Shown: piece by piece, positions 1 through 64,000 of the stretch
How the letters are laid out: the number at the start of each line of letters is the position of its first letter
How positions within the stretch are numbered: the stretch's first letter is position 1
DNA from: Candidatus Hydrogenedentota bacterium
Lineage (GTDB): Bacteria > Hydrogenedentota > Hydrogenedentia > Hydrogenedentales > CAILVY01
Reading direction: 5' to 3'
DNA: 64,000 bases
Assembly (NCBI GenBank): GCA_029565395.1
Contig: JAKQOG010000290.1
Location: 24,035 to 88,034 of the forward strand
The notes under the pieces: generated by a model
What the model was told of the DNA's origin: nothing
What the model saw: the letters and a program-made list of their open reading frames with translations, nothing else
The model's database searches: none
Made by a program: the position numbers and the translations under genes

Positions 1-1
1 C

Positions 2-589
2 GGCGAAGTAGTCGCATCCACCTTCGATGAACCTGCCGAACGTCATGTGCAAGTGGCCGAGATGGTGTTGAATAAAGCCAAACGTCTCGTTGAGCACAAG
101 CGCGACGTAGTGATTCTGCTGGACTCCATCACGCGTCTCGCACGCGCGTATAACGTGATTGTTCCGGCAAGCGGCAAGGTGCTTTCAGGCGGTGTCGACT
201 CCAATGCCCTGCAACGCCCAAAACGCTTCTTCGGCGCGGCCCGCAATATGGAAGAAGGCGGCAGCTTGACCATCCTCGCCACGGCGCTGGTGGAAACCGG
301 CAGCCGCATGGACGACGTGATCTTTGAAGAATTCAAGGGCACCGGCAACATGGAAATTCACCTGGATCGCCGCTTGATGGAGAAACGCATCTTCCCCGCG
401 CTGGACGTCCACAAGTCCCGCACCCGCAAGGAAGAACTCCTGGTGGCCCAGGAAGAACTCGAACGCATCTGGCTGCTCTTGCGCGTGTTGAGCCCCCTCG
501 AAATCGTGGAAGCGACCGAATTGCTCATCGAAAAACTCAAGAAGACGCAATCCAACGCCGAGTTCCTTGCAATGATGCAGAAAATGTAA
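2..589 (+). CDS. rho: Transcription termination factor Rho, C-terminal portion (5' end lies outside the window; listed ORF 47..589 begins at an internal Met)
   Basis: Translation matches the Rho RecA-like ATPase core and C-terminus ([75 protein letters not shown]). Followed by a strong intrinsic terminator. Confidence 0.9.
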
Positions 590-619
590 TCGCTGCACCG
601 ATTCTGCCGGAAATACTCC

Positions 620-668
620 GGGACGGCTGTCGGCGGCCATATGCCACAGACAGCCGTCCCGATTTTTT
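620..668. terminator. Rho-independent terminator between convergent rho (+) and the histidine kinase gene (-)
   Basis: Perfect 12-bp stem GGGACGGCTGTC (620-631) / GACAGCCGTCCC (649-660) with a 17-nt loop, then GATTTTTT (661-668). The palindrome also gives an A-run on the opposite strand, so it is potentially bidirectional. Confidence 0.8.
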
Positions 669-707
669 ACTGAAATTTCTGGTGGAGCAAGGCGGTTCTT
701 TGCCTAT

Positions 708-3209
708 TTACACCTGTGCTTCACCCTTATCCAGGGCTTTGCGAACCGCCAGACCCAGTTCATTCCCCAAAATGGGTTTATAAACAAAGTCGCGAATTCC
801 CGCCTCACGGGCGTCTTCAGGGGAAACAGACTCACTGAAGCCGGTCGCGAGGATAATGGGCAGATCCGGGCGCTCTTTCAGCATGGCCTGTGCCACCTGC
901 ATGCCCGTCATGCCGGGCATCATCTGATCCATTAATACCAGATCGAATTTAAAGGGGGCGTCCCGAAAACACTGCAAAGCGGCGAGACTATCACAAAAGG
1001 GGGTAATCTGATATCCCAACTGCCCGAGCATTTCAGTCCAAAGACCCACCAATTGCGGTTCATCATCCAGCACTAAAATATGTTCGGAACCCCGCAGCAC
1101 TTCCATTGCAACGCCCTTGGCCGGTTCTTCACCCTGGTAGCGGGGCAAATACACTTGAAATAGAGAACCCTTTCCCACTTGGCTTTCCACGGCAACAACT
1201 CCCTTTAGACTGGTCACAATGCCATGCAGGATAGCCAAGCCCATGCCCGTGCCTTCGCCCACGCCCTTGGTGGTAAAAAAAGGCTCGAAAATGCGTTCTA
1301 TCGTCTGCGCATCCATGCCATGACCAGTGTCCGAAACAGAGAGCCGGACATACTCTCCGGATTCGAGATCGCCATGGGGAGTATGGATTGGGATATCGAC
1401 ACGTATGGGTTCCACCCGCAGTTCCAATACGCCGCCGGTGATGCGCATGGCGTGTTGGGCGTTCGTGCACAAGTTAAGGAAGACCTGGTGCATTTGCCCT
1501 GGGTCTGCAAAAACCGCGCCGGCATTGGCGTCAATGTACGCCCGCACTTCAATGTTGGCTGGCGTGGAAGCGCGTAACAGGGCCAGTGTTTCCTTGGCAA
1601 TTAGATGCACATGCACCGCTGTGCGCTCCTGGTCGGTCTGACGGCTGAAAATCAGGATCTGCCGCACCAATTCCTTGGCGCGGTTCCCGGCCTTGAGAAT
1701 TTCATTGAAATGCCGCTGGAAGGGACTGTTTGGCTCCAGCTTGCGCAAGGCGAGTTCGCTAAAGCCGAGTATGGAGGAAAGGATATTATTGAAGTCATGG
1801 GCAATGCCGCCGGCCAGAGTGCCGATGGCTTGCATTTTTTGTCCCTGAATCAACTGTGATTCCAATCGGGCTTTATCCTGTTCCGCACGTTGGCGTTCCG
1901 CCATCTCCTGTTGGAGTTGTTCATTGGTCCGGGTTAGATCCGCAGTGCGTTCGGCCACGCGCCGTTCCAGCGAATCAAAGGCATGACGCAGGGATTCTTC
2001 CGCGCGTTGGCGTTCCCGGCAGGCACTGACCATCTCCGCAGCGGTCTGGAGCACGCGAATTTCATCGGTAGACCATCCATGGGCCGTCTGCGTCTCATCA
2101 AATCCAAGAAAGCCGCGCCATTGACCTTCCCAGCCGATAGGCAACAACAATACCGCCTGAGCGCCATAGGGAGTCAGCCAAACACGTTCAGCCTCAGGAA
2201 GATTCTCCACTGAACCCGCAATGGGTTTCCCATAGGCCATCTCCTGCTGCCATCGCTCAAAACCCGGCGTGTACGCCACGCGGACGGGCGCGGTGGTGTG
2301 ATGCCACTGCACTTTGGCCGGATCCCAGGCCTGATGCGTCATCCGCATGCACAATCCCAGTTCCGGGTCCTGATCATTTTCAAATACATATACATGACTG
2401 GCGCCGGAAATGGTCAGCAGTTGATGCAGTGCCTTATTCAGCGCCTCTTCCGGCTCCCCGCTGGCCAACAACATATGCGAACAGGCCGCCAGCCCTTCTT
2501 CAATCCGAAGCCGGTTGGCCAATGTAGCCTCCGCGCGCCGCCGCTCCCCCAATTCCACCCGCAATTGCTCATTTACTTCCGCCAAAGCCGCGGTGCGTTC
2601 CTGCACCTTAGCCTCCAACGCCCGGTGAGCATCTTTCAGGGCGCGTTTGGCGCGGCGGCGCTCAGCGATATTTTCAAACAACCGCTTGCGCTCCGCCTGA
2701 AGTTCCCGCAATATCTCCTCATTCTCAAGAAGCGCAAAACAAAATCCCGCCAGAAGCAACAAAGACCCAAATATTACCGTCGTTTGTTCCAGCATCCGGT
2801 GCGAGGGGGTATCCTTGGCCAGAAGCGGGATAGCTTGCCCCCAGGATAATTCATCGATAATATCAAACACTTGAAAGACGATGCCGCAGACCACTCCGGA
2901 AAAAATCGCAATGCGAACCATCGGCGCCGTATGCACGCGGGCAAACACATACACACCCACCGCAAGCAATACGGCCAGGGAAACAAAGCCGGAAAGATCC
3001 CGGGCTTCCGCGCCTATGAAATTGTATTCAAAAAGGAGCCGCGCCACGATTTCCACAAGGGCGCATACGGCCAGGGCCAACACCACCCAGCGCATGGCGA
3101 TTCCTTTGTCATAAGGAAGCCGCCGAAACCGGTCTAATTGCCGCCCAAGGGATGACGGTTCAACAAAATCCACCGAACTGTCGGACGTATCAAAATTCTG
3201 CGGGGACAT
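708..3209 (-). CDS. Hybrid sensor histidine kinase/response regulator (N-terminal TM segments, PAS/GAF-like region, coiled coil, HisKA, HATPase_c, C-terminal REC domain)
   Basis: H-box motif HDFNNILSSILGFSE, ATPase G-box GMGLAI, and a C-terminal receiver (ILVLDDEP...FDLVLMDQMMPGMTG...PIILATGFS). 833 aa. Confidence 0.85.
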   Translation of the reverse strand: MSPQNFDTSDSSVDFVEPSSLGRQLDRFRRLPYDKGIAMRWVVLALAVCALVEIVARLLFEYNFIGAEARDLSGFVSLAVLLAVGVYVFARVHTAPMVRIAIFSGVVCGIVFQVFDIIDELSWGQAIPLLAKDTPSHRMLEQTTVIFGSLLLLAGFCFALLENEEILRELQAERKRLFENIAERRRAKRALKDAHRALEAKVQERTAALAEVNEQLRVELGERRRAEATLANRLRIEEGLAACSHMLLASGEPEEALNKALHQLLTISGASHVYVFENDQDPELGLCMRMTHQAWDPAKVQWHHTTAPVRVAYTPGFERWQQEMAYGKPIAGSVENLPEAERVWLTPYGAQAVLLLPIGWEGQWRGFLGFDETQTAHGWSTDEIRVLQTAAEMVSACRERQRAEESLRHAFDSLERRVAERTADLTRTNEQLQQEMAERQRAEQDKARLESQLIQGQKMQAIGTLAGGIAHDFNNILSSILGFSELALRKLEPNSPFQRHFNEILKAGNRAKELVRQILIFSRQTDQERTAVHVHLIAKETLALLRASTPANIEVRAYIDANAGAVFADPGQMHQVFLNLCTNAQHAMRITGGVLELRVEPIRVDIPIHTPHGDLESGEYVRLSVSDTGHGMDAQTIERIFEPFFTTKGVGEGTGMGLAILHGIVTSLKGVVAVESQVGKGSLFQVYLPRYQGEEPAKGVAMEVLRGSEHILVLDDEPQLVGLWTEMLGQLGYQITPFCDSLAALQCFRDAPFKFDLVLMDQMMPGMTGMQVAQAMLKERPDLPIILATGFSESVSPEDAREAGIRDFVYKPILGNELGLAVRKALDKGEAQV

Positions 3210-3315
3210 CTATTAGTACAGCCTTTTGTATTCTCATAATCACCTGATCATAACTTTACCACAAAACAGGTCTAAAATACCGTCCCAATTCGCCATTCTT
3301 CTTTTATAGGCCATT

Positions 3316-4920
3316 TTAGTGATAGCGAATATACATATATCCGACGGCCGCCGTCACGAGCGCCCACCAAAAGGCCGGATTTTTCAGCCCGCGCATGCGC
3401 GCGCGAAGTTCCGGCGGCATTCGCAGGCTCTCCCGGGTCCAAATTAGATGACAAATCTCCGCTTCAGGTTTGGGGGTGGTTACAAGGCTCACGGCCATCC
3501 CTGTGAGCATACAGGCCCAGAATACAATCCCCGTGCGGTTGAAAAAAGGGTGCAGGTACTGTCCGAGGGCATCAGGCAGCCGTGGGGTGAGCAATTCAAG
3601 AGCGACCGTCAAGGGAATGGTCAGAATCCCTGCGGCCAGCGCACCCGCATGCGTGGTGCGTTTCCAGAGCACTCCGAGCAGGAACATAGTGGCAATGCCG
3701 GGCGTGACATAGCCGTAGGCGTTAAAGAGGTATATGAATATGGGACGGTCCGAGGATTTGATCAAAACAGACGCCCACAGGATACCCATGACTACAATCG
3801 CCACGCCCATGATGCGGCCAAACAATACCGCCTGCCGGTCTTCTGCTTTTGGATTAATGAAGGGGAGGTAAAAGTCCACCGTGAGAATAGTGGTGCAGGA
3901 ATTGACCGCCCCGGAAATGTGCGACATAATCGCCGCGATAAGCCCCGCCATGACCAGCCCCACCAATCCCTGGGGCAATAAATGTCCGACCAGAGTGGGA
4001 AAGGCCATATCCGGCTTTTCGAGGTTGGGAAACAATATGGGGGCCAGCATGCCGGGGATTACAACGATAAGCGGCAGGAAGAATTTCAGATAATCGGCGA
4101 ATACCACGCCCATTCGCGCATGCCATTCATCCTTCGCGGCCAGCGTCCGTTGAACAATGAACTGATTCGCAGCGCAATAAAATACACTGAGGCAAAGAAT
4201 ACCTCCCAGAAAAGATGTCCACGGGAAATCAGGATCTGTAGCGGGAAGCAATAGTTCCCACGAACCCGAAGTAGCCATGACTCCCTGCCAGCCACCCACG
4301 GCATGAATGGTAGCGAAGGATAGAATAAGCCCCCCGGTCAGCAATACTACTAACTGAAACATTTCGGTCCAGACCACGGCGCGCAATCCGCCGGCGATGG
4401 TGTATATTCCGGTGAATAAGGCAAGCCCAATAATGCTGGCGTTCAAGTTCCAGCCAAACAACGTTTCGAGAGCGATGGCGCCCATATACAACACCGCGCT
4501 GATTTCCACGAAGATATATACAATTAGAATCAACGCGGCAAAAACCGTGCGCGCTGCGCGGCCAAAGCGCTGATCGAGGAATTCAGGCATGGTGTAGAAA
4601 TTGTTGCGCAAATAGAAGGGCAGAAAAATCCATAATAACGCATTAAACCCGATCAGGATGGTGGGCCACTCAATGGTCATGGCGGCAAACCCGCGGGCAT
4701 ACGCGGTGCCGATTACGCCGATGAAATGATGGCTGCTGACATTCGCCGCCACGATGCTTCCGCCGATCATCCACCAGGGCAGGCGATCTCCCGCAAGGAA
4801 GTAGTTTCTCTTGCTGCTTCCCGCGCGCCGCGAGGCGATGATGCCCAGCAGTACTATGCCCGCAAGATAGACTGTAAAGACAATCCCGTCCAGCCATCCA
4901 AGATTTACAACGGCATCCAT
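3316..4920 (-). CDS. Sodium:solute symporter family (SSF/SSS) transporter; longest ORF extends to 4971, and the Met at 4920 lies just before TM1
   Basis: About 13 predicted TM helices and SSF-like N-terminus (NYFLAGDRLPWWMIGGSIVAANVSSHHFIGVIGTAY); Pro/Gly-rich membrane core. Confidence 0.8.
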   Translation of the reverse strand: MDAVVNLGWLDGIVFTVYLAGIVLLGIIASRRAGSSKRNYFLAGDRLPWWMIGGSIVAANVSSHHFIGVIGTAYARGFAAMTIEWPTILIGFNALLWIFLPFYLRNNFYTMPEFLDQRFGRAARTVFAALILIVYIFVEISAVLYMGAIALETLFGWNLNASIIGLALFTGIYTIAGGLRAVVWTEMFQLVVLLTGGLILSFATIHAVGGWQGVMATSGSWELLLPATDPDFPWTSFLGGILCLSVFYCAANQFIVQRTLAAKDEWHARMGVVFADYLKFFLPLIVVIPGMLAPILFPNLEKPDMAFPTLVGHLLPQGLVGLVMAGLIAAIMSHISGAVNSCTTILTVDFYLPFINPKAEDRQAVLFGRIMGVAIVVMGILWASVLIKSSDRPIFIYLFNAYGYVTPGIATMFLLGVLWKRTTHAGALAAGILTIPLTVALELLTPRLPDALGQYLHPFFNRTGIVFWACMLTGMAVSLVTTPKPEAEICHLIWTRESLRMPPELRARMRGLKNPAFWWALVTAAVGYMYIRYH

Positions 4921-4964
4921 GTTTTCCTCCGCACCATGTTGGGCAACCTGCTGGAACTCCCCAA

Positions 4965-6128
4965 TTACCAAAGAGGCGGCTTATATGCAGCGGTTAACGT
5001 ATGCCCGCTGAGCGGGGGGTGCAACGCATTTACGTCAATGCCCATGCGGGTTAAAATGGTCGGGGTGATGTCTTCACGCATTCCCCGGCGTTTGACTTTC
5101 GCGTCGTTGGTGGCGAGAAACACATACGGGGCATCGGCATGGGTCTTTATACCTTCGTCAAATCCATGATCCGCCGTGACATACACCAGCGTCTTGTCAT
5201 ACAAGCCAAGGTCTTTAAGCTTCTGTAAAATGGCCCCCGTCAAGGTATCGGCAGCAATAAGCGCGTGAGTATATTCAGGTGAATTTTCCCCGAACATGTG
5301 GCCCGCATCGTCAATCTCCCCAAAATGCACAAAGAAAAAGAACGGCTGATCTTTGTATTTGTCTATCAGTTCAAGCGTTTTTTCCCCCACCACCGCATCT
5401 TTATGAAGCCCATTTATGAACACATCAATGCCGTCTTTCATATGGAAATACGGCTTTCCTGGAATAAAACGGTATTTTTTCCCATTCTCTTCGATTATTT
5501 TCCCTTCCGCGGGTTTTCGCTTCTGGGGCCGCTGGGGAGTCTGTTCCGCTGGAGGAGTCGGTTCAGGCGGGGCAGGTTCCATGGACGAAGACACGGGCAG
5601 TTCACTCTCTGAAGAGGCGGCGGATTGTCCCGGAACTGGACGGGCCTTTGTGGGCTTTTTCGTGGGGGCGGGTTTAGGAGGTTCTGCGGCAGGCGCTTCA
5701 TCGAGAGGGATCTTCTGCGGGCCAATGGCTTCCATGTGTTCCCGTTTGCAAATCACGGCCACGGTAATGATATTGTCTTTCCCGAAATAGTTTTCCAGGC
5801 GTTCCGGCAGGGTATACCCCTTGGGAATGGACCAACTGCGCGCATTGCTGAACACGCCGGTGAATTCCGGTTCGTATCCAGTCAGAATCTGCGTCCATCC
5901 GGCTTTAGTGTCGGTCGTGCGAAGGATATCTATAGCCACCAATGCGCCTTCCTCACCGAGTGCTGTAAGATGAGGCAGTTCGCCTCGATCCATACATTCC
6001 TTTATATGATTGCGCTGTGCGGCATCCCATCCAATCAGGACGACATTGTACGGGGGGCCTCCGGCCATTGCCGTGGAGACCGCCAGTAAAATAGAGCCCA
6101 ATACCAGCAACAATATATACTTGTACAT
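4965..6128 (-). CDS. Secreted alkaline-phosphatase-superfamily enzyme, type I phosphodiesterase/nucleotide pyrophosphatase (NPP)-like, with a ~70-aa Pro/Glu/Ser-rich low-complexity insertion
   Basis: Signal peptide (MYKYILLLVLGSILLAVSTAMA). VLIGWDAAQRNH resembles the NPP LLISxDGFR block; VHFGEIDDAGHMFG resembles the NPP metal-binding PDxxGH block; VYVTADHGF. Insertion DEAPAAEPPKPAPTKKPTKARPVPG...PAPPEPTPPAEQTPQRPQKRKPAEG in mid-protein. Confidence 0.65.
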   Translation of the reverse strand: MYKYILLLVLGSILLAVSTAMAGGPPYNVVLIGWDAAQRNHIKECMDRGELPHLTALGEEGALVAIDILRTTDTKAGWTQILTGYEPEFTGVFSNARSWSIPKGYTLPERLENYFGKDNIITVAVICKREHMEAIGPQKIPLDEAPAAEPPKPAPTKKPTKARPVPGQSAASSESELPVSSSMEPAPPEPTPPAEQTPQRPQKRKPAEGKIIEENGKKYRFIPGKPYFHMKDGIDVFINGLHKDAVVGEKTLELIDKYKDQPFFFFVHFGEIDDAGHMFGENSPEYTHALIAADTLTGAILQKLKDLGLYDKTLVYVTADHGFDEGIKTHADAPYVFLATNDAKVKRRGMREDITPTILTRMGIDVNALHPPLSGHTLTAAYKPPLW

Positions 6129-6355
6129 GCCTCGACTCCTCTGTATGTGGCGCTTGTCGCAGCAGGCAGGCCATAATAATCGCCAAAAACAACGGAAGTG
6201 TCAAAAAAATCATGACCGGTTTAAAAAGGTTTTATTCCAGACACCCCATGTGAGAAGATAGAAGCGCGGGAAGAAGTCCGATTCTGACGCAGGGAGTGGA
6301 TTACATCATCGATAAGCGTATTCCCCGATTGGAATCATCAAGTCAGGAAGTTACA

Positions 6356-7672
6356 ATGGCGGCACAATTAAGCTGGCGGGAAAAAATTCTCTATGGGTTG
6401 GGCGGCATGGCGATGAGCCTGCCGGATACGGTATTTACTCAATGGATCTTCATGCGGTATGTGCCCAATGCGCAAGAAGCCGTGGTCAATGTAAAGCTTT
6501 TTGGGTTTTTTTATTTTACCGCGCGTATTGTGGGGGCAATCGCGGAGCCCGTCATTGGAAATTGGAGCGATAATTTCCGTTCGCCTTCCGGACGGCGGCT
6601 TCCCTTTGTGCGCCGCACCTTAATTCCCTTTGCCTTCGCCTTCTTTATGATGTGGTTTCCGCCGGTTCAGGGCATGCACTGGGTAAATGCGGTTTATGCC
6701 TATGTGATGATTCAAGCCTATCTGCTGTGTTTCCCCACCGTGATTACGCCTTATTTGGCGCTCATGCCGGAATTAACCCCTGATCTGAACGAACGGGTAA
6801 CCTTAACAACCTTGCAGGCGGTCGCCATAATGCTGGGCACCATTCTTTTCGCGGTCATGGGCATTGTATTAAAGGTGGGCGGATGGCTGGCGTTAGGCCT
6901 TTCGGTAAGTTTCCTGATGATAGTGGCCATGGCGCCAACCGCCCTGACAATTCGCGAGCGTATCTCCGAACACCGTCAACATGAAAAGCAAAACATCTTC
7001 CGCTCCATCCGGTCCATGCTGGACAATCGCCCCTATGTCTATCTGGTCCTTTCCACAACATTGTTTTTCTTCGGTTTTAACAGTGTAGTCATGGCCCTGC
7101 CTTTCTGGGTGAAGATTTATCTGGGAAAGGGGGAAGACATGGTTACTTATCTGATGGCGCCATTTCTGGTGGTGACGATGGTGTTGTTCACGGCGGTGGG
7201 CCCCGCGGTAAAGGTGGTGGGTAAACGCCTGCTGTTCCTTTTCACCATGATTTCCATCACGGTATTGCTGGGGCTGTTTTCCTGTGTCGGTTTTTTCCCT
7301 TTGGGCAGCCCACTCCTGCAAACGGCGGTCCTGGTGGCATTGGTGGGAGTGCCCATGACCGGGTTTACCGTATTGCCGTTTACCTTGCTGGCGGATGTTA
7401 TCGATTATGACGAGAAACGCACCGGACAGCGGCGAGAAGCGCTCTTTTTTGCATTCCAAGGCACCATACAAAAAGTGGGGCTGGCCTTTTCAGGGATTTC
7501 GTTTAGCCTTATTGCCTTTCTTGGTTCCGGCAATGAGGCCTCGGAAATGGGGTTGCGGTGTGTATTGATCCTGGCGGCTGTCAGCAGTCTGGCGGGTTTC
7601 TGCGTTTTTCTCAAGTACCCGCTTCGGGAGCGAGAGGGCAAAGTGGAGATGATCGACAACGAAGGAGAATGA
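6356..7672 (+). CDS. MFS transporter, glycoside-pentoside-hexuronide (GPH):cation symporter-like
   Basis: 12 TM organisation and GPH-like N-terminus (KILYGLGGMAMSLPDTVFTQWIFMRY). RBS AGGAAG 8 nt upstream of ATG 6356; longest ORF starts at 6296. Confidence 0.75.
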   Translation: MAAQLSWREKILYGLGGMAMSLPDTVFTQWIFMRYVPNAQEAVVNVKLFGFFYFTARIVGAIAEPVIGNWSDNFRSPSGRRLPFVRRTLIPFAFAFFMMWFPPVQGMHWVNAVYAYVMIQAYLLCFPTVITPYLALMPELTPDLNERVTLTTLQAVAIMLGTILFAVMGIVLKVGGWLALGLSVSFLMIVAMAPTALTIRERISEHRQHEKQNIFRSIRSMLDNRPYVYLVLSTTLFFFGFNSVVMALPFWVKIYLGKGEDMVTYLMAPFLVVTMVLFTAVGPAVKVVGKRLLFLFTMISITVLLGLFSCVGFFPLGSPLLQTAVLVALVGVPMTGFTVLPFTLLADVIDYDEKRTGQRREALFFAFQGTIQKVGLAFSGISFSLIAFLGSGNEASEMGLRCVLILAAVSSLAGFCVFLKYPLREREGKVEMIDNEGE

Positions 7673-7675
7673 ACC

Positions 7676-9646
<1,971 letters not shown>

Positions 9647-9692
9647 AAAATAAATGTCGTTAACCTGAAAATGTGAACGCCATGAGGCAAAA

Positions 9693-12026
9693 ATGATCAA
9701 AAAAGGTTCCTTTCTTCTACTGACGTGTTATTTACTCGCGGTCATGATGCCCTATCTCGCCGTGGCGGAGGATTTTTCGGTTTCATTGACGGTGACCGCT
9801 GAATTACCGTTTCCGCGGGTGCCGATGGATCCGGCCATCGATTTTAAGAAACTGCTCCAAACGGCGAATGCATCCGGAGCACTAGATCCGAATTCCATTG
9901 AGGTGGTGGATACCGTTACCAATGAAACAATTCCTTGTGCCCTTGGCGAGAACTTCGCCAATGATGACGTGGGCCGTGTGGAATGGGTGATCACCAATCC
10001 GGAACATAAAAACTATGAGATCCGGTTTTCAACTGTGCCGGCGCGCCCCATGCTCCTCCCGAAAATTTATACTCCGCCTATCGGCACAGGAGATTTGCTC
10101 CGGTATAATGCAGGGGCGCCACGGCCTGTCATGGTGTCGTATCCCGCAGGACTCGTGGATCTTACCGGCGACGGGAAACAGGATTTAGTAGGCTGTTGGA
10201 ATTACGCCTACCGGCCCGGACTGCCATGGGACGGTATTGTCTGCTATCCGCGTGTGGGCGGCCCGGAATCGTTTGCGTTTGGCAATCTTGCCCATGTGCA
10301 GTACGTAGACAAACCGGGCTCCACAGACTATAAAATCTTAAGCACTGTTTACATGACCGTTGCATTCGCGGATCTGAATCAGGACGGTTTGGTGGATTAT
10401 GTATTTTCGCCGCGCAATGGCGATTCGCTGTATCTGTATCTGAATACCGGCGCGCGGGACGCAGGAGGCATGCCGGTGTTTACTCCGGCGGGTGATCTGC
10501 CGCGGCCCCCGGGCACTTGGCTGCCTTGTCATGTAGTGGACCTGAATCGCGATGGCCAATTGGACGTCGTAGTGGGCAGTGTATACCGGGGCAATCCGCT
10601 GCACACCTATTACCTGAAAAACAAAAACAAAAAGGGGTGGCCCATTAAATTCGAGGAACCGATCCCATTGACGCTGGGGAAAGGCCCCTGCTTTTTCGAC
10701 CTGGACGAAGATGGCGCCCTGGATGCCTTGTCCCTTGCGGATATCCCCCATGGCGCACCCTCTGAGGCCGTTATCGTATGGCAGAAAAACCTGGGCGGCG
10801 ATCCTCCTTCCTTCAGCGATCCGCAACATATCGCGGGCGTCGAACCGGTGTATCCCGATAATCTCCATGCCGTTACGGACGGTCCGCACAAAGGTTTGTT
10901 AATCACAGACAACGTATACCAAAATGTCACGTTTTATGAACATGCCCCCACGGCGGACAACAAAGCCACCTTTAAGCAATATGCCCGCGCGCAATCCATG
11001 TCGGCGGTGATGTCCCTGAGTGATCAGGCCTGGCCGTGGGTGTGCGATTGGGATCATGACGGCGACCAGGATCTGCTGATCGGCGGCGGGTATGGCTGGC
11101 CGCGAATCGTTATCAACGAAGGAACGAAAGACAAACCGGCCTATGCCGAGCCGCGGCCCATCCTCTCGCAAGGCAAACCTATCCGGCTGCTGCGGAACGA
11201 GATTCTTGGAGAACCTTTCCACGAACATAACATGGGCTATTCGTATCCGGTATATGTGGATTGGGATGACGACGGTCTGGAGGATCTGATGTTGCCCAAT
11301 GAGACCAACCGCATATTCTGGCACAAGAACATCGGATCGCGTGCCACACCCGAATTCGGTCCCCAACAACAACTCCTGGTGGACGGTTACGAAGACTCCA
11401 AAGAAAAACGCGCTCTTTCGGCCAAACGCGCCGTGGACGCCACCTATCCCAATGAAGCCGAACAGCCCTTTTTCTGGCGGACCGGTGCAGCATTCGCCGA
11501 TTGGAACGGCGACGGCATAATGGATCTTGCAACACTGGACGGGTATACACGGCGGCTCACCCTGTTCACCCAACGGCGCAGCATAACCAACAGGCTTATT
11601 CTCAAAAAAGAAGAATTCTTGCGCCTGAAAGACAACCGTTTTATCGACGACAGCATTGTAGATCGCAGTGCACATTGGACCGAGTCGTTCCGGCCAGTGG
11701 ACTGGGATGGCGATGGATTATTGGATCTGGTGTATAGTTGCGCGGGCACAGCCCCCATCAATGGAAGCATGTATCTGTTGCGTAATGTGGGTGACAAGAC
11801 CGCGCCGCTGTTTGACACGCCGCGGACATTCTGCTGTTTTGGTCAACCCATTAAGATCACAGATCATGGCCCCAGCGCCTGGGCCGGCGACATGGACGGG
11901 GATGGCAAACCGGACTTGTTGACGTGCGTGGAATGGAGCGTCTACCCCTTTTATGCGCATGCAGCGCTTGAAATGACCGAACGGCCAACCTGCGAACTTG
12001 GAACCCTCCAAAAAAGGGGGAATTAA
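9693..12026 (+). CDS. Secreted FG-GAP/VCBS-repeat beta-propeller protein (integrin-alpha-like Ca-binding repeats; ASPIC/UnbV or rhamnogalacturonan-lyase-like propeller)
   Basis: Signal peptide, then at least 9 DxDxDGxxD loops (VDLTGDGKQDLV, ADLNQDGLVDYV, VDLNRDGQLDVV, FDLDEDGALDAL, CDWDHDGDQDLL, VDWDDDGLEDLM, ADWNGDGIMDLA, VDWDGDGLLDLV, GDMDGDGKPDLL). Confidence 0.75.
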   Translation: MIKKGSFLLLTCYLLAVMMPYLAVAEDFSVSLTVTAELPFPRVPMDPAIDFKKLLQTANASGALDPNSIEVVDTVTNETIPCALGENFANDDVGRVEWVITNPEHKNYEIRFSTVPARPMLLPKIYTPPIGTGDLLRYNAGAPRPVMVSYPAGLVDLTGDGKQDLVGCWNYAYRPGLPWDGIVCYPRVGGPESFAFGNLAHVQYVDKPGSTDYKILSTVYMTVAFADLNQDGLVDYVFSPRNGDSLYLYLNTGARDAGGMPVFTPAGDLPRPPGTWLPCHVVDLNRDGQLDVVVGSVYRGNPLHTYYLKNKNKKGWPIKFEEPIPLTLGKGPCFFDLDEDGALDALSLADIPHGAPSEAVIVWQKNLGGDPPSFSDPQHIAGVEPVYPDNLHAVTDGPHKGLLITDNVYQNVTFYEHAPTADNKATFKQYARAQSMSAVMSLSDQAWPWVCDWDHDGDQDLLIGGGYGWPRIVINEGTKDKPAYAEPRPILSQGKPIRLLRNEILGEPFHEHNMGYSYPVYVDWDDDGLEDLMLPNETNRIFWHKNIGSRATPEFGPQQQLLVDGYEDSKEKRALSAKRAVDATYPNEAEQPFFWRTGAAFADWNGDGIMDLATLDGYTRRLTLFTQRRSITNRLILKKEEFLRLKDNRFIDDSIVDRSAHWTESFRPVDWDGDGLLDLVYSCAGTAPINGSMYLLRNVGDKTAPLFDTPRTFCCFGQPIKITDHGPSAWAGDMDGDGKPDLLTCVEWSVYPFYAHAALEMTERPTCELGTLQKRGN

Positions 12027-12028
12027 GC

Positions 12029-12985
12029 ATGCATTTTAACGGACTGGGTGACAAGGAGCTTTCGTTTGCCATGCTCGGCATGGTGGAGGGCAACGGACAT
12101 CCCTATTCATGGAGCGCCATTTTTAATGGCTATGACCCGGACGCCATGGCGGTCTGTCCCTATCCTGTAATCCCGGTGTATCTGGGACAGCAGCCGAAAG
12201 AAGCCTTGGGTATCCCCCGCGCGCGGGTAACCCACATTTGGACTGATGATCCCCAAGATGCGCCAAAAGTAGCCAAAGCCTCTCTAATTCCCAATGTCGT
12301 GGAGCGGCCAGAGGACGTCATCGATCATGTGGACGCCGTGATCATCGCCACGGATATTGGCAGCGAACATGTAGAACGATGCCACCCTTTCGTCGAGGCA
12401 AAACTGCCCATTTTCGTGGACAAGCCGCTCGTGGACAACGTAAATGATCTGCGCATCTTTCAGCAATGGATTTTGGATGGACATCCGATTCTCAGCGGAA
12501 GCGCGCTCACCTACTCCCGGGAATTCCAACCGTATCACGGTTCTACTCCGGAATTAGGCGAGTTACGTTTCATCTCCATCACCACACCAAAGTCCTGGGA
12601 ACGTTATGGCATTCATGCGCTCTCCGCCATCTATCCCATTCTCGGCCCCGGATTTCTCTCCGCCCAAAATACAGGAACCAAAGACCATGCCGTCGTACAC
12701 TTTGAACATACAATGGGCGCGGAGGTGATTGTGGCGGCCATTAATGACATGTACGGCGGTTTCGGATGTCTTCAATTGTGCGGGACAAAAGGAAACGCTT
12801 CAACCGTCTTCCAGGACACCTTCTACGCCTTCAAAGCCCAGTTGGTGGATTTTGTCAAGTATCTTCGCACGGGCATTCCCCCCTTTCCCTTCAGCGAGAC
12901 GGAGGAACTTATGAAAATGGTTATTGCAGGCCTCTGGAGCCGGGATCAGGGGGGGCGAAAAATCGCTCTTTCTGACGTCCAATAA
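12029..12985 (+). CDS. Putative NAD(P)-binding oxidoreductase (Gfo/Idh/MocA-like); start is 2 nt after the preceding stop
   Basis: Rossmann-like N-terminus (ELSFAMLGMVEGNGHPYSWSAIFNGYD...VDAVIIATDIGSEHVE...LPIFVDKPL) typical of the Gfo/Idh/MocA family; same strand and nearly contiguous with the upstream glycan genes. Confidence 0.5.
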   Translation: MHFNGLGDKELSFAMLGMVEGNGHPYSWSAIFNGYDPDAMAVCPYPVIPVYLGQQPKEALGIPRARVTHIWTDDPQDAPKVAKASLIPNVVERPEDVIDHVDAVIIATDIGSEHVERCHPFVEAKLPIFVDKPLVDNVNDLRIFQQWILDGHPILSGSALTYSREFQPYHGSTPELGELRFISITTPKSWERYGIHALSAIYPILGPGFLSAQNTGTKDHAVVHFEHTMGAEVIVAAINDMYGGFGCLQLCGTKGNASTVFQDTFYAFKAQLVDFVKYLRTGIPPFPFSETEELMKMVIAGLWSRDQGGRKIALSDVQ

Positions 12986-13084
12986 AAAGTAGACGCAGGG
13001 GCTGTGTATTCGGTACAATGCCGTTTGCTTTTTTCTGTTTTTTCGGGAGAGCCAATGATTTAACAACACAAGGACAAGCGGACC

Positions 13085-14449
13085 ATGCACAATTACAACA
13101 TCCTTCTCGAAGCGGACAAGATGCCGGACATGTGGTATAACATCATGCCCGATATGCCGGTGCCTATGTCTCCACCTTTGCACCCAGCCACGCATAAACC
13201 GGTGTCACCGGATGATCTTGCCGCACTGTTTCCGCCGGGACTGATTGAACAGGAAGCTTCCATTCAACAGTTCATTTCCATTCCGGGCGATATCATGGAC
13301 GCTTACCGCCTGTGGCGTCCCACTCCGTTGCGGCGCGCCTTCCGCCTGGAGAAAGCGTTAAACACCCCGGCGAAGATTTTTTACAAGAACGAGAGTGTAA
13401 GCCCTTCGGGAAGCCATAAGCTGAACACATCGGTGGCGCAAGCCTACTACAACAAGATTTCAGGCATCAACGAACTTACCACGGAAACCGGCGCGGGGCA
13501 ATGGGGCACGGCACTATCCATTGCGTGCAGCATGTACAACATGAAATGCACGGTGTACATGGTGCGCGTAAGCTTCAATCAAAAACCCTACCGGCGCGGC
13601 CTGATGCAGACCTATGGCGCCACCGTGCTTCCCAGCCCGAGCGACACCACCGATTTCGGCAAAAAGATCCTTGCGGAAATGCCGGACACCACAGGCAGCC
13701 TGGGCATCGCGATTTCCGAAGCAATCGAAGTGGCGGCGAAAAGCGGCGGCTCTATCAAATACAGCCTGGGCAGCGTCTTGAACCACGTTTTATTGCATCA
13801 GACCATCATTGGCGAAGAAGCCAAGCTCCAGCTCGAAAGCGTGGGCGAATACCCGGACATCGTGATAGGTTGCGTGGGGGGCGGTTCCAATTTCGCCGGG
13901 ATTTCATTCCCATTCGTACATGACAAGCTCAAGAAGGGTAAAGACATTGACGTCATCGGCGTGGAGCCCACCGCCTGCCCGACCATGACGCGCGGCGCGT
14001 ATGCCTATGACTTTGGCGACACGGCTGGCATGACACCGCTCCTGCTGCAATACACGCTTGGCCATAACTTTGTCCCGCCGGGCATCCATGCAGGTGGCCT
14101 TCGGTATCACGGCTTGGCGGCACAGGTGGCGCATCTATTAAAGCACAACGTGATTCGTTCCGTGGCCGTGCTGCAGAATCCGGTGTTCGAGGCCAACCTG
14201 CTCTTCGCCAAATGCGAGGGCATTATCCCCGCGCCGGAATCCGGCCACGCGGTGAAAGTGGCTATCGACGAAGCCATCAGATGCCGCGAAGCGGGTCAGG
14301 AAAAGACCATTCTGTTCAATCTAAGCGGACATGGCCATTTCGATATGACCGCGTACGACGCATACCTGAATGGAAAATTGGAAGACTATGAGCTGAGCGA
14401 TGACATTCTCAAGCAAGGGCTCACCTGCCTTCCGGACATTAAAGCATAA
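13085..14449 (+). CDS. trpB: TrpB2-type tryptophan synthase beta-subunit-like PLP enzyme
   Basis: Long TrpB2-type N-terminal extension; PLP-lysine block [12 protein letters not shown]; glycine-rich loop [11 protein letters not shown]; 454 aa as for TrpB2. Confidence 0.8.
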
Positions 14450-14528
14450 CAGTGCTGTTCAGCGCCCGGCGGTTTTTACGATTGCCGGGCGCATTCTTTT
14501 TAAAAAACCGCAATTAAGGAACAATGCG

Positions 14529-15866
14529 ATGTTGTCCTTCTCACTAATTCTTTGCGCCAGCCTCTCTGCCCCTACGTTGGAAAATGCCTTGCCCATGCAT
14601 GCCACCGGTCCCTGGACCGTCGAAATTGGGCCGGGGAAGATTTCAACGAATACTCGGACAACGACCATTTCCAAACCGGTCTCTTTTACAATCTCACCGG
14701 CAGAACGCGTCTCCATAAAGGACGAAGAGATCCCCTCGCTCCCGGTATTCAATGAAAACACCGGCGGTTGGATAAAAGGGGCAAAACCGCTTCTCATCAC
14801 GACGCAAGAATGTACCGCCGCGGGAGCACTATACCCGGAAACCCTTCGCGTAAAGCCGGCGCCGGGCGATACACCTCCCTTCGTTTTGGACAAAGATTAC
14901 CGCATGGATCCGTTCTGGGGCACGGTGGGGCGAATCGAGGGCGGCGCCATCGCCGCCAACCAACAGGTCTATCTCGACTACGACTATGCGCCAAACCGCC
15001 TGGACAGCATTGTCAGCGATGAAAAAGGAAATCTCTCTCTAGTGAAAGGACAACCCGGCGTGGGTTCGCTGCCTCCTCCCGCACTGAACGAAAAACAACT
15101 AGCCGTGGCAAATATTTGGGTGCCCGGGAAAGCGGAACAATTAACCGAAGATCTTCTTTATCCCATCGACTTTGGCAAATCCATGCAAATGAGCGCCGCC
15201 TCGGATGTGGCCGAACGGCTGTTGCCGAAAACTCTGGCCAAATTACGTTCAGGAGATCCCCTGGTCTATGTGGCATGGGGCGACAGCGTCACCAACGGCG
15301 GGGGTGTGGACGGTGACGGATTTCAGTGGTATCAGCAGTTGTTTGTGAATCGCTTGAAGCAGCGTTTCCCGAAGGCGAATATCACTCTGAAAACAGCCGC
15401 TTGGCCCGGCGGCAACAGTGCGGGCTACATAAAAGCCCCCAAGGGCGGCACATATGACTACCAACGCGACGTACTGGATCCCAAGCCTGATCTGGTCACC
15501 ATCGAGTTCGTAAATGACGCCTACTTGGACGAAGCGGGCGTAAAAGAGCACTATGCCAAGATTTTGTCGGACCTGCGGGGTGTTGGCGCAGAGGTGGCGC
15601 TCATTACGCCCCATCTTGTGCGCCCGGATTGGATGAAAATCGACACGCTTAAATTCGACGAGGACCCGCGCCCTTATGTGAAGGGCTTGCGGCAGTTCGC
15701 GGCGGAAAATCACGTGGCGTTGGCCGACACAGCAAGGGAATGGTGCCGCCTCTGGCGCAGAGGCATCCCCTATACCACGCTGGAAGCCAATTCCATCAAT
15801 CACCCTGACCTCCGCGGACACACCCTCTTCGCGGAGGTGCTGATCGGAATGTTCCCCAAAAAATAA
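14529..15866 (+). CDS. Secreted two-domain protein: N-terminal domain of unknown function plus C-terminal SGNH/GDSL hydrolase
   Basis: RBS AAGGAA before ATG 14529 and signal peptide MLSFSLILCASLSAP (longest ORF from 14400 overlaps the trpB2 3' end). GDS block VYVAWGDSVTNGGG and C-terminal DxxH (HPDLRGH) of SGNH hydrolases. Confidence 0.7.
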   Translation: MLSFSLILCASLSAPTLENALPMHATGPWTVEIGPGKISTNTRTTTISKPVSFTISPAERVSIKDEEIPSLPVFNENTGGWIKGAKPLLITTQECTAAGALYPETLRVKPAPGDTPPFVLDKDYRMDPFWGTVGRIEGGAIAANQQVYLDYDYAPNRLDSIVSDEKGNLSLVKGQPGVGSLPPPALNEKQLAVANIWVPGKAEQLTEDLLYPIDFGKSMQMSAASDVAERLLPKTLAKLRSGDPLVYVAWGDSVTNGGGVDGDGFQWYQQLFVNRLKQRFPKANITLKTAAWPGGNSAGYIKAPKGGTYDYQRDVLDPKPDLVTIEFVNDAYLDEAGVKEHYAKILSDLRGVGAEVALITPHLVRPDWMKIDTLKFDEDPRPYVKGLRQFAAENHVALADTAREWCRLWRRGIPYTTLEANSINHPDLRGHTLFAEVLIGMFPKK

Positions 15867-15873
15867 ACCCGCT

Positions 15874-17319
15874 TCATTTAGGCTCCCGCAGCAAATGGTA
15901 TGCGTGCGTGATCAGTTCCTTGCGGGATACTTTAACGTCGGTAAACGGGTCATTCTCCGGCAGAGGAAGGAAATAGCGGGGGATCTTATACTTGGGCAGG
16001 TGGGGGGCAAGCGCATGCTGAAGGTCTTCCGGCATCAACTTGCGGCCTTCTTCAAGCCGGACAAACGCCACCGGCGTTGCCCCGAATTCCTCGTGCTCAA
16101 CAGGCACCACCACCGCCTGCAATACCCCCTCCTGCCGGCACAGGCAGGACTCAATCTCTTCGGGTTGGATATTTTCCCCGCCGGCAATAAACATGTTGTC
16201 TTTCCGGCCTATTACCTTCAGATAGCCGTTAAACTCCCAAGCCCCCAAATCGCGCGTGGCAAACCAGCCATCCTCCGTCAGGGTGCGGGAGATCTCATTG
16301 CCTTCCACATATCCCAAAAATAATGAATCGCCGCAGACCTGAATCTCTCCCTCCGGGGACAGCCGGACTGTGCCGGGCCGCAAAGGCTTCCCGACCGTCA
16401 GCAGCTTATTGATGGGATCACCGGGGCGGGTGGTGGTAGCTTGAGTCGCCATCTCGGTCAGGCCATAGGAACAGAAAATGTTTAATCCTTCCATGTGTGC
16501 CTTGCGTATCAGGGATTCCGGCAATGGCCCGCCCCCGAGCAAAATGCATTTCAGGGGCTTAAGCGCCGACCGTCCTTCCGGCGTTTGCAGGAGGCGGTAC
16601 AATTGCGTGGCCACCAGGGACACATGCGTGATTTCATATTTTCGGATAGCCTTCTCGATATTTTCATTGGAAGCGGGGAAAACCACCGACGCCCCCCCGA
16701 GCAAACAACGGAACAGAACGCCCAATCCCGCCACATGATACAGCGGCAGCGACATCAGCCAGCGGTCGCCCACGCCCAAAGGAATATTTTCATTAGACCA
16801 CATCGCATTGCGGTAGAAATTCCCATAGCTGAGCAATGCCGCCTTCGGAGGACCGGCACTCCCGGAAGTCAGCACAATAGCGGACGGACGTTCCAAATCC
16901 ACCGTGGCGTCGCCCACAGCGGAGACGAGCCGGTCATCCACCAAATCCCGCGGCGCCAGCGCATAGAGCCGCCCATACACCGTGGTGACGGATGCGCCAT
17001 ACGGCACAACCATGTTCCGGCAACGGATGCGCTCCAGGGTCTCTAACAAATACTGAGCGGGAAAACGCGTGTTCATGGGGCAGGCTATCGCCCCCATGCG
17101 GAACAGGGCCATCAACAAAATGGGATAGGGCGTCCCCGGCGGCAAGGCAATCGCGAGCAAATCCCCTTCACTCAGCCCCGCCTTGCGCAAGTTCGCCACC
17201 GCACCCGAGACATACTCATGATAGTCCCGGTAGGTGTAACTGCGGTGCGGCGCCAGGATCGCCGGCGCTTCCGGCATCCCTTGCGCCATTTCCTGCAATG
17301 GACACGCTAATTCACCCAC
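15874..17319 (-). CDS. AMP-dependent synthetase/ligase (acyl-CoA / o-succinylbenzoate-CoA ligase-like)
   Basis: AMP-binding motif LTSGSAGPPKAALLSYGNF, YGLTEMAT, and the conserved C-terminal domain; convergent with the SGNH gene, 7-bp gap. Confidence 0.8.
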   Translation of the reverse strand: MGELACPLQEMAQGMPEAPAILAPHRSYTYRDYHEYVSGAVANLRKAGLSEGDLLAIALPPGTPYPILLMALFRMGAIACPMNTRFPAQYLLETLERIRCRNMVVPYGASVTTVYGRLYALAPRDLVDDRLVSAVGDATVDLERPSAIVLTSGSAGPPKAALLSYGNFYRNAMWSNENIPLGVGDRWLMSLPLYHVAGLGVLFRCLLGGASVVFPASNENIEKAIRKYEITHVSLVATQLYRLLQTPEGRSALKPLKCILLGGGPLPESLIRKAHMEGLNIFCSYGLTEMATQATTTRPGDPINKLLTVGKPLRPGTVRLSPEGEIQVCGDSLFLGYVEGNEISRTLTEDGWFATRDLGAWEFNGYLKVIGRKDNMFIAGGENIQPEEIESCLCRQEGVLQAVVVPVEHEEFGATPVAFVRLEEGRKLMPEDLQHALAPHLPKYKIPRYFLPLPENDPFTDVKVSRKELITHAYHLLREPK

Positions 17320-17386
17320 AACGTCACTCCACAGACCTATAAAAATAAAAATCCACGCTGCTAAAAAATACTTCTCACGTATTCGT

Positions 17387-17863
17387 TCATCCGTTCCGCC
17401 ACAAACGGAAAGGATGTTTCGTCAAATGACTATTGAGGTACCTCGGGTCTCCGGATACCTCCTCGCCCAGCCACGGCGGCTTCACAAACGGCTCTTCTTC
17501 CTCCTGTAGTTCTACTTCCGCAACTATCAATCCTTCATTATGCCCATGAAACACATCAATTTCCCATTTGTGCCCTTCATGCATGACTATATACCTTGTC
17601 TTTTCAATAGGGCAACCTTCACACAACTCAGCCAACATGCATTGAGCGTCCCCCAACGGAATCGAATATTCATACTCATCCCGCACGATGCTCGCCACGC
17701 CCTTTTTTATCGTTAACACTGCCCGGTCATCCATAATACGCACCCGCACCGACACGGGCGGGCCGGCCGCCAAATACCCCTGGCTACACTCCATCCCGCA
17801 TGCACCGGATCGCCAGCGATCATCCTTCACGAGAAACTTGCGCTCAATTTCTTTTCCCATCAA
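17387..17863 (-). CDS. CYTH-domain protein (CyaB/thiamine-triphosphatase-like triphosphate tunnel metalloenzyme)
   Basis: N-terminal ExExK signature EIERKFLV and acidic C-terminal strand (VAEVELQEEEE) typical of the CYTH family; 158 aa. Confidence 0.75.
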   Translation of the reverse strand: MMGKEIERKFLVKDDRWRSGACGMECSQGYLAAGPPVSVRVRIMDDRAVLTIKKGVASIVRDEYEYSIPLGDAQCMLAELCEGCPIEKTRYIVMHEGHKWEIDVFHGHNEGLIVAEVELQEEEEPFVKPPWLGEEVSGDPRYLNSHLTKHPFRLWRNG

Positions 17864-18050
17864 AAACTCGCTTCTCCGTTTTCCTTGTCTTTATAACTCT
17901 ACCGCATTACGCAGGCAAAAATCTCCCTTTTGCACCCTGGTTTTTCCGATACAACTTTGACTTGTTCGGGCTTTTCGTGATATCTTTGTTTTTAACAGTT
18001 GCTCGCGCAAAAGACTTCATATAACTAATTCACGCATAGAAGGTGTTCGT

Positions 18051-19541
18051 ATGTTTATCGGCAGTCAATCAACAAGTACAATTCTGGACGTATTTCGAAC
18101 GGGTCTTCAAGAAGTGATCCGGCAATGCGGCACGCCCGCGGAAGTCAAATTTAAAACCAAAGGATGCGCCATCTCGGCCAAAGCGCCCGATCTAACCAAA
18201 CGGGTGGATTTTATGCAGGTGTCATTTCCGCTGAAGGAAGGCACGGACCCGGAACAGGTGAACCAGGCGATGCAAGCCACACAAATCAATGGCCGGATCA
18301 AAGTGGAGGATGGATCCTGCAAATTAATTGTTCCGCCATTTGAGTGGCGGCAGTTGAATCAGTTAATCCCCCTGGACCGGATTGTCGAGACCTATGCGCG
18401 CGAATCGTTGCGATCCCATACCTGGACCCTGGAGGTTCAGGAATACGTATCCGTGGGGTTCAATATCAACTACATGATTGAAACCATGCGAAAGCGAAAT
18501 GCCTCCGACTTGCATCTGCGCGCGGGAAACCGGCCGTTCATCCGCATTGACAACGATTTGGAACCCCTCGACCTGCCCCTTATCAGCGCGGAAGACATGC
18601 GCGAAATCATGGTGCAGTTGGGCGGCGAGAATGAATTGAACATTCTGGAAACAGAACGTGAATCCAGCTTCCAATTCCATGCCGCCGGGGTTGGCTACCT
18701 GCGGTGCAGCGGCTATATCAAGGCAGGCGCGACCGCGCTCGCTATCCGGTTAATTCCGGAAAGCCCGTTGCCGTTTGAAAAACTGAACATCCCCGATGTC
18801 GTGCGCCAGGTCTGCAACAGGCCCCGCGGTCTCTTTCTCGTCTGCGGTGTCACGGGATCAGGAAAAACCACCACCCTGGCTGCCATGATTGATTACATTA
18901 ACCAGAGCCGGAAAGCCCACGTCATCACAATCGAAGATCCCATCGAATATGTGTACACGGACAAACAGTGCATCATCTCCCAACGTCAGGTAGGTCGCGA
19001 CACACTTTCCTTCGCCAACGCACTGCGCGGATGCTTGCGCGAAGATCCGGACGTGATCCTCGTGGGGGAAATGCGCGACATCGACACCATCCGCGCAGGC
19101 CTGAGCGCCGCCGAAACCGGCCACTTGGTGTTCAGTACGCTGCATACCACGACCGCCGTGGACACCATCAACCGCATGATCAGCTATTTCCCCCAGGCCG
19201 AACGCGACCTGATCCGGCAGGAAATCGCCTATACCCTGCAAGGGGTCGTTTGCCAGCGGCTCCTCAAACGGGTCGGCGGCGGGCGCATTCCCTGCGTGGA
19301 GATTCTGCTGGGCGGGCGCCCGATTGTGCGCGACGCCATCCTCGACGGCGACCTGAGCAAATTGTATGGCATCATCGAAGTGGACGGAGACATGCGCAGC
19401 TTCGACCAGTATGCGGTGGAGTTATACCAGAAGGGATTGGTCACGAAAACAGAAGCTATCTCCGCTTGCGCGAATGAAGAAGGCTTCGAACGCGTTATTT
19501 CCGGCATCAAGTCATCCGAAGGCCGGAAGATCCTGAAATAA
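18051..19541 (+). CDS. PilT/PilU-like type IV pilus retraction ATPase family protein with an extra ~135-aa N-terminal domain
   Basis: Walker A GVTGSGKTTTLAAMI; PilT-like blocks ASDLHLRAGNRPFIRIDND, VITIEDPIEYVY, ILVGEMRD, and His box LVFSTLHT. The canonical PilT N-terminus begins near residue 140; residues 1-135 are unexplained. Confidence 0.8.
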   Translation: MFIGSQSTSTILDVFRTGLQEVIRQCGTPAEVKFKTKGCAISAKAPDLTKRVDFMQVSFPLKEGTDPEQVNQAMQATQINGRIKVEDGSCKLIVPPFEWRQLNQLIPLDRIVETYARESLRSHTWTLEVQEYVSVGFNINYMIETMRKRNASDLHLRAGNRPFIRIDNDLEPLDLPLISAEDMREIMVQLGGENELNILETERESSFQFHAAGVGYLRCSGYIKAGATALAIRLIPESPLPFEKLNIPDVVRQVCNRPRGLFLVCGVTGSGKTTTLAAMIDYINQSRKAHVITIEDPIEYVYTDKQCIISQRQVGRDTLSFANALRGCLREDPDVILVGEMRDIDTIRAGLSAAETGHLVFSTLHTTTAVDTINRMISYFPQAERDLIRQEIAYTLQGVVCQRLLKRVGGGRIPCVEILLGGRPIVRDAILDGDLSKLYGIIEVDGDMRSFDQYAVELYQKGLVTKTEAISACANEEGFERVISGIKSSEGRKILK

Positions 19542-19556
19542 TCCCCATTGTATCGC

Positions 19557-20975
19557 TCACCAATAGGTGTAGAAAAGCGCTTCCGTCAGCCAGCACTGGA
19601 AGGCCATGAAAATCAATGTGATCTTCATAGGGCCAAGCGTCTTTGCATAATTTCCCATTTCATCCAGAAGATGGGCCGCAGGCAGCGCGAGAAAGGGGAA
19701 GATGTACAACGCGGACCGTTCCCCTTCTCCCCGCCCCAGATACAGGATATTCAACACCAGCAAGGTGGCGGCGAAAAGCAAAAACCGGATTTTAGTCGCA
19801 GGTTCCGGTTTCCACAAACGCCAAAGGAATAACAGCGAAACGGGAATCCCCGCAAAGTAGAACCAGCTTAGCGGATTTAGGAAACGGTAGACCCATCCGG
19901 ATAACCGGGGCGTAATGGTGTCCAACTTGGCCTGATCCATGTCGAAATGGGTTTGGGCAACCTTAATGCATGATAGTACGTCAAATCCCGACCACCATCG
20001 TACTGCAAAATGCACAGCAATAAACATGATAAGCATGGCCGACGCCACACGGAACACCGCACGCCGGGTTTCCCGCTGGAACAATCCCCACAAGCCGATA
20101 AGGCAGAAATACACGCCAATGCCCAGCAGGGTGAACTTGAGCAGGGACATCAGCGCAAAACCAATCCCTGCCGCGGCTGCATATTTCAGGCTATTCCGTT
20201 TTAAGGCGCGATCAAATAGGAAGAGGGTGCTGATAGTGAACGGCATGAATAGAATTTCCGCGCTGGTGGCCGTAAACAATACGATGGACGGGATCAAAGC
20301 ATATACCATGCAACAGGTCCGGGCCGTACGCTCATTGGTCAGATCGCGGGACCAGTAATACAGCGGAATAATGGCCAGCGCACCCACCACCACCGTGGCA
20401 AGCGACAAGGCCAGCGCACCGCGTCCCACCAGATAGGATAAGAGCCACAACAACGCTATCGGCCCGGGAGGGGCCGCGCGTGCATGCAGGGAAAGATACG
20501 GCATCAGGTCGAGATACCGTTTGAACAGAGCACGGATCGTGGACCCTTTTCCGATATCGCCCACATATTCATACGTCTCGCGCTGATAGGCCTGAGATAT
20601 CCCCGTGAATCCATTGCGCAGCATCGCCACCGCACAGGAGAATAAAATACTGAACAAGATCACTCCTGCCAAAAACCGCAGGGGCGGGATGGGCCAAGGT
20701 TCCTCAAACCATTCCGTCCGGCGCAGCGTCACCTTCCATAACGCAAAAAAACAGAAAAAAACAGCGATGGAAATGAACCCATAGGTCCAAACAGTGTCTA
20801 AAGCAGGAGAAAACAAGGCATAAAAGGGCGTAGGATGGCCGTAGATGCTTTCAAAGCCCACAAGCCATGCCACGGCCATGGCCAGAAAATACCACAGCAA
20901 CGTTCGGATATAACACCCCAGCAAACCGGCCCCTGGGCGGTCTGAGGCATTTTTAATTAGGAAGGAGCATGTCAT
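19557..20975 (-). CDS. Polytopic integral membrane protein (10 or more TM), possibly a GT-C-type glycosyltransferase; function uncertain
   Basis: 472 aa, almost entirely hydrophobic helices with short loops; no soluble domain recognised. Confidence 0.5.
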   Translation of the reverse strand: MTCSFLIKNASDRPGAGLLGCYIRTLLWYFLAMAVAWLVGFESIYGHPTPFYALFSPALDTVWTYGFISIAVFFCFFALWKVTLRRTEWFEEPWPIPPLRFLAGVILFSILFSCAVAMLRNGFTGISQAYQRETYEYVGDIGKGSTIRALFKRYLDLMPYLSLHARAAPPGPIALLWLLSYLVGRGALALSLATVVVGALAIIPLYYWSRDLTNERTARTCCMVYALIPSIVLFTATSAEILFMPFTISTLFLFDRALKRNSLKYAAAAGIGFALMSLLKFTLLGIGVYFCLIGLWGLFQRETRRAVFRVASAMLIMFIAVHFAVRWWSGFDVLSCIKVAQTHFDMDQAKLDTITPRLSGWVYRFLNPLSWFYFAGIPVSLLFLWRLWKPEPATKIRFLLFAATLLVLNILYLGRGEGERSALYIFPFLALPAAHLLDEMGNYAKTLGPMKITLIFMAFQCWLTEALFYTYW

Positions 20976-21189
20976 GACTCGCTATTGTAGCGGCGAGACA
21001 AGATGGAATCCAACGGACCTCTTACGGAACCGTTTGCCCCGTTGAGGTATAGCTATAGGATGTGGACGGATCATTAAGCCAGCCCAACCTGATGGGAGTT
21101 TGGTACAATTAATGAGTAGAATGCAAAGAATGGAGGTGGGCGAGCGGCGTTTGATTTAACCGCTCCCGCTCCTTTACCATGAGAAGCCC

Positions 21190-22053
21190 ATGACACCAGC
21201 CGGGTCCATACGCCGAGGAAGGCATTTTTACAGCTCGCAGACATCTTTTTCGACTGATCTGCGGGTCTGGATCATTATTTCATTGATGATGCATATTGCA
21301 TTGGCGGGTGTCGGATATCGCTTTAATGAATGGTTAATCGCGAGTATTCCCGAAGCCATTACCATTCAACTCTTTGAAGCGGAAGGACCAGGGATGGGTG
21401 AACCCGCCGCCGGCCCCAAGACACCTCCGCCGAAACCTGAAGCACCCAAACCAGAGCCGCCGAAACCGGAACCCCCAAAACCAGAACCGCCCAAGCCCGA
21501 ACCGAAACCAGAACCTCCAAAGCCTGAACCGGTTCCTGAAGTCAAACCAGATCCAAAACCAGAGCCCAAGCCCGAACCGAAACCGGAGCCGAAACCTACG
21601 CCAAAGCCTTCACCGAAACCGGTGGCAAAACCCACGCCAAAACCGGAACCCAAGCCTTTACAGGTGGCAAGCAATACCCCTCCGCGCACCACTCCCGGGG
21701 GAGGGGCATTGACCGGCAAAAGCGGCGTAAGAACTCCGGGCGGCGGCAGCGGCATTCCCTCCGAATTGAGTCTGTGGGGCCGGCAGGTAGTCCGAAAAGT
21801 GGAAGAGCAATGGTTCTATCCCGAAGGCATAGACATCGATCCTGCGAACAACATGGCGGAAGTGATGTTCACAATAGACCGTAATGGAAATTTAACTGGC
21901 GAACCGGCTATTGTCAAAGAAGCGAATGATTCGCGTGTGGGACAATCCGGCTTGGAGGCTATCAAAGCGGCAGCCCCGTTTCCTCCTTTGCCGGAAACTT
22001 ACACGGGAGCCCAATTACAGATCATTTACAGTTTCACCATGGAACAACTTTAA
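21190..22053 (+). CDS. TonB/TolA-family energy-transducer protein (N-terminal TM anchor, Pro-rich PEPPKPEP linker, TonB_C-like C-terminal domain)
   Basis: TM helix, then about 100 aa of (P-E/K-P) repeats, then a C-terminal domain (YPEGIDIDPANNMAEVMFTIDRNGNLTG...AAAPFPPLP) typical of TonB/TolA C-termini; immediately upstream of tolB. Confidence 0.75.
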   Translation: MTPAGSIRRGRHFYSSQTSFSTDLRVWIIISLMMHIALAGVGYRFNEWLIASIPEAITIQLFEAEGPGMGEPAAGPKTPPPKPEAPKPEPPKPEPPKPEPPKPEPKPEPPKPEPVPEVKPDPKPEPKPEPKPEPKPTPKPSPKPVAKPTPKPEPKPLQVASNTPPRTTPGGGALTGKSGVRTPGGGSGIPSELSLWGRQVVRKVEEQWFYPEGIDIDPANNMAEVMFTIDRNGNLTGEPAIVKEANDSRVGQSGLEAIKAAAPFPPLPETYTGAQLQIIYSFTMEQL

Positions 22054-22067
22054 ACAAGGATGTAGTT

Positions 22068-23369
22068 GTGAAAAAAACAATACTTATTGTCCTGATGATG
22101 AGTATAGGCATGCTGGCCTATGGACAGGCAACTATACGCATTGGTTCCCAAGCGGGCGTGGACAAGCGCATCCGCGTGGCGGCGCCGCCCTTTGCCTCCG
22201 CAGACCCCTCGCTATCCCCCGTGGCGCGGGAAATGGCGGAAGTCATTGGCTTTGATCTCGAATTCTCAGGATTGTTTTATGTGATCGCCCCTGCGGAGTA
22301 TCCGCCCAACTTCACGGCGTTGGATCCGGATGTCGCCAAACTCGACATGGAGGTATGGCGCATGGCGCGCGTGGATCAGTTGGTGTATGGAATGGTCCGC
22401 ACGGAGGGCAATGAGATTGTGGGGCAGTTCCGCCTGTTCGATTTGTTTTCCAAACAACAGATTGTGGGGTTGGAATTGCGGGTAGCCAAGGAATCGCCCC
22501 GGCTGGCCGCGCATAAATTTTCCGAGGAAGTGATCCGATATGCGGACGGCATCCCCGGAACGGGCACGAGCGAAGTCTGCTTCAGCGGCGGCGTCATCGG
22601 AAAGAAGGAAATCTATATCGCCGACTACGACGGCGCGAACGCCAAACAACTCACCAAGCACGGCTCCATCAGCATCAAACCCCGAATCTCTCCGGATGGC
22701 AATAAAATCGCCTATCTTTCCTATAAGGATCGCTTCCCGTTTTTGTATGTGTATGATCGCCGCACCGGCAAATCAACCCCTATCTCCGAAGAACCCGGCA
22801 TCAACGCCACCCCGTCCTGGTCGCCGGACGGCACCAAGCTGGCCATGGTCCTCAGCAAAGACGGAAATATGGAAATTTATCTGCGCGATGCGGATGGCCG
22901 GCGCCCCGTCCGGCTCACCAAGAACCGGTACATGGATACGTCCCCCTATTTCTCCCCCGATGGTAGTCAATTGGCCTTCGTGAGCGATCAGGGCGGTTCA
23001 CCGCAAATCTATGTGATGCCGATCACCGGCGGTGGCGGCACGCGCCTCTCCATGCAGGGGGGCAACTCCTACGATCCTTCATGGTCGCCCGATGGAAAGA
23101 AAATCGCTTACGTGGTGGAAAAACGCGGCGCGGGATTCCAAATCTGGATGATGGACGCCAACGGAAGCAATCCCATCCAATTAACCAATGCTGGTGGCAT
23201 CAATGAATCCCCCTCATGGTCGCCTGATTCACGCCATGTCATTTACGCCACCAACCGCAACGGCGGTTCGGAACTGTGGGGCATTAACATCAAGACCGGC
23301 CAGGAATTCAAACTCAGCAAGGGCAACCTGCGCACTGAAGGCCCCTCCTGGGGTCCCCGCCGGCAGTAA
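22068..23369 (+). CDS. tolB: Tol-Pal system beta-propeller protein TolB
   Basis: Signal peptide; TolB N-terminal domain; repeated P(S/Y)(W/F)SPDG blades (ISPDGNKIAYLSY, PSWSPDGTKLAMV, PYFSPDGSQLAFV, PSWSPDGKKIAYV, PSWSPDSRHVIYA). Confidence 0.85.
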   Translation: MKKTILIVLMMSIGMLAYGQATIRIGSQAGVDKRIRVAAPPFASADPSLSPVAREMAEVIGFDLEFSGLFYVIAPAEYPPNFTALDPDVAKLDMEVWRMARVDQLVYGMVRTEGNEIVGQFRLFDLFSKQQIVGLELRVAKESPRLAAHKFSEEVIRYADGIPGTGTSEVCFSGGVIGKKEIYIADYDGANAKQLTKHGSISIKPRISPDGNKIAYLSYKDRFPFLYVYDRRTGKSTPISEEPGINATPSWSPDGTKLAMVLSKDGNMEIYLRDADGRRPVRLTKNRYMDTSPYFSPDGSQLAFVSDQGGSPQIYVMPITGGGGTRLSMQGGNSYDPSWSPDGKKIAYVVEKRGAGFQIWMMDANGSNPIQLTNAGGINESPSWSPDSRHVIYATNRNGGSELWGINIKTGQEFKLSKGNLRTEGPSWGPRRQ

Positions 23370-23426
23370 AGATCGCATAATGATAACGCCAACGCAATGA
23401 ATTTTCTCTTCCCTGCGGGGGCGTTC

Positions 23427-25484
23427 TTATTGCCCTTGATTTCCGGGCAGTTTGGCCGACAATAGCTTGATAAACACCCCGCCGATCACGGGCCGGGCCT
23501 GAAATCCAACCATTTTCCCCGTCTCCGTATCATACCAGTCGGTTAACGGAACACGGCTCGGCGTTTGATTCATCCAGGTGAACACCGGTGTGAAGAGGGT
23601 CAGGAAATCCTCCTGAGAATCCGCCAGGGTGGCCGTCCACACCAACCAATCTGTTTTCGTGTATTTGTTCCGGTTGTCCAACGGCAACCCATACACATTC
23701 TGCATCTTTTTGTAATAAGCAATTTCCTTTTGCGCCACTTCCTTTGGGAACTGATTCAATCCCAAAAGCCTGTCCCACACCAGATTGTATTTCTGGCTCC
23801 AGGTGCCCGGTTTGTCAAACGCAAGGCGGAAATGATCACCATCATCCGCCATAGGAACCCACTTGCCCGCAAATTCCCCTGACATCGCTTTATACTGCGC
23901 GGCTTCGTCAGTCTTTCCCGCCATTTCACACAGCAAAGCATATGCCCCCAACCCTGCAATAGCCTTGGCGGAGAGATTCACGTTATGCGCAAGATGGCCG
24001 GTGAAATCGTCCGTACACAGTTGGTTTTCCGGATCAAGACCTTTCTGTTTGAGATATTCGGCCCAACGCGTGAGCAGCGGCCAATATTTCTGCGCGTATT
24101 CCGGGTTGCCTTCCAGTTTGGCGATGGCCGCCACGAGAATCAGCAGATTGCCCGATTCCTCCACCTGCATCTGGTTTTCTTCCGTCTTTTCACCGCCGCC
24201 ATATACCTGCCCGTTCGCCTTGGGATACGTCCCCAAGTCATGTGGGGCGAAAGCGAATGTCCAACGGGGTGAAGCGGCGTATTCCATCACTGGCGTCAGT
24301 GTGGCGCGCGCCAGCACGGTATTGTAATAAAGGAAAATCGGAGCTTGAGGATAGATCACATCCACCGTGCCAATGCAGCCGTTGCTGAAGCATTCCTTGG
24401 GAAAAAGGAAGGGCTGACCACCCGGTCCCGCGGCCAATTTGTTCCCCGCCATGGCTTGACGATAGGCCAGCGCGCAGAGCTGCGCATAGTGCCCGCCGCC
24501 GATGTCTGTGGCATCCGTCATCAGTTGTTGATCAAATGCAGCGCATCGCTCCATCAGCGGGCCATATTCCGCCTCGGCCAGTTCAAGCATGCGTTCCGGA
24601 GTCATGTCCGCATTGCGCCGCCACCAGGCCCGCAGCGGCTTTTGCATATATTCAATGCTGTACACGTCATCGTAGGCCATGGTAAGACGCCGCTGCACCG
24701 CTTGATCCGTAACCTGGCCCAGATCAAAGCTGACGGCCAGCGCCGGCCAGCGATCTTCCGCCGCGCGCGGCATATCAGAATCATCTTTCGGCGGAAGGCC
24801 TTGATTTGCATTAAACGCACTGCGCAGATCATCCGCCGCGCCCATAACGGTGGAGGCGGGCTGCTCCTTGCTTACGGCTATCATCAAATACCCCCAATCA
24901 ATACGGACATTGTCTCCTTTGCGATCGAGTGTCTTCTGATCCACCGTGCCTATCCGCATCACGTCAAGCCCCGGCGCCGGCATACGCGACCATGTCACGG
25001 CTTGTTTTGGATCATTCACGCACCACTCCGCCGTTGCGTCAAAATAGATCTGCGCGGCATGCGGTTTGCCGTCATTGGACTTCGCGGAAAACGTGATATA
25101 CGATGCCGGACGCGAGAACACGTCGAGATCATCCGGCAATAACGGCGAAGTAAAGGTCACCATGAGATCCATCGGCCCACAGGTGAAGGTATACACGGTT
25201 TGGGTTGCACTCACCACAAGGCTCTTTTGCACCACGGCGTTGGATTGGGCAGGCGCCGCGCCCATAAACCGCATCGGCACGCCATCCACCCGGATCAAAC
25301 CGCACATCGCATGGACGCGCCCGGTCCAGTGTTTCGGCCAATCATCATACAGCCGGTCATTCATCGACCAGCAGCTCATATACGGATCATGCGTAATCAG
25401 CGGAACCGCCGGAGGCCGGATCTCCGCCCCCAGCGCGGATAGGGTAATTCCCGCCAGAAACATTCCACTCAATACTAATCGCAT
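23427..25484 (-). CDS. Secreted glutaminase-A-like protein (DUF4965/DUF5127/DUF1793 architecture; putative glycoside hydrolase)
   Basis: Start chosen at ATG 25484, preceded by RBS AAAGGAGAAGG and followed by signal peptide MRLVLSGMFLAGITLSALGA (longest ORF from 25535). Family-typical blocks include ESGNLLILVAAIAKLEGN, YGLPLDNR, TKTDWLVW. Confidence 0.6.
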   Translation of the reverse strand: MRLVLSGMFLAGITLSALGAEIRPPAVPLITHDPYMSCWSMNDRLYDDWPKHWTGRVHAMCGLIRVDGVPMRFMGAAPAQSNAVVQKSLVVSATQTVYTFTCGPMDLMVTFTSPLLPDDLDVFSRPASYITFSAKSNDGKPHAAQIYFDATAEWCVNDPKQAVTWSRMPAPGLDVMRIGTVDQKTLDRKGDNVRIDWGYLMIAVSKEQPASTVMGAADDLRSAFNANQGLPPKDDSDMPRAAEDRWPALAVSFDLGQVTDQAVQRRLTMAYDDVYSIEYMQKPLRAWWRRNADMTPERMLELAEAEYGPLMERCAAFDQQLMTDATDIGGGHYAQLCALAYRQAMAGNKLAAGPGGQPFLFPKECFSNGCIGTVDVIYPQAPIFLYYNTVLARATLTPVMEYAASPRWTFAFAPHDLGTYPKANGQVYGGGEKTEENQMQVEESGNLLILVAAIAKLEGNPEYAQKYWPLLTRWAEYLKQKGLDPENQLCTDDFTGHLAHNVNLSAKAIAGLGAYALLCEMAGKTDEAAQYKAMSGEFAGKWVPMADDGDHFRLAFDKPGTWSQKYNLVWDRLLGLNQFPKEVAQKEIAYYKKMQNVYGLPLDNRNKYTKTDWLVWTATLADSQEDFLTLFTPVFTWMNQTPSRVPLTDWYDTETGKMVGFQARPVIGGVFIKLLSAKLPGNQGQ

Positions 25485-25613
25485 GATGGCCTTCTCCTTT
25501 CCATGCCGGTGCGTCAAGCGCCAAGGCTTGCGCAATACTCAATATCTCAGTACAGGGAAAAACCATCATACCACAAAGAAAAGCAGGCCCGGAATGATGC
25601 CGTGCGGAGCACA

Positions 25614-27317
25614 CTATCGGATTACATTAATCAGGGTTTCAATCATGCTGTCAGCCACGGTTATAATGCGCGCGGAAGCTTCAAAGGCCCGTTGAAACTG
25701 CACCAGCGACGTCACTTCTTCATCAATATTTACGCCGGATACTTCCTGACGGCGGTTGTTATAATCTTGCACAAATGCCTCTTCCACGTCGAGTATGGCC
25801 AAATTGCCCTTTGAGGCCACCCCAATTTCCACTATGGTGGATTCATAATACTGGTTGGGCGTTTGCGTATCATTTTCAAACAGGTTCGCCGCACGAAGTT
25901 CCGCCATCAACAAAGCGGCGGAATTATCCCCCGTTTCAAGGAGATCCAGGCTGAAACCGGAGCCCAGCAGTTCAGGATGATCCGCCAAATATTCATTCAC
26001 CGAGATGGTGGCCGCGCTATGCCCGGTAAAGAAGCCATTTATCCCCAGAGCGGTCAACGCACCGGAGGTGTCATTGGAAAATACAAATGAATATCCTGAT
26101 TCCGGAGTAATAGTCAGCAGTCCATCCGCCCCCACAAGCGCGGACATATGCGATGAACTGTTGATCGCACTTTCAATGTCAGCCGCGGTTGTCGTCGCGT
26201 CTATGGTCACCGTGATGGTCTCCGCAACCGCACCGGTGCTGTCATAAACAACCAGATCAAAACTGCCGTCCTGAACGGTAAAAGGAAGCTGTGCCATATT
26301 CAGGGGGGCATAGGGACTGATCACCGCGTTGGTGGAGGTCACCGCCTCGGAGTAATTTTCAAGACCATTGCTTTGACAATGTATATTGTTGATGCTTTCA
26401 ATTAACGTATGCGCAATTACATCCATCCGCTCCATGACCGAGGGCAATTCCTCGTCACGGATTTTCAACACCCCAAATAACTCGCCATCGGTAATCAAGG
26501 CCGCTTGATTGTTATCGGCAAACCGGACCTGCAACAGGTCGGGCCGATCCGGGTCAAGGCTGGAATCCACCACCGCGGTAAGCTCCCGGCGGTTGGTCCC
26601 ATACACCAGCTCCGCGCCGCCCAACAGCACATCTATCGTCCCGTCAGTGCGTTCGCGCGAGGTAACCTTCACTATTTTTGAAAGTTCATCAATAAGCAAA
26701 TCGCGTTCATCGCGCAAATCATTCGCGGGACGTCCGCCCAACTCCGAATTACGGATGGTAAGATTCAGCGCCGCTATGCGTTCTGTAAGGGAATTAATCT
26801 CCTCCACTGTGTTCCGGACTTCCTCATTCGCATTCGTGCGCAACGCGTTCAGCCGATCCGCCATGTCATTAAAACTTGCGGCCAGCGATACCGCTTCCGC
26901 CAAGGTGGCCACACGACCCGATATTTCCTCCACGTTATTGGAAAAATCATTCAAAGAATCAAAAAACGATTCCATTCGGGAAGAAAATCCGGTATCCGAA
27001 GGCTCCTGAAAAATGTCTTCTATTTGAGAAAAGTACCCTGACTGAATCTCTGCGCTGCCCAAACCCGGCACCTGATTCCGGTACATTGTGTCCACAAATA
27101 CGTCTCGGAGACGGGTTATGGAATCGATGGCCGGACCTCTGCCTATCGCCCCATAGGGTTTATAATTGGGCATACGGGTGGTGAGTTCCACCCGTTGACG
27201 GGAATACCCTGCCCGGTTTACATTCGCAATATTGTGGCCCGTCGTGTCTAATTGAACTTGGGCAGCCAACATGCCTGCCCGCCCAATATCCAGCGCACTA
27301 AACAATGTACCCAAAAC
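25614..27317 (-). CDS. flgK: Flagellar hook-associated protein 1, FlgK (start is ambiguous: GTG 27317 or TTG 27314 preferred over ATG 27362)
   Basis: N-terminal flagellar rod/hook domain (SALDIGRAGMLAAQVQLDTTGHNIANVNRAGYSRQRVEL), FlgK central region and C-terminal helix; AAGGAAGAG RBS precedes the GTG/TTG, and the sigma-28 promoter leaves a ~60-nt leader to that start. Confidence 0.8.
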   Translation of the reverse strand, partial: VLGTLFSALDIGRAGMLAAQVQLDTTGHNIANVNRAGYSRQRVELTTRMPNYKPYGAIGRGPAIDSITRLRDVFVDTMYRNQVPGLGSAEIQSGYFSQIEDIFQEPSDTGFSSRMESFFDSLNDFSNNVEEISGRVATLAEAVSLAASFNDMADRLNALRTNANEEVRNTVEEINSLTERIAALNLTIRNSELGGRPANDLRDERDLLIDELSKIVKVTSRERTDGTIDVLLGGAELVYGTNRRELTAVVDSSLDPDRPDLLQVRFADNNQAALITDGELFGVLKIRDEELPSVMERMDVIAHTLIESINNIHCQSNGLENYSEAVTSTNAVISPYAPLNMAQLPFTVQDGSFDLVVYDSTGAVAETITVTIDATTTAADIESAINSSSHMSALVGADGLLTITPESGYSFVFSNDTSGALTALGINGFFTGHSAATISVNEYLADHPELLGSGFSLDLLETGDNSAALLMAELRAANLFENDTQTPNQYYESTIVEIGVASKGNLAILDVEEAFVQDYNNRRQEVSGVNIDEEVTSLVQFQRAFEASARIITVADSMIETLINVIR

Positions 27318-27387
27318 GCTCTTCCTTCTTGTTGATGCTCCTTTGCGTGCACTCAACCACATCTACCGTGAGCAAGGACCATTCCAT

Positions 27388-27416
27388 ATATCGGCAATTC
27401 CCCTAAGATCCTTTAA
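27388..27416 (-). promoter_or_regulatory. Sigma-28 (FliA)-type class III flagellar promoter upstream of flgK
   Basis: On the minus strand: TTAAAG - 15 nt - GCCGATAT, matching the sigma-28 consensus TAAAG-N14/15-GCCGATAA. Confidence 0.6.
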
Positions 27417-27586
27417 ATACATGAGTTATAGAGATTCAACCGCCACCCGGCAATCATAGAATGAATGAAAAGCTTGCCGGGATACCGGAAAAATGTGCTC
27501 CTGCCGATACTTCCTGATACAGCGATGCAAAGGACGGACTGCTTCCCCCGGAAAACAGCGAACCCCTCTTTTAAGGCCTCAAACCT

Positions 27587-28483
27587 TCAGCGGTTGGATA
27601 GGGGAAAATGCCCAAAAAACTCTTCCAGGGAGGATTTAAAAGCGCCATAGAACGGCAGCGTGAAATGGGTTGCACCCGCTATCTCAATTAACTCCATGGC
27701 TGGCGCCTCGGCGTGCAACTCCCTGGCCAGCGGCAGGAACCCGTCACGGGTTCCGATCAGGCAAATGGCGGGAACCTGAATTTTCTTCAACGCCTCTCTG
27801 GAAACCCCCAATTCCCTATACTTGCTCTTCAACGCCTTTTTTGCATTTTTATCTATAAGTTGATCCCCAATCCAATTGCGCACCCGGTGAAACACCGATT
27901 TGGAGCCAGACGCCATCCCCAGCAACATGGACGCCTGTTGGGGCGGAGCCACTTCCGGAGATGGAGCCTTGTAGGGATTAGGGATGGGCGAAGGATCCTC
28001 CGGATTTTTCCAGCCCGCCGCGCAAATGGCCGCGCTCTGCACGCGGTCCGGATGGAGGGTGAGCAGCTTTAATACAAGGAATCCACCCAGCGAATACCCC
28101 GCCACATGCGCCTTCTGAAAGCCCAAATGGTCCATCAGCCGCACGATGTCTTCGGCCATTTGGACGCCATACTGCTCTGGAGCGGCGGGCCGACCGCTTA
28201 GACCGTGGCCCCGCAAATCAAACGTGACCACCCGGTAATGCCTGGCCAAGCGGCGGACCACTCCCGGCCTCCGCCAGTTCAAATCCGCCGTCGCCGCCAC
28301 CCCGTGCACCAGAATCACCGGCTCCCCCTGCCCTTCCACCGTGTAATACAAGCGTACGCCGTTTGCATCGAAATACTCTCCGGGCGTCCGATGTATCAAT
28401 AGGTAACAAAAGCCGCCGGCAACGATAAAACAAGCCACCAGTGCCAAACTGCATCCCAACACCCATTTCTTTTTCATGGACAC
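27587..28483 (-). CDS. Alpha/beta-fold hydrolase (membrane-anchored or secreted)
   Basis: N-terminal hydrophobic segment, oxyanion-hole block VILVHGVAAT, nucleophile elbow GYSLGG, and a C-terminal His region. Confidence 0.7.
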   Translation of the reverse strand: MSMKKKWVLGCSLALVACFIVAGGFCYLLIHRTPGEYFDANGVRLYYTVEGQGEPVILVHGVAATADLNWRRPGVVRRLARHYRVVTFDLRGHGLSGRPAAPEQYGVQMAEDIVRLMDHLGFQKAHVAGYSLGGFLVLKLLTLHPDRVQSAAICAAGWKNPEDPSPIPNPYKAPSPEVAPPQQASMLLGMASGSKSVFHRVRNWIGDQLIDKNAKKALKSKYRELGVSREALKKIQVPAICLIGTRDGFLPLARELHAEAPAMELIEIAGATHFTLPFYGAFKSSLEEFFGHFPLSNR

Positions 28484-28609
28484 CCCGCATACGTTGCTTC
28501 TAAAAAAGGTGTCTTACTCTAAAATGTTCCACTATCCCGCGTCAACCGGCAGTTTTTAAACCACAAGTGCGTACTTTTAAGGAACAGTTGTATTTGTTAC
28601 AATAAGCGC

Positions 28610-29227
28610 ATGATGAACTTACCCAATAAACTGACTTTGGCCCGTTGCGTTATGGCCCTCATCTTTGTGGGCATTATGTCGTTTAAAAATCCATTCGGGT
28701 ACTCCGCGGCCTACATCCTGTTTATTGCCGCGACCTTAACTGATTATTATGATGGAAAAATCGCTCGCGAACGAAACCTGATCACCAATTTTGGAAAACT
28801 GTTTGATCCCGTCGCGGATAAAGTGCTGATGTCCGCCGCATTCATCATGTTAATGACCATCCCCGACCTCCATATCCCTGGGTGGACCATCGTAGCCATT
28901 CTGGCCCGCGAATTCCTGGTGACCGGCGCGCGCACCCTTGCCGCCGCGGAAGGCGTCATCATCGGGGCGGACCGGTGGGGCAAGTCAAAAACCGTCTTCC
29001 AGATGATTTATGTGTTCACCTTCCTGTTTCTGGCCATCGTGATCGAATTGGCGGATACCTACAACGCGCTGGGCAACCTGTTTCCCGGCGGCCTGGAACT
29101 CCACCGATGGATCATCGGCTGGGCCTCCCAGCTTGCCATCGTACTCGTAGCCGGGTTCACCGTGTTTTCCGGAGCGCAATTCGCAAAAACCAACTGGAAA
29201 ACACTCCATTTGGACAGCGCGCTATGA
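28610..29227 (+). CDS. pgsA: CDP-diacylglycerol--glycerol-3-phosphate 3-phosphatidyltransferase (CDP-alcohol phosphatidyltransferase family)
   Basis: CDP-OH_P_transf motif DYYDGKIAR...G...D(P)VADK; PNKLTLAR N-terminus; 205 aa, 4-6 TM helices. Confidence 0.8.
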   Translation: MMNLPNKLTLARCVMALIFVGIMSFKNPFGYSAAYILFIAATLTDYYDGKIARERNLITNFGKLFDPVADKVLMSAAFIMLMTIPDLHIPGWTIVAILAREFLVTGARTLAAAEGVIIGADRWGKSKTVFQMIYVFTFLFLAIVIELADTYNALGNLFPGGLELHRWIIGWASQLAIVLVAGFTVFSGAQFAKTNWKTLHLDSAL

Positions 29228-30345
29228 ACTCTGCCGCACCCTCCAAGGCCATTATCGACCTGAACGCTTACACCCACAATCTGGCCGTGGTGCGCCGATT
29301 TATCGGTCATGACGCCGCCATCGCCGCCGTGCTCAAAGCCAACGCATATGGACATGGACTAGTGCCCCTGGCGAAAAAAGCGGTTGATGCCGGCGTGCGC
29401 ATGCTGGCTGTCGCCATTGTGAACGAGGGCATCCAGTTGCGCCAGGCCGGCATTCAAACCCCCATCCTCATCATGGTGCAACCCGATGACGATACCTTGG
29501 AGGAGGTGCTCGAATATCACCTGACCCCCATGATTTCCACCACTAAAACGGCGGAACGCCTCGGAGAACTCGCCCATCGCGCAAACCGCATGGCATCCAT
29601 CCATTGCAAGGTGGATTCCGGCATGGGACGGCAGGGTTTTTCTCTCAGTACCGCCCCCTCCGACCTCCAATACCTTTCTCGCATTTCCCATATCGATATC
29701 GAAGGCATTGCCACCCATTTTCCCATAGCGGATCAGTTGGATGACACGTTCACCTACAACCAAATCAAAACCTTTAAACAACTGCTCAAACAATTGGATA
29801 AACGGGGCATCCCGTACGAAATCGCACACGCCGCCAACAGCGCCGCCATTGTGAACTATCAGGGAAGCATTTTTAACATGGTCCGCCCCGGACTCATGAC
29901 GTACGGGGTTTGGCCCGCTAAAAATCCTCCTCCTCAAAATTTGCTGAAGCCTGTGTTGCGGTGGGAGACGCGCGTGCTCCAAATCCGTAATTTGGAACCC
30001 GGCGCCAGCGTGGGATATGGCAGAACGTATAAAACCGACTCCCCCATTCGCGCAGCCGTGTTGCCGGTGGGATATGCCGACGGCTATAAATACAACCTTT
30101 CCAACAACGCCGATGTGTTGATTCGGGGCAAGCGTTGTCCCGTGCGCGGCAGCGTTTGCATGGATCAGATTGTCGTGGATGTCAGTCACCTGGAGGATGT
30201 ACAAACAGGCGACCTGGCCACCCTGATTGGCACTGATGGCGCGGAGTCCATCCCCGTGGAAGAACTCGCCGAGCGCGCAAAAACCATCCCCTATGACATC
30301 CTGACGGGCATCGGCCAGCGCGTGCCCAGAGAATATATCGAATAA
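29224..30345 (+). CDS. alr: Alanine racemase
   Basis: PLP-lysine motif AVLKANAYGHG; 373 aa; ATG 29224 overlaps the pgsA stop (ATGA). The listed ORF 28882..30345 is an out-of-frame upstream extension across pgsA. Confidence 0.85.
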   Translation: MNSAAPSKAIIDLNAYTHNLAVVRRFIGHDAAIAAVLKANAYGHGLVPLAKKAVDAGVRMLAVAIVNEGIQLRQAGIQTPILIMVQPDDDTLEEVLEYHLTPMISTTKTAERLGELAHRANRMASIHCKVDSGMGRQGFSLSTAPSDLQYLSRISHIDIEGIATHFPIADQLDDTFTYNQIKTFKQLLKQLDKRGIPYEIAHAANSAAIVNYQGSIFNMVRPGLMTYGVWPAKNPPPQNLLKPVLRWETRVLQIRNLEPGASVGYGRTYKTDSPIRAAVLPVGYADGYKYNLSNNADVLIRGKRCPVRGSVCMDQIVVDVSHLEDVQTGDLATLIGTDGAESIPVEELAERAKTIPYDILTGIGQRVPREYIE

Positions 30346-30380
30346 CCTTTTTCCCCGCACAAAAAATAAAGTAGACCCTT

Positions 30381-30908
30381 ATGCCAAATCTTTATTACAT
30401 AGACGGCTACAACGTGCTCCACTCCTCCTCTTTGCTTCGGCCTTTGGCCATCAAAGACTTCGAAGCCGCCCGCGACGCCCTCGTCGACAAAGTCGCTGCT
30501 TTTTGCGTGGCCACCGGAAAGCAGGCGGTCATCGTCTTCGACGGGCGCGGAAAACATCAGCCGGAACGCGCCCCCACGGCGCCTCATGTGAAGGGGCTGG
30601 AAATTCTCTATTCCCCTCACCACTTGTCCGCGGATGCCGTCATTGAACGGATGATCTATAAGACGCATAATCGCCTCGATACCGTCGTGGTGAGCAGCGA
30701 TCAGGGCATGCGCGACCTCTGCCGGAACATGGGAGCCCTTACCATGGCCGCAGACAACTTCCTGCAGGAAGTGCGTGAAACCCGGAATGACACCGCGCGC
30801 ACTCTCTCGTCCCTGGATAAAAAGGCCGATCCGCCACGCATTGAAGATCGGCTGGATGATTCCACCATGGCGCGGCTGAGCGCACTTAAAGAAAAACTCT
30901 CCAAGTGA
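30381..30908 (+). CDS. YacP-like NYN-domain protein (predicted RNase, Rae1 family)
   Basis: IDGYNVL, VIVFDGRG and SADAVIERM blocks, and the SSDQGMRD block, align with YacP/Rae1 NYN-domain motifs; 175 aa. Confidence 0.7.
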   Translation: MPNLYYIDGYNVLHSSSLLRPLAIKDFEAARDALVDKVAAFCVATGKQAVIVFDGRGKHQPERAPTAPHVKGLEILYSPHHLSADAVIERMIYKTHNRLDTVVVSSDQGMRDLCRNMGALTMAADNFLQEVRETRNDTARTLSSLDKKADPPRIEDRLDDSTMARLSALKEKLSK

Positions 30909-31069
30909 ATTTGATAAAGAAGCGATTAGTGCGCTTACCGATCGGTAGAAGATTGGTTTCAGCCTCAAAAATATGCTATACTTCCCCTGTTTTCCCGCCT
31001 ATTTCGCATGTTCGGGTGGGTTGCCTTTAACATTTCCTCCAACTGATGGTCATGAAAGGTATGTGAACC

Positions 31070-33604
31070 ATGGTTAAGAAGTTGATGGTGGCGCCGGAAG
31101 ACGTACGTAAAAGTCATTCTATCCAACTGGGAAAAATTCCCGTCAACACCTACAACCGGACAATCAAGCAAGAACTTGATTTGAAGTCCGGCATCACCGC
31201 CGAGCGCTGTCTGCGGATTTACAGAGATATGGCGATGGTCCGTGAATTCGAAACCATGCTGGATAATATCAAGAAGCTGGGCAGTTACCACGGCACGGCA
31301 TATAACCACGCCGGACCCGCCCACCTCTCCATCGGTCAGGAAGGTGCGGCTGTGGGCGAATGCGTTCACCTTTCCGTGGACGACCACATCTTCGGCAGTC
31401 ATCGGAGTCATGGCGAGATCGTTGCGAAGGGATTGCGCGCCGTCCAGGATCTCACCGCCAACGGTTTGAACTCCATTATGGAAAATTATTTCGGCGGCGT
31501 CATTCTCAAGGTCGTGCAAACGCATGAACCCAATTGGGAAGGCCTGACCCTTACGGAAAAGGGTAAAAAGAAGCCCGCCCTTGCCACGTCGGAAGAGGAA
31601 GAACTGGGCATCGACTTTCTGTTGTACGGCCTGCTCGCCGAAATTTTCGGACGCGAAAATGGTTTCAACAAAGGCATGGGCGGCTCCATGCACGCGTTCT
31701 GCCTCCCCTTCGGCGCGTACCCCGCGAACGCTATCGTCGGCGGCAGTGCGGATATCGCCACCGGCGCGGCGCTCTTCCGTAAAGTGCGGCGCAAGAGCGG
31801 TCTGTGCGTCGCCAATATCGGCGATGCGTCAGTGCACTGCGGACCCGTCTGGGAAGCCCTGAACTTCTCCACTATGGCCCAGTATTCCGAACTGTGGGGC
31901 GAAGGTTTTGAAGGCGGCCTGCCCATCATTTTCAATTTCATGGACAATTTCTACGGCATGGGCGGCCAGCCCATCGGTGAAACCGCCGGTTTCGAGCATC
32001 TCGCGCGCGTCGGCGCCGGATTGAACCCGGATAACATGCACGCGGAAGTCGTGGATGGCAACAATCCACTCGCCTTGGCCGACGCGTATAAACGCAAAAT
32101 CGATCTCATCAAGTCCGGCAAGGGGCCGGTGTTGCTCGATGTGCTGTGCTACCGGCAATCCGGCCACTCTCCAAGCGATCAATCCGCCTACCGCGAACGC
32201 GATGAGATCGAACTGTGGAAATCCGTGGATCCTCTCGTGGAATTCGCCGCGAAACTGAAAGACGCCGGTTTGGCTTCGGAAGATGACATCAAAACCATTC
32301 ACGCGTACGTGCAGCGCAAAGTATTCAAGGCATGCAACCTGGCCGTCAGCGAAGAAATCTCCCCGCGCATGAAACTCTCTCCACACCAAGGCGTCTCGCA
32401 AATGATGTTCCGCAACGAAGCGGAAAAACTTCCCGGGCTGGAACGCAAAGACGATGTGCGCATGCCTCTCGAAGAGAATTCGCGCGTCAAGAACATCGCC
32501 AAGAAATCGCGCAACGGCTTCGATGAAAACGGCGCGCCCCTGAAGAGCACCAAGGCGGTCACCTTCGGTGAAGCCATCTTCGAATCGGTGATCCATCACT
32601 TCTATAACGATTCACGCCTCGTGGCCTATGGCGAAGAAAACCGTGACTGGGGCGGCGCTTTCGCCGTGTACCAAGGACTCACGGACGCCCTGCCCTACAA
32701 CCGGCTCTTCAACTCCCCCATTTCCGAAGCCGCGATTGTCGGCACCGCCGTCGGGCTCGCCATGGAAGGCGGACGCGCCCTCGTCGAACTGATGTACTGC
32801 GACTTTATGGGCCGCGCGGGCGACGAAGTGTTCAACCAGTTGCCAAAATGGCAGGCAATGTCCGCCGGATTGATCAAGATGCCGGTGGTCCTGCGCGTGT
32901 CGGTCGGCGCGAAATACGGCGCGCAACACTCCCAGGACTGGACCGCCCTCGCCGCGCACGTGCCCGGCCTGAAAGTCATCTTCCCGGCCACGCCCTACAG
33001 CGCGAAAGGCCTGATGGCGTCCGCCCTCAGCGGCAACGACCCTGTGATTTTCTTCGAAAGTCAGCGGCTCTATAACCAGGTGGAAATCTTCCAACCGGGC
33101 GGCGTGCCTGCGGAATACTACCAACTGCCGATTGGCGAACCCGCCTGCATCAAGGAAGGCAAGGATCTCACCATCCTCACCTTCGGCGCCACGCTCTACC
33201 GCGCCATGGACGCCGCAAAACGTTTCGAAAAAGAATTCGGCATCTCCGCGGAAGTATGGGACGGGCAAACGCTTGTGCCGTTCAACTTCGCCCCCATCGT
33301 GGAAAGCGTCAAGAAAACCGGCAAACTGATCCTGTGCTCCGATGCATGCGAACGCGGCAGCTACATCCACACCATCGCCAGCCAGCTTGCGCAAATGGCC
33401 TTCGACTACCTCGATGCGCCCGTCTGCACCATTGGCGCGCAAAACTGGATCGTGCCGCCCGCCGAAATGGAAGAACAATATTTCCCGCAGGTCTTCAGCT
33501 TCCTCGACGCGTATCACCAGCAAATCAAGCCCCTGCCGGGATACACCCCCGTCATCAACCGCGCCCCGGAAGAAATGATCGCCCTCAACAAACTGGGCAT
33601 CTAA
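31070..33604 (+). CDS. Fused 2-oxoacid dehydrogenase E1 component, alpha+beta subunits in one 844-aa polypeptide (TPP-dependent)
   Basis: The N-terminal half resembles the E1 alpha TPP-binding domain; the C-terminal half resembles E1 beta/transketolase pyrimidine-binding and C-terminal domains (GEENRDWGGAFAVYQGL, PISEAAIVGTAVGLAMEG, FNFAPI). Confidence 0.75.
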   Translation: MVKKLMVAPEDVRKSHSIQLGKIPVNTYNRTIKQELDLKSGITAERCLRIYRDMAMVREFETMLDNIKKLGSYHGTAYNHAGPAHLSIGQEGAAVGECVHLSVDDHIFGSHRSHGEIVAKGLRAVQDLTANGLNSIMENYFGGVILKVVQTHEPNWEGLTLTEKGKKKPALATSEEEELGIDFLLYGLLAEIFGRENGFNKGMGGSMHAFCLPFGAYPANAIVGGSADIATGAALFRKVRRKSGLCVANIGDASVHCGPVWEALNFSTMAQYSELWGEGFEGGLPIIFNFMDNFYGMGGQPIGETAGFEHLARVGAGLNPDNMHAEVVDGNNPLALADAYKRKIDLIKSGKGPVLLDVLCYRQSGHSPSDQSAYRERDEIELWKSVDPLVEFAAKLKDAGLASEDDIKTIHAYVQRKVFKACNLAVSEEISPRMKLSPHQGVSQMMFRNEAEKLPGLERKDDVRMPLEENSRVKNIAKKSRNGFDENGAPLKSTKAVTFGEAIFESVIHHFYNDSRLVAYGEENRDWGGAFAVYQGLTDALPYNRLFNSPISEAAIVGTAVGLAMEGGRALVELMYCDFMGRAGDEVFNQLPKWQAMSAGLIKMPVVLRVSVGAKYGAQHSQDWTALAAHVPGLKVIFPATPYSAKGLMASALSGNDPVIFFESQRLYNQVEIFQPGGVPAEYYQLPIGEPACIKEGKDLTILTFGATLYRAMDAAKRFEKEFGISAEVWDGQTLVPFNFAPIVESVKKTGKLILCSDACERGSYIHTIASQLAQMAFDYLDAPVCTIGAQNWIVPPAEMEEQYFPQVFSFLDAYHQQIKPLPGYTPVINRAPEEMIALNKLGI

Positions 33605-33626
33605 GATACTCAAAATACCTCTTTGT

Positions 33627-33666
33627 AGAGCGGCGAACGTCAAAGCACGCCGCTCTGCATTTATTT
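33627..33666 (+). terminator. Rho-independent terminator after the E1 gene
   Basis: 9-bp stem AGAGCGGCG / CGCCGCTCT with a 12-nt loop, then GCATTTATTT. Confidence 0.6.
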
Positions 33667-33765
33667 AAGAGAGAATTGCATGAGAGGCGCCCAATGGAAT
33701 CCCATTGGATTCGTTAACTTGCCATACCTTTTGATTCGGGTTAGAATCTATACGAGGAAAAGAAA

Positions 33766-33973
33766 TATGAGCGAACTTATCTTTCTGGTTGAAGAAGCGC
33801 CTGAAGGCGGGTATACCGCTAGAGCTATGGGAGAAGCCATCTTCACGGAAGCTGATACCTTGGATGAATTGCATGCACAAATTCGTGATGCGGTGACCTG
33901 CCATTTCGAAGACCACGCCCGCCCTAAGATTGTCCGGCTCCATTTTGTTCGCGAAGAGGTTATTGCGGTGTGA
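33766..33973 (+). CDS. hicB: HicB-family antitoxin (small, RNase-H-like fold type)
   Basis: 69-aa product MSELIFLVEEAPEGGYTARAMGEAIFTEADTLDELHAQIRDAVTCHF, typical of short HicB/UPF0150 antitoxins. RBS GAGGAAAAG; ATGA overlap with the downstream hicA; local GC (~49%) below the surroundings. Confidence 0.7.
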
Positions 33974-34212
33974 GACTCCCGCGTGATATCTCCGGCATGG
34001 AACTCACTCATCGACTGAGCCGGCTTGGTTATCGGATAACCCGCACAACAGGCAGTCATCAACGCCTTACAACTATGCTTCAGGGGGAACATCATGTTAC
34101 TGTCCCGCTGCATTCTCCCTTGAGAATGGGCACTCTCGCCGCTATTCTAAACGAAGTATCACAACACTTCGATATGTCTCGTCAAGACCTTCAAGAACAA
34201 CTCTTCGATTGA
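33970..34212 (+). CDS. hicA: HicA-family mRNA-interferase toxin
   Basis: 80-aa product with the HicA/YcfA signature: GYRITRTTGSHQRL then HHVTVPLHSPLRMGTLAAIL (GSH and TVP.H blocks). Confidence 0.7.
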   Translation: MRLPRDISGMELTHRLSRLGYRITRTTGSHQRLTTMLQGEHHVTVPLHSPLRMGTLAAILNEVSQHFDMSRQDLQEQLFD

Positions 34213-34264
34213 TCAGTTCTTTATTTTGTAGTGATCTCCCCACCCTGAATCGGTCATACTATCC

Positions 34265-35653
34265 ATGGTGAACCAGTGCGGGAGTCCTGGAATGGAAAAA
34301 GAGCGAAGAAGTTACCCTTGGCAGCGGCGGCAACGCAAAATACTGGTGATCATATTCATTTTCTTTGTGGCACTGCCCGCTGCCCTGATTGCCCTGCGCA
34401 AATACCAGGATATTCAGTTCCAGAAACAACTGCAGGCCATTCGCGACGCCGGATTTCCCGCCACGGCCCCGGAGTTGGCCAACTACTATCCCACGCCGCC
34501 CGCTGATCAAAACGCCGCCGACCTGTATCAGCAGTCTTTCGATTTTAAAAAGCCGGGCCCGGCCAATCAGGAGTTCCGAGACCTTGAGCAAAAGCTTGGC
34601 GAGGTCAAGAAAGGCCGTTTTGCCGAAGATCTACACAAACTGGCGGAGGACTATCTGGCGGAAAATACAGAAAAACTCCGGCTCCTGCACGAGGCCGCCA
34701 AATTCCCTGCATGCCGCTTTCCCCTCGATTTTTCCAAAGGTTCTGCGCTCGAACTGCCCCATCTGAGCCAACTTCGCGCATCCATGCGGTTATTGTCGCT
34801 GGAAGCCATTCTGGCCGCCGAAGATGGCGATATGAACCGCGCCCTGGATTCCATCCTCACCGCCTTCGCCGTCACAAATGCCATTCGTCAGGAACCCCTC
34901 GTCATCTCACAACTGGTCTGGATGGCTTGCCATGGAATCGCCTGTGATACGGTGCGCCGCACGATGGATCTGGCGCCTTTTTCCGAAGAACAACTGGCGC
35001 AACTCGCAACCGCTCTGAAAAATGCCGAAGACCCCGAATCCATGGGCCGCGGACTGGCGGGCGAGCGCGTCCTGGCGCTTATGGCGTATGAGGATCCGAT
35101 ACTGATTACCAATGATCTTGACCACACTATTCATGGAGCAGGTACGGCCGCCGCGGCGTTGTTACAAGTAACAGGCGCACTTAACCGCGATTGTGAATAC
35201 TACCTGCGCATGATGAACCAGATGATTGATGCAAGCCGCCTGCCCGCATACGAAGCCATGCCTGCCATGCGCCAAATCGAGAGGCGTCTGAATGCTTCCT
35301 CCTCTTGGCTCCCTAGCATTGCCCGCATCCAACTTCCCGCACTCACGCGGATTATAGAAGCCCAGGCGCGTGACCAGGCAATACTCCGAACCACCGCCAC
35401 TTCCGTTGCTATCGAGCGGTACCGGCTGCTCTATAACCATCTCCCGGAACAAATCAACGATCTCACCCCCTCCTTTCTCGAATCCATTCCTATTGATCCC
35501 TTCGACGGACAACCCCTGCACTATCGCCGCCTTGATACCGGCTATGTGGTCTACAGTGTTGGTCTCAATCTAAAAGATGATGACGGCGCCGAGCCGCTGC
35601 CCAGACTAGACAACCGTATGACCGGCGACATTATTTTCAGGGTCGAACGATGA
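34265..35653 (+). CDS. Membrane-anchored protein of unknown function, paralog A: N-terminal signal-anchor, ~330-aa alpha-helical domain, C-terminal GspG-pseudopilin-like domain
   Basis: Basic cytoplasmic stub YPWQRRQRK followed by a TM helix; C-terminus AIERYRLLYNHLPEQINDLTPSFLESIPIDPFDGQPLHYRRLDTGYVVYSVGLNLKDDDG resembles the GspG/EpsG ALDMYKLDN..YPTTEQGL...LPKDPWGNDYQLL...DIFTLGADG region. Alternative start ATG 34292. Confidence 0.7.
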   Translation: MVNQCGSPGMEKERRSYPWQRRQRKILVIIFIFFVALPAALIALRKYQDIQFQKQLQAIRDAGFPATAPELANYYPTPPADQNAADLYQQSFDFKKPGPANQEFRDLEQKLGEVKKGRFAEDLHKLAEDYLAENTEKLRLLHEAAKFPACRFPLDFSKGSALELPHLSQLRASMRLLSLEAILAAEDGDMNRALDSILTAFAVTNAIRQEPLVISQLVWMACHGIACDTVRRTMDLAPFSEEQLAQLATALKNAEDPESMGRGLAGERVLALMAYEDPILITNDLDHTIHGAGTAAAALLQVTGALNRDCEYYLRMMNQMIDASRLPAYEAMPAMRQIERRLNASSSWLPSIARIQLPALTRIIEAQARDQAILRTTATSVAIERYRLLYNHLPEQINDLTPSFLESIPIDPFDGQPLHYRRLDTGYVVYSVGLNLKDDDGAEPLPRLDNRMTGDIIFRVER

Positions 35654-37059
35654 TCGTCTCCCAGCCCCATACCCATAACCAGCGCTACCCATGGCGGAAA
35701 CGCCGGCGGCGGGTACTGCTGGCGCTATTTTTGCTCGTTGTACTCCTTGGGGGCGGACTGGCGGTATTTAATTGGAAAATAAACACTCGTACGGAAGCCA
35801 TGCTCAAAACCTTACAGGCATCAGGCATTCCCACCACCCCAAAAGAACTGGAAAATCAATACCCCGCGCCGCCCCAAGGCAAGAACGCCGCTGAAACCTA
35901 TCAAAAAGCCTTTGAGACCGGAAAATACGACGAAAACGCAGAATCCTATGCCAAAATCGACGATAAAATGAGGGAAGAATCCAAGGATTCCAATCATCAG
36001 CCGACTCTATCTGATACGCTGCGCTCCATGGTCCGGGAGTATCTCAATGCGAACGCGGAAACCCTGCGCCTCTTGCATGAAGCCGCGAAAACCCCCGGCA
36101 GCCGCTATCCTTTGGACTTCTCCGATCCCATCAATATGAAATTAGACCATCTGGCCAAAATCCGGCAATCGCTGCGCTTGTTAAAACTGGAAGCCATGCT
36201 GGCCGCGGATGACAAGGATTTCGATAAAGCCCTGGAAGCCATCCGTGCCATGCTGGCGGCAGGGGATTCCGTTCGTCAAGAACCCATATTCATTTCCCAA
36301 CTGGTCCGGAATGCCTGCCATGGGTTGACTGTCGACGCACTTCAGTATGTACTGGCCTCCGGCACATTAACGGAGGAACAACTGGCGCGTCTGAATGACA
36401 TGTTCACACACCAGATAGACACGGAATCCTTTACACGCGGCTTACAGGGAGAATATATAGTCGGCATGGCTGTTTTTGATCGTCCCGAAATTATGGCGGA
36501 CCTCTACAAGGATATGTTTGGGGTTGAATCCTATGTGCCCGGCGCTACACGCACTCTCTTGCGGGTCGTCAGTATGACCGGATGGACGGAAGCGGATCGA
36601 TACCGCTATCTGAGCCGTCTCAGCGAGCTTAACGCTATCAGCCGCATGCCGGTCTATGAGGCCATCCCTGCCATGCAGGCCTTTGAAGACCAAATCCAGC
36701 GAAACAATTCCTGGATACCGACGATTTCCGGAAATCTTTCCTCCGGCCTGAGTAGAGCGGTCTTTTCGTTTGGCCGGGATCAGGCACAGATTCAATTTGC
36801 CACCACCGCCATTGCCATACAACGCTACCAATCATTCACTTCCAAACTTCCGGACTCTCTCAATGACCTTGTTCCGTCTTTCATGAGTTCCATGCCCCAA
36901 GATCCCTTCGATGGACAGCCCATGCGCTACCGCCGAATCGAAAATGGGTACCTCGTGTATAGCGTCGGATATAACCAACAGGACGAGGGCGGAGTTGCCC
37001 CCGCTGAAAATCAGGATAGGTATCGAACCGGAGACATCATTTTTACTCTGGAACACTGA
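35650..37059 (+). CDS. Membrane-anchored protein of unknown function, paralog B (tandem duplicate of 34265..35653)
   Basis: Same architecture and colinear similarity to paralog A: YPWRKRRRR then a TM helix; shared blocks LRLLHEAAK, RYPLDFS, QEPIFISQLVRNACHG; C-terminus AIQRYQSFTSKLPDSLNDLVPSFMSSMPQDPFDGQPMRYRRIENGYLVYSVGYNQQDEGG. ATGA overlap with paralog A. Confidence 0.7.
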   Translation: MIVSQPHTHNQRYPWRKRRRRVLLALFLLVVLLGGGLAVFNWKINTRTEAMLKTLQASGIPTTPKELENQYPAPPQGKNAAETYQKAFETGKYDENAESYAKIDDKMREESKDSNHQPTLSDTLRSMVREYLNANAETLRLLHEAAKTPGSRYPLDFSDPINMKLDHLAKIRQSLRLLKLEAMLAADDKDFDKALEAIRAMLAAGDSVRQEPIFISQLVRNACHGLTVDALQYVLASGTLTEEQLARLNDMFTHQIDTESFTRGLQGEYIVGMAVFDRPEIMADLYKDMFGVESYVPGATRTLLRVVSMTGWTEADRYRYLSRLSELNAISRMPVYEAIPAMQAFEDQIQRNNSWIPTISGNLSSGLSRAVFSFGRDQAQIQFATTAIAIQRYQSFTSKLPDSLNDLVPSFMSSMPQDPFDGQPMRYRRIENGYLVYSVGYNQQDEGGVAPAENQDRYRTGDIIFTLEH

Positions 37060-37783
37060 CTTTTTGAGGTGTGCCGTGTCTGTGGCGTCCCGCGCGGAGA
37101 TTGAGCAATTCCACAAACAGCGAGAAGAACATCGCGAAATAGATGTAGCCTTTTTCAATGTGCTTTCCAAAACCTTCCGCGACCAGCATCACGCCAATCA
37201 ATAGAAGGAATGCCAGGGCCAGCATGCGGATGGTGGGATGGCGGTTGACAAAGCCTGTCACCGCGCCTGCGAACAGCATCATCACCATCACCGCCAGGAC
37301 AATTGCGGCCACCATCACCGGCACGCGCTGCGCCATGCCCACGGCGGTAATCACGGAATCGAGTGAAAAAACCAAATCGAGCAGCAATATCTGCACAATG
37401 GCGGAAGCAAAGGATTTCGCCGCTCTGGCATGTGAGACCTCTGATTCGTCACCTTCTGTTTTCTCGTGGATTTCCTTCACCGCTTTCCAAATCAAAAACA
37501 ATCCCCCGCCCAGCAGAATGATGTCACGTCCAGACACCGGATGCCCCAGCACGGTAAACAGGGATTGCTGCATGGACATAATAAAACTAATGGAAAGAAG
37601 CAGACCAATCCGTAGGAACATGGCCAGCCCCAGGCCAAGCTGACGCGCCTTAGGTTGTTGAGCTTTTGGCAAACGCCCCGTGACCACCGCCAGCACCACG
37701 ATATTGTCAATGCCGAGTACAATCTCCAATGCCGTCAACGTCACCAGCGCTATCAAACTCTCCACCGTCAATAAATCATGCAT
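37043..37783 (-). CDS. terC: TerC-family integral membrane protein
   Basis: The TerC hallmark LEIVLGIDNIVVLAVVTGRLP recurs as a second half-repeat; 246 aa, ~7 TM helices. Confidence 0.8.
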   Translation of the reverse strand: MHDLLTVESLIALVTLTALEIVLGIDNIVVLAVVTGRLPKAQQPKARQLGLGLAMFLRIGLLLSISFIMSMQQSLFTVLGHPVSGRDIILLGGGLFLIWKAVKEIHEKTEGDESEVSHARAAKSFASAIVQILLLDLVFSLDSVITAVGMAQRVPVMVAAIVLAVMVMMLFAGAVTGFVNRHPTIRMLALAFLLLIGVMLVAEGFGKHIEKGYIYFAMFFSLFVELLNLRAGRHRHGTPQKVSVPE

Positions 37784-37850
37784 AGTTTTGGATCTCCATA
37801 CAGAAATACCCTTTAAAGACTCCTCTTATTCAAGCGGAGTTACCATTTAA

Positions 37851-37957
37851 GGGAGGGCGAGGCTCCCGCCGAGCCGTCAAACAAAACATCCAATTATCGT
37901 AGTGTAAGAAGAATATTTTGCTTTTGTTTCACGGCTCGGCAGGAGCCTCGCCCTCCC
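37851..37957. repeat. MITE-like palindromic element, copy 1 (107 bp)
   Basis: Arms GGGAGGGCGAGGCTCCCGCCGAGCCGTCAAACAAAA / TTTTGTTTCACGGCTCGGCAGGAGCCTCGCCCTCCC are near-perfect reverse complements around an AT-rich core. Intergenic, between terC and the oxidoreductase gene. Confidence 0.85.
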
Positions 37958-37960
37958 GGA

Positions 37961-39085
37961 TTATTTAAATTTCACTGCCTTGGACACGGATTGTTCGCAC
38001 ACTTCCCCGGCGGTGACTTCACGGCCCAGCGCATTCGACAAATAAATTCCCTCGGAAATGAGCATGGTATTCAGCGCGATCTCCGCCGTGGGCAACAATT
38101 CGACCCGCCCCTGCAATGCCGCCGCCCAATGATGCTGCGGGCTGTCATACACATCGCCAACGGTATGTACGTTCTGCAAGCGGTACTCGAATGTCTCCAG
38201 ATCCGCCGTGCAATCGAATTCCAGGTCGTCAATGTTGTGATAATAGCCAAACGGATTCAGCCGCACTCCTCCCTGGCTGCCCGCCACTGAAGATCCCTCA
38301 AACGCGTTCAGATGAATGGCCCACGATTCAATGATATCCAGCGTGATGCCGCCCTCGAACCGGACAAACCCCACCCCCAGCTCTTCCACGTCATACCCGC
38401 TCGACGCGCGGCGATTGGGATCCATGTCCGTTTCTTGATAGATCTTCCCCGTGATCGTGAGCACTTTCGGATTGCCCAGCAAATACAGCATGTTCGAGAT
38501 ATGATAGACCCCCATGTCAAACAAAGCGCCCCCCGCCGCCACCTCTTTCTGCACAAAACTGGCCGTGCCATAGCCGTCTACAAACGGCCGCTTGCGCCGC
38601 CGGAATCCGGTGGAGCGCGCATGATACAGCGTGCCCAGATGCCCGCCGTCAATGAGCGCCTTGGCCGCTTTGGTTTCGCGTGTAAACAGCGTAGCCAGTT
38701 GAATGGACAGCTTCCTTTTCAATTTACGCGCGGACGTCAGCATAGCTTCCGCATCGCAATACGCCCCAGCCATCGGCTTCTCGCAAAAAACATGCTTGCC
38801 CGCCTTCAGCGCCGCCACGGCAAAGGGCATGTGCAGATTATTGTGCAGGCAAATATCCACCGCTTCGATATCCGATCGCTTCAGAAGATCCGCAGCATTG
38901 AAATAAACATGCGGAATCTTGTACAGCTTGCCCACCCGCCGCGCTTCCGTCGTATTGGCATCCGCCAGCGCCACCATCTCCACCCCAGGAATGGCCGCAT
39001 ATCGATCCAGATGCTCCTTGCCGATCTGCCCAACACCGATAATGCCCAGGCGCGTCTTTTTCGTACTCATGGCCTTCCCTTTCAC
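37961..39085 (-). CDS. Gfo/Idh/MocA-family NAD(P)-dependent oxidoreductase
   Basis: N-terminal Rossmann block [18 protein letters not shown] block VFCEKPMA, and the family C-terminal alpha/beta domain. Confidence 0.8.
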
Positions 39086-39927
39086 AATGCGCCTAATTTT
39101 TCCAGATTCCGCCGGATCAATGCCGCCGTTTTTGCCGCCGCGCCGTATTCATCACCGTCTTCCGGGCAACTCTCCACCCCCCAGCAGCCTTTATACCCCG
39201 ACTCCACCAACAATCGAATCGCTTTCGCCAGGTTCACCGACGGGTCATTGCCCTGTGCATCGAAATTAAACGTTTTGAAATGGGTGGACCGCGCATACTT
39301 CGCGCACAGTTCCCAGCCCTTTTCCTTCAACTCGGTCGCCCAATTGTGGGAGTCAAACAACAGGCCAAGCCCCGGAACCGCCTCCAGGATCCGCACCACA
39401 TTTTCCGGGACAACCGATGGGCCCCAGTGATTTTCCATAAGAAGTTCAATGCCTTTGTCACGCGCGCGCGCAAGAATGTCCTCATACCCTTCCACGACGA
39501 TTTCCAGCACCGCGTCCGGCAGTTCCTGCGGCCCGCCCGCGTCAATGCGCACCTGCGCCGCACCCAATGTCTCCGCCACATCCAGCCAGCGATAGGCCAG
39601 GCGGCGGTTGGCCTCACGCGCCGCCGGATCCTCTTCGTAAATGTGCGCGCCATCCACCGCAATGCAGCCAAACGGCAGCCCCGCCGCCTCTGCCGCCTCC
39701 TTCACGCGCCGCACATACGCGTCATCCTGCGAGGAGAGCACTGCATGCCCAGGGTCGGCGCCCGCCTTCGCCACATGGTCGCCACCCTGCAATGGCGCCA
39801 ACTGCGCATTCCACGGATCAAGTTGCGTGGCGCCCAACTCCTTGCAGTCCGTGATGTACTTGAAAATATCCTGTTGTCCCGATTCCAGCAACCGGTGAAA
39901 ACTAAATCCTCCAAAACTCAGCTCCAT
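39082..39927 (-). CDS. Sugar phosphate isomerase/epimerase (xylose-isomerase-like TIM barrel) family protein
   Basis: AP-endonuclease-2/TIM-barrel family pattern; start taken at [10 protein letters not shown] (ATG 39927; the longest ORF extends to 39963). 4-nt overlap with the downstream oxidoreductase gene indicates an operon. Confidence 0.65.
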
Positions 39928-39963
39928 GTCGCGCTCCTTTGTAGATTTCCCACAGTATACCAA

Positions 39964-40925
39964 ATCTAAAGACGGTCATTGCGAACCCCAAATGATTGTC
40001 CCAGGGCTATCGCATTAAAAAAAGCCGATACATTGACATTTCTCAAGAACCGAGCCTCTCCTTCGCAAGGGATTTGCCAGCGTTTGTTTGAATCAACCCA
40101 ATGACAAAGGCGATTTTGCGGGGAATTTTAATGCGATAGCCCTGATGATTGTCCCGATTATTCATTGAATGGAAAAAGAGGCCGGGAGGGCAAAGTTTAT
40201 CACGCGTCTCGCGTGACTCACGCCGGGCCGTGCGGCAAAACATCCCAATTTGTCATTGCAAGGAGCGCCAGCAACGAAGCAATCTCGGAGCCATGTCAAC
40301 CCTGCCCATAGTAGCGCCACTTTCTTAGCAGCGAAGCGAAGTAATCTCGCCGGATTGTCAGCTGTGCATGGTTTCGGGATTGCTTCGCTTCGCTGCTAAG
40401 AAAGTGGCCATGATCGGGAGGGCGAGGTTTATCCACCGCAGGAGGGCTCCTGATGCTGTCTGAGAATTCTCTTTAAGAGTTATTTGATATGACTTGGCAA
40501 AGCTCAGAGTATCCCGCAGGGATTCAATAATTCCAGCCCAGGGTTGTGCGTCAGCGCTACCCTGGGTATGCTGCATCCCTAGAATAGCGCCTACCCTGAA
40601 AGGGTTGGCGCATGGTTAGGTTTAAAATTAAATTTCAACGCGTTGTATAACCCCTTCAGGGTTGGTTTATTAGGGATCTTGACCCAGGGTAGCGCCGGGC
40701 GCAACCCTGGGCTGGAATTATCAATCCCCGTTGGGGATTGCCGATTTTTTCTGTGATTAGCAGACATCGCACGGTCTCTTTTCGTTGTGATCGGCTTTTA
40801 TGAATTCTCAGACAGACTCGGGAGCCCTCCTGCGGCGGATAAACCTCGCCCTCCCGATGGACATGTTCACAACAAGCGCAAAATAACAACCTATGAAAAT
40901 CGATTAGGGATTCTGCAACGTTAAC
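39964..40925. repeat. ~950-bp noncoding region of nested and degenerate palindromic repeats (MITE nest or possible large structured RNA)
   Basis: No ORF with protein-like composition. Contains an inverted repeat 39988-40020 / 40127-40156; a perfect 26-bp stem 40315-40340 / 40383-40408; a 36-bp inverted repeat 40415-40450 / 40821-40855 starting with GGGAGGGCGAGG (same terminus as the MITE family); and an inner ~45-bp inverted repeat 40519-40567 / 40692-40740. Confidence 0.7.
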
Positions 40926-42776
40926 TTACTGCTCCGTGGGCGAAAGGAGGAAACGCAGATTGGGCAATGTTTTTCCGTTTTTATCCGTGATTCGCAGCAC
41001 AAAGCCCCAATTCACCTCGGTGTTGCACACCTTCACCAACAGCGGTGTCACCCCCTTGGGAATAGTCACCGACACCGTATCGCGATCCAGGTATGCCGAC
41101 CCTTCCACGGGATAGTCATATACCAGCGTATTGCCCAGCCACACTTTGCCCGCGTCGTTCGTTCCCACACGAAGTTGCGCCGGACACTCCTCGTCAGCGG
41201 CAACATAACACAGCGCATAGGCGCACACCTTTTCGGCGGGCGTGAACACGCGTTTAAAATCGACAAACATTGAATTGCCCGGCGCGGCATACTCCTGCCA
41301 CCGTCCTTTCCCGTTCACGGTGTCATATTCCGCCGAAAGATCTATGCCTTGTTCCGGCGGATACACCATAGTGTGACCGATGGATAATTCAGTGCAGGGA
41401 AAAGGCCCTGCCACCAGCCACCGGGTCTGCGCCCCAAAGAGTTTTTGAAGATTCACCGGTTTGCCGTGGAAATACTGCAAGGCCAAATTCCACCCCTCCG
41501 CCACCTTCGTTGGTTCCAGGGAATTCACCGGAATAAGACCAAAGTCAGGCATGGAGCCCGGCTCGACAAATCGCGGCACCGGCGTCACGCCCAGTTCCTT
41601 CGAATAATCAAGGAGGAACATCTGGCGCAACTCTTTCGCCACCGTTACATAAGGGGGTGACAGGATCACCTCGCGTTTCGCAATAACGTCAAGATAGGCC
41701 TGCAAGTCAGCCGGGCCTGTGTATAGCTCCAATTTGCGCCCCGCCAATTGCTCATAGCAATTATGGCTGTATATCCAGTTGTACCGTTTGCCGGCCATAA
41801 GCGAGCCCGCATAACCCTGCCGGAATTCCTCCAGCGGCATGCCGGGTTCCTGCACCGACTGATAATTAAACCCAAAGGGCCATATGCCCGGCGCAATGGA
41901 ACAATGACTTTTCCAATATGTTTTCGCGCGCGGGCTCAACAGGCGTTGAAACAGGCTGTTGCAGGCCCAGGCATGCCCCAGCATATACCGGATGTTTGGA
42001 TTGCGGTATGTGTGCTCGGTGCAATAATGAATCCCGCCGGGCGCTTGCCGGGCCGCGGCTTCTTCCACCCAGGCAAGGTGGATAACCATGCCCAGGCTGA
42101 ATTCCTGCTCCGGGAACGTAAGAAACACCATGTCGGGGAATTCATCATAGAGAATCCGGATTACACCCGTCATGCGCTCCCGCACCTTTCGAACCAGATC
42201 CTCCCGCGTATAGCCGGCATAGGTATACCCAGGCCAATCGAACTGGTATTGCTCCCCGCAATATTCAATATCCAGGGCAATGCCATTACATCCGGAATCG
42301 CGCGCAAAAATCGCAAACTGCCTGAAATTGTTGTTAATACGCCCCCACGCGGCGTCATTGAACCATTCAAAGAAATGATCAAAGGCAATTTTCAAAAATG
42401 TTTCCGACCCTATACTCCTGCAACTCTCATTCGCACGCTTCGCCTGCTGAAAGGTCTCATCGGATTCCCCAATGGTCCACGGCTTTTTATCTGTTGCCCA
42501 GATATCCGTGCACCACTCCCGCGCCACCTGATCCAGAAAAAATGCCTGCACGCCATGCTGCGCCCAAACCTGGGCGTCCGCAATAATCTGTTCCGGACTT
42601 GCCGAAAAAAGAATCGTCTTGGGGAGCGGCAATTCCGCCGTGGTTCCATACGAAAGCCCCGGCTCCGCCGTTTTTGACGGTTCCACGGCAACATCCGCAC
42701 AAGCACACCCCATCCCCAACAGCACTACGAATAGACACACCCGTGATTCCCACATACTGCCTCCTTTCAGGTACAC
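40926..42776 (-). CDS. Secreted protein of unknown function (616 aa; possible glycoside-hydrolase-like catalytic domain plus C-terminal beta-sandwich)
   Basis: Signal/lipoprotein-like N-terminus (LLGMGCACAD); coding-like composition throughout; no motif I can assign with confidence. Confidence 0.5.
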   Translation of the reverse strand: MYLKGGSMWESRVCLFVVLLGMGCACADVAVEPSKTAEPGLSYGTTAELPLPKTILFSASPEQIIADAQVWAQHGVQAFFLDQVAREWCTDIWATDKKPWTIGESDETFQQAKRANESCRSIGSETFLKIAFDHFFEWFNDAAWGRINNNFRQFAIFARDSGCNGIALDIEYCGEQYQFDWPGYTYAGYTREDLVRKVRERMTGVIRILYDEFPDMVFLTFPEQEFSLGMVIHLAWVEEAAARQAPGGIHYCTEHTYRNPNIRYMLGHAWACNSLFQRLLSPRAKTYWKSHCSIAPGIWPFGFNYQSVQEPGMPLEEFRQGYAGSLMAGKRYNWIYSHNCYEQLAGRKLELYTGPADLQAYLDVIAKREVILSPPYVTVAKELRQMFLLDYSKELGVTPVPRFVEPGSMPDFGLIPVNSLEPTKVAEGWNLALQYFHGKPVNLQKLFGAQTRWLVAGPFPCTELSIGHTMVYPPEQGIDLSAEYDTVNGKGRWQEYAAPGNSMFVDFKRVFTPAEKVCAYALCYVAADEECPAQLRVGTNDAGKVWLGNTLVYDYPVEGSAYLDRDTVSVTIPKGVTPLLVKVCNTEVNWGFVLRITDKNGKTLPNLRFLLSPTEQ

Positions 42777-42816
42777 TCTATATCATGCCCAACTACCAGG
42801 AAACGCTAATCATACG

Positions 42817-43743
42817 ATGAAACCCGGTAACAATAAAACATCTGACCCCAATTGGATCAAAATCCAGGATGATTTTGCCATACTCCGGCCAAAACAACGC
42901 AACCGGTTCCGCATCCTTCAGGTTACCGACTTCCACTCCAATGTCGACGAAATATTGAACGAAAAAACCCGCGCGGACGTCCGGGCCATGGTCCGGCGTT
43001 TCGCCCCGGATCTTCTGGCGGTCACCGGCGATATCTGGTGCGGCGACGACACCCCGGACGCCGCGCCCATGTGGATGCAGCGCGATCTGGATTTTCTGGG
43101 GGGTCTTGACGTCCCATGGGCATTTATTTGGGGAAACCATGATTATGCAGCGGATTTCGAGGCCGCACAACGCCAAATCGCCGCCACACCGAATGCCGTC
43201 GCTCCGCATGGAAACGGCCGCGGAAATTTCCGTGTGGAAGTGCGCCAGGACAGACATCCGCTTCCCGCTTGGGATCTTTTCTTCTTGAATTCCGGCCCGC
43301 AATGGCAACTGCCCCAGGATCTCGCGTGGTTCCAGGAAGAAACCACACGAATAACTCAGGATCGAGGAACAATCGTTCCGGCTATCGCCTATTTTCACAT
43401 CCCTTTGAAAAATTACCAGGACGCCATCGATCAAGGCCGTACTATCGGCGAAGGAACGGAATACATGCTGAATTGGGGCGATGAGGAAGGCCTTGCGGCG
43501 CCAATATTCAAGCAGGCGGGAAACGTCCGGGCCTGTTTCACCGCCCACAGCCATAAAAATGATTTCTGGTTTGAAGAAGACGGTGTGGTGTTCGCCTATG
43601 GACGCGCCACTGGCTATGGCGGCTACGGCGGCGAAGATCTCCCCAAAGGCGGCAAATTACTGGACCTGGATCTTCATTCCGATCATTTTAGTTTCATGAC
43701 CGTCTTTGGCGATGGCACGGTAGAACAAACAACGGTTCGATAA
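42817..43743 (+). CDS. Calcineurin-like metallophosphoesterase
   Basis: Metallophosphatase motifs QVTDFH, GDIWCGDD, GNHDY and the downstream His blocks. Start at ATG 42817 (MKPGNNK), because the longest ORF from 42619 overlaps the divergent upstream gene. Confidence 0.75.
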   Translation: MKPGNNKTSDPNWIKIQDDFAILRPKQRNRFRILQVTDFHSNVDEILNEKTRADVRAMVRRFAPDLLAVTGDIWCGDDTPDAAPMWMQRDLDFLGGLDVPWAFIWGNHDYAADFEAAQRQIAATPNAVAPHGNGRGNFRVEVRQDRHPLPAWDLFFLNSGPQWQLPQDLAWFQEETTRITQDRGTIVPAIAYFHIPLKNYQDAIDQGRTIGEGTEYMLNWGDEEGLAAPIFKQAGNVRACFTAHSHKNDFWFEEDGVVFAYGRATGYGGYGGEDLPKGGKLLDLDLHSDHFSFMTVFGDGTVEQTTVR

Positions 43744-43761
43744 CATTCTCAAGGAATTATT

Positions 43762-43869
43762 GGGAGGGCGAGGCTCCTGCCGAGCCGTAAGACAAAATAT
43801 CCAAATAGCATATATTCCTGCGACAATCCTGATCTTGTTTTAACGGCTCGGCAGGAGCCTCGCCCTCCC
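43762..43869. repeat. MITE-like palindromic element, copy 2 (108 bp)
   Basis: Termini GGGAGGGCGAGGCTCCTGCCGAGCCGT / ACGGCTCGGCAGGAGCCTCGCCCTCCC; lies between convergent genes (metallophosphoesterase and RDD). Confidence 0.85.
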
Positions 43870-44048
43870 ATTCGCACTTTTTCTTTTCAATTAGCTGCTT
43901 CTGCTCATTCCCACGTGCACTTGGGATCGCACCTGCATGCCCGCCGTAGTCACCTGCTTCGCGTGACGAAGAAGGGTCTTCAGCGTGTCACTTTTCTCGT
44001 TCCCAAGTTACATTTTGAAACACACTTGTCTTCAAAGTTTAACTTTGC

Positions 44049-44825
44049 CTAATTCGCTTCTCCTGATTTCCGGAAGATGCTGTCCACCGTGTTACGCAAA
44101 TATTGCTCATCGGTTAATCCGGCGGATGCTTCTTCCGGGAATGCGACCTGTTCTCTGAAATGGTCCGCCAGTTCTCTGTAAAGTGCCACCCGCGCATCGG
44201 GGTCCAGCTCATTCCGGCGCATTAACGCTTGCACCAACAGCGCAACTTCCACGGGCGACACCTGCTGCCGCAGGCGCGCTTCCAGATGCGGATAACTCCG
44301 GAAGGAATTGTATTTATCCGGCAGAAGCTGCTGAAGATCCGGCTGTTTGGGCGTGGGGGTATGCACCACCACCGTGTTCGCCGCCAAATCGCCCAGGCGC
44401 TGCGCATGCCGGCTGAACAACATGGCCGCCCCACCCGCCAAATACAGCATCGGCAGCATATCCACGGTGCGCATCAGATTGCGCATCACGATCTGACTGA
44501 ACTGAAGCCGCAAACCCTGCGCATCCATCACGCGGATCTTGAGCAGGAATTTACCCAGGGTCTGACCATGCCATATCCATTCCAGCAAGATATTGTATCC
44601 GGTATTCAATACAAAGAACGTCAGGATGGAAATGGCCGTGGTGAGATCGCCGGAAAATGACTGCAATATGGAAAACGTGGTGAGTACAACCAAGGCCACG
44701 ACTAATGTAACGCCGAAATCTATCCCCCATGCCAGAAACCGGGCGCTGGGACCCGCCAAAAGCAGTGAAAACTCCACGCCTTCCGGCGTGCGCACGGCCA
44801 AGGTGGCGTTGCGGGGTTCAATCAT
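44049..44825 (-). CDS. RDD-family membrane protein (last gene of the MoxR-associated operon)
   Basis: RDD-domain pattern (R...GQTLGKFLLKIRV...D...) with 3 TM helices; start taken at MIEPRN (44825), overlapping the upstream gene end by 8 nt. Confidence 0.7.
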   Translation of the reverse strand: MIEPRNATLAVRTPEGVEFSLLLAGPSARFLAWGIDFGVTLVVALVVLTTFSILQSFSGDLTTAISILTFFVLNTGYNILLEWIWHGQTLGKFLLKIRVMDAQGLRLQFSQIVMRNLMRTVDMLPMLYLAGGAAMLFSRHAQRLGDLAANTVVVHTPTPKQPDLQQLLPDKYNSFRSYPHLEARLRQQVSPVEVALLVQALMRRNELDPDARVALYRELADHFREQVAFPEEASAGLTDEQYLRNTVDSIFRKSGEAN

Positions 44826-45849
44826 GGGGAGCCGCCTTTCCCGACAGCCTACGCCCGCGCTTTCGCCCCGATCCCAGCAGGAACGCAAATAAAAGAAGCA
44901 ATTCCAGGCTGCCGAACGCTATCTTCAAGGCATAGGGAATAACCGGTTCATGATACTGCGAAAAAAACGATTCCACGATGCCCGCCCAAACCAACAGCAA
45001 CATAACCCCCACGATCAGCGTTACCAGATCGGGACCCGCAGCGCGCAGCCGCTCCCGGAATGATTGTGCGCTGCCCCACCCAATCAGGGCGCCTGCCAGC
45101 ACAAGCCCCGCCTGCCCTGCAATCAGCACCGCAGGCAATTCGATGGAGCCATGCGGCAAGAGCCATCCCGCCAGAAAAGTGCTCTGCCCCGCCAGAATGT
45201 AATCAATGGCCACGCCTCCAAGAATCACCCCGTTGTACAACATCATTATCAGCGTGCCAAGCCCCCATGTGATGCCCAGCGACATGGCGAAAATGCTCAC
45301 CCGGATATTATTCGTCATCAACGCGGCGGCAAACGTAGATCGCGCGCCTTCAAGGCGATCTTCCGTGGAGTGTTCTTCTCTCTCCACACGTTTGGCGGGA
45401 TCATCCTGTAAATGACTGAATTGAACGGGGAATACCGATTCCTTTGCAGCCGGGTCCAGCAGCACCGCGCCCGCGCCAAAAAAACTGCCGATGACCATCG
45501 CGGCCAGAGCGATGAGAAAAGCGCGATACCGCCGGCGGAAAGTCTGCGGAAAGGTTTCAAAAAACCATGCGAGTGGTTTCAAACGATAGGGGGCATCGCG
45601 AATCTCATGAATCTCCGCATACGCGCGCCCCACCAGTCCCTCAAGGTATCCCCGGATTTCCGGTTCCACCGCGAAAGTGCGGATGCGCGCCAAATCCGAT
45701 GCGGCCCGGCGGTACAAATAATAGAACCGGCGGGTTTCCGCAAGATCCATGCGCTGCTCCAGGCGCCGCTCCAGGCGGCTCAGACACTCCTCCAGTTCCT
45801 GCCAGAACGGCTGTTCTTCCCGGACAAAATGGGCGACATCCAAAATCAC
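44818..45849 (-). CDS. SpoIIM-like (DUF95) membrane protein
   Basis: Soluble N-terminal helical region, then a 5-6 TM stage-II-sporulation-M-like core (NNIRVSIFAMSLGITWGLGT...LPHGSIELPAVLIAGQAG). Confidence 0.65.
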   Translation of the reverse strand: MILDVAHFVREEQPFWQELEECLSRLERRLEQRMDLAETRRFYYLYRRAASDLARIRTFAVEPEIRGYLEGLVGRAYAEIHEIRDAPYRLKPLAWFFETFPQTFRRRYRAFLIALAAMVIGSFFGAGAVLLDPAAKESVFPVQFSHLQDDPAKRVEREEHSTEDRLEGARSTFAAALMTNNIRVSIFAMSLGITWGLGTLIMMLYNGVILGGVAIDYILAGQSTFLAGWLLPHGSIELPAVLIAGQAGLVLAGALIGWGSAQSFRERLRAAGPDLVTLIVGVMLLLVWAGIVESFFSQYHEPVIPYALKIAFGSLELLLLFAFLLGSGRKRGRRLSGKAAPHD

Positions 45850-47201
45850 AAGATCTGCCTTTGCTTTATACTCAAGTATTGGGAAACCAATTCCGGCGTC
45901 AGCGACTCGTTTTCCAACAAACCCAGAGCCACTCCCCGCCGGTGCAAGATGCGCTGCAATTCGCGCAGATCACGCCACTGCAAATGCCCGCTCAGGCGCT
46001 TATAGACATCGTCCACGCTGGATACCTCGGAACGATCAAACAAGGGTCCCACGCCCGCGGGCGTCAACATGTTCGCCAGAATCAGATGGCGGCGGGTAAT
46101 CAGATCCATGCTTCGCGCGAAGGTTTCCGAAAGCACGGGATCATCCAGGTTTGTCAGAAACACCAGCAAGGCGCGCCGCCGCAAGCGCGTGCGAATGAAT
46201 GAACATACCTCGTCAAAATCCGGCGTTACATCGTTGGGTTCCAGCGTATAGAGCGCGTCCCGGCAAACCGTGTAATGCTCCCGGCCGTTTCGCGCGCGCA
46301 CAAACCCGTGAATGCGATCGCTAAACGTCAATAATCCGAACAAATCCCCTTGACGCTCCGCCACCATGCCCAAAATCATCGCGGCATGGATAAAACGGTC
46401 CAGTTGTGAAACGGAACCCTGGGCGGGATCCTGAAGGGTGCGTCCGCTCAACCGGGAGGCGTCCAGGATCACATACACTTCCTGCGTCCGCTCCACTTGA
46501 TACACTTTCGTGATCGGATGCGCACGCCGCGCCGTCGCTTTCCAGTGTATGTCTTCAAAACTATCCCCCGGAATATATTCGCGCAATTTTTCAAATTCGC
46601 GGCCTTTGCCAACCCGCCGCCGTGCATGCAATCCGAGCGCGCCCCGGTTCAGGAAAATCGCCGCCACACGGTTGCGCTCGCCCAGCAAGTTCGGATACAC
46701 CCGGAGTTCCACGTGATCCGGAAAGACCCGCCGGCATCTCCAAAATCCTACCACCGAATCCATGGCCGCATAGATATTTTCAAGAAAAAACTCGCCGCGT
46801 TTATGCGGCGTCACCGGCCAATCCAGCCGATATTCCTCCGCTTGTTCGCCAATGGAAACGATCTTCGTCTCCTCCACGCTTTCCACACTGGGCGGAAACG
46901 ACAACCCAACCACCAGCGAACGCGGCTGACGATCCCGGTTGGCAATGTGAATGCCGATCATTCCGGCCCGGTCTTTCGTAAGCCGGAACAGTGGCGCGCC
47001 GCCATTGGTCCGGATGAACTCCAGGTGCAATGCGCCAAACCGGTTCGTGGACAACACCGCATCCACTACAGCCAGAACGGTGAACACCCCCATAATCCCC
47101 AACACCAACAGGGTCCACTCCGGAACGGCGGACACGACCAATGCACACGGCAGGAATACCGCCGCCGTCCAGAATATCAATCTGTTGGTGGGGGCTATCA
47201 T
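45846..47201 (-). CDS. DUF58-domain protein (MoxR partner) with N-terminal TM hairpin
   Basis: DUF58 signature GKGREFEKLREYIPGDSFEDIHWKATARRAHPITKVYQVERTQEVYVILD; ATGA overlaps at both ends. Confidence 0.8.
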   Translation of the reverse strand: MIAPTNRLIFWTAAVFLPCALVVSAVPEWTLLVLGIMGVFTVLAVVDAVLSTNRFGALHLEFIRTNGGAPLFRLTKDRAGMIGIHIANRDRQPRSLVVGLSFPPSVESVEETKIVSIGEQAEEYRLDWPVTPHKRGEFFLENIYAAMDSVVGFWRCRRVFPDHVELRVYPNLLGERNRVAAIFLNRGALGLHARRRVGKGREFEKLREYIPGDSFEDIHWKATARRAHPITKVYQVERTQEVYVILDASRLSGRTLQDPAQGSVSQLDRFIHAAMILGMVAERQGDLFGLLTFSDRIHGFVRARNGREHYTVCRDALYTLEPNDVTPDFDEVCSFIRTRLRRRALLVFLTNLDDPVLSETFARSMDLITRRHLILANMLTPAGVGPLFDRSEVSSVDDVYKRLSGHLQWRDLRELQRILHRRGVALGLLENESLTPELVSQYLSIKQRQIL

Positions 47202-48163
47202 CGCGGAACCGTAATACTCTGCAGCAATTGTTGAATGATTTCAGCACACGTCAGCCCTTCTATTTCATATTCGGGCCGGAGAATAATCCGGTGTTCAAGA
47301 ACCGCCCGCGCCATGCTTTTGATATCGTCCGGCGTGACAAAATCCCGGTTTTGCATCGCCGCGCACACCCGGCTGGAAAGCAACAACGCCTGCGTGGCGC
47401 GCGGCCCCGCGCCCACCATCACGCTACTGTGTTCGCGCGTCTTACGCACGATATCCACCGCATAGCCCAGGAGTTCATCGCGCACCACCACCTCATTCAA
47501 GATCGTCCGCATAAGCGCCAATTGTCCCTCTTCCAGCACCTGCCACACCTCTCCGCGCGCCAACACCGCTTCCGGCGCTTCCAGACCCAGTGTGCGCCGG
47601 GCAAGCGTGAGTTCTTCCTCCCGCTTGGGAGTTTCCATGATAATTTTGAGCATAAACCGGTCCACCTGCGCTTCCGGAAGCGGGTACGTTCCCTCAAACT
47701 CGATGGGGTTCTGCGTCGCGAACACCGTGAAATTGGGCGACAGCGGATGGGTCTCGCGATCTATGGTTACACGCCGCTCCTGCATCGCCTGCAACAGCGC
47801 GGACTGTGTTTTTGCGGGCGCCCGGTTGATTTCATCCGCCAATAGAAACGTCGTGAACACAGGGCCCTTCACCAATTGGAATTCATTGTTCTTCAGATTG
47901 AACACATTCGTCCCAATAATGTCCGCCGGCATAAGATCCGGCGTAAACTGGATGCGGTTGAACTCGCATCCAAGCACCCGCGCCAGCGTCCGCACCAACA
48001 GCGTTTTCGCCACGCCCGGCACGCCCTCCACCAGCGCATGATGATTCGAAAAAATGGCGATAAGCGCCTGATCGATCACCTCGGCGTGTCCAATGATCAC
48101 TTTGCCGATTTCCTGGCGCGCACGGGCCAGCAGATCCTGCAATTGTTCAAGTGTTGAGGTCAC
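47198..48163 (-). CDS. MoxR-family AAA+ ATPase
   Basis: Walker A GVPGVAKT, Walker B/sensor LLADEINRAPAKTQSALLQAMQER, and the MoxR C-terminal lid; 321 aa. Confidence 0.9.
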   Translation of the reverse strand: MTSTLEQLQDLLARARQEIGKVIIGHAEVIDQALIAIFSNHHALVEGVPGVAKTLLVRTLARVLGCEFNRIQFTPDLMPADIIGTNVFNLKNNEFQLVKGPVFTTFLLADEINRAPAKTQSALLQAMQERRVTIDRETHPLSPNFTVFATQNPIEFEGTYPLPEAQVDRFMLKIIMETPKREEELTLARRTLGLEAPEAVLARGEVWQVLEEGQLALMRTILNEVVVRDELLGYAVDIVRKTREHSSVMVGAGPRATQALLLSSRVCAAMQNRDFVTPDDIKSMARAVLEHRIILRPEYEIEGLTCAEIIQQLLQSITVPR

Positions 48164-48166
48164 GGA

Positions 48167-49390
48167 TCATTTCCTTTCTTTTATCAGCCTCTCCATGGTT
48201 TTATAACGCGCCACCAGGGCGGCCGCGTTGTTTTCCGTATCCTGAGCCAACCCCATAATGTCGTTATGTGCCGCGGGAGCAAAGCGCGGATCATGCGCAA
48301 AATCCCGCCGCCATTCCTCATAACAGGTAGTTAACAACCGGCGAACCGGCACACTGCGCCGAACCAGTTGATGCAAGCCGGTAAAAGCTTCCTGTACATT
48401 TTCCGATTCCACCGTCTGTTTCAGATACGCCGCATCGTGCCGGGGCACAAGACTCCACATGCTCTTCCAAACAAATAACAGCCCTGTCACTGCAAAAGCG
48501 ATCAGCGCAAGATCAAGCCGGTAACGCCGGACCAAGTCCATCAACCCCGGCGTATGCACAATGCCAAAATGCGATTCATCCACCACGATTTGTGTATTCG
48601 GGCCCACCAGCCACGTTAAAAACCCCGTCGGACGTTCTTTGCGCAACGCTTCATTACTGATAAAATACGAATCCGCGCACACCACAATGGAGCCGCTGCC
48701 CCACTGCCGCTCAATAATCACCGGAAAATCATCGCGCGCATACACCACGCGCCAATGATCCGCCAGCTTCTCAAAATAAGAAGCGGATCGCCAGGGCAAT
48801 GAGTCCGGAAGTTCCTCAACTTCCGCTTTCTTATTCACAAAAATCTTTTGCGCTTTCTCTGAAAACGCCTTCCCGCTTATTTCAAACCCCCAGCGTTCTT
48901 TGATGTTTACATAGAGTTCCTTTTCCCCCTGTATCGCCTCCTTTTCCGATTCCCCTTCCCGCGTTTTTTCTCTTTCCGCCCGTTCCTGCTCCTCTTTCCA
49001 GTACACGCCGGATAAGGGATAATACGCGATCACCATGCGCCCCCCCGTTAATACAAATCCTTCCGCCGCGCGGATCACTTCCATGGGATCGTCCGTATCC
49101 GGCACCCCTGCCAAAAATAATGTGGTGTTATTCCCCTGGTTCAGTTCCATAATGTTGCGTTCATGCCGGCGCACCTGCAACCCTGGCATCATGGCAAGCG
49201 ATTCGTAAAAGGCCTGTGCACCCATGGGGTCCGCACGGTGTGTCGAATAGGCCGGATAAACGTCGCCATAATCCATACGAAGCGAAAACACCCGCCATAA
49301 TTGCACCAAGGCCAGAAGACCTATCACCACCGCCGCTCCCAACGCCCATGCGGAGCCTCGTTTTCCATATATGCGTGCAGGCGCGGCCAC
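48167..49390 (-). CDS. DUF4350-domain protein (N-terminal TM anchor)
   Basis: DUF4350-like periplasmic domain (GSGSIVVCADSYFISNEAL) and a coiled-coil low-complexity insert; recurrent partner in MoxR/DUF58 neighbourhoods. Confidence 0.65.
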   Translation of the reverse strand: MAAPARIYGKRGSAWALGAAVVIGLLALVQLWRVFSLRMDYGDVYPAYSTHRADPMGAQAFYESLAMMPGLQVRRHERNIMELNQGNNTTLFLAGVPDTDDPMEVIRAAEGFVLTGGRMVIAYYPLSGVYWKEEQERAEREKTREGESEKEAIQGEKELYVNIKERWGFEISGKAFSEKAQKIFVNKKAEVEELPDSLPWRSASYFEKLADHWRVVYARDDFPVIIERQWGSGSIVVCADSYFISNEALRKERPTGFLTWLVGPNTQIVVDESHFGIVHTPGLMDLVRRYRLDLALIAFAVTGLLFVWKSMWSLVPRHDAAYLKQTVESENVQEAFTGLHQLVRRSVPVRRLLTTCYEEWRRDFAHDPRFAPAAHNDIMGLAQDTENNAAALVARYKTMERLIKERK

Positions 49391-49393
49391 GGC

Positions 49394-51184
49394 CTAACCT
49401 CCCACCCGTTCATGACACGCATACACGGCGTCAAAACCGTCCTTGTTCGCTTCATGTTCGCCATACCAGACAGACTCATAGATTCCCGCGCCCTGCCGGA
49501 ACGCCGGAAGCAGTTCCGGACGCGCATGCTGGTGCCGGGCTAATTCCACGCCGTAATCCCGATTCGACTTGAACCGCGCTATCCGAATAAGGTCCAGGCG
49601 GGACATCCGCGCAAGCATCGCCAGGAATAACGCCCGGATCGCCAGACGGCACTCCCCTTGCTCCATCAATGTCTGGGCCATGCCCAGCCAACCCTCTTCC
49701 GGAAGTTGATCCGCCGATGTGTTTTCATCGGCAACATCCGGCACGGGCGTACTCCCCAGAACAGCCAGCACCGGCGTCTCCTGCCGGCGTTGTTTCCATA
49801 AGCGGAACAGCAATACTCCGATCGCGCCGATCAGGATAATGACGAGCACCACCAGTACCACCCGCAAAATATCCTTTATGGAATCCAATGTCCGCGGGGT
49901 TCGGTCCTTGCTGAACACACGATCCCGGTCCAGGAGCCAGTCAAAGAAACGGTCTATTGCATCCACCGTTTTCTTGGCAGCCCCGCGTATTGTCTCCGAA
50001 ATGTTGCGCAACGTCCGTACAATAAATCCCTCCTGGTTCGGATCCGGCGCCGGACGCGGCATGCGCCAGGTATACCGCATGCGGCTGAGTTCCTGATTCA
50101 GCGCCTTGTCCAGTTGCTGCGCCGTCACTGCATTGGGCCGGGCAACAGGCGCCGCCGCATCTTCTTGCGCCGAAACCGGTAAAGCAACCATCATCATTGC
50201 CGCCGTACCCGCGAATATCATCATCCACGCGGACATCCGCCGCACCCGCCGGAGAAGAATACGGAGATCTTCGCCGTTGCGGCGCGAGCGCCCATAAAAA
50301 CACCGCAGCACATACGCCGTCTTTATCGTGGGATCAAGAACCAGATAGGTCATGCCGCAAATAATCGCTATGAAGGTGCTGTTCTGCACGGCATTCCCGG
50401 ATTGCGAGAGGATCGTCTCAACACCCAGAAAGGAATCCAGCATCTGCGCGCCAAACATCAGGCCCGCGCCAAGATTGAGCGCGACGATAATGCCCACCGG
50501 CGCCAACGGCACAAACGCAATGGACAGCAACACCGCGTACAAATACGCCAATCCCCCCAGCAGCAAGGGCGACAATGAATCCATCACGGGCAGAAACGCC
50601 AGGTATAGCCCGGCCATCAACAACACGAGAAAGGGGCTCAAAAGCCATATCACAATATGGTTTTGCGCAGGCCAGAGTTTGGCCTGCGCCGTCGCATGAT
50701 CAAAAACCTCCCGCGCCGATGCGCCTCCGCCATCATCCAGCACCGTCGCATTTTGATAGGTGGCGTACACCCAGCCAAACGGAAACGCCGTCATCACGGC
50801 GAACGGCAGGGTGAAAAAGCCCGTCATCTGAATGATAGCCTGGAACGAAGCGGACCGGAGCCAGCGCCCCGCCGTCAAAGGCGCTGGAGGCTCATTTTTC
50901 AACCCGGCCATGAGCACATGGCAGAACCGTGCCTGCCATGTCTTCATCCAGACAAATAAAACCGCCATGCCCAGCGCCGCCAGCGGCAATATTGTTGTTG
51001 CCCCCGCGCTTTGAAGCATGGCGCCCCAGAACGTAATCGCCCCCGCCACAAACGGCAACGCCCCAATGTAATACACGGCCAGGACCGCCAGCGGCGTTCC
51101 TTTCAACACCAGCACGGCCTCTTCGGCAATTTGCAGACCGGAAGGACTGGTCTCTCGGGAAGGTTGCATCATGAACTGTCCCAA
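49394..51184 (-). CDS. Polytopic membrane protein with C-terminal DUF4129 domain
   Basis: About 10 TM helices, then a cytoplasmic/periplasmic DUF4129-like C-terminus (RALFLAMLARMSRLDLIRIARFKSNRDYGVELAR...YESVWYG). Confidence 0.65.
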   Translation of the reverse strand: MGQFMMQPSRETSPSGLQIAEEAVLVLKGTPLAVLAVYYIGALPFVAGAITFWGAMLQSAGATTILPLAALGMAVLFVWMKTWQARFCHVLMAGLKNEPPAPLTAGRWLRSASFQAIIQMTGFFTLPFAVMTAFPFGWVYATYQNATVLDDGGGASAREVFDHATAQAKLWPAQNHIVIWLLSPFLVLLMAGLYLAFLPVMDSLSPLLLGGLAYLYAVLLSIAFVPLAPVGIIVALNLGAGLMFGAQMLDSFLGVETILSQSGNAVQNSTFIAIICGMTYLVLDPTIKTAYVLRCFYGRSRRNGEDLRILLRRVRRMSAWMMIFAGTAAMMMVALPVSAQEDAAAPVARPNAVTAQQLDKALNQELSRMRYTWRMPRPAPDPNQEGFIVRTLRNISETIRGAAKKTVDAIDRFFDWLLDRDRVFSKDRTPRTLDSIKDILRVVLVVLVIILIGAIGVLLFRLWKQRRQETPVLAVLGSTPVPDVADENTSADQLPEEGWLGMAQTLMEQGECRLAIRALFLAMLARMSRLDLIRIARFKSNRDYGVELARHQHARPELLPAFRQGAGIYESVWYGEHEANKDGFDAVYACHERVGG

Positions 51185-51522
51185 TCATCTTCCAGGATCG
51201 TCTTATGCTCGTGAAACGTCGAAGGCACGGAGAGCAGCGCCTTTCCTATCACAAAAAATGACCCCCACAAAACCAGCACCCCCAACGCTATCCGGAAAAC
51301 CATGCGCAATGATCCAAAATTCCGTTTCTGGTCAAGTTGCGCCTTAGCGGTTTCTTCTGCAATGCACGCCGCACACAATAACCGGTTGCGGTGCTCCGAA
51401 ACACATTCCCGGCAAAAAAAACGCCCGCATTCCGGACACCGCGCCGCCGCCTCGCGCTGCGCATGATTGAAACACCGCGATTGCGCGAAACTCACATGCT
51501 TGCTGTCAACGTGTTGTTCCAT
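51169..51522 (-). CDS. Small zinc-ribbon membrane protein (4-Cys-pair zinc ribbon plus C-terminal TM helix), first gene of the operon
   Basis: 118-aa product: CFNH...CPECGRFFCRECV...CAAC, then TM MVFRIALGVLVLWGSFFVIG. Start taken at MEQHV (51522) within the longer ORF 51169..51957. Confidence 0.5.
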   Translation of the reverse strand: MEQHVDSKHVSFAQSRCFNHAQREAAARCPECGRFFCRECVSEHRNRLLCAACIAEETAKAQLDQKRNFGSLRMVFRIALGVLVLWGSFFVIGKALLSVPSTFHEHKTILEDDWDSS

Positions 51523-51694
51523 CGGATGCCTGAGAGTGTTGCGCATGCCGCCCAACGGCACGCTCCTCAGCCTATGGTAGGTATTCAGGCATCGCAGATC
51601 AATTTTGTTCCCTCCGGAGACAACCACAGCCCGCACGGAGAGGAAGGGGTATGGTATACTCGTGTTTTTCCACAAAATTACGAAGGTTTTGTGA

Positions 51695-53155
51695 ATGTCC
51701 GAAACCCCCATCGTCCTGAGCACGGTGACCGGACGGTATACCCATGCCGCCTTCGGTTTGCGTTGGCTGTATGCCAATCTGGGGCCCTTGAAAGAAAAAA
51801 CAATTATTCGCGAATTCCACCTCCAACAACCGCCTTTGGAAATCGCGGAACGCCTCCTGGCGGAAAAGCCGCGCATTCTCGGCCTCGGCGTATATATCTG
51901 GAACGTGAACCTCATCACCCAGGTGGCGCAAACCATCAAAGGCGTGCAGCCGGACATCTCCCTCGTTCTCGGCGGTCCGGAAATCAGTTTCGAGTACGAA
52001 AATACACCATTATTCGATACCGCCGATTACATTGTTTGCGGGGAAGGCGAAACAGCCTTCGCGCAACTCGCCGAAGCCATTTTGGAGAACCGTTCACCCG
52101 CGCAAAAAGTAATTCAAGCGGATCGGCTCGATGTGGCCCAACTGCAGCTTCCATACGATGCCTATACGGATCTCGATATCACGCGGCGGCTGGTATACGT
52201 GGAAGCCTCGCGGGGCTGTCCATTCCGATGCGAGTTCTGTCTGTCTTCCCTGGATCCCCATGTGCGCGATTTCCCATTGGAACCTTTTCTCGACGCCCTT
52301 AAAACACTCATTGAGCGCGGTGTGCGCAATATTCTCTTCGTGGACCGCACCTTCAACCTGAAAACAGAACGCGCCGATGCCATCCTCCGCTTTTTCCTTG
52401 AACACTGGCGCGAAGGGCTCCGGGTCCATTTTGAGATTGTGCCCGGCCGTCTGAATGAAACCCTGCTGCGCCGCATGGCGGAATTTCCTCCCGAAGGCCT
52501 GCATCTCGAAGTGGGCGTGCAAACCTTTACTCCCGAAGTGCTCGAAAACATCTCCCGGCGGCAGGATAATCTCAAGACGATAGAAACCATCCACTTCCTG
52601 CGCGAACACACCGGCGTTCTGCTCCATGCCGACCTGGTGGCGGGATTGCCCGGCGAATCCTGGGAAAGTTTTGGCGCCAGTTTCGATCAACTGCTGGCCT
52701 TGCGTCCGCATGAAATCCAGGTAGGCATTCTAAAGCGCCTGAAAGGCGCCCCCATCGCGCGGCATATCCCCGGATTCCACATGGTTTTTTCACCCCAAGC
52801 CCCCTACGACATCTTGCAAACGGACCACCTCAATTTCACCCAAATGCAACGCATCAAACGATTCGCACGCTATTTCGACCTGTATTACAACTCAGGTAAT
52901 TTCCCCACAAGCCTGCCGATCCTGTGGCATAGCCGCCCCTCTGCCTTTGAAGCAGGCATGGCCTTTACGGACTACCTGTGGAACACCACCGGACGCACCC
53001 ACGAATTCCCCTTGGCCCAACTCGCCCGCCATCTCTACGATTTCCTGATACAATCCCCTGCGGCTGATCCCGCCGCCATCGCCGAAACCATCAAAAGCGA
53101 CTTCCACCACATCCCTGGCCGCAAAGACAAACTGTCGTTTCTAAAGAATTGCTAA
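51695..53155 (+). CDS. B12-binding radical SAM protein with C-terminal DUF4080
   Basis: N-terminal B12-binding-like domain; radical SAM CxxxCxxC (EASRGCPFRCEFC); conserved DUF4080-type C-terminal extension. Confidence 0.8.
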   Translation: MSETPIVLSTVTGRYTHAAFGLRWLYANLGPLKEKTIIREFHLQQPPLEIAERLLAEKPRILGLGVYIWNVNLITQVAQTIKGVQPDISLVLGGPEISFEYENTPLFDTADYIVCGEGETAFAQLAEAILENRSPAQKVIQADRLDVAQLQLPYDAYTDLDITRRLVYVEASRGCPFRCEFCLSSLDPHVRDFPLEPFLDALKTLIERGVRNILFVDRTFNLKTERADAILRFFLEHWREGLRVHFEIVPGRLNETLLRRMAEFPPEGLHLEVGVQTFTPEVLENISRRQDNLKTIETIHFLREHTGVLLHADLVAGLPGESWESFGASFDQLLALRPHEIQVGILKRLKGAPIARHIPGFHMVFSPQAPYDILQTDHLNFTQMQRIKRFARYFDLYYNSGNFPTSLPILWHSRPSAFEAGMAFTDYLWNTTGRTHEFPLAQLARHLYDFLIQSPAADPAAIAETIKSDFHHIPGRKDKLSFLKNC

Positions 53156-53165
53156 GGACGTTCCC

Positions 53166-54236
53166 TTACAGATCTTCCATCAGACGGGCAATGTCTTCGG
53201 GCGCGGGTAACAACCCTTCAAGTTCTTTTGGCAAAGTAGGGACTATGCAATACTCTGCAACACCGATGGGCTTGGCGGAATTGCGCAAGGCATATTCAAC
53301 AATGGTGGTATTCTTGTCTTTACATAGAATGATTCCGATGGAAGGGTTTTCACCTTCTTCCCGTACAGTGTCATCAAGAATGGCAAGATAAAACTGCATC
53401 TTGCCCACATATTCTGGTTCAAACTCGCCCACCTTCAATTCAAAGGCAACAAGACACCGAAGCTTCCGATGGAAAAGCAGGAGATCAACAAAGTATTCCT
53501 TGCCTGCGACTTCGAGCCGATACTGGCTGCCAATAAAGGCAAACATTCCACCCATGGCGCGAAGGAAATCCTCGACACGAGACAAGATAGCATGTTCGAG
53601 TTCACGTTCAGAATGTTCTTCGCCCAGCCCGAGAAAATCGAACAGGTATTCGTCTCTCAATGCAAGTTTGGCTTGGTCTCGGATGGATTCTGGCAAGGTA
53701 CTATCAAAGTTGGTTTGACTGATAAGAGTCTTTTCATAAGTCTGGTTCTCAATTTGATGAAGGAGAACACGTTTTGTCCATCCCATTCGGCGCGTCATTT
53801 TAATGTAAAATTCTCGCTGAAGTGGATCCTTGCAGTGTTCTAAAATGACTACATTGTGGCTCCAGGCAATTTCTGCAACCAATGGCTGCAGTTTTTCACA
53901 GTCCGCATAAGTAATGTATAAGTTCCTCATATTCCATATGTTACGAACTGAAAATCCCTGAATACCAGGGAACTCATTCTGAAGATCATGCGCCAAATTC
54001 TCTACCACCGCCTTGCCCCAGGATTCCCCCTGCTGACGCTCGACGATCATACGGCCAATATCCCAGTAAAGGGCAATTAACTCCTTGTTGACGGCCTTCA
54101 GTGCGGCATACTGGGCGGACCGTATACGCTCTTTTACATCCCGTAGCAAGTTGGCATACTCAACGGGAACCTGGCCGGGCTGTGACGCTATTTCGGCTTT
54201 GGACTCATTCGCATGGTGTTCTTTTGTCATATGCAA
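53166..54236 (-). CDS. YhcG/DUF1016-family PD-(D/E)XK nuclease-domain protein
   Basis: DUF1016 N-terminal region (YWDIGRMIVERQQ...) and a C-terminal PD-(D/E)XK core (VDLLLFHRKLRCLVAFELKVGEF); local GC (~46%) well below the flanks. Confidence 0.7.
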   Translation of the reverse strand: MHMTKEHHANESKAEIASQPGQVPVEYANLLRDVKERIRSAQYAALKAVNKELIALYWDIGRMIVERQQGESWGKAVVENLAHDLQNEFPGIQGFSVRNIWNMRNLYITYADCEKLQPLVAEIAWSHNVVILEHCKDPLQREFYIKMTRRMGWTKRVLLHQIENQTYEKTLISQTNFDSTLPESIRDQAKLALRDEYLFDFLGLGEEHSERELEHAILSRVEDFLRAMGGMFAFIGSQYRLEVAGKEYFVDLLLFHRKLRCLVAFELKVGEFEPEYVGKMQFYLAILDDTVREEGENPSIGIILCKDKNTTIVEYALRNSAKPIGVAEYCIVPTLPKELEGLLPAPEDIARLMEDL

Positions 54237-54310
54237 CGCATCCCCTCCTCACAAAACATTGCTCCGTAATTGCTCAGCATCATGTATATATATCTTACCA
54301 AACGGTAAAA

Positions 54311-56047
54311 TCAAAAGATACAAAATCCGTCTTCCCCCGCATCGCACGCCTGATACCCCCCGCTATTGTACAACTGCATCAGCCGGAGCAGTTCGGAAAG
54401 ATCGATTTTCCAATCGGCGGGATTATAATCGCTCGAATGCTGCGGGAAGGACCACCGGTTGCCATCACTCAAGCCGTAATCATCCTCGCTTCCAGGATCG
54501 CAGTGATATCCATACGAACGCGCGGGATATGATTGATAAAGCTGTATCCCGCGAAGCAATTCGGAAAGACTGATATGATGGTCGCTGTTAATATCGGCTG
54601 AATGCACCGACGCGGGATGCGATCCATCGGAGGTCAATGTAATGTCCCGGCGCGTAGTGCTTCCGGAAACCACCGTAACCCCGCTGATCGTACGGGAAAC
54701 ATATCCTGGCGCGGAAACCGCCAGCGTATAGGTCCCCGGCAGGAGCATCCGGTGATAATCGCCCACATCCGGATCAGTAATCACCGGATGATCGATTCCC
54801 TGAACGCTTATCCTCGCATACACCGGCGCACCCGTAGAGGCATCGGTGACAACTCCGCGTACCCCCCAATGCACCGTTTCCATATAGGAAAGCATCGATT
54901 CCCGGTTGTACTCCCAAAACTGTCCCAGCGTCGATTGCGCGGGCTTCTTGGTATTGGATAGCTCAATCGTCATCTGATTGTTACTGGCGTACCGGTAGTT
55001 CCAGTCCTGCATCCCCCCATACACCGTGTACCACGCGGCCCCGTTGGTGATCCCGTGCTCAAACAAGAAATTGTTCCACATCGGCGTATTATATTGTGAA
55101 TATACTTCCGCCACTTGAATGAACAGCGCATCATCCGGGGAAATGGTATACGTGTTTGCCGGAGCATCGCCCTCATCAAACGGATAATTCACCACCAGCG
55201 CGCCTGTATGAAAATTCGCGGAAAGCGTGAAACTGTGCTGCGCGGTCCAGCGCATCATGTGCTGCACTTCCGTGGGACGTCCCGGCGCATCGATCATCCC
55301 GCCATCCAGAAGATTTTCCGAGGGGCCGTCCTGAACATAACTCGGGAAGTTCCGGTTCAGATCAAAGCCCTGTGCATTATACCGCGTGCCGTTAGTGAGC
55401 CCGTCCGGATTCATCAAGGGCACAATCCAAATCTCCGTTTCATCCACCAACTGCGTAGCGCGCACCCCATCTTCCGTATACGCGCCATAATTGCTCAGCA
55501 ACCACTTGATCAACTGCAGGCACATCTCCGTGCCAATCGGTTCATCCCCATGGATGGTGGAAACATATTTGAACTCCGGCTCATCCTCCTCCGCATCCGG
55601 ATTGGCCGTAATTTTCACCGCCCAGAGCGTACGCCCGTTCACCGAATCCCCCAGCGAATACAACCGGCAGATGGACGGGTAATCGTTCGCATATTCCTGC
55701 AAGGCCGATGTCAACGAGGAATAACTGTGATACACCCAGACGGCCTTGGATACTTCATCGAACACCGGCGGATTCGGCTGACATTCCACTACCCTATAAG
55801 TCAAACCATGACTTTCGATCTGCCGTAATTCTTCTTCCCGCGCATACACCCGGATCCGGCCCTCCGCCATCCCGTCCACATCAAAGTGATTCCTCACCAA
55901 AAAATCCAGTGTTTCCCTGGAACCTTGTTCCACTTCAATCACATACACCCGCCCCAGGACCAAATCATCCGATGCGGATGAAGCCCCCAAAAGGGAAATT
56001 GCAGCTACAACATACAGTCCAATAAACATGCGCACCACTATCGGCAA
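54311..56047 (-). CDS. Secreted M14-family zinc carboxypeptidase with carboxypeptidase-regulatory-like beta-sandwich and two C-terminal dockerin-like repeats
   Basis: Signal peptide; M14 zinc-ligand block STIHGDEPIG; CarbopepD_reg-like segment GVVTDASTGAPVYARISVQG...PGTYTLAVSAPGY; C-terminal repeats DINSDHHISLSELLRGIQLYQS and DWKIDLSELLRLMQLYNS. Confidence 0.7.
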   Translation of the reverse strand: MPIVVRMFIGLYVVAAISLLGASSASDDLVLGRVYVIEVEQGSRETLDFLVRNHFDVDGMAEGRIRVYAREEELRQIESHGLTYRVVECQPNPPVFDEVSKAVWVYHSYSSLTSALQEYANDYPSICRLYSLGDSVNGRTLWAVKITANPDAEEDEPEFKYVSTIHGDEPIGTEMCLQLIKWLLSNYGAYTEDGVRATQLVDETEIWIVPLMNPDGLTNGTRYNAQGFDLNRNFPSYVQDGPSENLLDGGMIDAPGRPTEVQHMMRWTAQHSFTLSANFHTGALVVNYPFDEGDAPANTYTISPDDALFIQVAEVYSQYNTPMWNNFLFEHGITNGAAWYTVYGGMQDWNYRYASNNQMTIELSNTKKPAQSTLGQFWEYNRESMLSYMETVHWGVRGVVTDASTGAPVYARISVQGIDHPVITDPDVGDYHRMLLPGTYTLAVSAPGYVSRTISGVTVVSGSTTRRDITLTSDGSHPASVHSADINSDHHISLSELLRGIQLYQSYPARSYGYHCDPGSEDDYGLSDGNRWSFPQHSSDYNPADWKIDLSELLRLMQLYNSGGYQACDAGEDGFCIF

Positions 56048-56137
56048 TCAACCGCATCCTTGTCAAATAAGGAAAACCTCATTGCATGCAACATGAAATA
56101 TGGCAATCCGATGGGAGTATAGAATGGCATTCGATGA

Positions 56138-56437
56138 TCACCTTACTTCAATAAGTTCGAGGCGAAGGCGCTTCCCTACTGCGGCTGCTGCACGCTGCAG
56201 CGTATGCAATGTAACGGAGGTATTAGTGGCATCCAACAAACGATCAAGTGCCGGCCTGCTTGTGCGCATACGACGCGCCATCTGTGCTTTTGAAAGCCCT
56301 TCAGCCCTCATTGCCTGATCTATCTGCATGGCAAGAAGTTCTTTGATGGCACGTTCCTCGCACTCTTCCAATATCCCCTCCTCCGCCAAAAAATCATCAA
56401 ACAATGATCCAATATTTCCCTTATTCTGTTTCTTCAT
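56138..56437 (-). CDS. XRE-family HTH antitoxin (HigA-like)
   Basis: 99-aa product with HTH region (LSKAQMARRMRTSRPALDRLLD); immediately downstream of and co-oriented with the Gp49-like toxin gene; low local GC. Confidence 0.6.
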   Translation of the reverse strand: MKKQNKGNIGSLFDDFLAEEGILEECEERAIKELLAMQIDQAMRAEGLSKAQMARRMRTSRPALDRLLDATNTSVTLHTLQRAAAAVGKRLRLELIEVR

Positions 56438-56460
56438 GGTAAAACCACCTCCATCATTTC

Positions 56461-56805
56461 CTATCGCCTTATTAGTGACTTCATCCGTTTGTAAGCAAGT
56501 TCAATGTCTTGGCTTGGTGTTTTCTGCGTTTTCTTAATAAAACCATGAAAAAGAACCATGGTCCCTTCCACAAAGCCAAAAATAACTCGCGCTATTCTGC
56601 CGTCAGATATGTTGCTCCGTATTTCCCAAAGACCAGATCCCAAGGATCGACACACTGGAAGCCCAATAGACCAGCCAAATTCAACTTTTTGGATATCTTT
56701 CCCAATGGTTTTTCGGTCATTAGCGTCCAATTCTTTTAACCACTGGCGAACGGGTTCCTCCCCGCTTTCAGCGGCAAAAAATCGCGCTGGAACTTTTTTA
56801 TACAT
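56461..56805 (-). CDS. Gp49-like (PF05973/DUF891) RelE/HigB-superfamily toxin
   Basis: 114-aa product; the blocks ARVIFGFVEGTMVLFHGFIKKTQKTPSQDIELAYKRM are the hallmark of phage Gp49-like addiction-module killer proteins. Confidence 0.6.
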   Translation of the reverse strand: MYKKVPARFFAAESGEEPVRQWLKELDANDRKTIGKDIQKVEFGWSIGLPVCRSLGSGLWEIRSNISDGRIARVIFGFVEGTMVLFHGFIKKTQKTPSQDIELAYKRMKSLIRR

Positions 56806-56887
56806 AGCCTTCTCTTATAGTATGCATCAAATTTGGTGCGCGGTCAAGGGGACACTATTTAGAACGCGAGATGTAAACGAATACCTC

Positions 56888-59800
56888 TCATTCCGGCACC
56901 GCCTGATACAACGTATGGCCATTCGCGGCGAGTTTGACCATCGCCCACGTGGCGGTTGCCGGATCGGAGAATCGGAACAGTACATCCTGGCTTTGAAATG
57001 GCGGCACGGCGACGGCCGCGCGGCGAGGCAATACGGTCACCTTGGGGGATCCTCCGAGTTCCGGCCAAAATTCCACCGGCACGATCAAGTCCACAAATCC
57101 TTCCGAGGGGATGCCGCTTTTATTCTGTATGGTGACCTTCACCTGTGCCTCGTTGCGTGACACGGTCATTGCCAGCGGCTGCTCCATCCGATCCAGCACA
57201 TCGCGAATGATCTGATCCTTATAGGTGGTCCAGGCCACCAGCCCGCCGGTGTCCGCGCCCAACGTGGGCGATACCACGGAGATATCCTCTTCTTTAGACT
57301 CGCCCGGCTTCAGGTTGTAATAAAATTGCCCAGGACCCACGCTCCAGCCATCCGCGGCTTGAAGATATACAATCCCTTCGAGCGTCTTGTCGGACAGATG
57401 ATTGGCAATCACCGCCTCCACTTTCGTTTCCGCCTCCTCCAGGCTGCCCCGCAACACCAGCGACAGCGGCATGTTCCCCAAAGGCGCCGTGCCCAGGTGA
57501 TGTTCCCAATAACGGCTGTGCACCGGGCCAAAGAGATCTGCCTCCGGCCCCAGGGTTGCGCGTTCGCCATGCGTAAAGCGCGTGGTGGGCAGCATCCACA
57601 CGGTATCCACATCAAACCCATTCGATTCCAGACGAATCGACGCATCTTCCCCCTTCAACGTCTTGCCGGGATCTTCGAGCAGCGTCGAATACGATGCGCT
57701 GGTAAACGGCACGAAGAATTGGAGGTTTCCCTTCCAGGGCCGGCCGGTGGCTTCCCAGCCACGCATCACCAGCCCATTGCGCGGATGCGCGGCATTGGCC
57801 TGCATCGAAGCCATAGCGTACCCCGCCGGTTTCAACGTGCTCATAAGCCAACCAGGCGGATTTACCTCCAAAAACCCTTGCAGGCCCGGCTGATGTCCCG
57901 TATGCAAATCAGAAACCGACGTCAAGAACAGCTCATTATACGCGCGCGCTTCCCGCGCCACTGCGGCATCGCGCCAATCACCGTCAAATGGACATAAGGC
58001 ATACTGGAACGTTTGGACGTTCTCCGGGGCCGCGCCATGCGCCAACCCCACTGCAAGCGTGCCATCACGCTCCAGGCTGCATAGCTTTGCCCCCTGGAAA
58101 AACACCGCAACACCATTCGTGGCCTTCGCTGGTGTTTTTTCGGGAAGATAACCCGAGGGCGGCAAGTCATAGTGTCCGCGCGAACCCACCGATTCTGCAA
58201 AATCCGAAGCCATGGCGGCACTGCGATCCGGCGCCGCGCCCGCCAGAATTATTGTCGGAACCGGCGCATATCCTTCCGGGACCATTCCGTCTTCAAGATA
58301 CAGCGCCGCGCCCTGCGGAACCTGTTCCAAGAATTGCTTCGCTGCGGTCTCCGGCAATTCCTTTACCAACCGTCCACACACCGTATTCTGTGCAGGATCC
58401 CCGATCACGATTCGCATCGCCGCGCCATGATCCAGATCCGCGTCCAGGTTCACGAATTCTGTCGAATCCGTCCACAAAAAATCCGGCTTATCGGGCGCAT
58501 CGGACGTCATGCCCGCGGGAATGCCCCGCCGCACCAGCGCATTCATCACGGTGCGCGCCGCCTCTTTCAATGCCGGAACTTTTCCATAAACAATCTGGCA
58601 CGGCCCCAGCGGTACAGCACCCTCAAAACCAATCTGTATGCAGTCAGTTGGCGAAACCGCCACCCAGTCCAAGGCCGGTTGCGCGCCAGTGCCCGACGGA
58701 TTCTCCGCGCCCTTGCTGCGGAAATCGAACGTGGACCGGCTGCGGCGTCCCGCCACCGCTCCGAAACGTTCGCCAAACACTGGCGCCCGCTGTTCCGATG
58801 GCACGGAAAACAGCGCCACAAGCATTTTCCCTTCCAGGTTCACTCCTTCAGTTCGGGTTTCGCAATCCACGCGCGGCACGCCTCGGTATAGGGTAATTTC
58901 CCGCGTCAATGTTCCCCCGCCAAACGGGCCGCGCACTGCAAGCTTCTGCATCCCCTCCAGGATCTCACTCTTCACCTCTTCGGGTTTTTCCGTGGAGACC
59001 GTTTGCTTGCCGGTGGTCCAAAGTTCCCTGCCGGAATCCGTTTGCGCGGAATCTTCCTCCAGCAGAATCAATTGATTCATCGGCCCTTTGGCATAATCGA
59101 CATTTGTGCGCTTATCCAATAATTTGCGAATCGCACCGGTTGCGGCATCCAAGGCCACCAGGAAAAACTCATTTTCGATCTGCGCATCGCCGCGCACCAC
59201 CGCCTCTTGTGGTTTTCCCTCTGGTTGAATATAAAACGTTCGATAGCCGGCCGCAGGGATATTTTGCGCCACAAACCGGACCCGCGCGGCGCGCACCGCC
59301 TGTTTCGATGCATCTGTGTACCGTATCCGATCCGCCTGAAACGGCACGGCATTCCCAAAATTATCTAAAAGTGCAAGCCCCTTCGCGTTGTCCAGCTCCA
59401 CTTCCACTTCGCACACGTCCGTGCGCGGCCACGAAGAGGGATTAAACACCACCAGCGCCTTCACGCCCTCCATACTGATTGGCGCGGTTTTTAGCGTATC
59501 CGCTTCTTTGGCCACGTACGCCAGCGACTTGCGCAACACCCCGTCGATCAACTCCGCCAATTCCCGGTATGCGGAGAGCGTGTCCGCATAGGCCTCTTCC
59601 GAAGAAGCCACGCCCAGCCGGTCCGGAGCGCTCCAATACATAATGCTCCGCCACGCACGATCCAGCGCCACATCCGGATAGTCCGCCCCCAGCAGCGCCG
59701 CCACGGACGCAAACCGTTCCGCGATCAATAAACGGTTTTCCGCGATGGCATGCGCGCGTTTGAGATCCGGTTGCGCCAGCACGGCCCCCGGATACCGCGC

Positions 59801-61621
59801 CGTCAACAACCGCCCGCTGTCAGGAACATGCTCTTTGCTCTCGGGATCGAGACGCGCCAAATCGGACATAAAAACGTTCCCGCCGCTTCCTTGCAGGCGA
59901 ATCGCGGGATATGATTGCGCCAGTTCGCGCGATGCACCCATGAGAAACGGCTCCGGCGGAGTCAGCACACTCTCCAACACCAGCACGTCCGAAACAATGC
60001 CCCAATCCAATAATTCACGCCGCTGTAACGCCGCCATCTGCCGCAATTCATCCGCATTCGCCGGACCAGGACATGCCTGTTTACGCCGGTGAAAAACCTG
60101 CGAGCCATTCAATGCGGCATGACGAAACAACGGTGGCAATCCCAATACTTGCACATTGCTGATGAGGCCGCCTAATCCCGCCTGATCCAGCAACTGCGGG
60201 GTCTGTGGCGCGATGCCGGGCAAATCCCACGCGCAGCATGCCGGACGCGTAATGTTCAGCCAATCCCGCGCGGCGGCACGGCCATACGCGATATTTCGCG
60301 CGATCACTTCACCCCCCACGAGCCGCTCGTCCGGCATCGCATACGCCGCCAGCGCGCCAATATGCTCTCCCGCCTGCTGAAGCACATGCACATACTCCGG
60401 ATACGCAATCAATGCCGCCTCCCATTGCTGTGCCGGGCCAAGATCAATTCCATACTCCCGCTCCTGCTCCATAAGCATCCACTGCCGGTGCAGCGATCCC
60501 ACGCGCGCATCCATTTTCGCGGCTTCATCCACTTCAGGCTCCGCCGCATACCGCTGCCCGCTCACCACATACACCGTTCCCCCTTTTACGCGCGGCTGCA
60601 CCGCCAAATTCCAGGCGAACACCGCGCTCACATCGCCGCCCTCCGCATCCTTTGACGCCAACCGGACCTTTACCGGAATCGTCAAGCCTGCGGGTGTGGC
60701 CCCGGCAGGCACGGGAACCCGTTCTTTCCAGGCTTCTCCGGGTTTTATGGCCGCGATCCGCCGCACCTCCGGATTCACCGGAGTATTCGCGGTCACAATC
60801 ACGTCCACTGGCGGCGAAACCTTGCTCCCCGCATTGAACAGCGTCAGCCAGGTGTCCTGCCGCACGTCGTTCGCGCTCCCGGAAAAGGCCCCTGCGTTTT
60901 CCAGACGCGGCACGTAAAACACTTCGCCCAAGGGCAACGCCGCATACAGCTTCAATGCAATTTCATAACCGCTCACCCCCCGCAATAGCGGACGGTTTAC
61001 AAATACACGCGTGCCGAGTTCGTTCTCACTCATATCTGCTGCTTTCGCCAGCGCTTCAAACGTTATCCCCGGCACTTCACACACGAAAAAATTCATCCCC
61101 GGACGAAACGCAACCGTAAAATAATCCGCCCCCATCGAGGTTACCGGTCCGCCGTGAACATCGCGCACGGGAAAACCGTTCATCCACGCACGCACCCCCA
61201 GCGGACTTTGCAATTCCATGAACACCGTCCGTGCATCCGGCGTCTCTGCATAAAACCCCGCATACGCAACCCCTTCCGCCGCATCCGGAAAAAACGGGGC
61301 AAGATTCAGCGAATAATCCGCCGTGCCCGCCCGTTGCCAGATGGCTTCCCCCCCCTCTTTTCTCACCTTGACCAAGTGTTGCGGACGCATCTGCGCAACC
61401 CCCCTGATCGGCTCCATGAAATCCTTATCCCCCAGCGGAGGCTCGCCCCGCTGAAGCGCCCCCGCAATGCCGCCCTCCTTATCCGAAGCAAACGGCCCGC
61501 ACACCAGCCAATGCGCCACATAGCCACGTTCCAAAATCGTGTCGAGCTGTTCCTGAGCCGCAGAATACGGCCCCGCCAACAACAGCGCCCCAATCAGCGC
61601 GGCATACAGGCTATGTCGCAT
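56888..61621 (-). CDS. Giant secreted multidomain protein (~1578 aa), putative glycoside hydrolase (alpha-mannosidase GH38-like C-terminal architecture; family uncertain)
   Basis: Start taken at ATG 61621 giving a classic signal peptide MRHSLYAALIGALLLAGPYSAAQE (longest ORF reaches 61750). The segment ALVVFNPSSWPRTDVCEVEVEL is typical of GH38-type C-terminal beta-sandwich domains; coding-like composition throughout. Confidence 0.6.
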   Translation of the reverse strand: MRHSLYAALIGALLLAGPYSAAQEQLDTILERGYVAHWLVCGPFASDKEGGIAGALQRGEPPLGDKDFMEPIRGVAQMRPQHLVKVRKEGGEAIWQRAGTADYSLNLAPFFPDAAEGVAYAGFYAETPDARTVFMELQSPLGVRAWMNGFPVRDVHGGPVTSMGADYFTVAFRPGMNFFVCEVPGITFEALAKAADMSENELGTRVFVNRPLLRGVSGYEIALKLYAALPLGEVFYVPRLENAGAFSGSANDVRQDTWLTLFNAGSKVSPPVDVIVTANTPVNPEVRRIAAIKPGEAWKERVPVPAGATPAGLTIPVKVRLASKDAEGGDVSAVFAWNLAVQPRVKGGTVYVVSGQRYAAEPEVDEAAKMDARVGSLHRQWMLMEQEREYGIDLGPAQQWEAALIAYPEYVHVLQQAGEHIGALAAYAMPDERLVGGEVIARNIAYGRAAARDWLNITRPACCAWDLPGIAPQTPQLLDQAGLGGLISNVQVLGLPPLFRHAALNGSQVFHRRKQACPGPANADELRQMAALQRRELLDWGIVSDVLVLESVLTPPEPFLMGASRELAQSYPAIRLQGSGGNVFMSDLARLDPESKEHVPDSGRLLTARYPGAVLAQPDLKRAHAIAENRLLIAERFASVAALLGADYPDVALDRAWRSIMYWSAPDRLGVASSEEAYADTLSAYRELAELIDGVLRKSLAYVAKEADTLKTAPISMEGVKALVVFNPSSWPRTDVCEVEVELDNAKGLALLDNFGNAVPFQADRIRYTDASKQAVRAARVRFVAQNIPAAGYRTFYIQPEGKPQEAVVRGDAQIENEFFLVALDAATGAIRKLLDKRTNVDYAKGPMNQLILLEEDSAQTDSGRELWTTGKQTVSTEKPEEVKSEILEGMQKLAVRGPFGGGTLTREITLYRGVPRVDCETRTEGVNLEGKMLVALFSVPSEQRAPVFGERFGAVAGRRSRSTFDFRSKGAENPSGTGAQPALDWVAVSPTDCIQIGFEGAVPLGPCQIVYGKVPALKEAARTVMNALVRRGIPAGMTSDAPDKPDFLWTDSTEFVNLDADLDHGAAMRIVIGDPAQNTVCGRLVKELPETAAKQFLEQVPQGAALYLEDGMVPEGYAPVPTIILAGAAPDRSAAMASDFAESVGSRGHYDLPPSGYLPEKTPAKATNGVAVFFQGAKLCSLERDGTLAVGLAHGAAPENVQTFQYALCPFDGDWRDAAVAREARAYNELFLTSVSDLHTGHQPGLQGFLEVNPPGWLMSTLKPAGYAMASMQANAAHPRNGLVMRGWEATGRPWKGNLQFFVPFTSASYSTLLEDPGKTLKGEDASIRLESNGFDVDTVWMLPTTRFTHGERATLGPEADLFGPVHSRYWEHHLGTAPLGNMPLSLVLRGSLEEAETKVEAVIANHLSDKTLEGIVYLQAADGWSVGPGQFYYNLKPGESKEEDISVVSPTLGADTGGLVAWTTYKDQIIRDVLDRMEQPLAMTVSRNEAQVKVTIQNKSGIPSEGFVDLIVPVEFWPELGGSPKVTVLPRRAAVAVPPFQSQDVLFRFSDPATATWAMVKLAANGHTLYQAVPE

Positions 61622-61811
61622 CGTCCCAGTCATGCCCCGCATTGTGGCTGGAATCCCCGCCGTAAGGCAAATAATCCAACCCCATACACGCTGGCCTCGA
61701 AGAATACTCTTAACCTGCATTTTCCACCAACGCTTAATCATACTCGTCATTGCGAGTTCCCCACCCGCCGCAGGCGGGGTGAATTATAAAGAAACACCTA
61801 AACGCATCCAC

Positions 61812-61914
61812 GCCGTTATCGCTATCGCTATCGCTATCGCTATCGCTTTTGGCATCGCTATCGCTATCGTTATCGCTATCGTTATCGCTATCGCTATCGC
61901 TATCGCTATCGTGT
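61812..61914. repeat. Hexanucleotide microsatellite (ATCGCT)5 - TTTGGC - (ATCGCT/ATCGTT)10
   Basis: Direct reading of 61812-61914. Sits in the ~500-bp divergent region between the giant secreted gene (-) and queF (+). Confidence 0.9.
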
Positions 61915-62247
61915 TCCCCATTATGTCTGCTTCCTCTTCTTCCACCTCATCCAATTGCTCCTACTGGTCCTCTTCTCCCAGTCTTCCCAGTCTCTTGCCG
62001 CGGCGAAGTTCCGGTCTCGCGGAACGAAGCCGGGTCCCAGACCTCCAACCGGTTTGCATCCCCTGCACCTTGCGTTTCTAAAAAGTCCCCGGCGAAGAAA
62101 ACGTGCCAAAAAGAAAACTACTACTGCGATGACCATTTACGCTACGCTTATACACGGCGACTCTGAACATACAAGCAATCTTGGAATGACAAATGAAATG
62201 AAGAGTTGACTAAAAACCAGGGTAGTTTACCGAACATCGAGGCGGAT

Positions 62248-62697
62248 ATGAGCACACCATCCAAAAATCGCGGTCAATTTCAGGCGCAGGACAAGACGAT
62301 CCCGTTCAAGGGCCCGGAGGCAATCGACTCCGCCTGTCTGGAATGTTTTGAATACGCATATCACAACACGCCGCACGGTCAGGCCATGGAAATCGTCACC
62401 ACCACGAACGAGTTCACCTCCGTGTGCCCGTTTTCCGGCCTGCCGGATTTCGCCGAGGTGAAAATCGCCTACATCCCGGACAAGCGCTGCATCGAGTTGC
62501 GCTCGTTGAAATATTATCTGCTTTCCTACCGCGATGTGGGCATTTGGTATGAACACCTCGTCAATCGCATGCTGGAAGATCTCGTTCGCGCGTGCAAACC
62601 CCGCCGAATGACCATCACCATCACCTGCAATCCTCGCGGCGGCCTCGCAAGCACTGTCACCGCCTCTTACGACCGGGAAACTAATCCCGCGCTTTAA
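62248..62697 (+). CDS. queF: NADPH-dependent 7-cyano-7-deazaguanine reductase QueF (unimodular type I)
   Basis: Active-site Cys block TSVCPFSGLPDFA and the QueF motif E(L)RSLKYYLLSYRD; start at ATG 62248 with RBS AGGCGGA (longest ORF from 62206). Confidence 0.8.
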   Translation: MSTPSKNRGQFQAQDKTIPFKGPEAIDSACLECFEYAYHNTPHGQAMEIVTTTNEFTSVCPFSGLPDFAEVKIAYIPDKRCIELRSLKYYLLSYRDVGIWYEHLVNRMLEDLVRACKPRRMTITITCNPRGGLASTVTASYDRETNPAL

Positions 62698-62719
62698 CCC
62701 GGACCGTTTAATAGAGATT

Positions 62720-62826
62720 GGGAGGGCGAGGCTCTCGCCGAGCCGTAAAACTAAACAACCCAATGCAATATGATTAAACAATAATCCCGATCTTGTTTGA
62801 CGGCTCGACGGGAGCCTCGCCCTCCC
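62720..62826. repeat. MITE-like palindromic element, copy 3 (107 bp)
   Basis: Termini GGGAGGGCGAGGCTCTCGCCGAGCCGT / ACGGCTCGACGGGAGCCTCGCCCTCCC; lies between convergent queF and udk. Confidence 0.85.
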
Positions 62827-62842
62827 ATACACAGGGAAATGA

Positions 62843-63445
62843 TTAGGCCAAGCGGGATCGGATCTCCGCAATGACGCTCTGCCACGCGTCCACGGTTTCT
62901 CCGGAAACAATTCTTCCGGCAAACGCTTTTGCCGGTTCGACAAATTGTTCGTGCATGGGCTGTACCTGACTCTGAAATTGTTGAAGCACGCTCTCGCGGG
63001 TCCGCCCGCGCTCCGCTACATCCCGCTGCATACGCCGGCTCAGCCGCTCCGTCTCATCCAACTCCACGAAGAGCGTTAAATCAAAAAGAGCGCGCAAGTC
63101 CGGATGCCCCAACACATGCAGCCCCTCCACCACAATAATGGGCTTGGGATGAATGCGGCGGCAGCCCGGCGCACGCACATGCCGCGTAAAATCGTACACC
63201 GGCGCTTCAATCGGCGCCCCGGCTTTCAAGGCGAGCAATTCCTGAATGAGCCGATCCGTCTCCAGGGCATCGGGATGGTCATAGTTGGTCAAAAGCCGTT
63301 CTTCAAACGTCTTGGCCTGCTGATCCCGGTAATACCAATCGTGTTCCAAAACAACCGTCTGTTCCGGGAAACAATCGCAAATATATCCCGCAAGCGTGCT
63401 CTTACCCGAACCCGTCCCGCCCGCAATGCCAATACATACTCCCAT
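62843..63445 (-). CDS. udk: Uridine kinase
   Basis: P-loop IGIAGGTGSGKST at the N-terminus and uridine kinase/PRK-family blocks (DHPDALETD, VVEGLHVLGHP, RRMQRDVAERGR). Confidence 0.8.
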   Translation of the reverse strand: MGVCIGIAGGTGSGKSTLAGYICDCFPEQTVVLEHDWYYRDQQAKTFEERLLTNYDHPDALETDRLIQELLALKAGAPIEAPVYDFTRHVRAPGCRRIHPKPIIVVEGLHVLGHPDLRALFDLTLFVELDETERLSRRMQRDVAERGRTRESVLQQFQSQVQPMHEQFVEPAKAFAGRIVSGETVDAWQSVIAEIRSRLA

Positions 63446-63642
63446 CTTCGGTCCCTCGTGCTGGTATCATAGACAAAATGGATCTTTCTTGTACACCCGA
63501 TGCAATTGCAGGGACAATAAATAAGATGAAGGTGTGAAACCGCCTAAGGCAGGCCTCATAACGATTCAAAAACTTCTCGCGCTTTTATAACACATTGTTT
63601 TTAAATGAGTTAAGGAAGGTGTACTCGCTTTCGCACACGCAC

Positions 63643-63705
63643 TTGACAGGGGGGGCGGAATTTGCTATGCTTTCGCTGTTAGCACTCACTCGTGGAGAGT
63701 GCTAC
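63643..63705 (+). promoter_or_regulatory. groEL promoter (TTGACA-17-TATGCT) followed by a CIRCE/HrcA operator
   Basis: TTGACA 63643-63648, 17-nt spacer, TATGCT 63666-63671. CIRCE TTAGCACTC-N9-GAGTGCTAC at 63679-63705, one mismatch to the consensus TTAGCACTC-N9-GAGTGCTAA. Confidence 0.75.
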
Positions 63706-63749
63706 TACCGCCCGCTCTCCAGATGGGCGCTCCAACATCTACAGTTTAA

Positions 63750-64000
<251 letters not shown>

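Follow-up and report, generated by a model that had tools for sequence, protein, structure and literature searches.

A Hexanucleotide Array Between queF and a GH38-Like Gene as a Probable Module of a Small Interspersed Repeat in a Candidatus Hydrogenedentes Lineage

A Hexamer Array in a Divergent Intergenic Region

The DNA analyzed here is a 64,000-nucleotide stretch of a Candidatus Hydrogenedentota contig (hereafter, the window), in which a hexanucleotide array lies in the divergent intergenic region between queF and the gene for a large, predicted-secreted protein. A short tandem repeat in such a position raises the question of whether it serves as a contingency locus, where changes in unit number would switch the adjacent genes, or is simply a neutral microsatellite; a sequence-only reading of the window had put forward both.

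By direct reading, Tandem Repeats Finder, and cross-copy comparison, we placed the array at 61814–61913, counting the phases of both strands. On the plus strand, five (ATCGCT) units (61818–61847) are followed by TTTGGC (61848–61853), which keeps the register, and by a block of 10 units (61854–61913), three of which are variants (two ATCGTT units and the last unit, ATCGTG). In the minus-strand phase, the array comprises 16 slots of ATAGCG-type units (61814–61909). The three variants and the 6-nt spacer interrupt the tract, the longest perfect run being five units in the ATCGCT phase and four in the ATAGCG phase. Tandem Repeats Finder reported it at 61817–61911 (period 6, 15.8 copies, 86% matches, score 148) as the sole long hexamer array within the 64-kb window. 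The 18-mer ATCGCTATCGCTATCGCT (three units), searched with up to two mismatches, gave 11 matches in the window, all within 61818–61913, and its pattern had no match in 100 dinucleotide-preserving shuffles. The sequence-only reading had arrived at the same count, 15 units in two blocks with ATCGTT variants, and had set the repeat at 61812–61914, within a few bases of 61818–61913.

On one side of the array, a minus-strand gene (56888–61621) encodes a GH38-like protein of 1577 a.a with a predicted signal peptide, which has weak Pfam matches to the GH38 N-terminal, middle, and C-terminal domains and is called at the same length by JGI; by inspection, its N-terminus (MRHSLYAALIGALLLAGPYSAA, followed by Q) resembles a signal peptide. 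On the other side lies queF (62248–62697, plus strand), encoding preQ1 synthase (Pfam QueF, E = 2.4e-26), for which an identical protein at NCBI is named preQ(1) synthase. Both neighbors had been described in this way before, and the array lies 197–292 nt from the GH38-like ATG (61621) and 335 nt from the queF ATG (62248), close to the earlier estimates of 190–290 bp and ~330 bp. The intergenic region, given as ~500 bp, is 626 bp long (61622–62247), and the flank taken for CT-rich low-complexity DNA turned out to be conserved repeat-element sequence, in which (TCCCAGTCT)x2 forms a second tandem repeat. Immediately downstream of the GH38-like gene, we also observed a minus-strand pair (56138–56805) encoding a HigB-like protein (Pfam Gp49, 114 a.a) and an HTH_37 antitoxin-like protein (99 a.a).

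Paralogous Copies of a Composite Element

The array recurs, together with the sequence around it, at four or more paralogous sites; at the four found, both the adjoining genes and the flanking DNA are unrelated. Searching with the ORF that runs through the window array retrieved the related ORFs P0001/P0006 and with them a copy upstream of an alpha-L-fucosidase (GH29) gene (L013; contig DAONNH010000134.1), located in the same MAG, GCA_035393045.1; the window and fucosidase-locus copies lie on two contigs of this one Candidatus Hydrogenedentes MAG. A metagenome pattern scan revealed a copy at the carB locus (L020), which is without the 5′ block and the 3′ hairpin block, and the protein match P0128 led to a copy between a 470-a.a gene and a convergent folC-like gene (L031). 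ERZ795059 and JGI 3300010355 each yielded three of the element loci. The genes adjoining the four copies have no function in common, and a nhmmer profile built from the four copies detected no fifth within the ~300 kb of DNA searched.

Wider scans returned little. The pattern GGTGGAAGAAGAGGAAGCAGA had four matches in a genome collection, all by chance and in unrelated phyla, the species representatives of that collection including neither this genome nor close kin. The right flank GTGTTCCCCATTATGTCTGCTTCC had no match in a metagenome scan; JGI contigs do carry GTGTTCCCCATTATGTCTGCTTCC, so the scanned collection was one without those samples. Viral-contig scans likewise had no matches. At the queF loci of the relatives P0014, P0018, and P0019 (80–85% amino-acid identity in QueF), both the element and the synteny are missing.

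Using the nhmmer profile and paralogue alignments (L013, L020, and L031), we delimited the window copy of the dispersed element, termed family A, to 61707–62086 on the minus strand (profile matches at 62086–61854 and 61882–61707), so that it occupies 380 of the 626 intergenic bases (61%). Its modules follow, on the minus strand, the order 5′ block, (GACTGGGAR)n, AG-rich block, (ATAGCG)n, and 3′ block; in the DNA alignment, the shared unit reads TTAGAAAC..GGGATGCAAACCGGTTGGAGGTCTGGGA, (GACTGGGAR)n, ..AAGGTGGAAGAAGAGGAAGCAGAYATAATGGRGAACACG, (ATAGCG)n, ATAACSGCGTGGATG..AGGTGTTTCTT..CACCCCGCC-loop-GGCGKGTGGGGAACTCGCAATGAC.

All modules of the window copy are given here on the minus strand. The 5′ conserved block, TTAGAAACGCAAGGTGCAGGGGATGCAAACCGGTTGGAGGTCTGGGA (62035–62081), is 94% identical to that of L031 and 85% to that of the fucosidase-locus copy, and is missing from the truncated carB-locus copy. 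Next to it lies an insert of ~40 nt found in the window copy only (61994–62034; a gap in L013, L020, and L031), which holds a 13-nt imperfect inverted repeat (62001–62013/62020–62032). The second tandem module, (GACTGGGAR)x2 (TCCCAGTCT on the plus strand; 61976–61993), was recognized by Tandem Repeats Finder and cross-copy comparison, with a degenerate third nonamer unit, GGTCTGGGA, at 62035–62043. The AG-rich conserved block, GAGGTGGAAGAAGAGGAAGCAGACATAATGGGGAACACG (61910–61948; 87–97% identity among the four copies), includes a CATAAT/TATAAT-like hexamer as well as the ATG (61921) belonging to a gene-caller ORF. On the far side of the hexamer array, the 3′ conserved block, GCGTGGATG..GGTGTTTCTT..CACCCCGCC-TGC-GGCGGGTGGGGAACTCGCAATGAC (61746–61813), includes a GC hairpin and shares 91% identity with L031 and 87% with the fucosidase-locus copy. 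It is followed by a 3′ extension (..ATGATT..GTTGGTG..ATGCAGGTYAA; 61707–61745), common to the L031 copy, which overlaps the N-terminal extension of a longer call for the GH38-like protein.

This longer call, made by NCBI and in some JGI annotations, starts the GH38-like protein at 61750 (1620 a.a), adding 129 bases (61622–61750). The start codon and the first ~44 extra bases (61707–61750) lie inside the element, in sequence conserved at the fucosidase-locus and L031 copies. The start at 61621 (1577 a.a), which opens a plausible signal peptide, is more likely than that at 61750.

The two tandem modules differ from copy to copy. The window copy has 16 hexamer slots, with three ATAACG variants and the spacer pair ATGCCA AAAGCG, and three nonamers along with its 40-nt copy-specific insert. 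The fucosidase-locus copy has 11 hexamer slots (variants ATACCG, ATTGCG, GTAGCG, and ATAACG) and five nonamers, the carB-locus copy three hexamer slots and seven nonamers (7.2 copies by Tandem Repeats Finder), and the L031 copy 17 hexamer slots (variants ATTGCG, ATACCG, and ATGGCG) and five nonamers. Each copy has its own set of variant units, and runs of identical units do not exceed four to five in any of them. Between their flanking blocks, the hexamer arrays span 18–102 nt, and helical phase is not kept. The non-repeat blocks are 83–97% identical between copies, with the exception of the truncated 3′ part of the carB-locus copy. Given that unit numbers differ while these blocks stay so similar, both tandem modules evolve much faster than their flanks; the arrays would change length by replication slippage or unequal recombination over evolutionary time and would be largely unconstrained.

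We therefore consider the hexamer array to be, probably, an internal variable-number module of a small, non-coding, composite BOX/MITE-like interspersed repeat of ~350–380 nt, which occurs at at least four unrelated sites in one Candidatus Hydrogenedentes lineage. The suggestion of a neutral microsatellite came nearer to the evidence in this respect, yet it missed that the array belongs to a dispersed element of ~380 nt.

Invariance of the Locus Across Assemblies

The queF/GH38-like locus is present in three JGI metagenomes, two ENA assemblies, and GCA_035393045.1 (contig DAONNH010000001.1). Across five assemblies (JGI 3300009780, 3300025871, and 3300010355; NCBI GCA_035393045.1; and ENA ERZ795059), the 361 bases at 61740–62100, comprising the array and nearly all of the element, are base-for-base identical. 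These five are consensus sequences, apparently of one strain, and the flanks of the locus are likewise 100% identical. Such identity argues against fast length change, while consensus sequences are compatible with minority length variants. Comparing unit number across strains or reads had been proposed as a check on the switch idea, and the number is invariant in these five consensus assemblies of apparently one strain; no array-length variant appeared among the cluster look-ups. At the fucosidase locus, the copy in L013 differs from that in L014/L021 by only a G/A substitution in one nonamer (GACTGGGAG vs. GACTGAGAG; L021 ~8075–8085), and the number of nonamer units is equal.

Promoter and Leader Features

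A phase-variable repeat would sit within the promoter core, between the promoter and the start codon, or where a regulator of the controlled gene binds. A consensus scan found no sigma-70-like promoter in any of the four copies, bearing in mind that the promoter rules of the host phylum may differ. A TATAAT/CATAAT/TAAAAT hexamer is kept in the AG-rich block across copies, and it is without a −35 partner. Since the paralogue arrays range from 18 to 102 nt, the hexamer array cannot be a fixed spacer between −35 and −10 promoter elements. No relevant Rfam match was found at E ≤ 1 in 61000–63000, and the RNA fold of the element is no better than that of shuffled sequences (z = +0.25 on the minus strand, −0.31 on the plus strand).

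Three candidate signals were considered and set aside. The hairpin CCCCGCC-TGC-GGCGGG after the small ORF has no U-tract, and substitutions in L013 and L031 break its pairs without compensation, which does not fit an attenuator or terminator. A terminator-like site in L031 (6260–6277) is not conserved in the other copies. A sigma-54-like TTGGCAT-N5-TCGCT (TTGGCATCGCTATCGCT; 61849–61865, plus strand, facing queF), in which GG-N10-GC resembles −24/−12 spacing, occurs in the window copy only and is probably a chance match, given that the 6-nt periodicity makes a GG/GC spacing trivial.

Of the four copies, three precede a gene that reads in their own direction (GH38-like, GH29 fucosidase, and carB), ending ~45 nt before the fucosidase ATG and about 85–125 nt before the GH38-like start. 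Due to these short gaps (85 nt and ~45 nt to the ATGs), the GH38-like and fucosidase genes probably either share their transcript with the element or have it directly upstream. One could accordingly picture a portable regulatory cassette, supplying an outward promoter or 5′ leader, with the lengths of its hexamer and nonamer arrays setting or switching downstream expression as a phase or rheostat device. The ~45-nt gap would place the fucosidase promoter inside or upstream of the element, the hexamer of the AG-rich block is conserved, and array lengths do vary from copy to copy; the shared orientation of three copies would also fit such a cassette. However, the conserved hexamer has neither a −35 partner nor a sigma-70-like match, the arrays are interrupted (no more than four to five identical units in a row), no length variant occurs among the five assemblies, and the downstream genes are functionally unrelated. 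The L031 copy, moreover, faces the 3′ end of a convergent gene, at a site where two convergent genes end and a promoter is not expected. On balance, we regard a cassette of this kind as unlikely. Its more ambitious form, where independent 6-nt and 9-nt arrays would tune or switch downstream transcription or translation, here of two secreted glycoside hydrolases, we consider more doubtful still. Were it true, it would amount to a vlhA-like, repeat-number-based diversification of polysaccharide degradation in a free-living, uncultured anaerobic-digester bacterium.

The proposal that the array is a contingency or phase-variation switch fares poorly against the same observations: the tract is interrupted, five assemblies are identical, no sigma-70-like promoter was detected, the paralogue arrays are variable, and one copy lies between convergent genes. 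The phase-variation reading of the hexamer array is unsupported by these observations. With the array as a module of an interspersed repeat, the window element would be a passenger in a divergent intergenic region and would probably belong to the upstream region or 5′ leader of the GH38-like gene, with no role as a switch. It may still influence the GH38-like and fucosidase genes, as BOX modules can (PMC3049150).

The (Ile-Ala)n Open Reading Frame

Gene callers predict an ORF across the minus strand of the array (61784–61954), of 56 a.a from a TTG or 45 a.a from the ATG at 61921, with the sequence M-G-N-T-(I-A)n-I-T-A-W-M-R-L-G-V-S-L; in the window array, an (Ile-Ala)n frame is open on both strands. 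As a multi-copy small gene, M-(G/E)-N-T-(Ile-Ala)n-I-(T/S)-(A/G)-W-M would specify a short hydrophobic membrane peptide resembling a type I toxin, or a leader rich in rare ATA codons that senses translation capacity. It is typical of type I toxins to occur as small intergenic ORFs in multiple copies, and here the ATG and an upstream GAGGAAG are conserved, the ORF is open in all four copies, and it is predicted by gene callers. In addition, eight of the 12 variant units in L031 alter the wobble base of the Ile codon (to ATT, which is synonymous, or to ATG).

An open frame nevertheless says little in this setting, as a 6-nt unit preserves the frame automatically. The Ile codons of the repeat in the window copy are all ATA, a codon used for 13% of Ile residues across the window's 33 long ORFs, and Ala is often replaced by Pro or Thr. 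From copy to copy, the hydrophobic core has three to 17 dipeptides; neither the C-terminus nor the stop codon is conserved among copies, and the fucosidase-locus copy is frameshifted. Database matches, too, lie only on the element's own copies: an exhaustive HMMER search of 1.84 billion representative proteins gave a single hit, P0128, on the L031 copy, and word-index searches of a 5.8-billion-cluster protein database gave none beyond the ORFs on element copies (P0001 and P0006). Two further (IA)n protein matches, P0002 and P0004, were discarded as unrelated (ATAGCA)n and (ATTGCT)n microsatellites on AT-richer, apparently eukaryote-like marine contigs. The minus-strand (Ile-Ala)n ORF is probably spurious, and a genuine small gene appears very unlikely to us. 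A variant of the cassette idea would give the all-ATA (Ile-Ala)n leader ORF a part in coupling expression to the supply of the ATA-decoding tRNA.

Mobility, Recombination, and Other Dispersed Repeats

In L031, the termini form a 33-nt imperfect inverted repeat (CCGAAGGAGGCGGGGGATTCCTTAGAAACAC/GTGTTTCTTCGTAATTCACCCCGCCTGCGTCGG), for which 500 shuffles gave no match. The same terminal arms are degenerate in the window (matched by 191 of 500 shuffles) and in the fucosidase-locus copy (28 of 500), neither being significant, and conserved sequence runs past the 3′ arm. We identified neither a target-site duplication nor an empty site at the four copies, and no partner IS; the closest queF relatives differ in synteny. 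We therefore infer the mobility of the element rather than show it; recombination may account for its spread, or it may have moved as a non-autonomous sequence of MITE/BOX type.

A junction between copies appears in the assembly ERZ27257428. In one of its contigs (L003; k141_474340, 2620–2700), the queF side is 99.95% identical to the window, and the sequence beyond the array is 99.25% identical to the carB-locus copy, with the crossover between the window-type and carB-locus copies falling within ~30 nt common to both. The three-unit array of this contig might be mistaken for a contracted allele of the window locus, but comparison with L020 shows the carB-locus paralogue beyond the array, and the contig is not evidence of slippage at the window locus. 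The contig of the same assembly that carries the GH38-like gene (L030, 1–102) ends inside the array, at window position 61852. The junction in L003 reflects either a chimeric assembly at a dispersed repeat or genuine recombination between two copies. If genuine, the copies could act mainly as patches of homology that drive inversions and translocations, with the array at a real rearrangement breakpoint, as the joining of the queF side to the carB-locus copy at the shared ~30 nt would suggest. Against this, a GH38-like contig that stops in the array looks like an unresolved repeat or a chimeric join, and no reciprocal junction was found; even if real, recombination would be a consequence of dispersed repeats and not a dedicated function. 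We judge a role as recombination substrate to be quite improbable.

Other repeats accompany the element. Between the queF stop (62697) and the stop of a convergent uridine-kinase-like gene (62843) lies a near-perfect palindrome of ~108 nt (62719–62826), the RNA of which folds at −64.4 kcal/mol (z = −8.2) and which gave weak, spurious matches to Rfam miRNA models at 62706–62839. Its arms carry GGGAGGGCGAGG, also present at 40183, at 40415, and beside the L031 copy, and the palindrome probably represents either a bidirectional terminator or a second dispersed repeat of palindromic form. Another interspersed family (GTCATTGCRAGG..GAAGCAATCTCG and GGAGCCCTCCTRCGGYGGATAAACCTCGCCCTCCC) occurs in the window at 40250–40450, in L013 at 7775–7850, and in L031 at 5925–5990, with a 34-nt inverted repeat (94%) at 40316–40349/40375–40408. 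Copies of this family directly adjoin two of the four hexamer-bearing elements, and the 3′ end of the hexamer element, CTCGCAATGAC (61746–61756), is the reverse complement of the family motif GTCATTGCGAG. With other dispersed repeats beside two copies and elsewhere in the window, the genome is rich in interspersed repeats.

Two further features were noted. The carB-locus copy adjoins a 71-a.a ORF called on the opposite strand, putatively antitoxin-like as a guess from its sequence. At 21427–21650 of the window, complex tandem repeats with periods of 12, 15, 27, 30, and 36 nt (CCGCCGAAACCGGAACC...) lie inside an ORF (21190–22053); these are coding, proline/lysine/glutamate-rich low complexity and are unrelated to the hexamer element.

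Comparison with Known Repeat Systems

The BOX elements of Streptococcus pneumoniae are composite interspersed repeats of the form boxA-(boxB)n-boxC, and Croucher et al. (2011, PMC3049150) judged that they are most likely parasitic and not dedicated regulators. The likeness to the element described here is considerable: in both, conserved end modules enclose a tandem array with a copy-specific number of units; both are intergenic, dispersed, clustered with other repeat families, and confined to a narrow lineage; and both carry ORFs on both strands, spurious or expressed, here (Ile-Ala)n. There are also differences, in that boxB is far longer than the 6- and 9-nt units seen here, our element has two separate arrays, and strong stem-loops are predicted for BOX transcripts, in contrast to a fold no better than that of shuffled sequences here. 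BOX elements number more than 100 copies per genome, against the four copies found here, and the two share no sequence similarity.

MITEs and Correia-type elements are non-autonomous and bounded by terminal inverted repeats. As with these, the element is small, has no coding capacity for a transposase, and is intergenic at unrelated loci, and its best-preserved copy has the 33-nt imperfect inverted repeat. In contrast, that repeat is weak in the window and fucosidase-locus copies, and the four copies yielded neither a target-site duplication nor a partner IS.

For repeat-controlled expression, the closest comparison is with the (GAA)n repeats of Mycoplasma gallisepticum vlhA, which lie ~40 nt upstream of a mapped TSS in one paralogous surface-lipoprotein family, and where promoter activity requires exactly 12 units (Orlov et al. 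2018, PMC6258824). Both systems show many paralogous upstream regions with highly conserved flanks around a short tandem repeat of varying number. However, the genes downstream of our element are unrelated (GH38-like, GH29, and carB) and one copy has no downstream gene; orthologous copies here are identical (five assemblies), whereas the vlhA repeats vary between orthologous copies.

Classical promoter contingency loci include the (TA)n spacer of hif and the 7-bp repeats of hmw in H. influenzae, as well as (TAAA)n of nadA in N. meningitidis. Their tracts are long, perfect, placed at defined promoter positions, and polymorphic among isolates. The window array resembles them as a short tandem repeat in the upstream or divergent region that precedes a gene encoding a secreted or surface protein, but differs in being interrupted, without a recognizable promoter nearby, and invariant in five assemblies.

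Implications

If the reading as a composite interspersed repeat is right, what looks like a striking promoter microsatellite belongs, as a module, to an interspersed repeat specific to one lineage. The element matters for annotation, as gene callers make spurious (Ile-Ala)n proteins of 45–96 a.a from it and the 1620-a.a call of the GH38-like protein begins inside it, and for assembly, as metagenome contigs of this organism are broken or wrongly joined at such repeats (as in ERZ27257428). Wider interest would follow only from proof that the adjacent glycosidase genes are controlled by array length. In Candidatus Hydrogenedentes, which as a phylum has no cultured members that have been studied genetically, this would be the first composite repeat family to be described.
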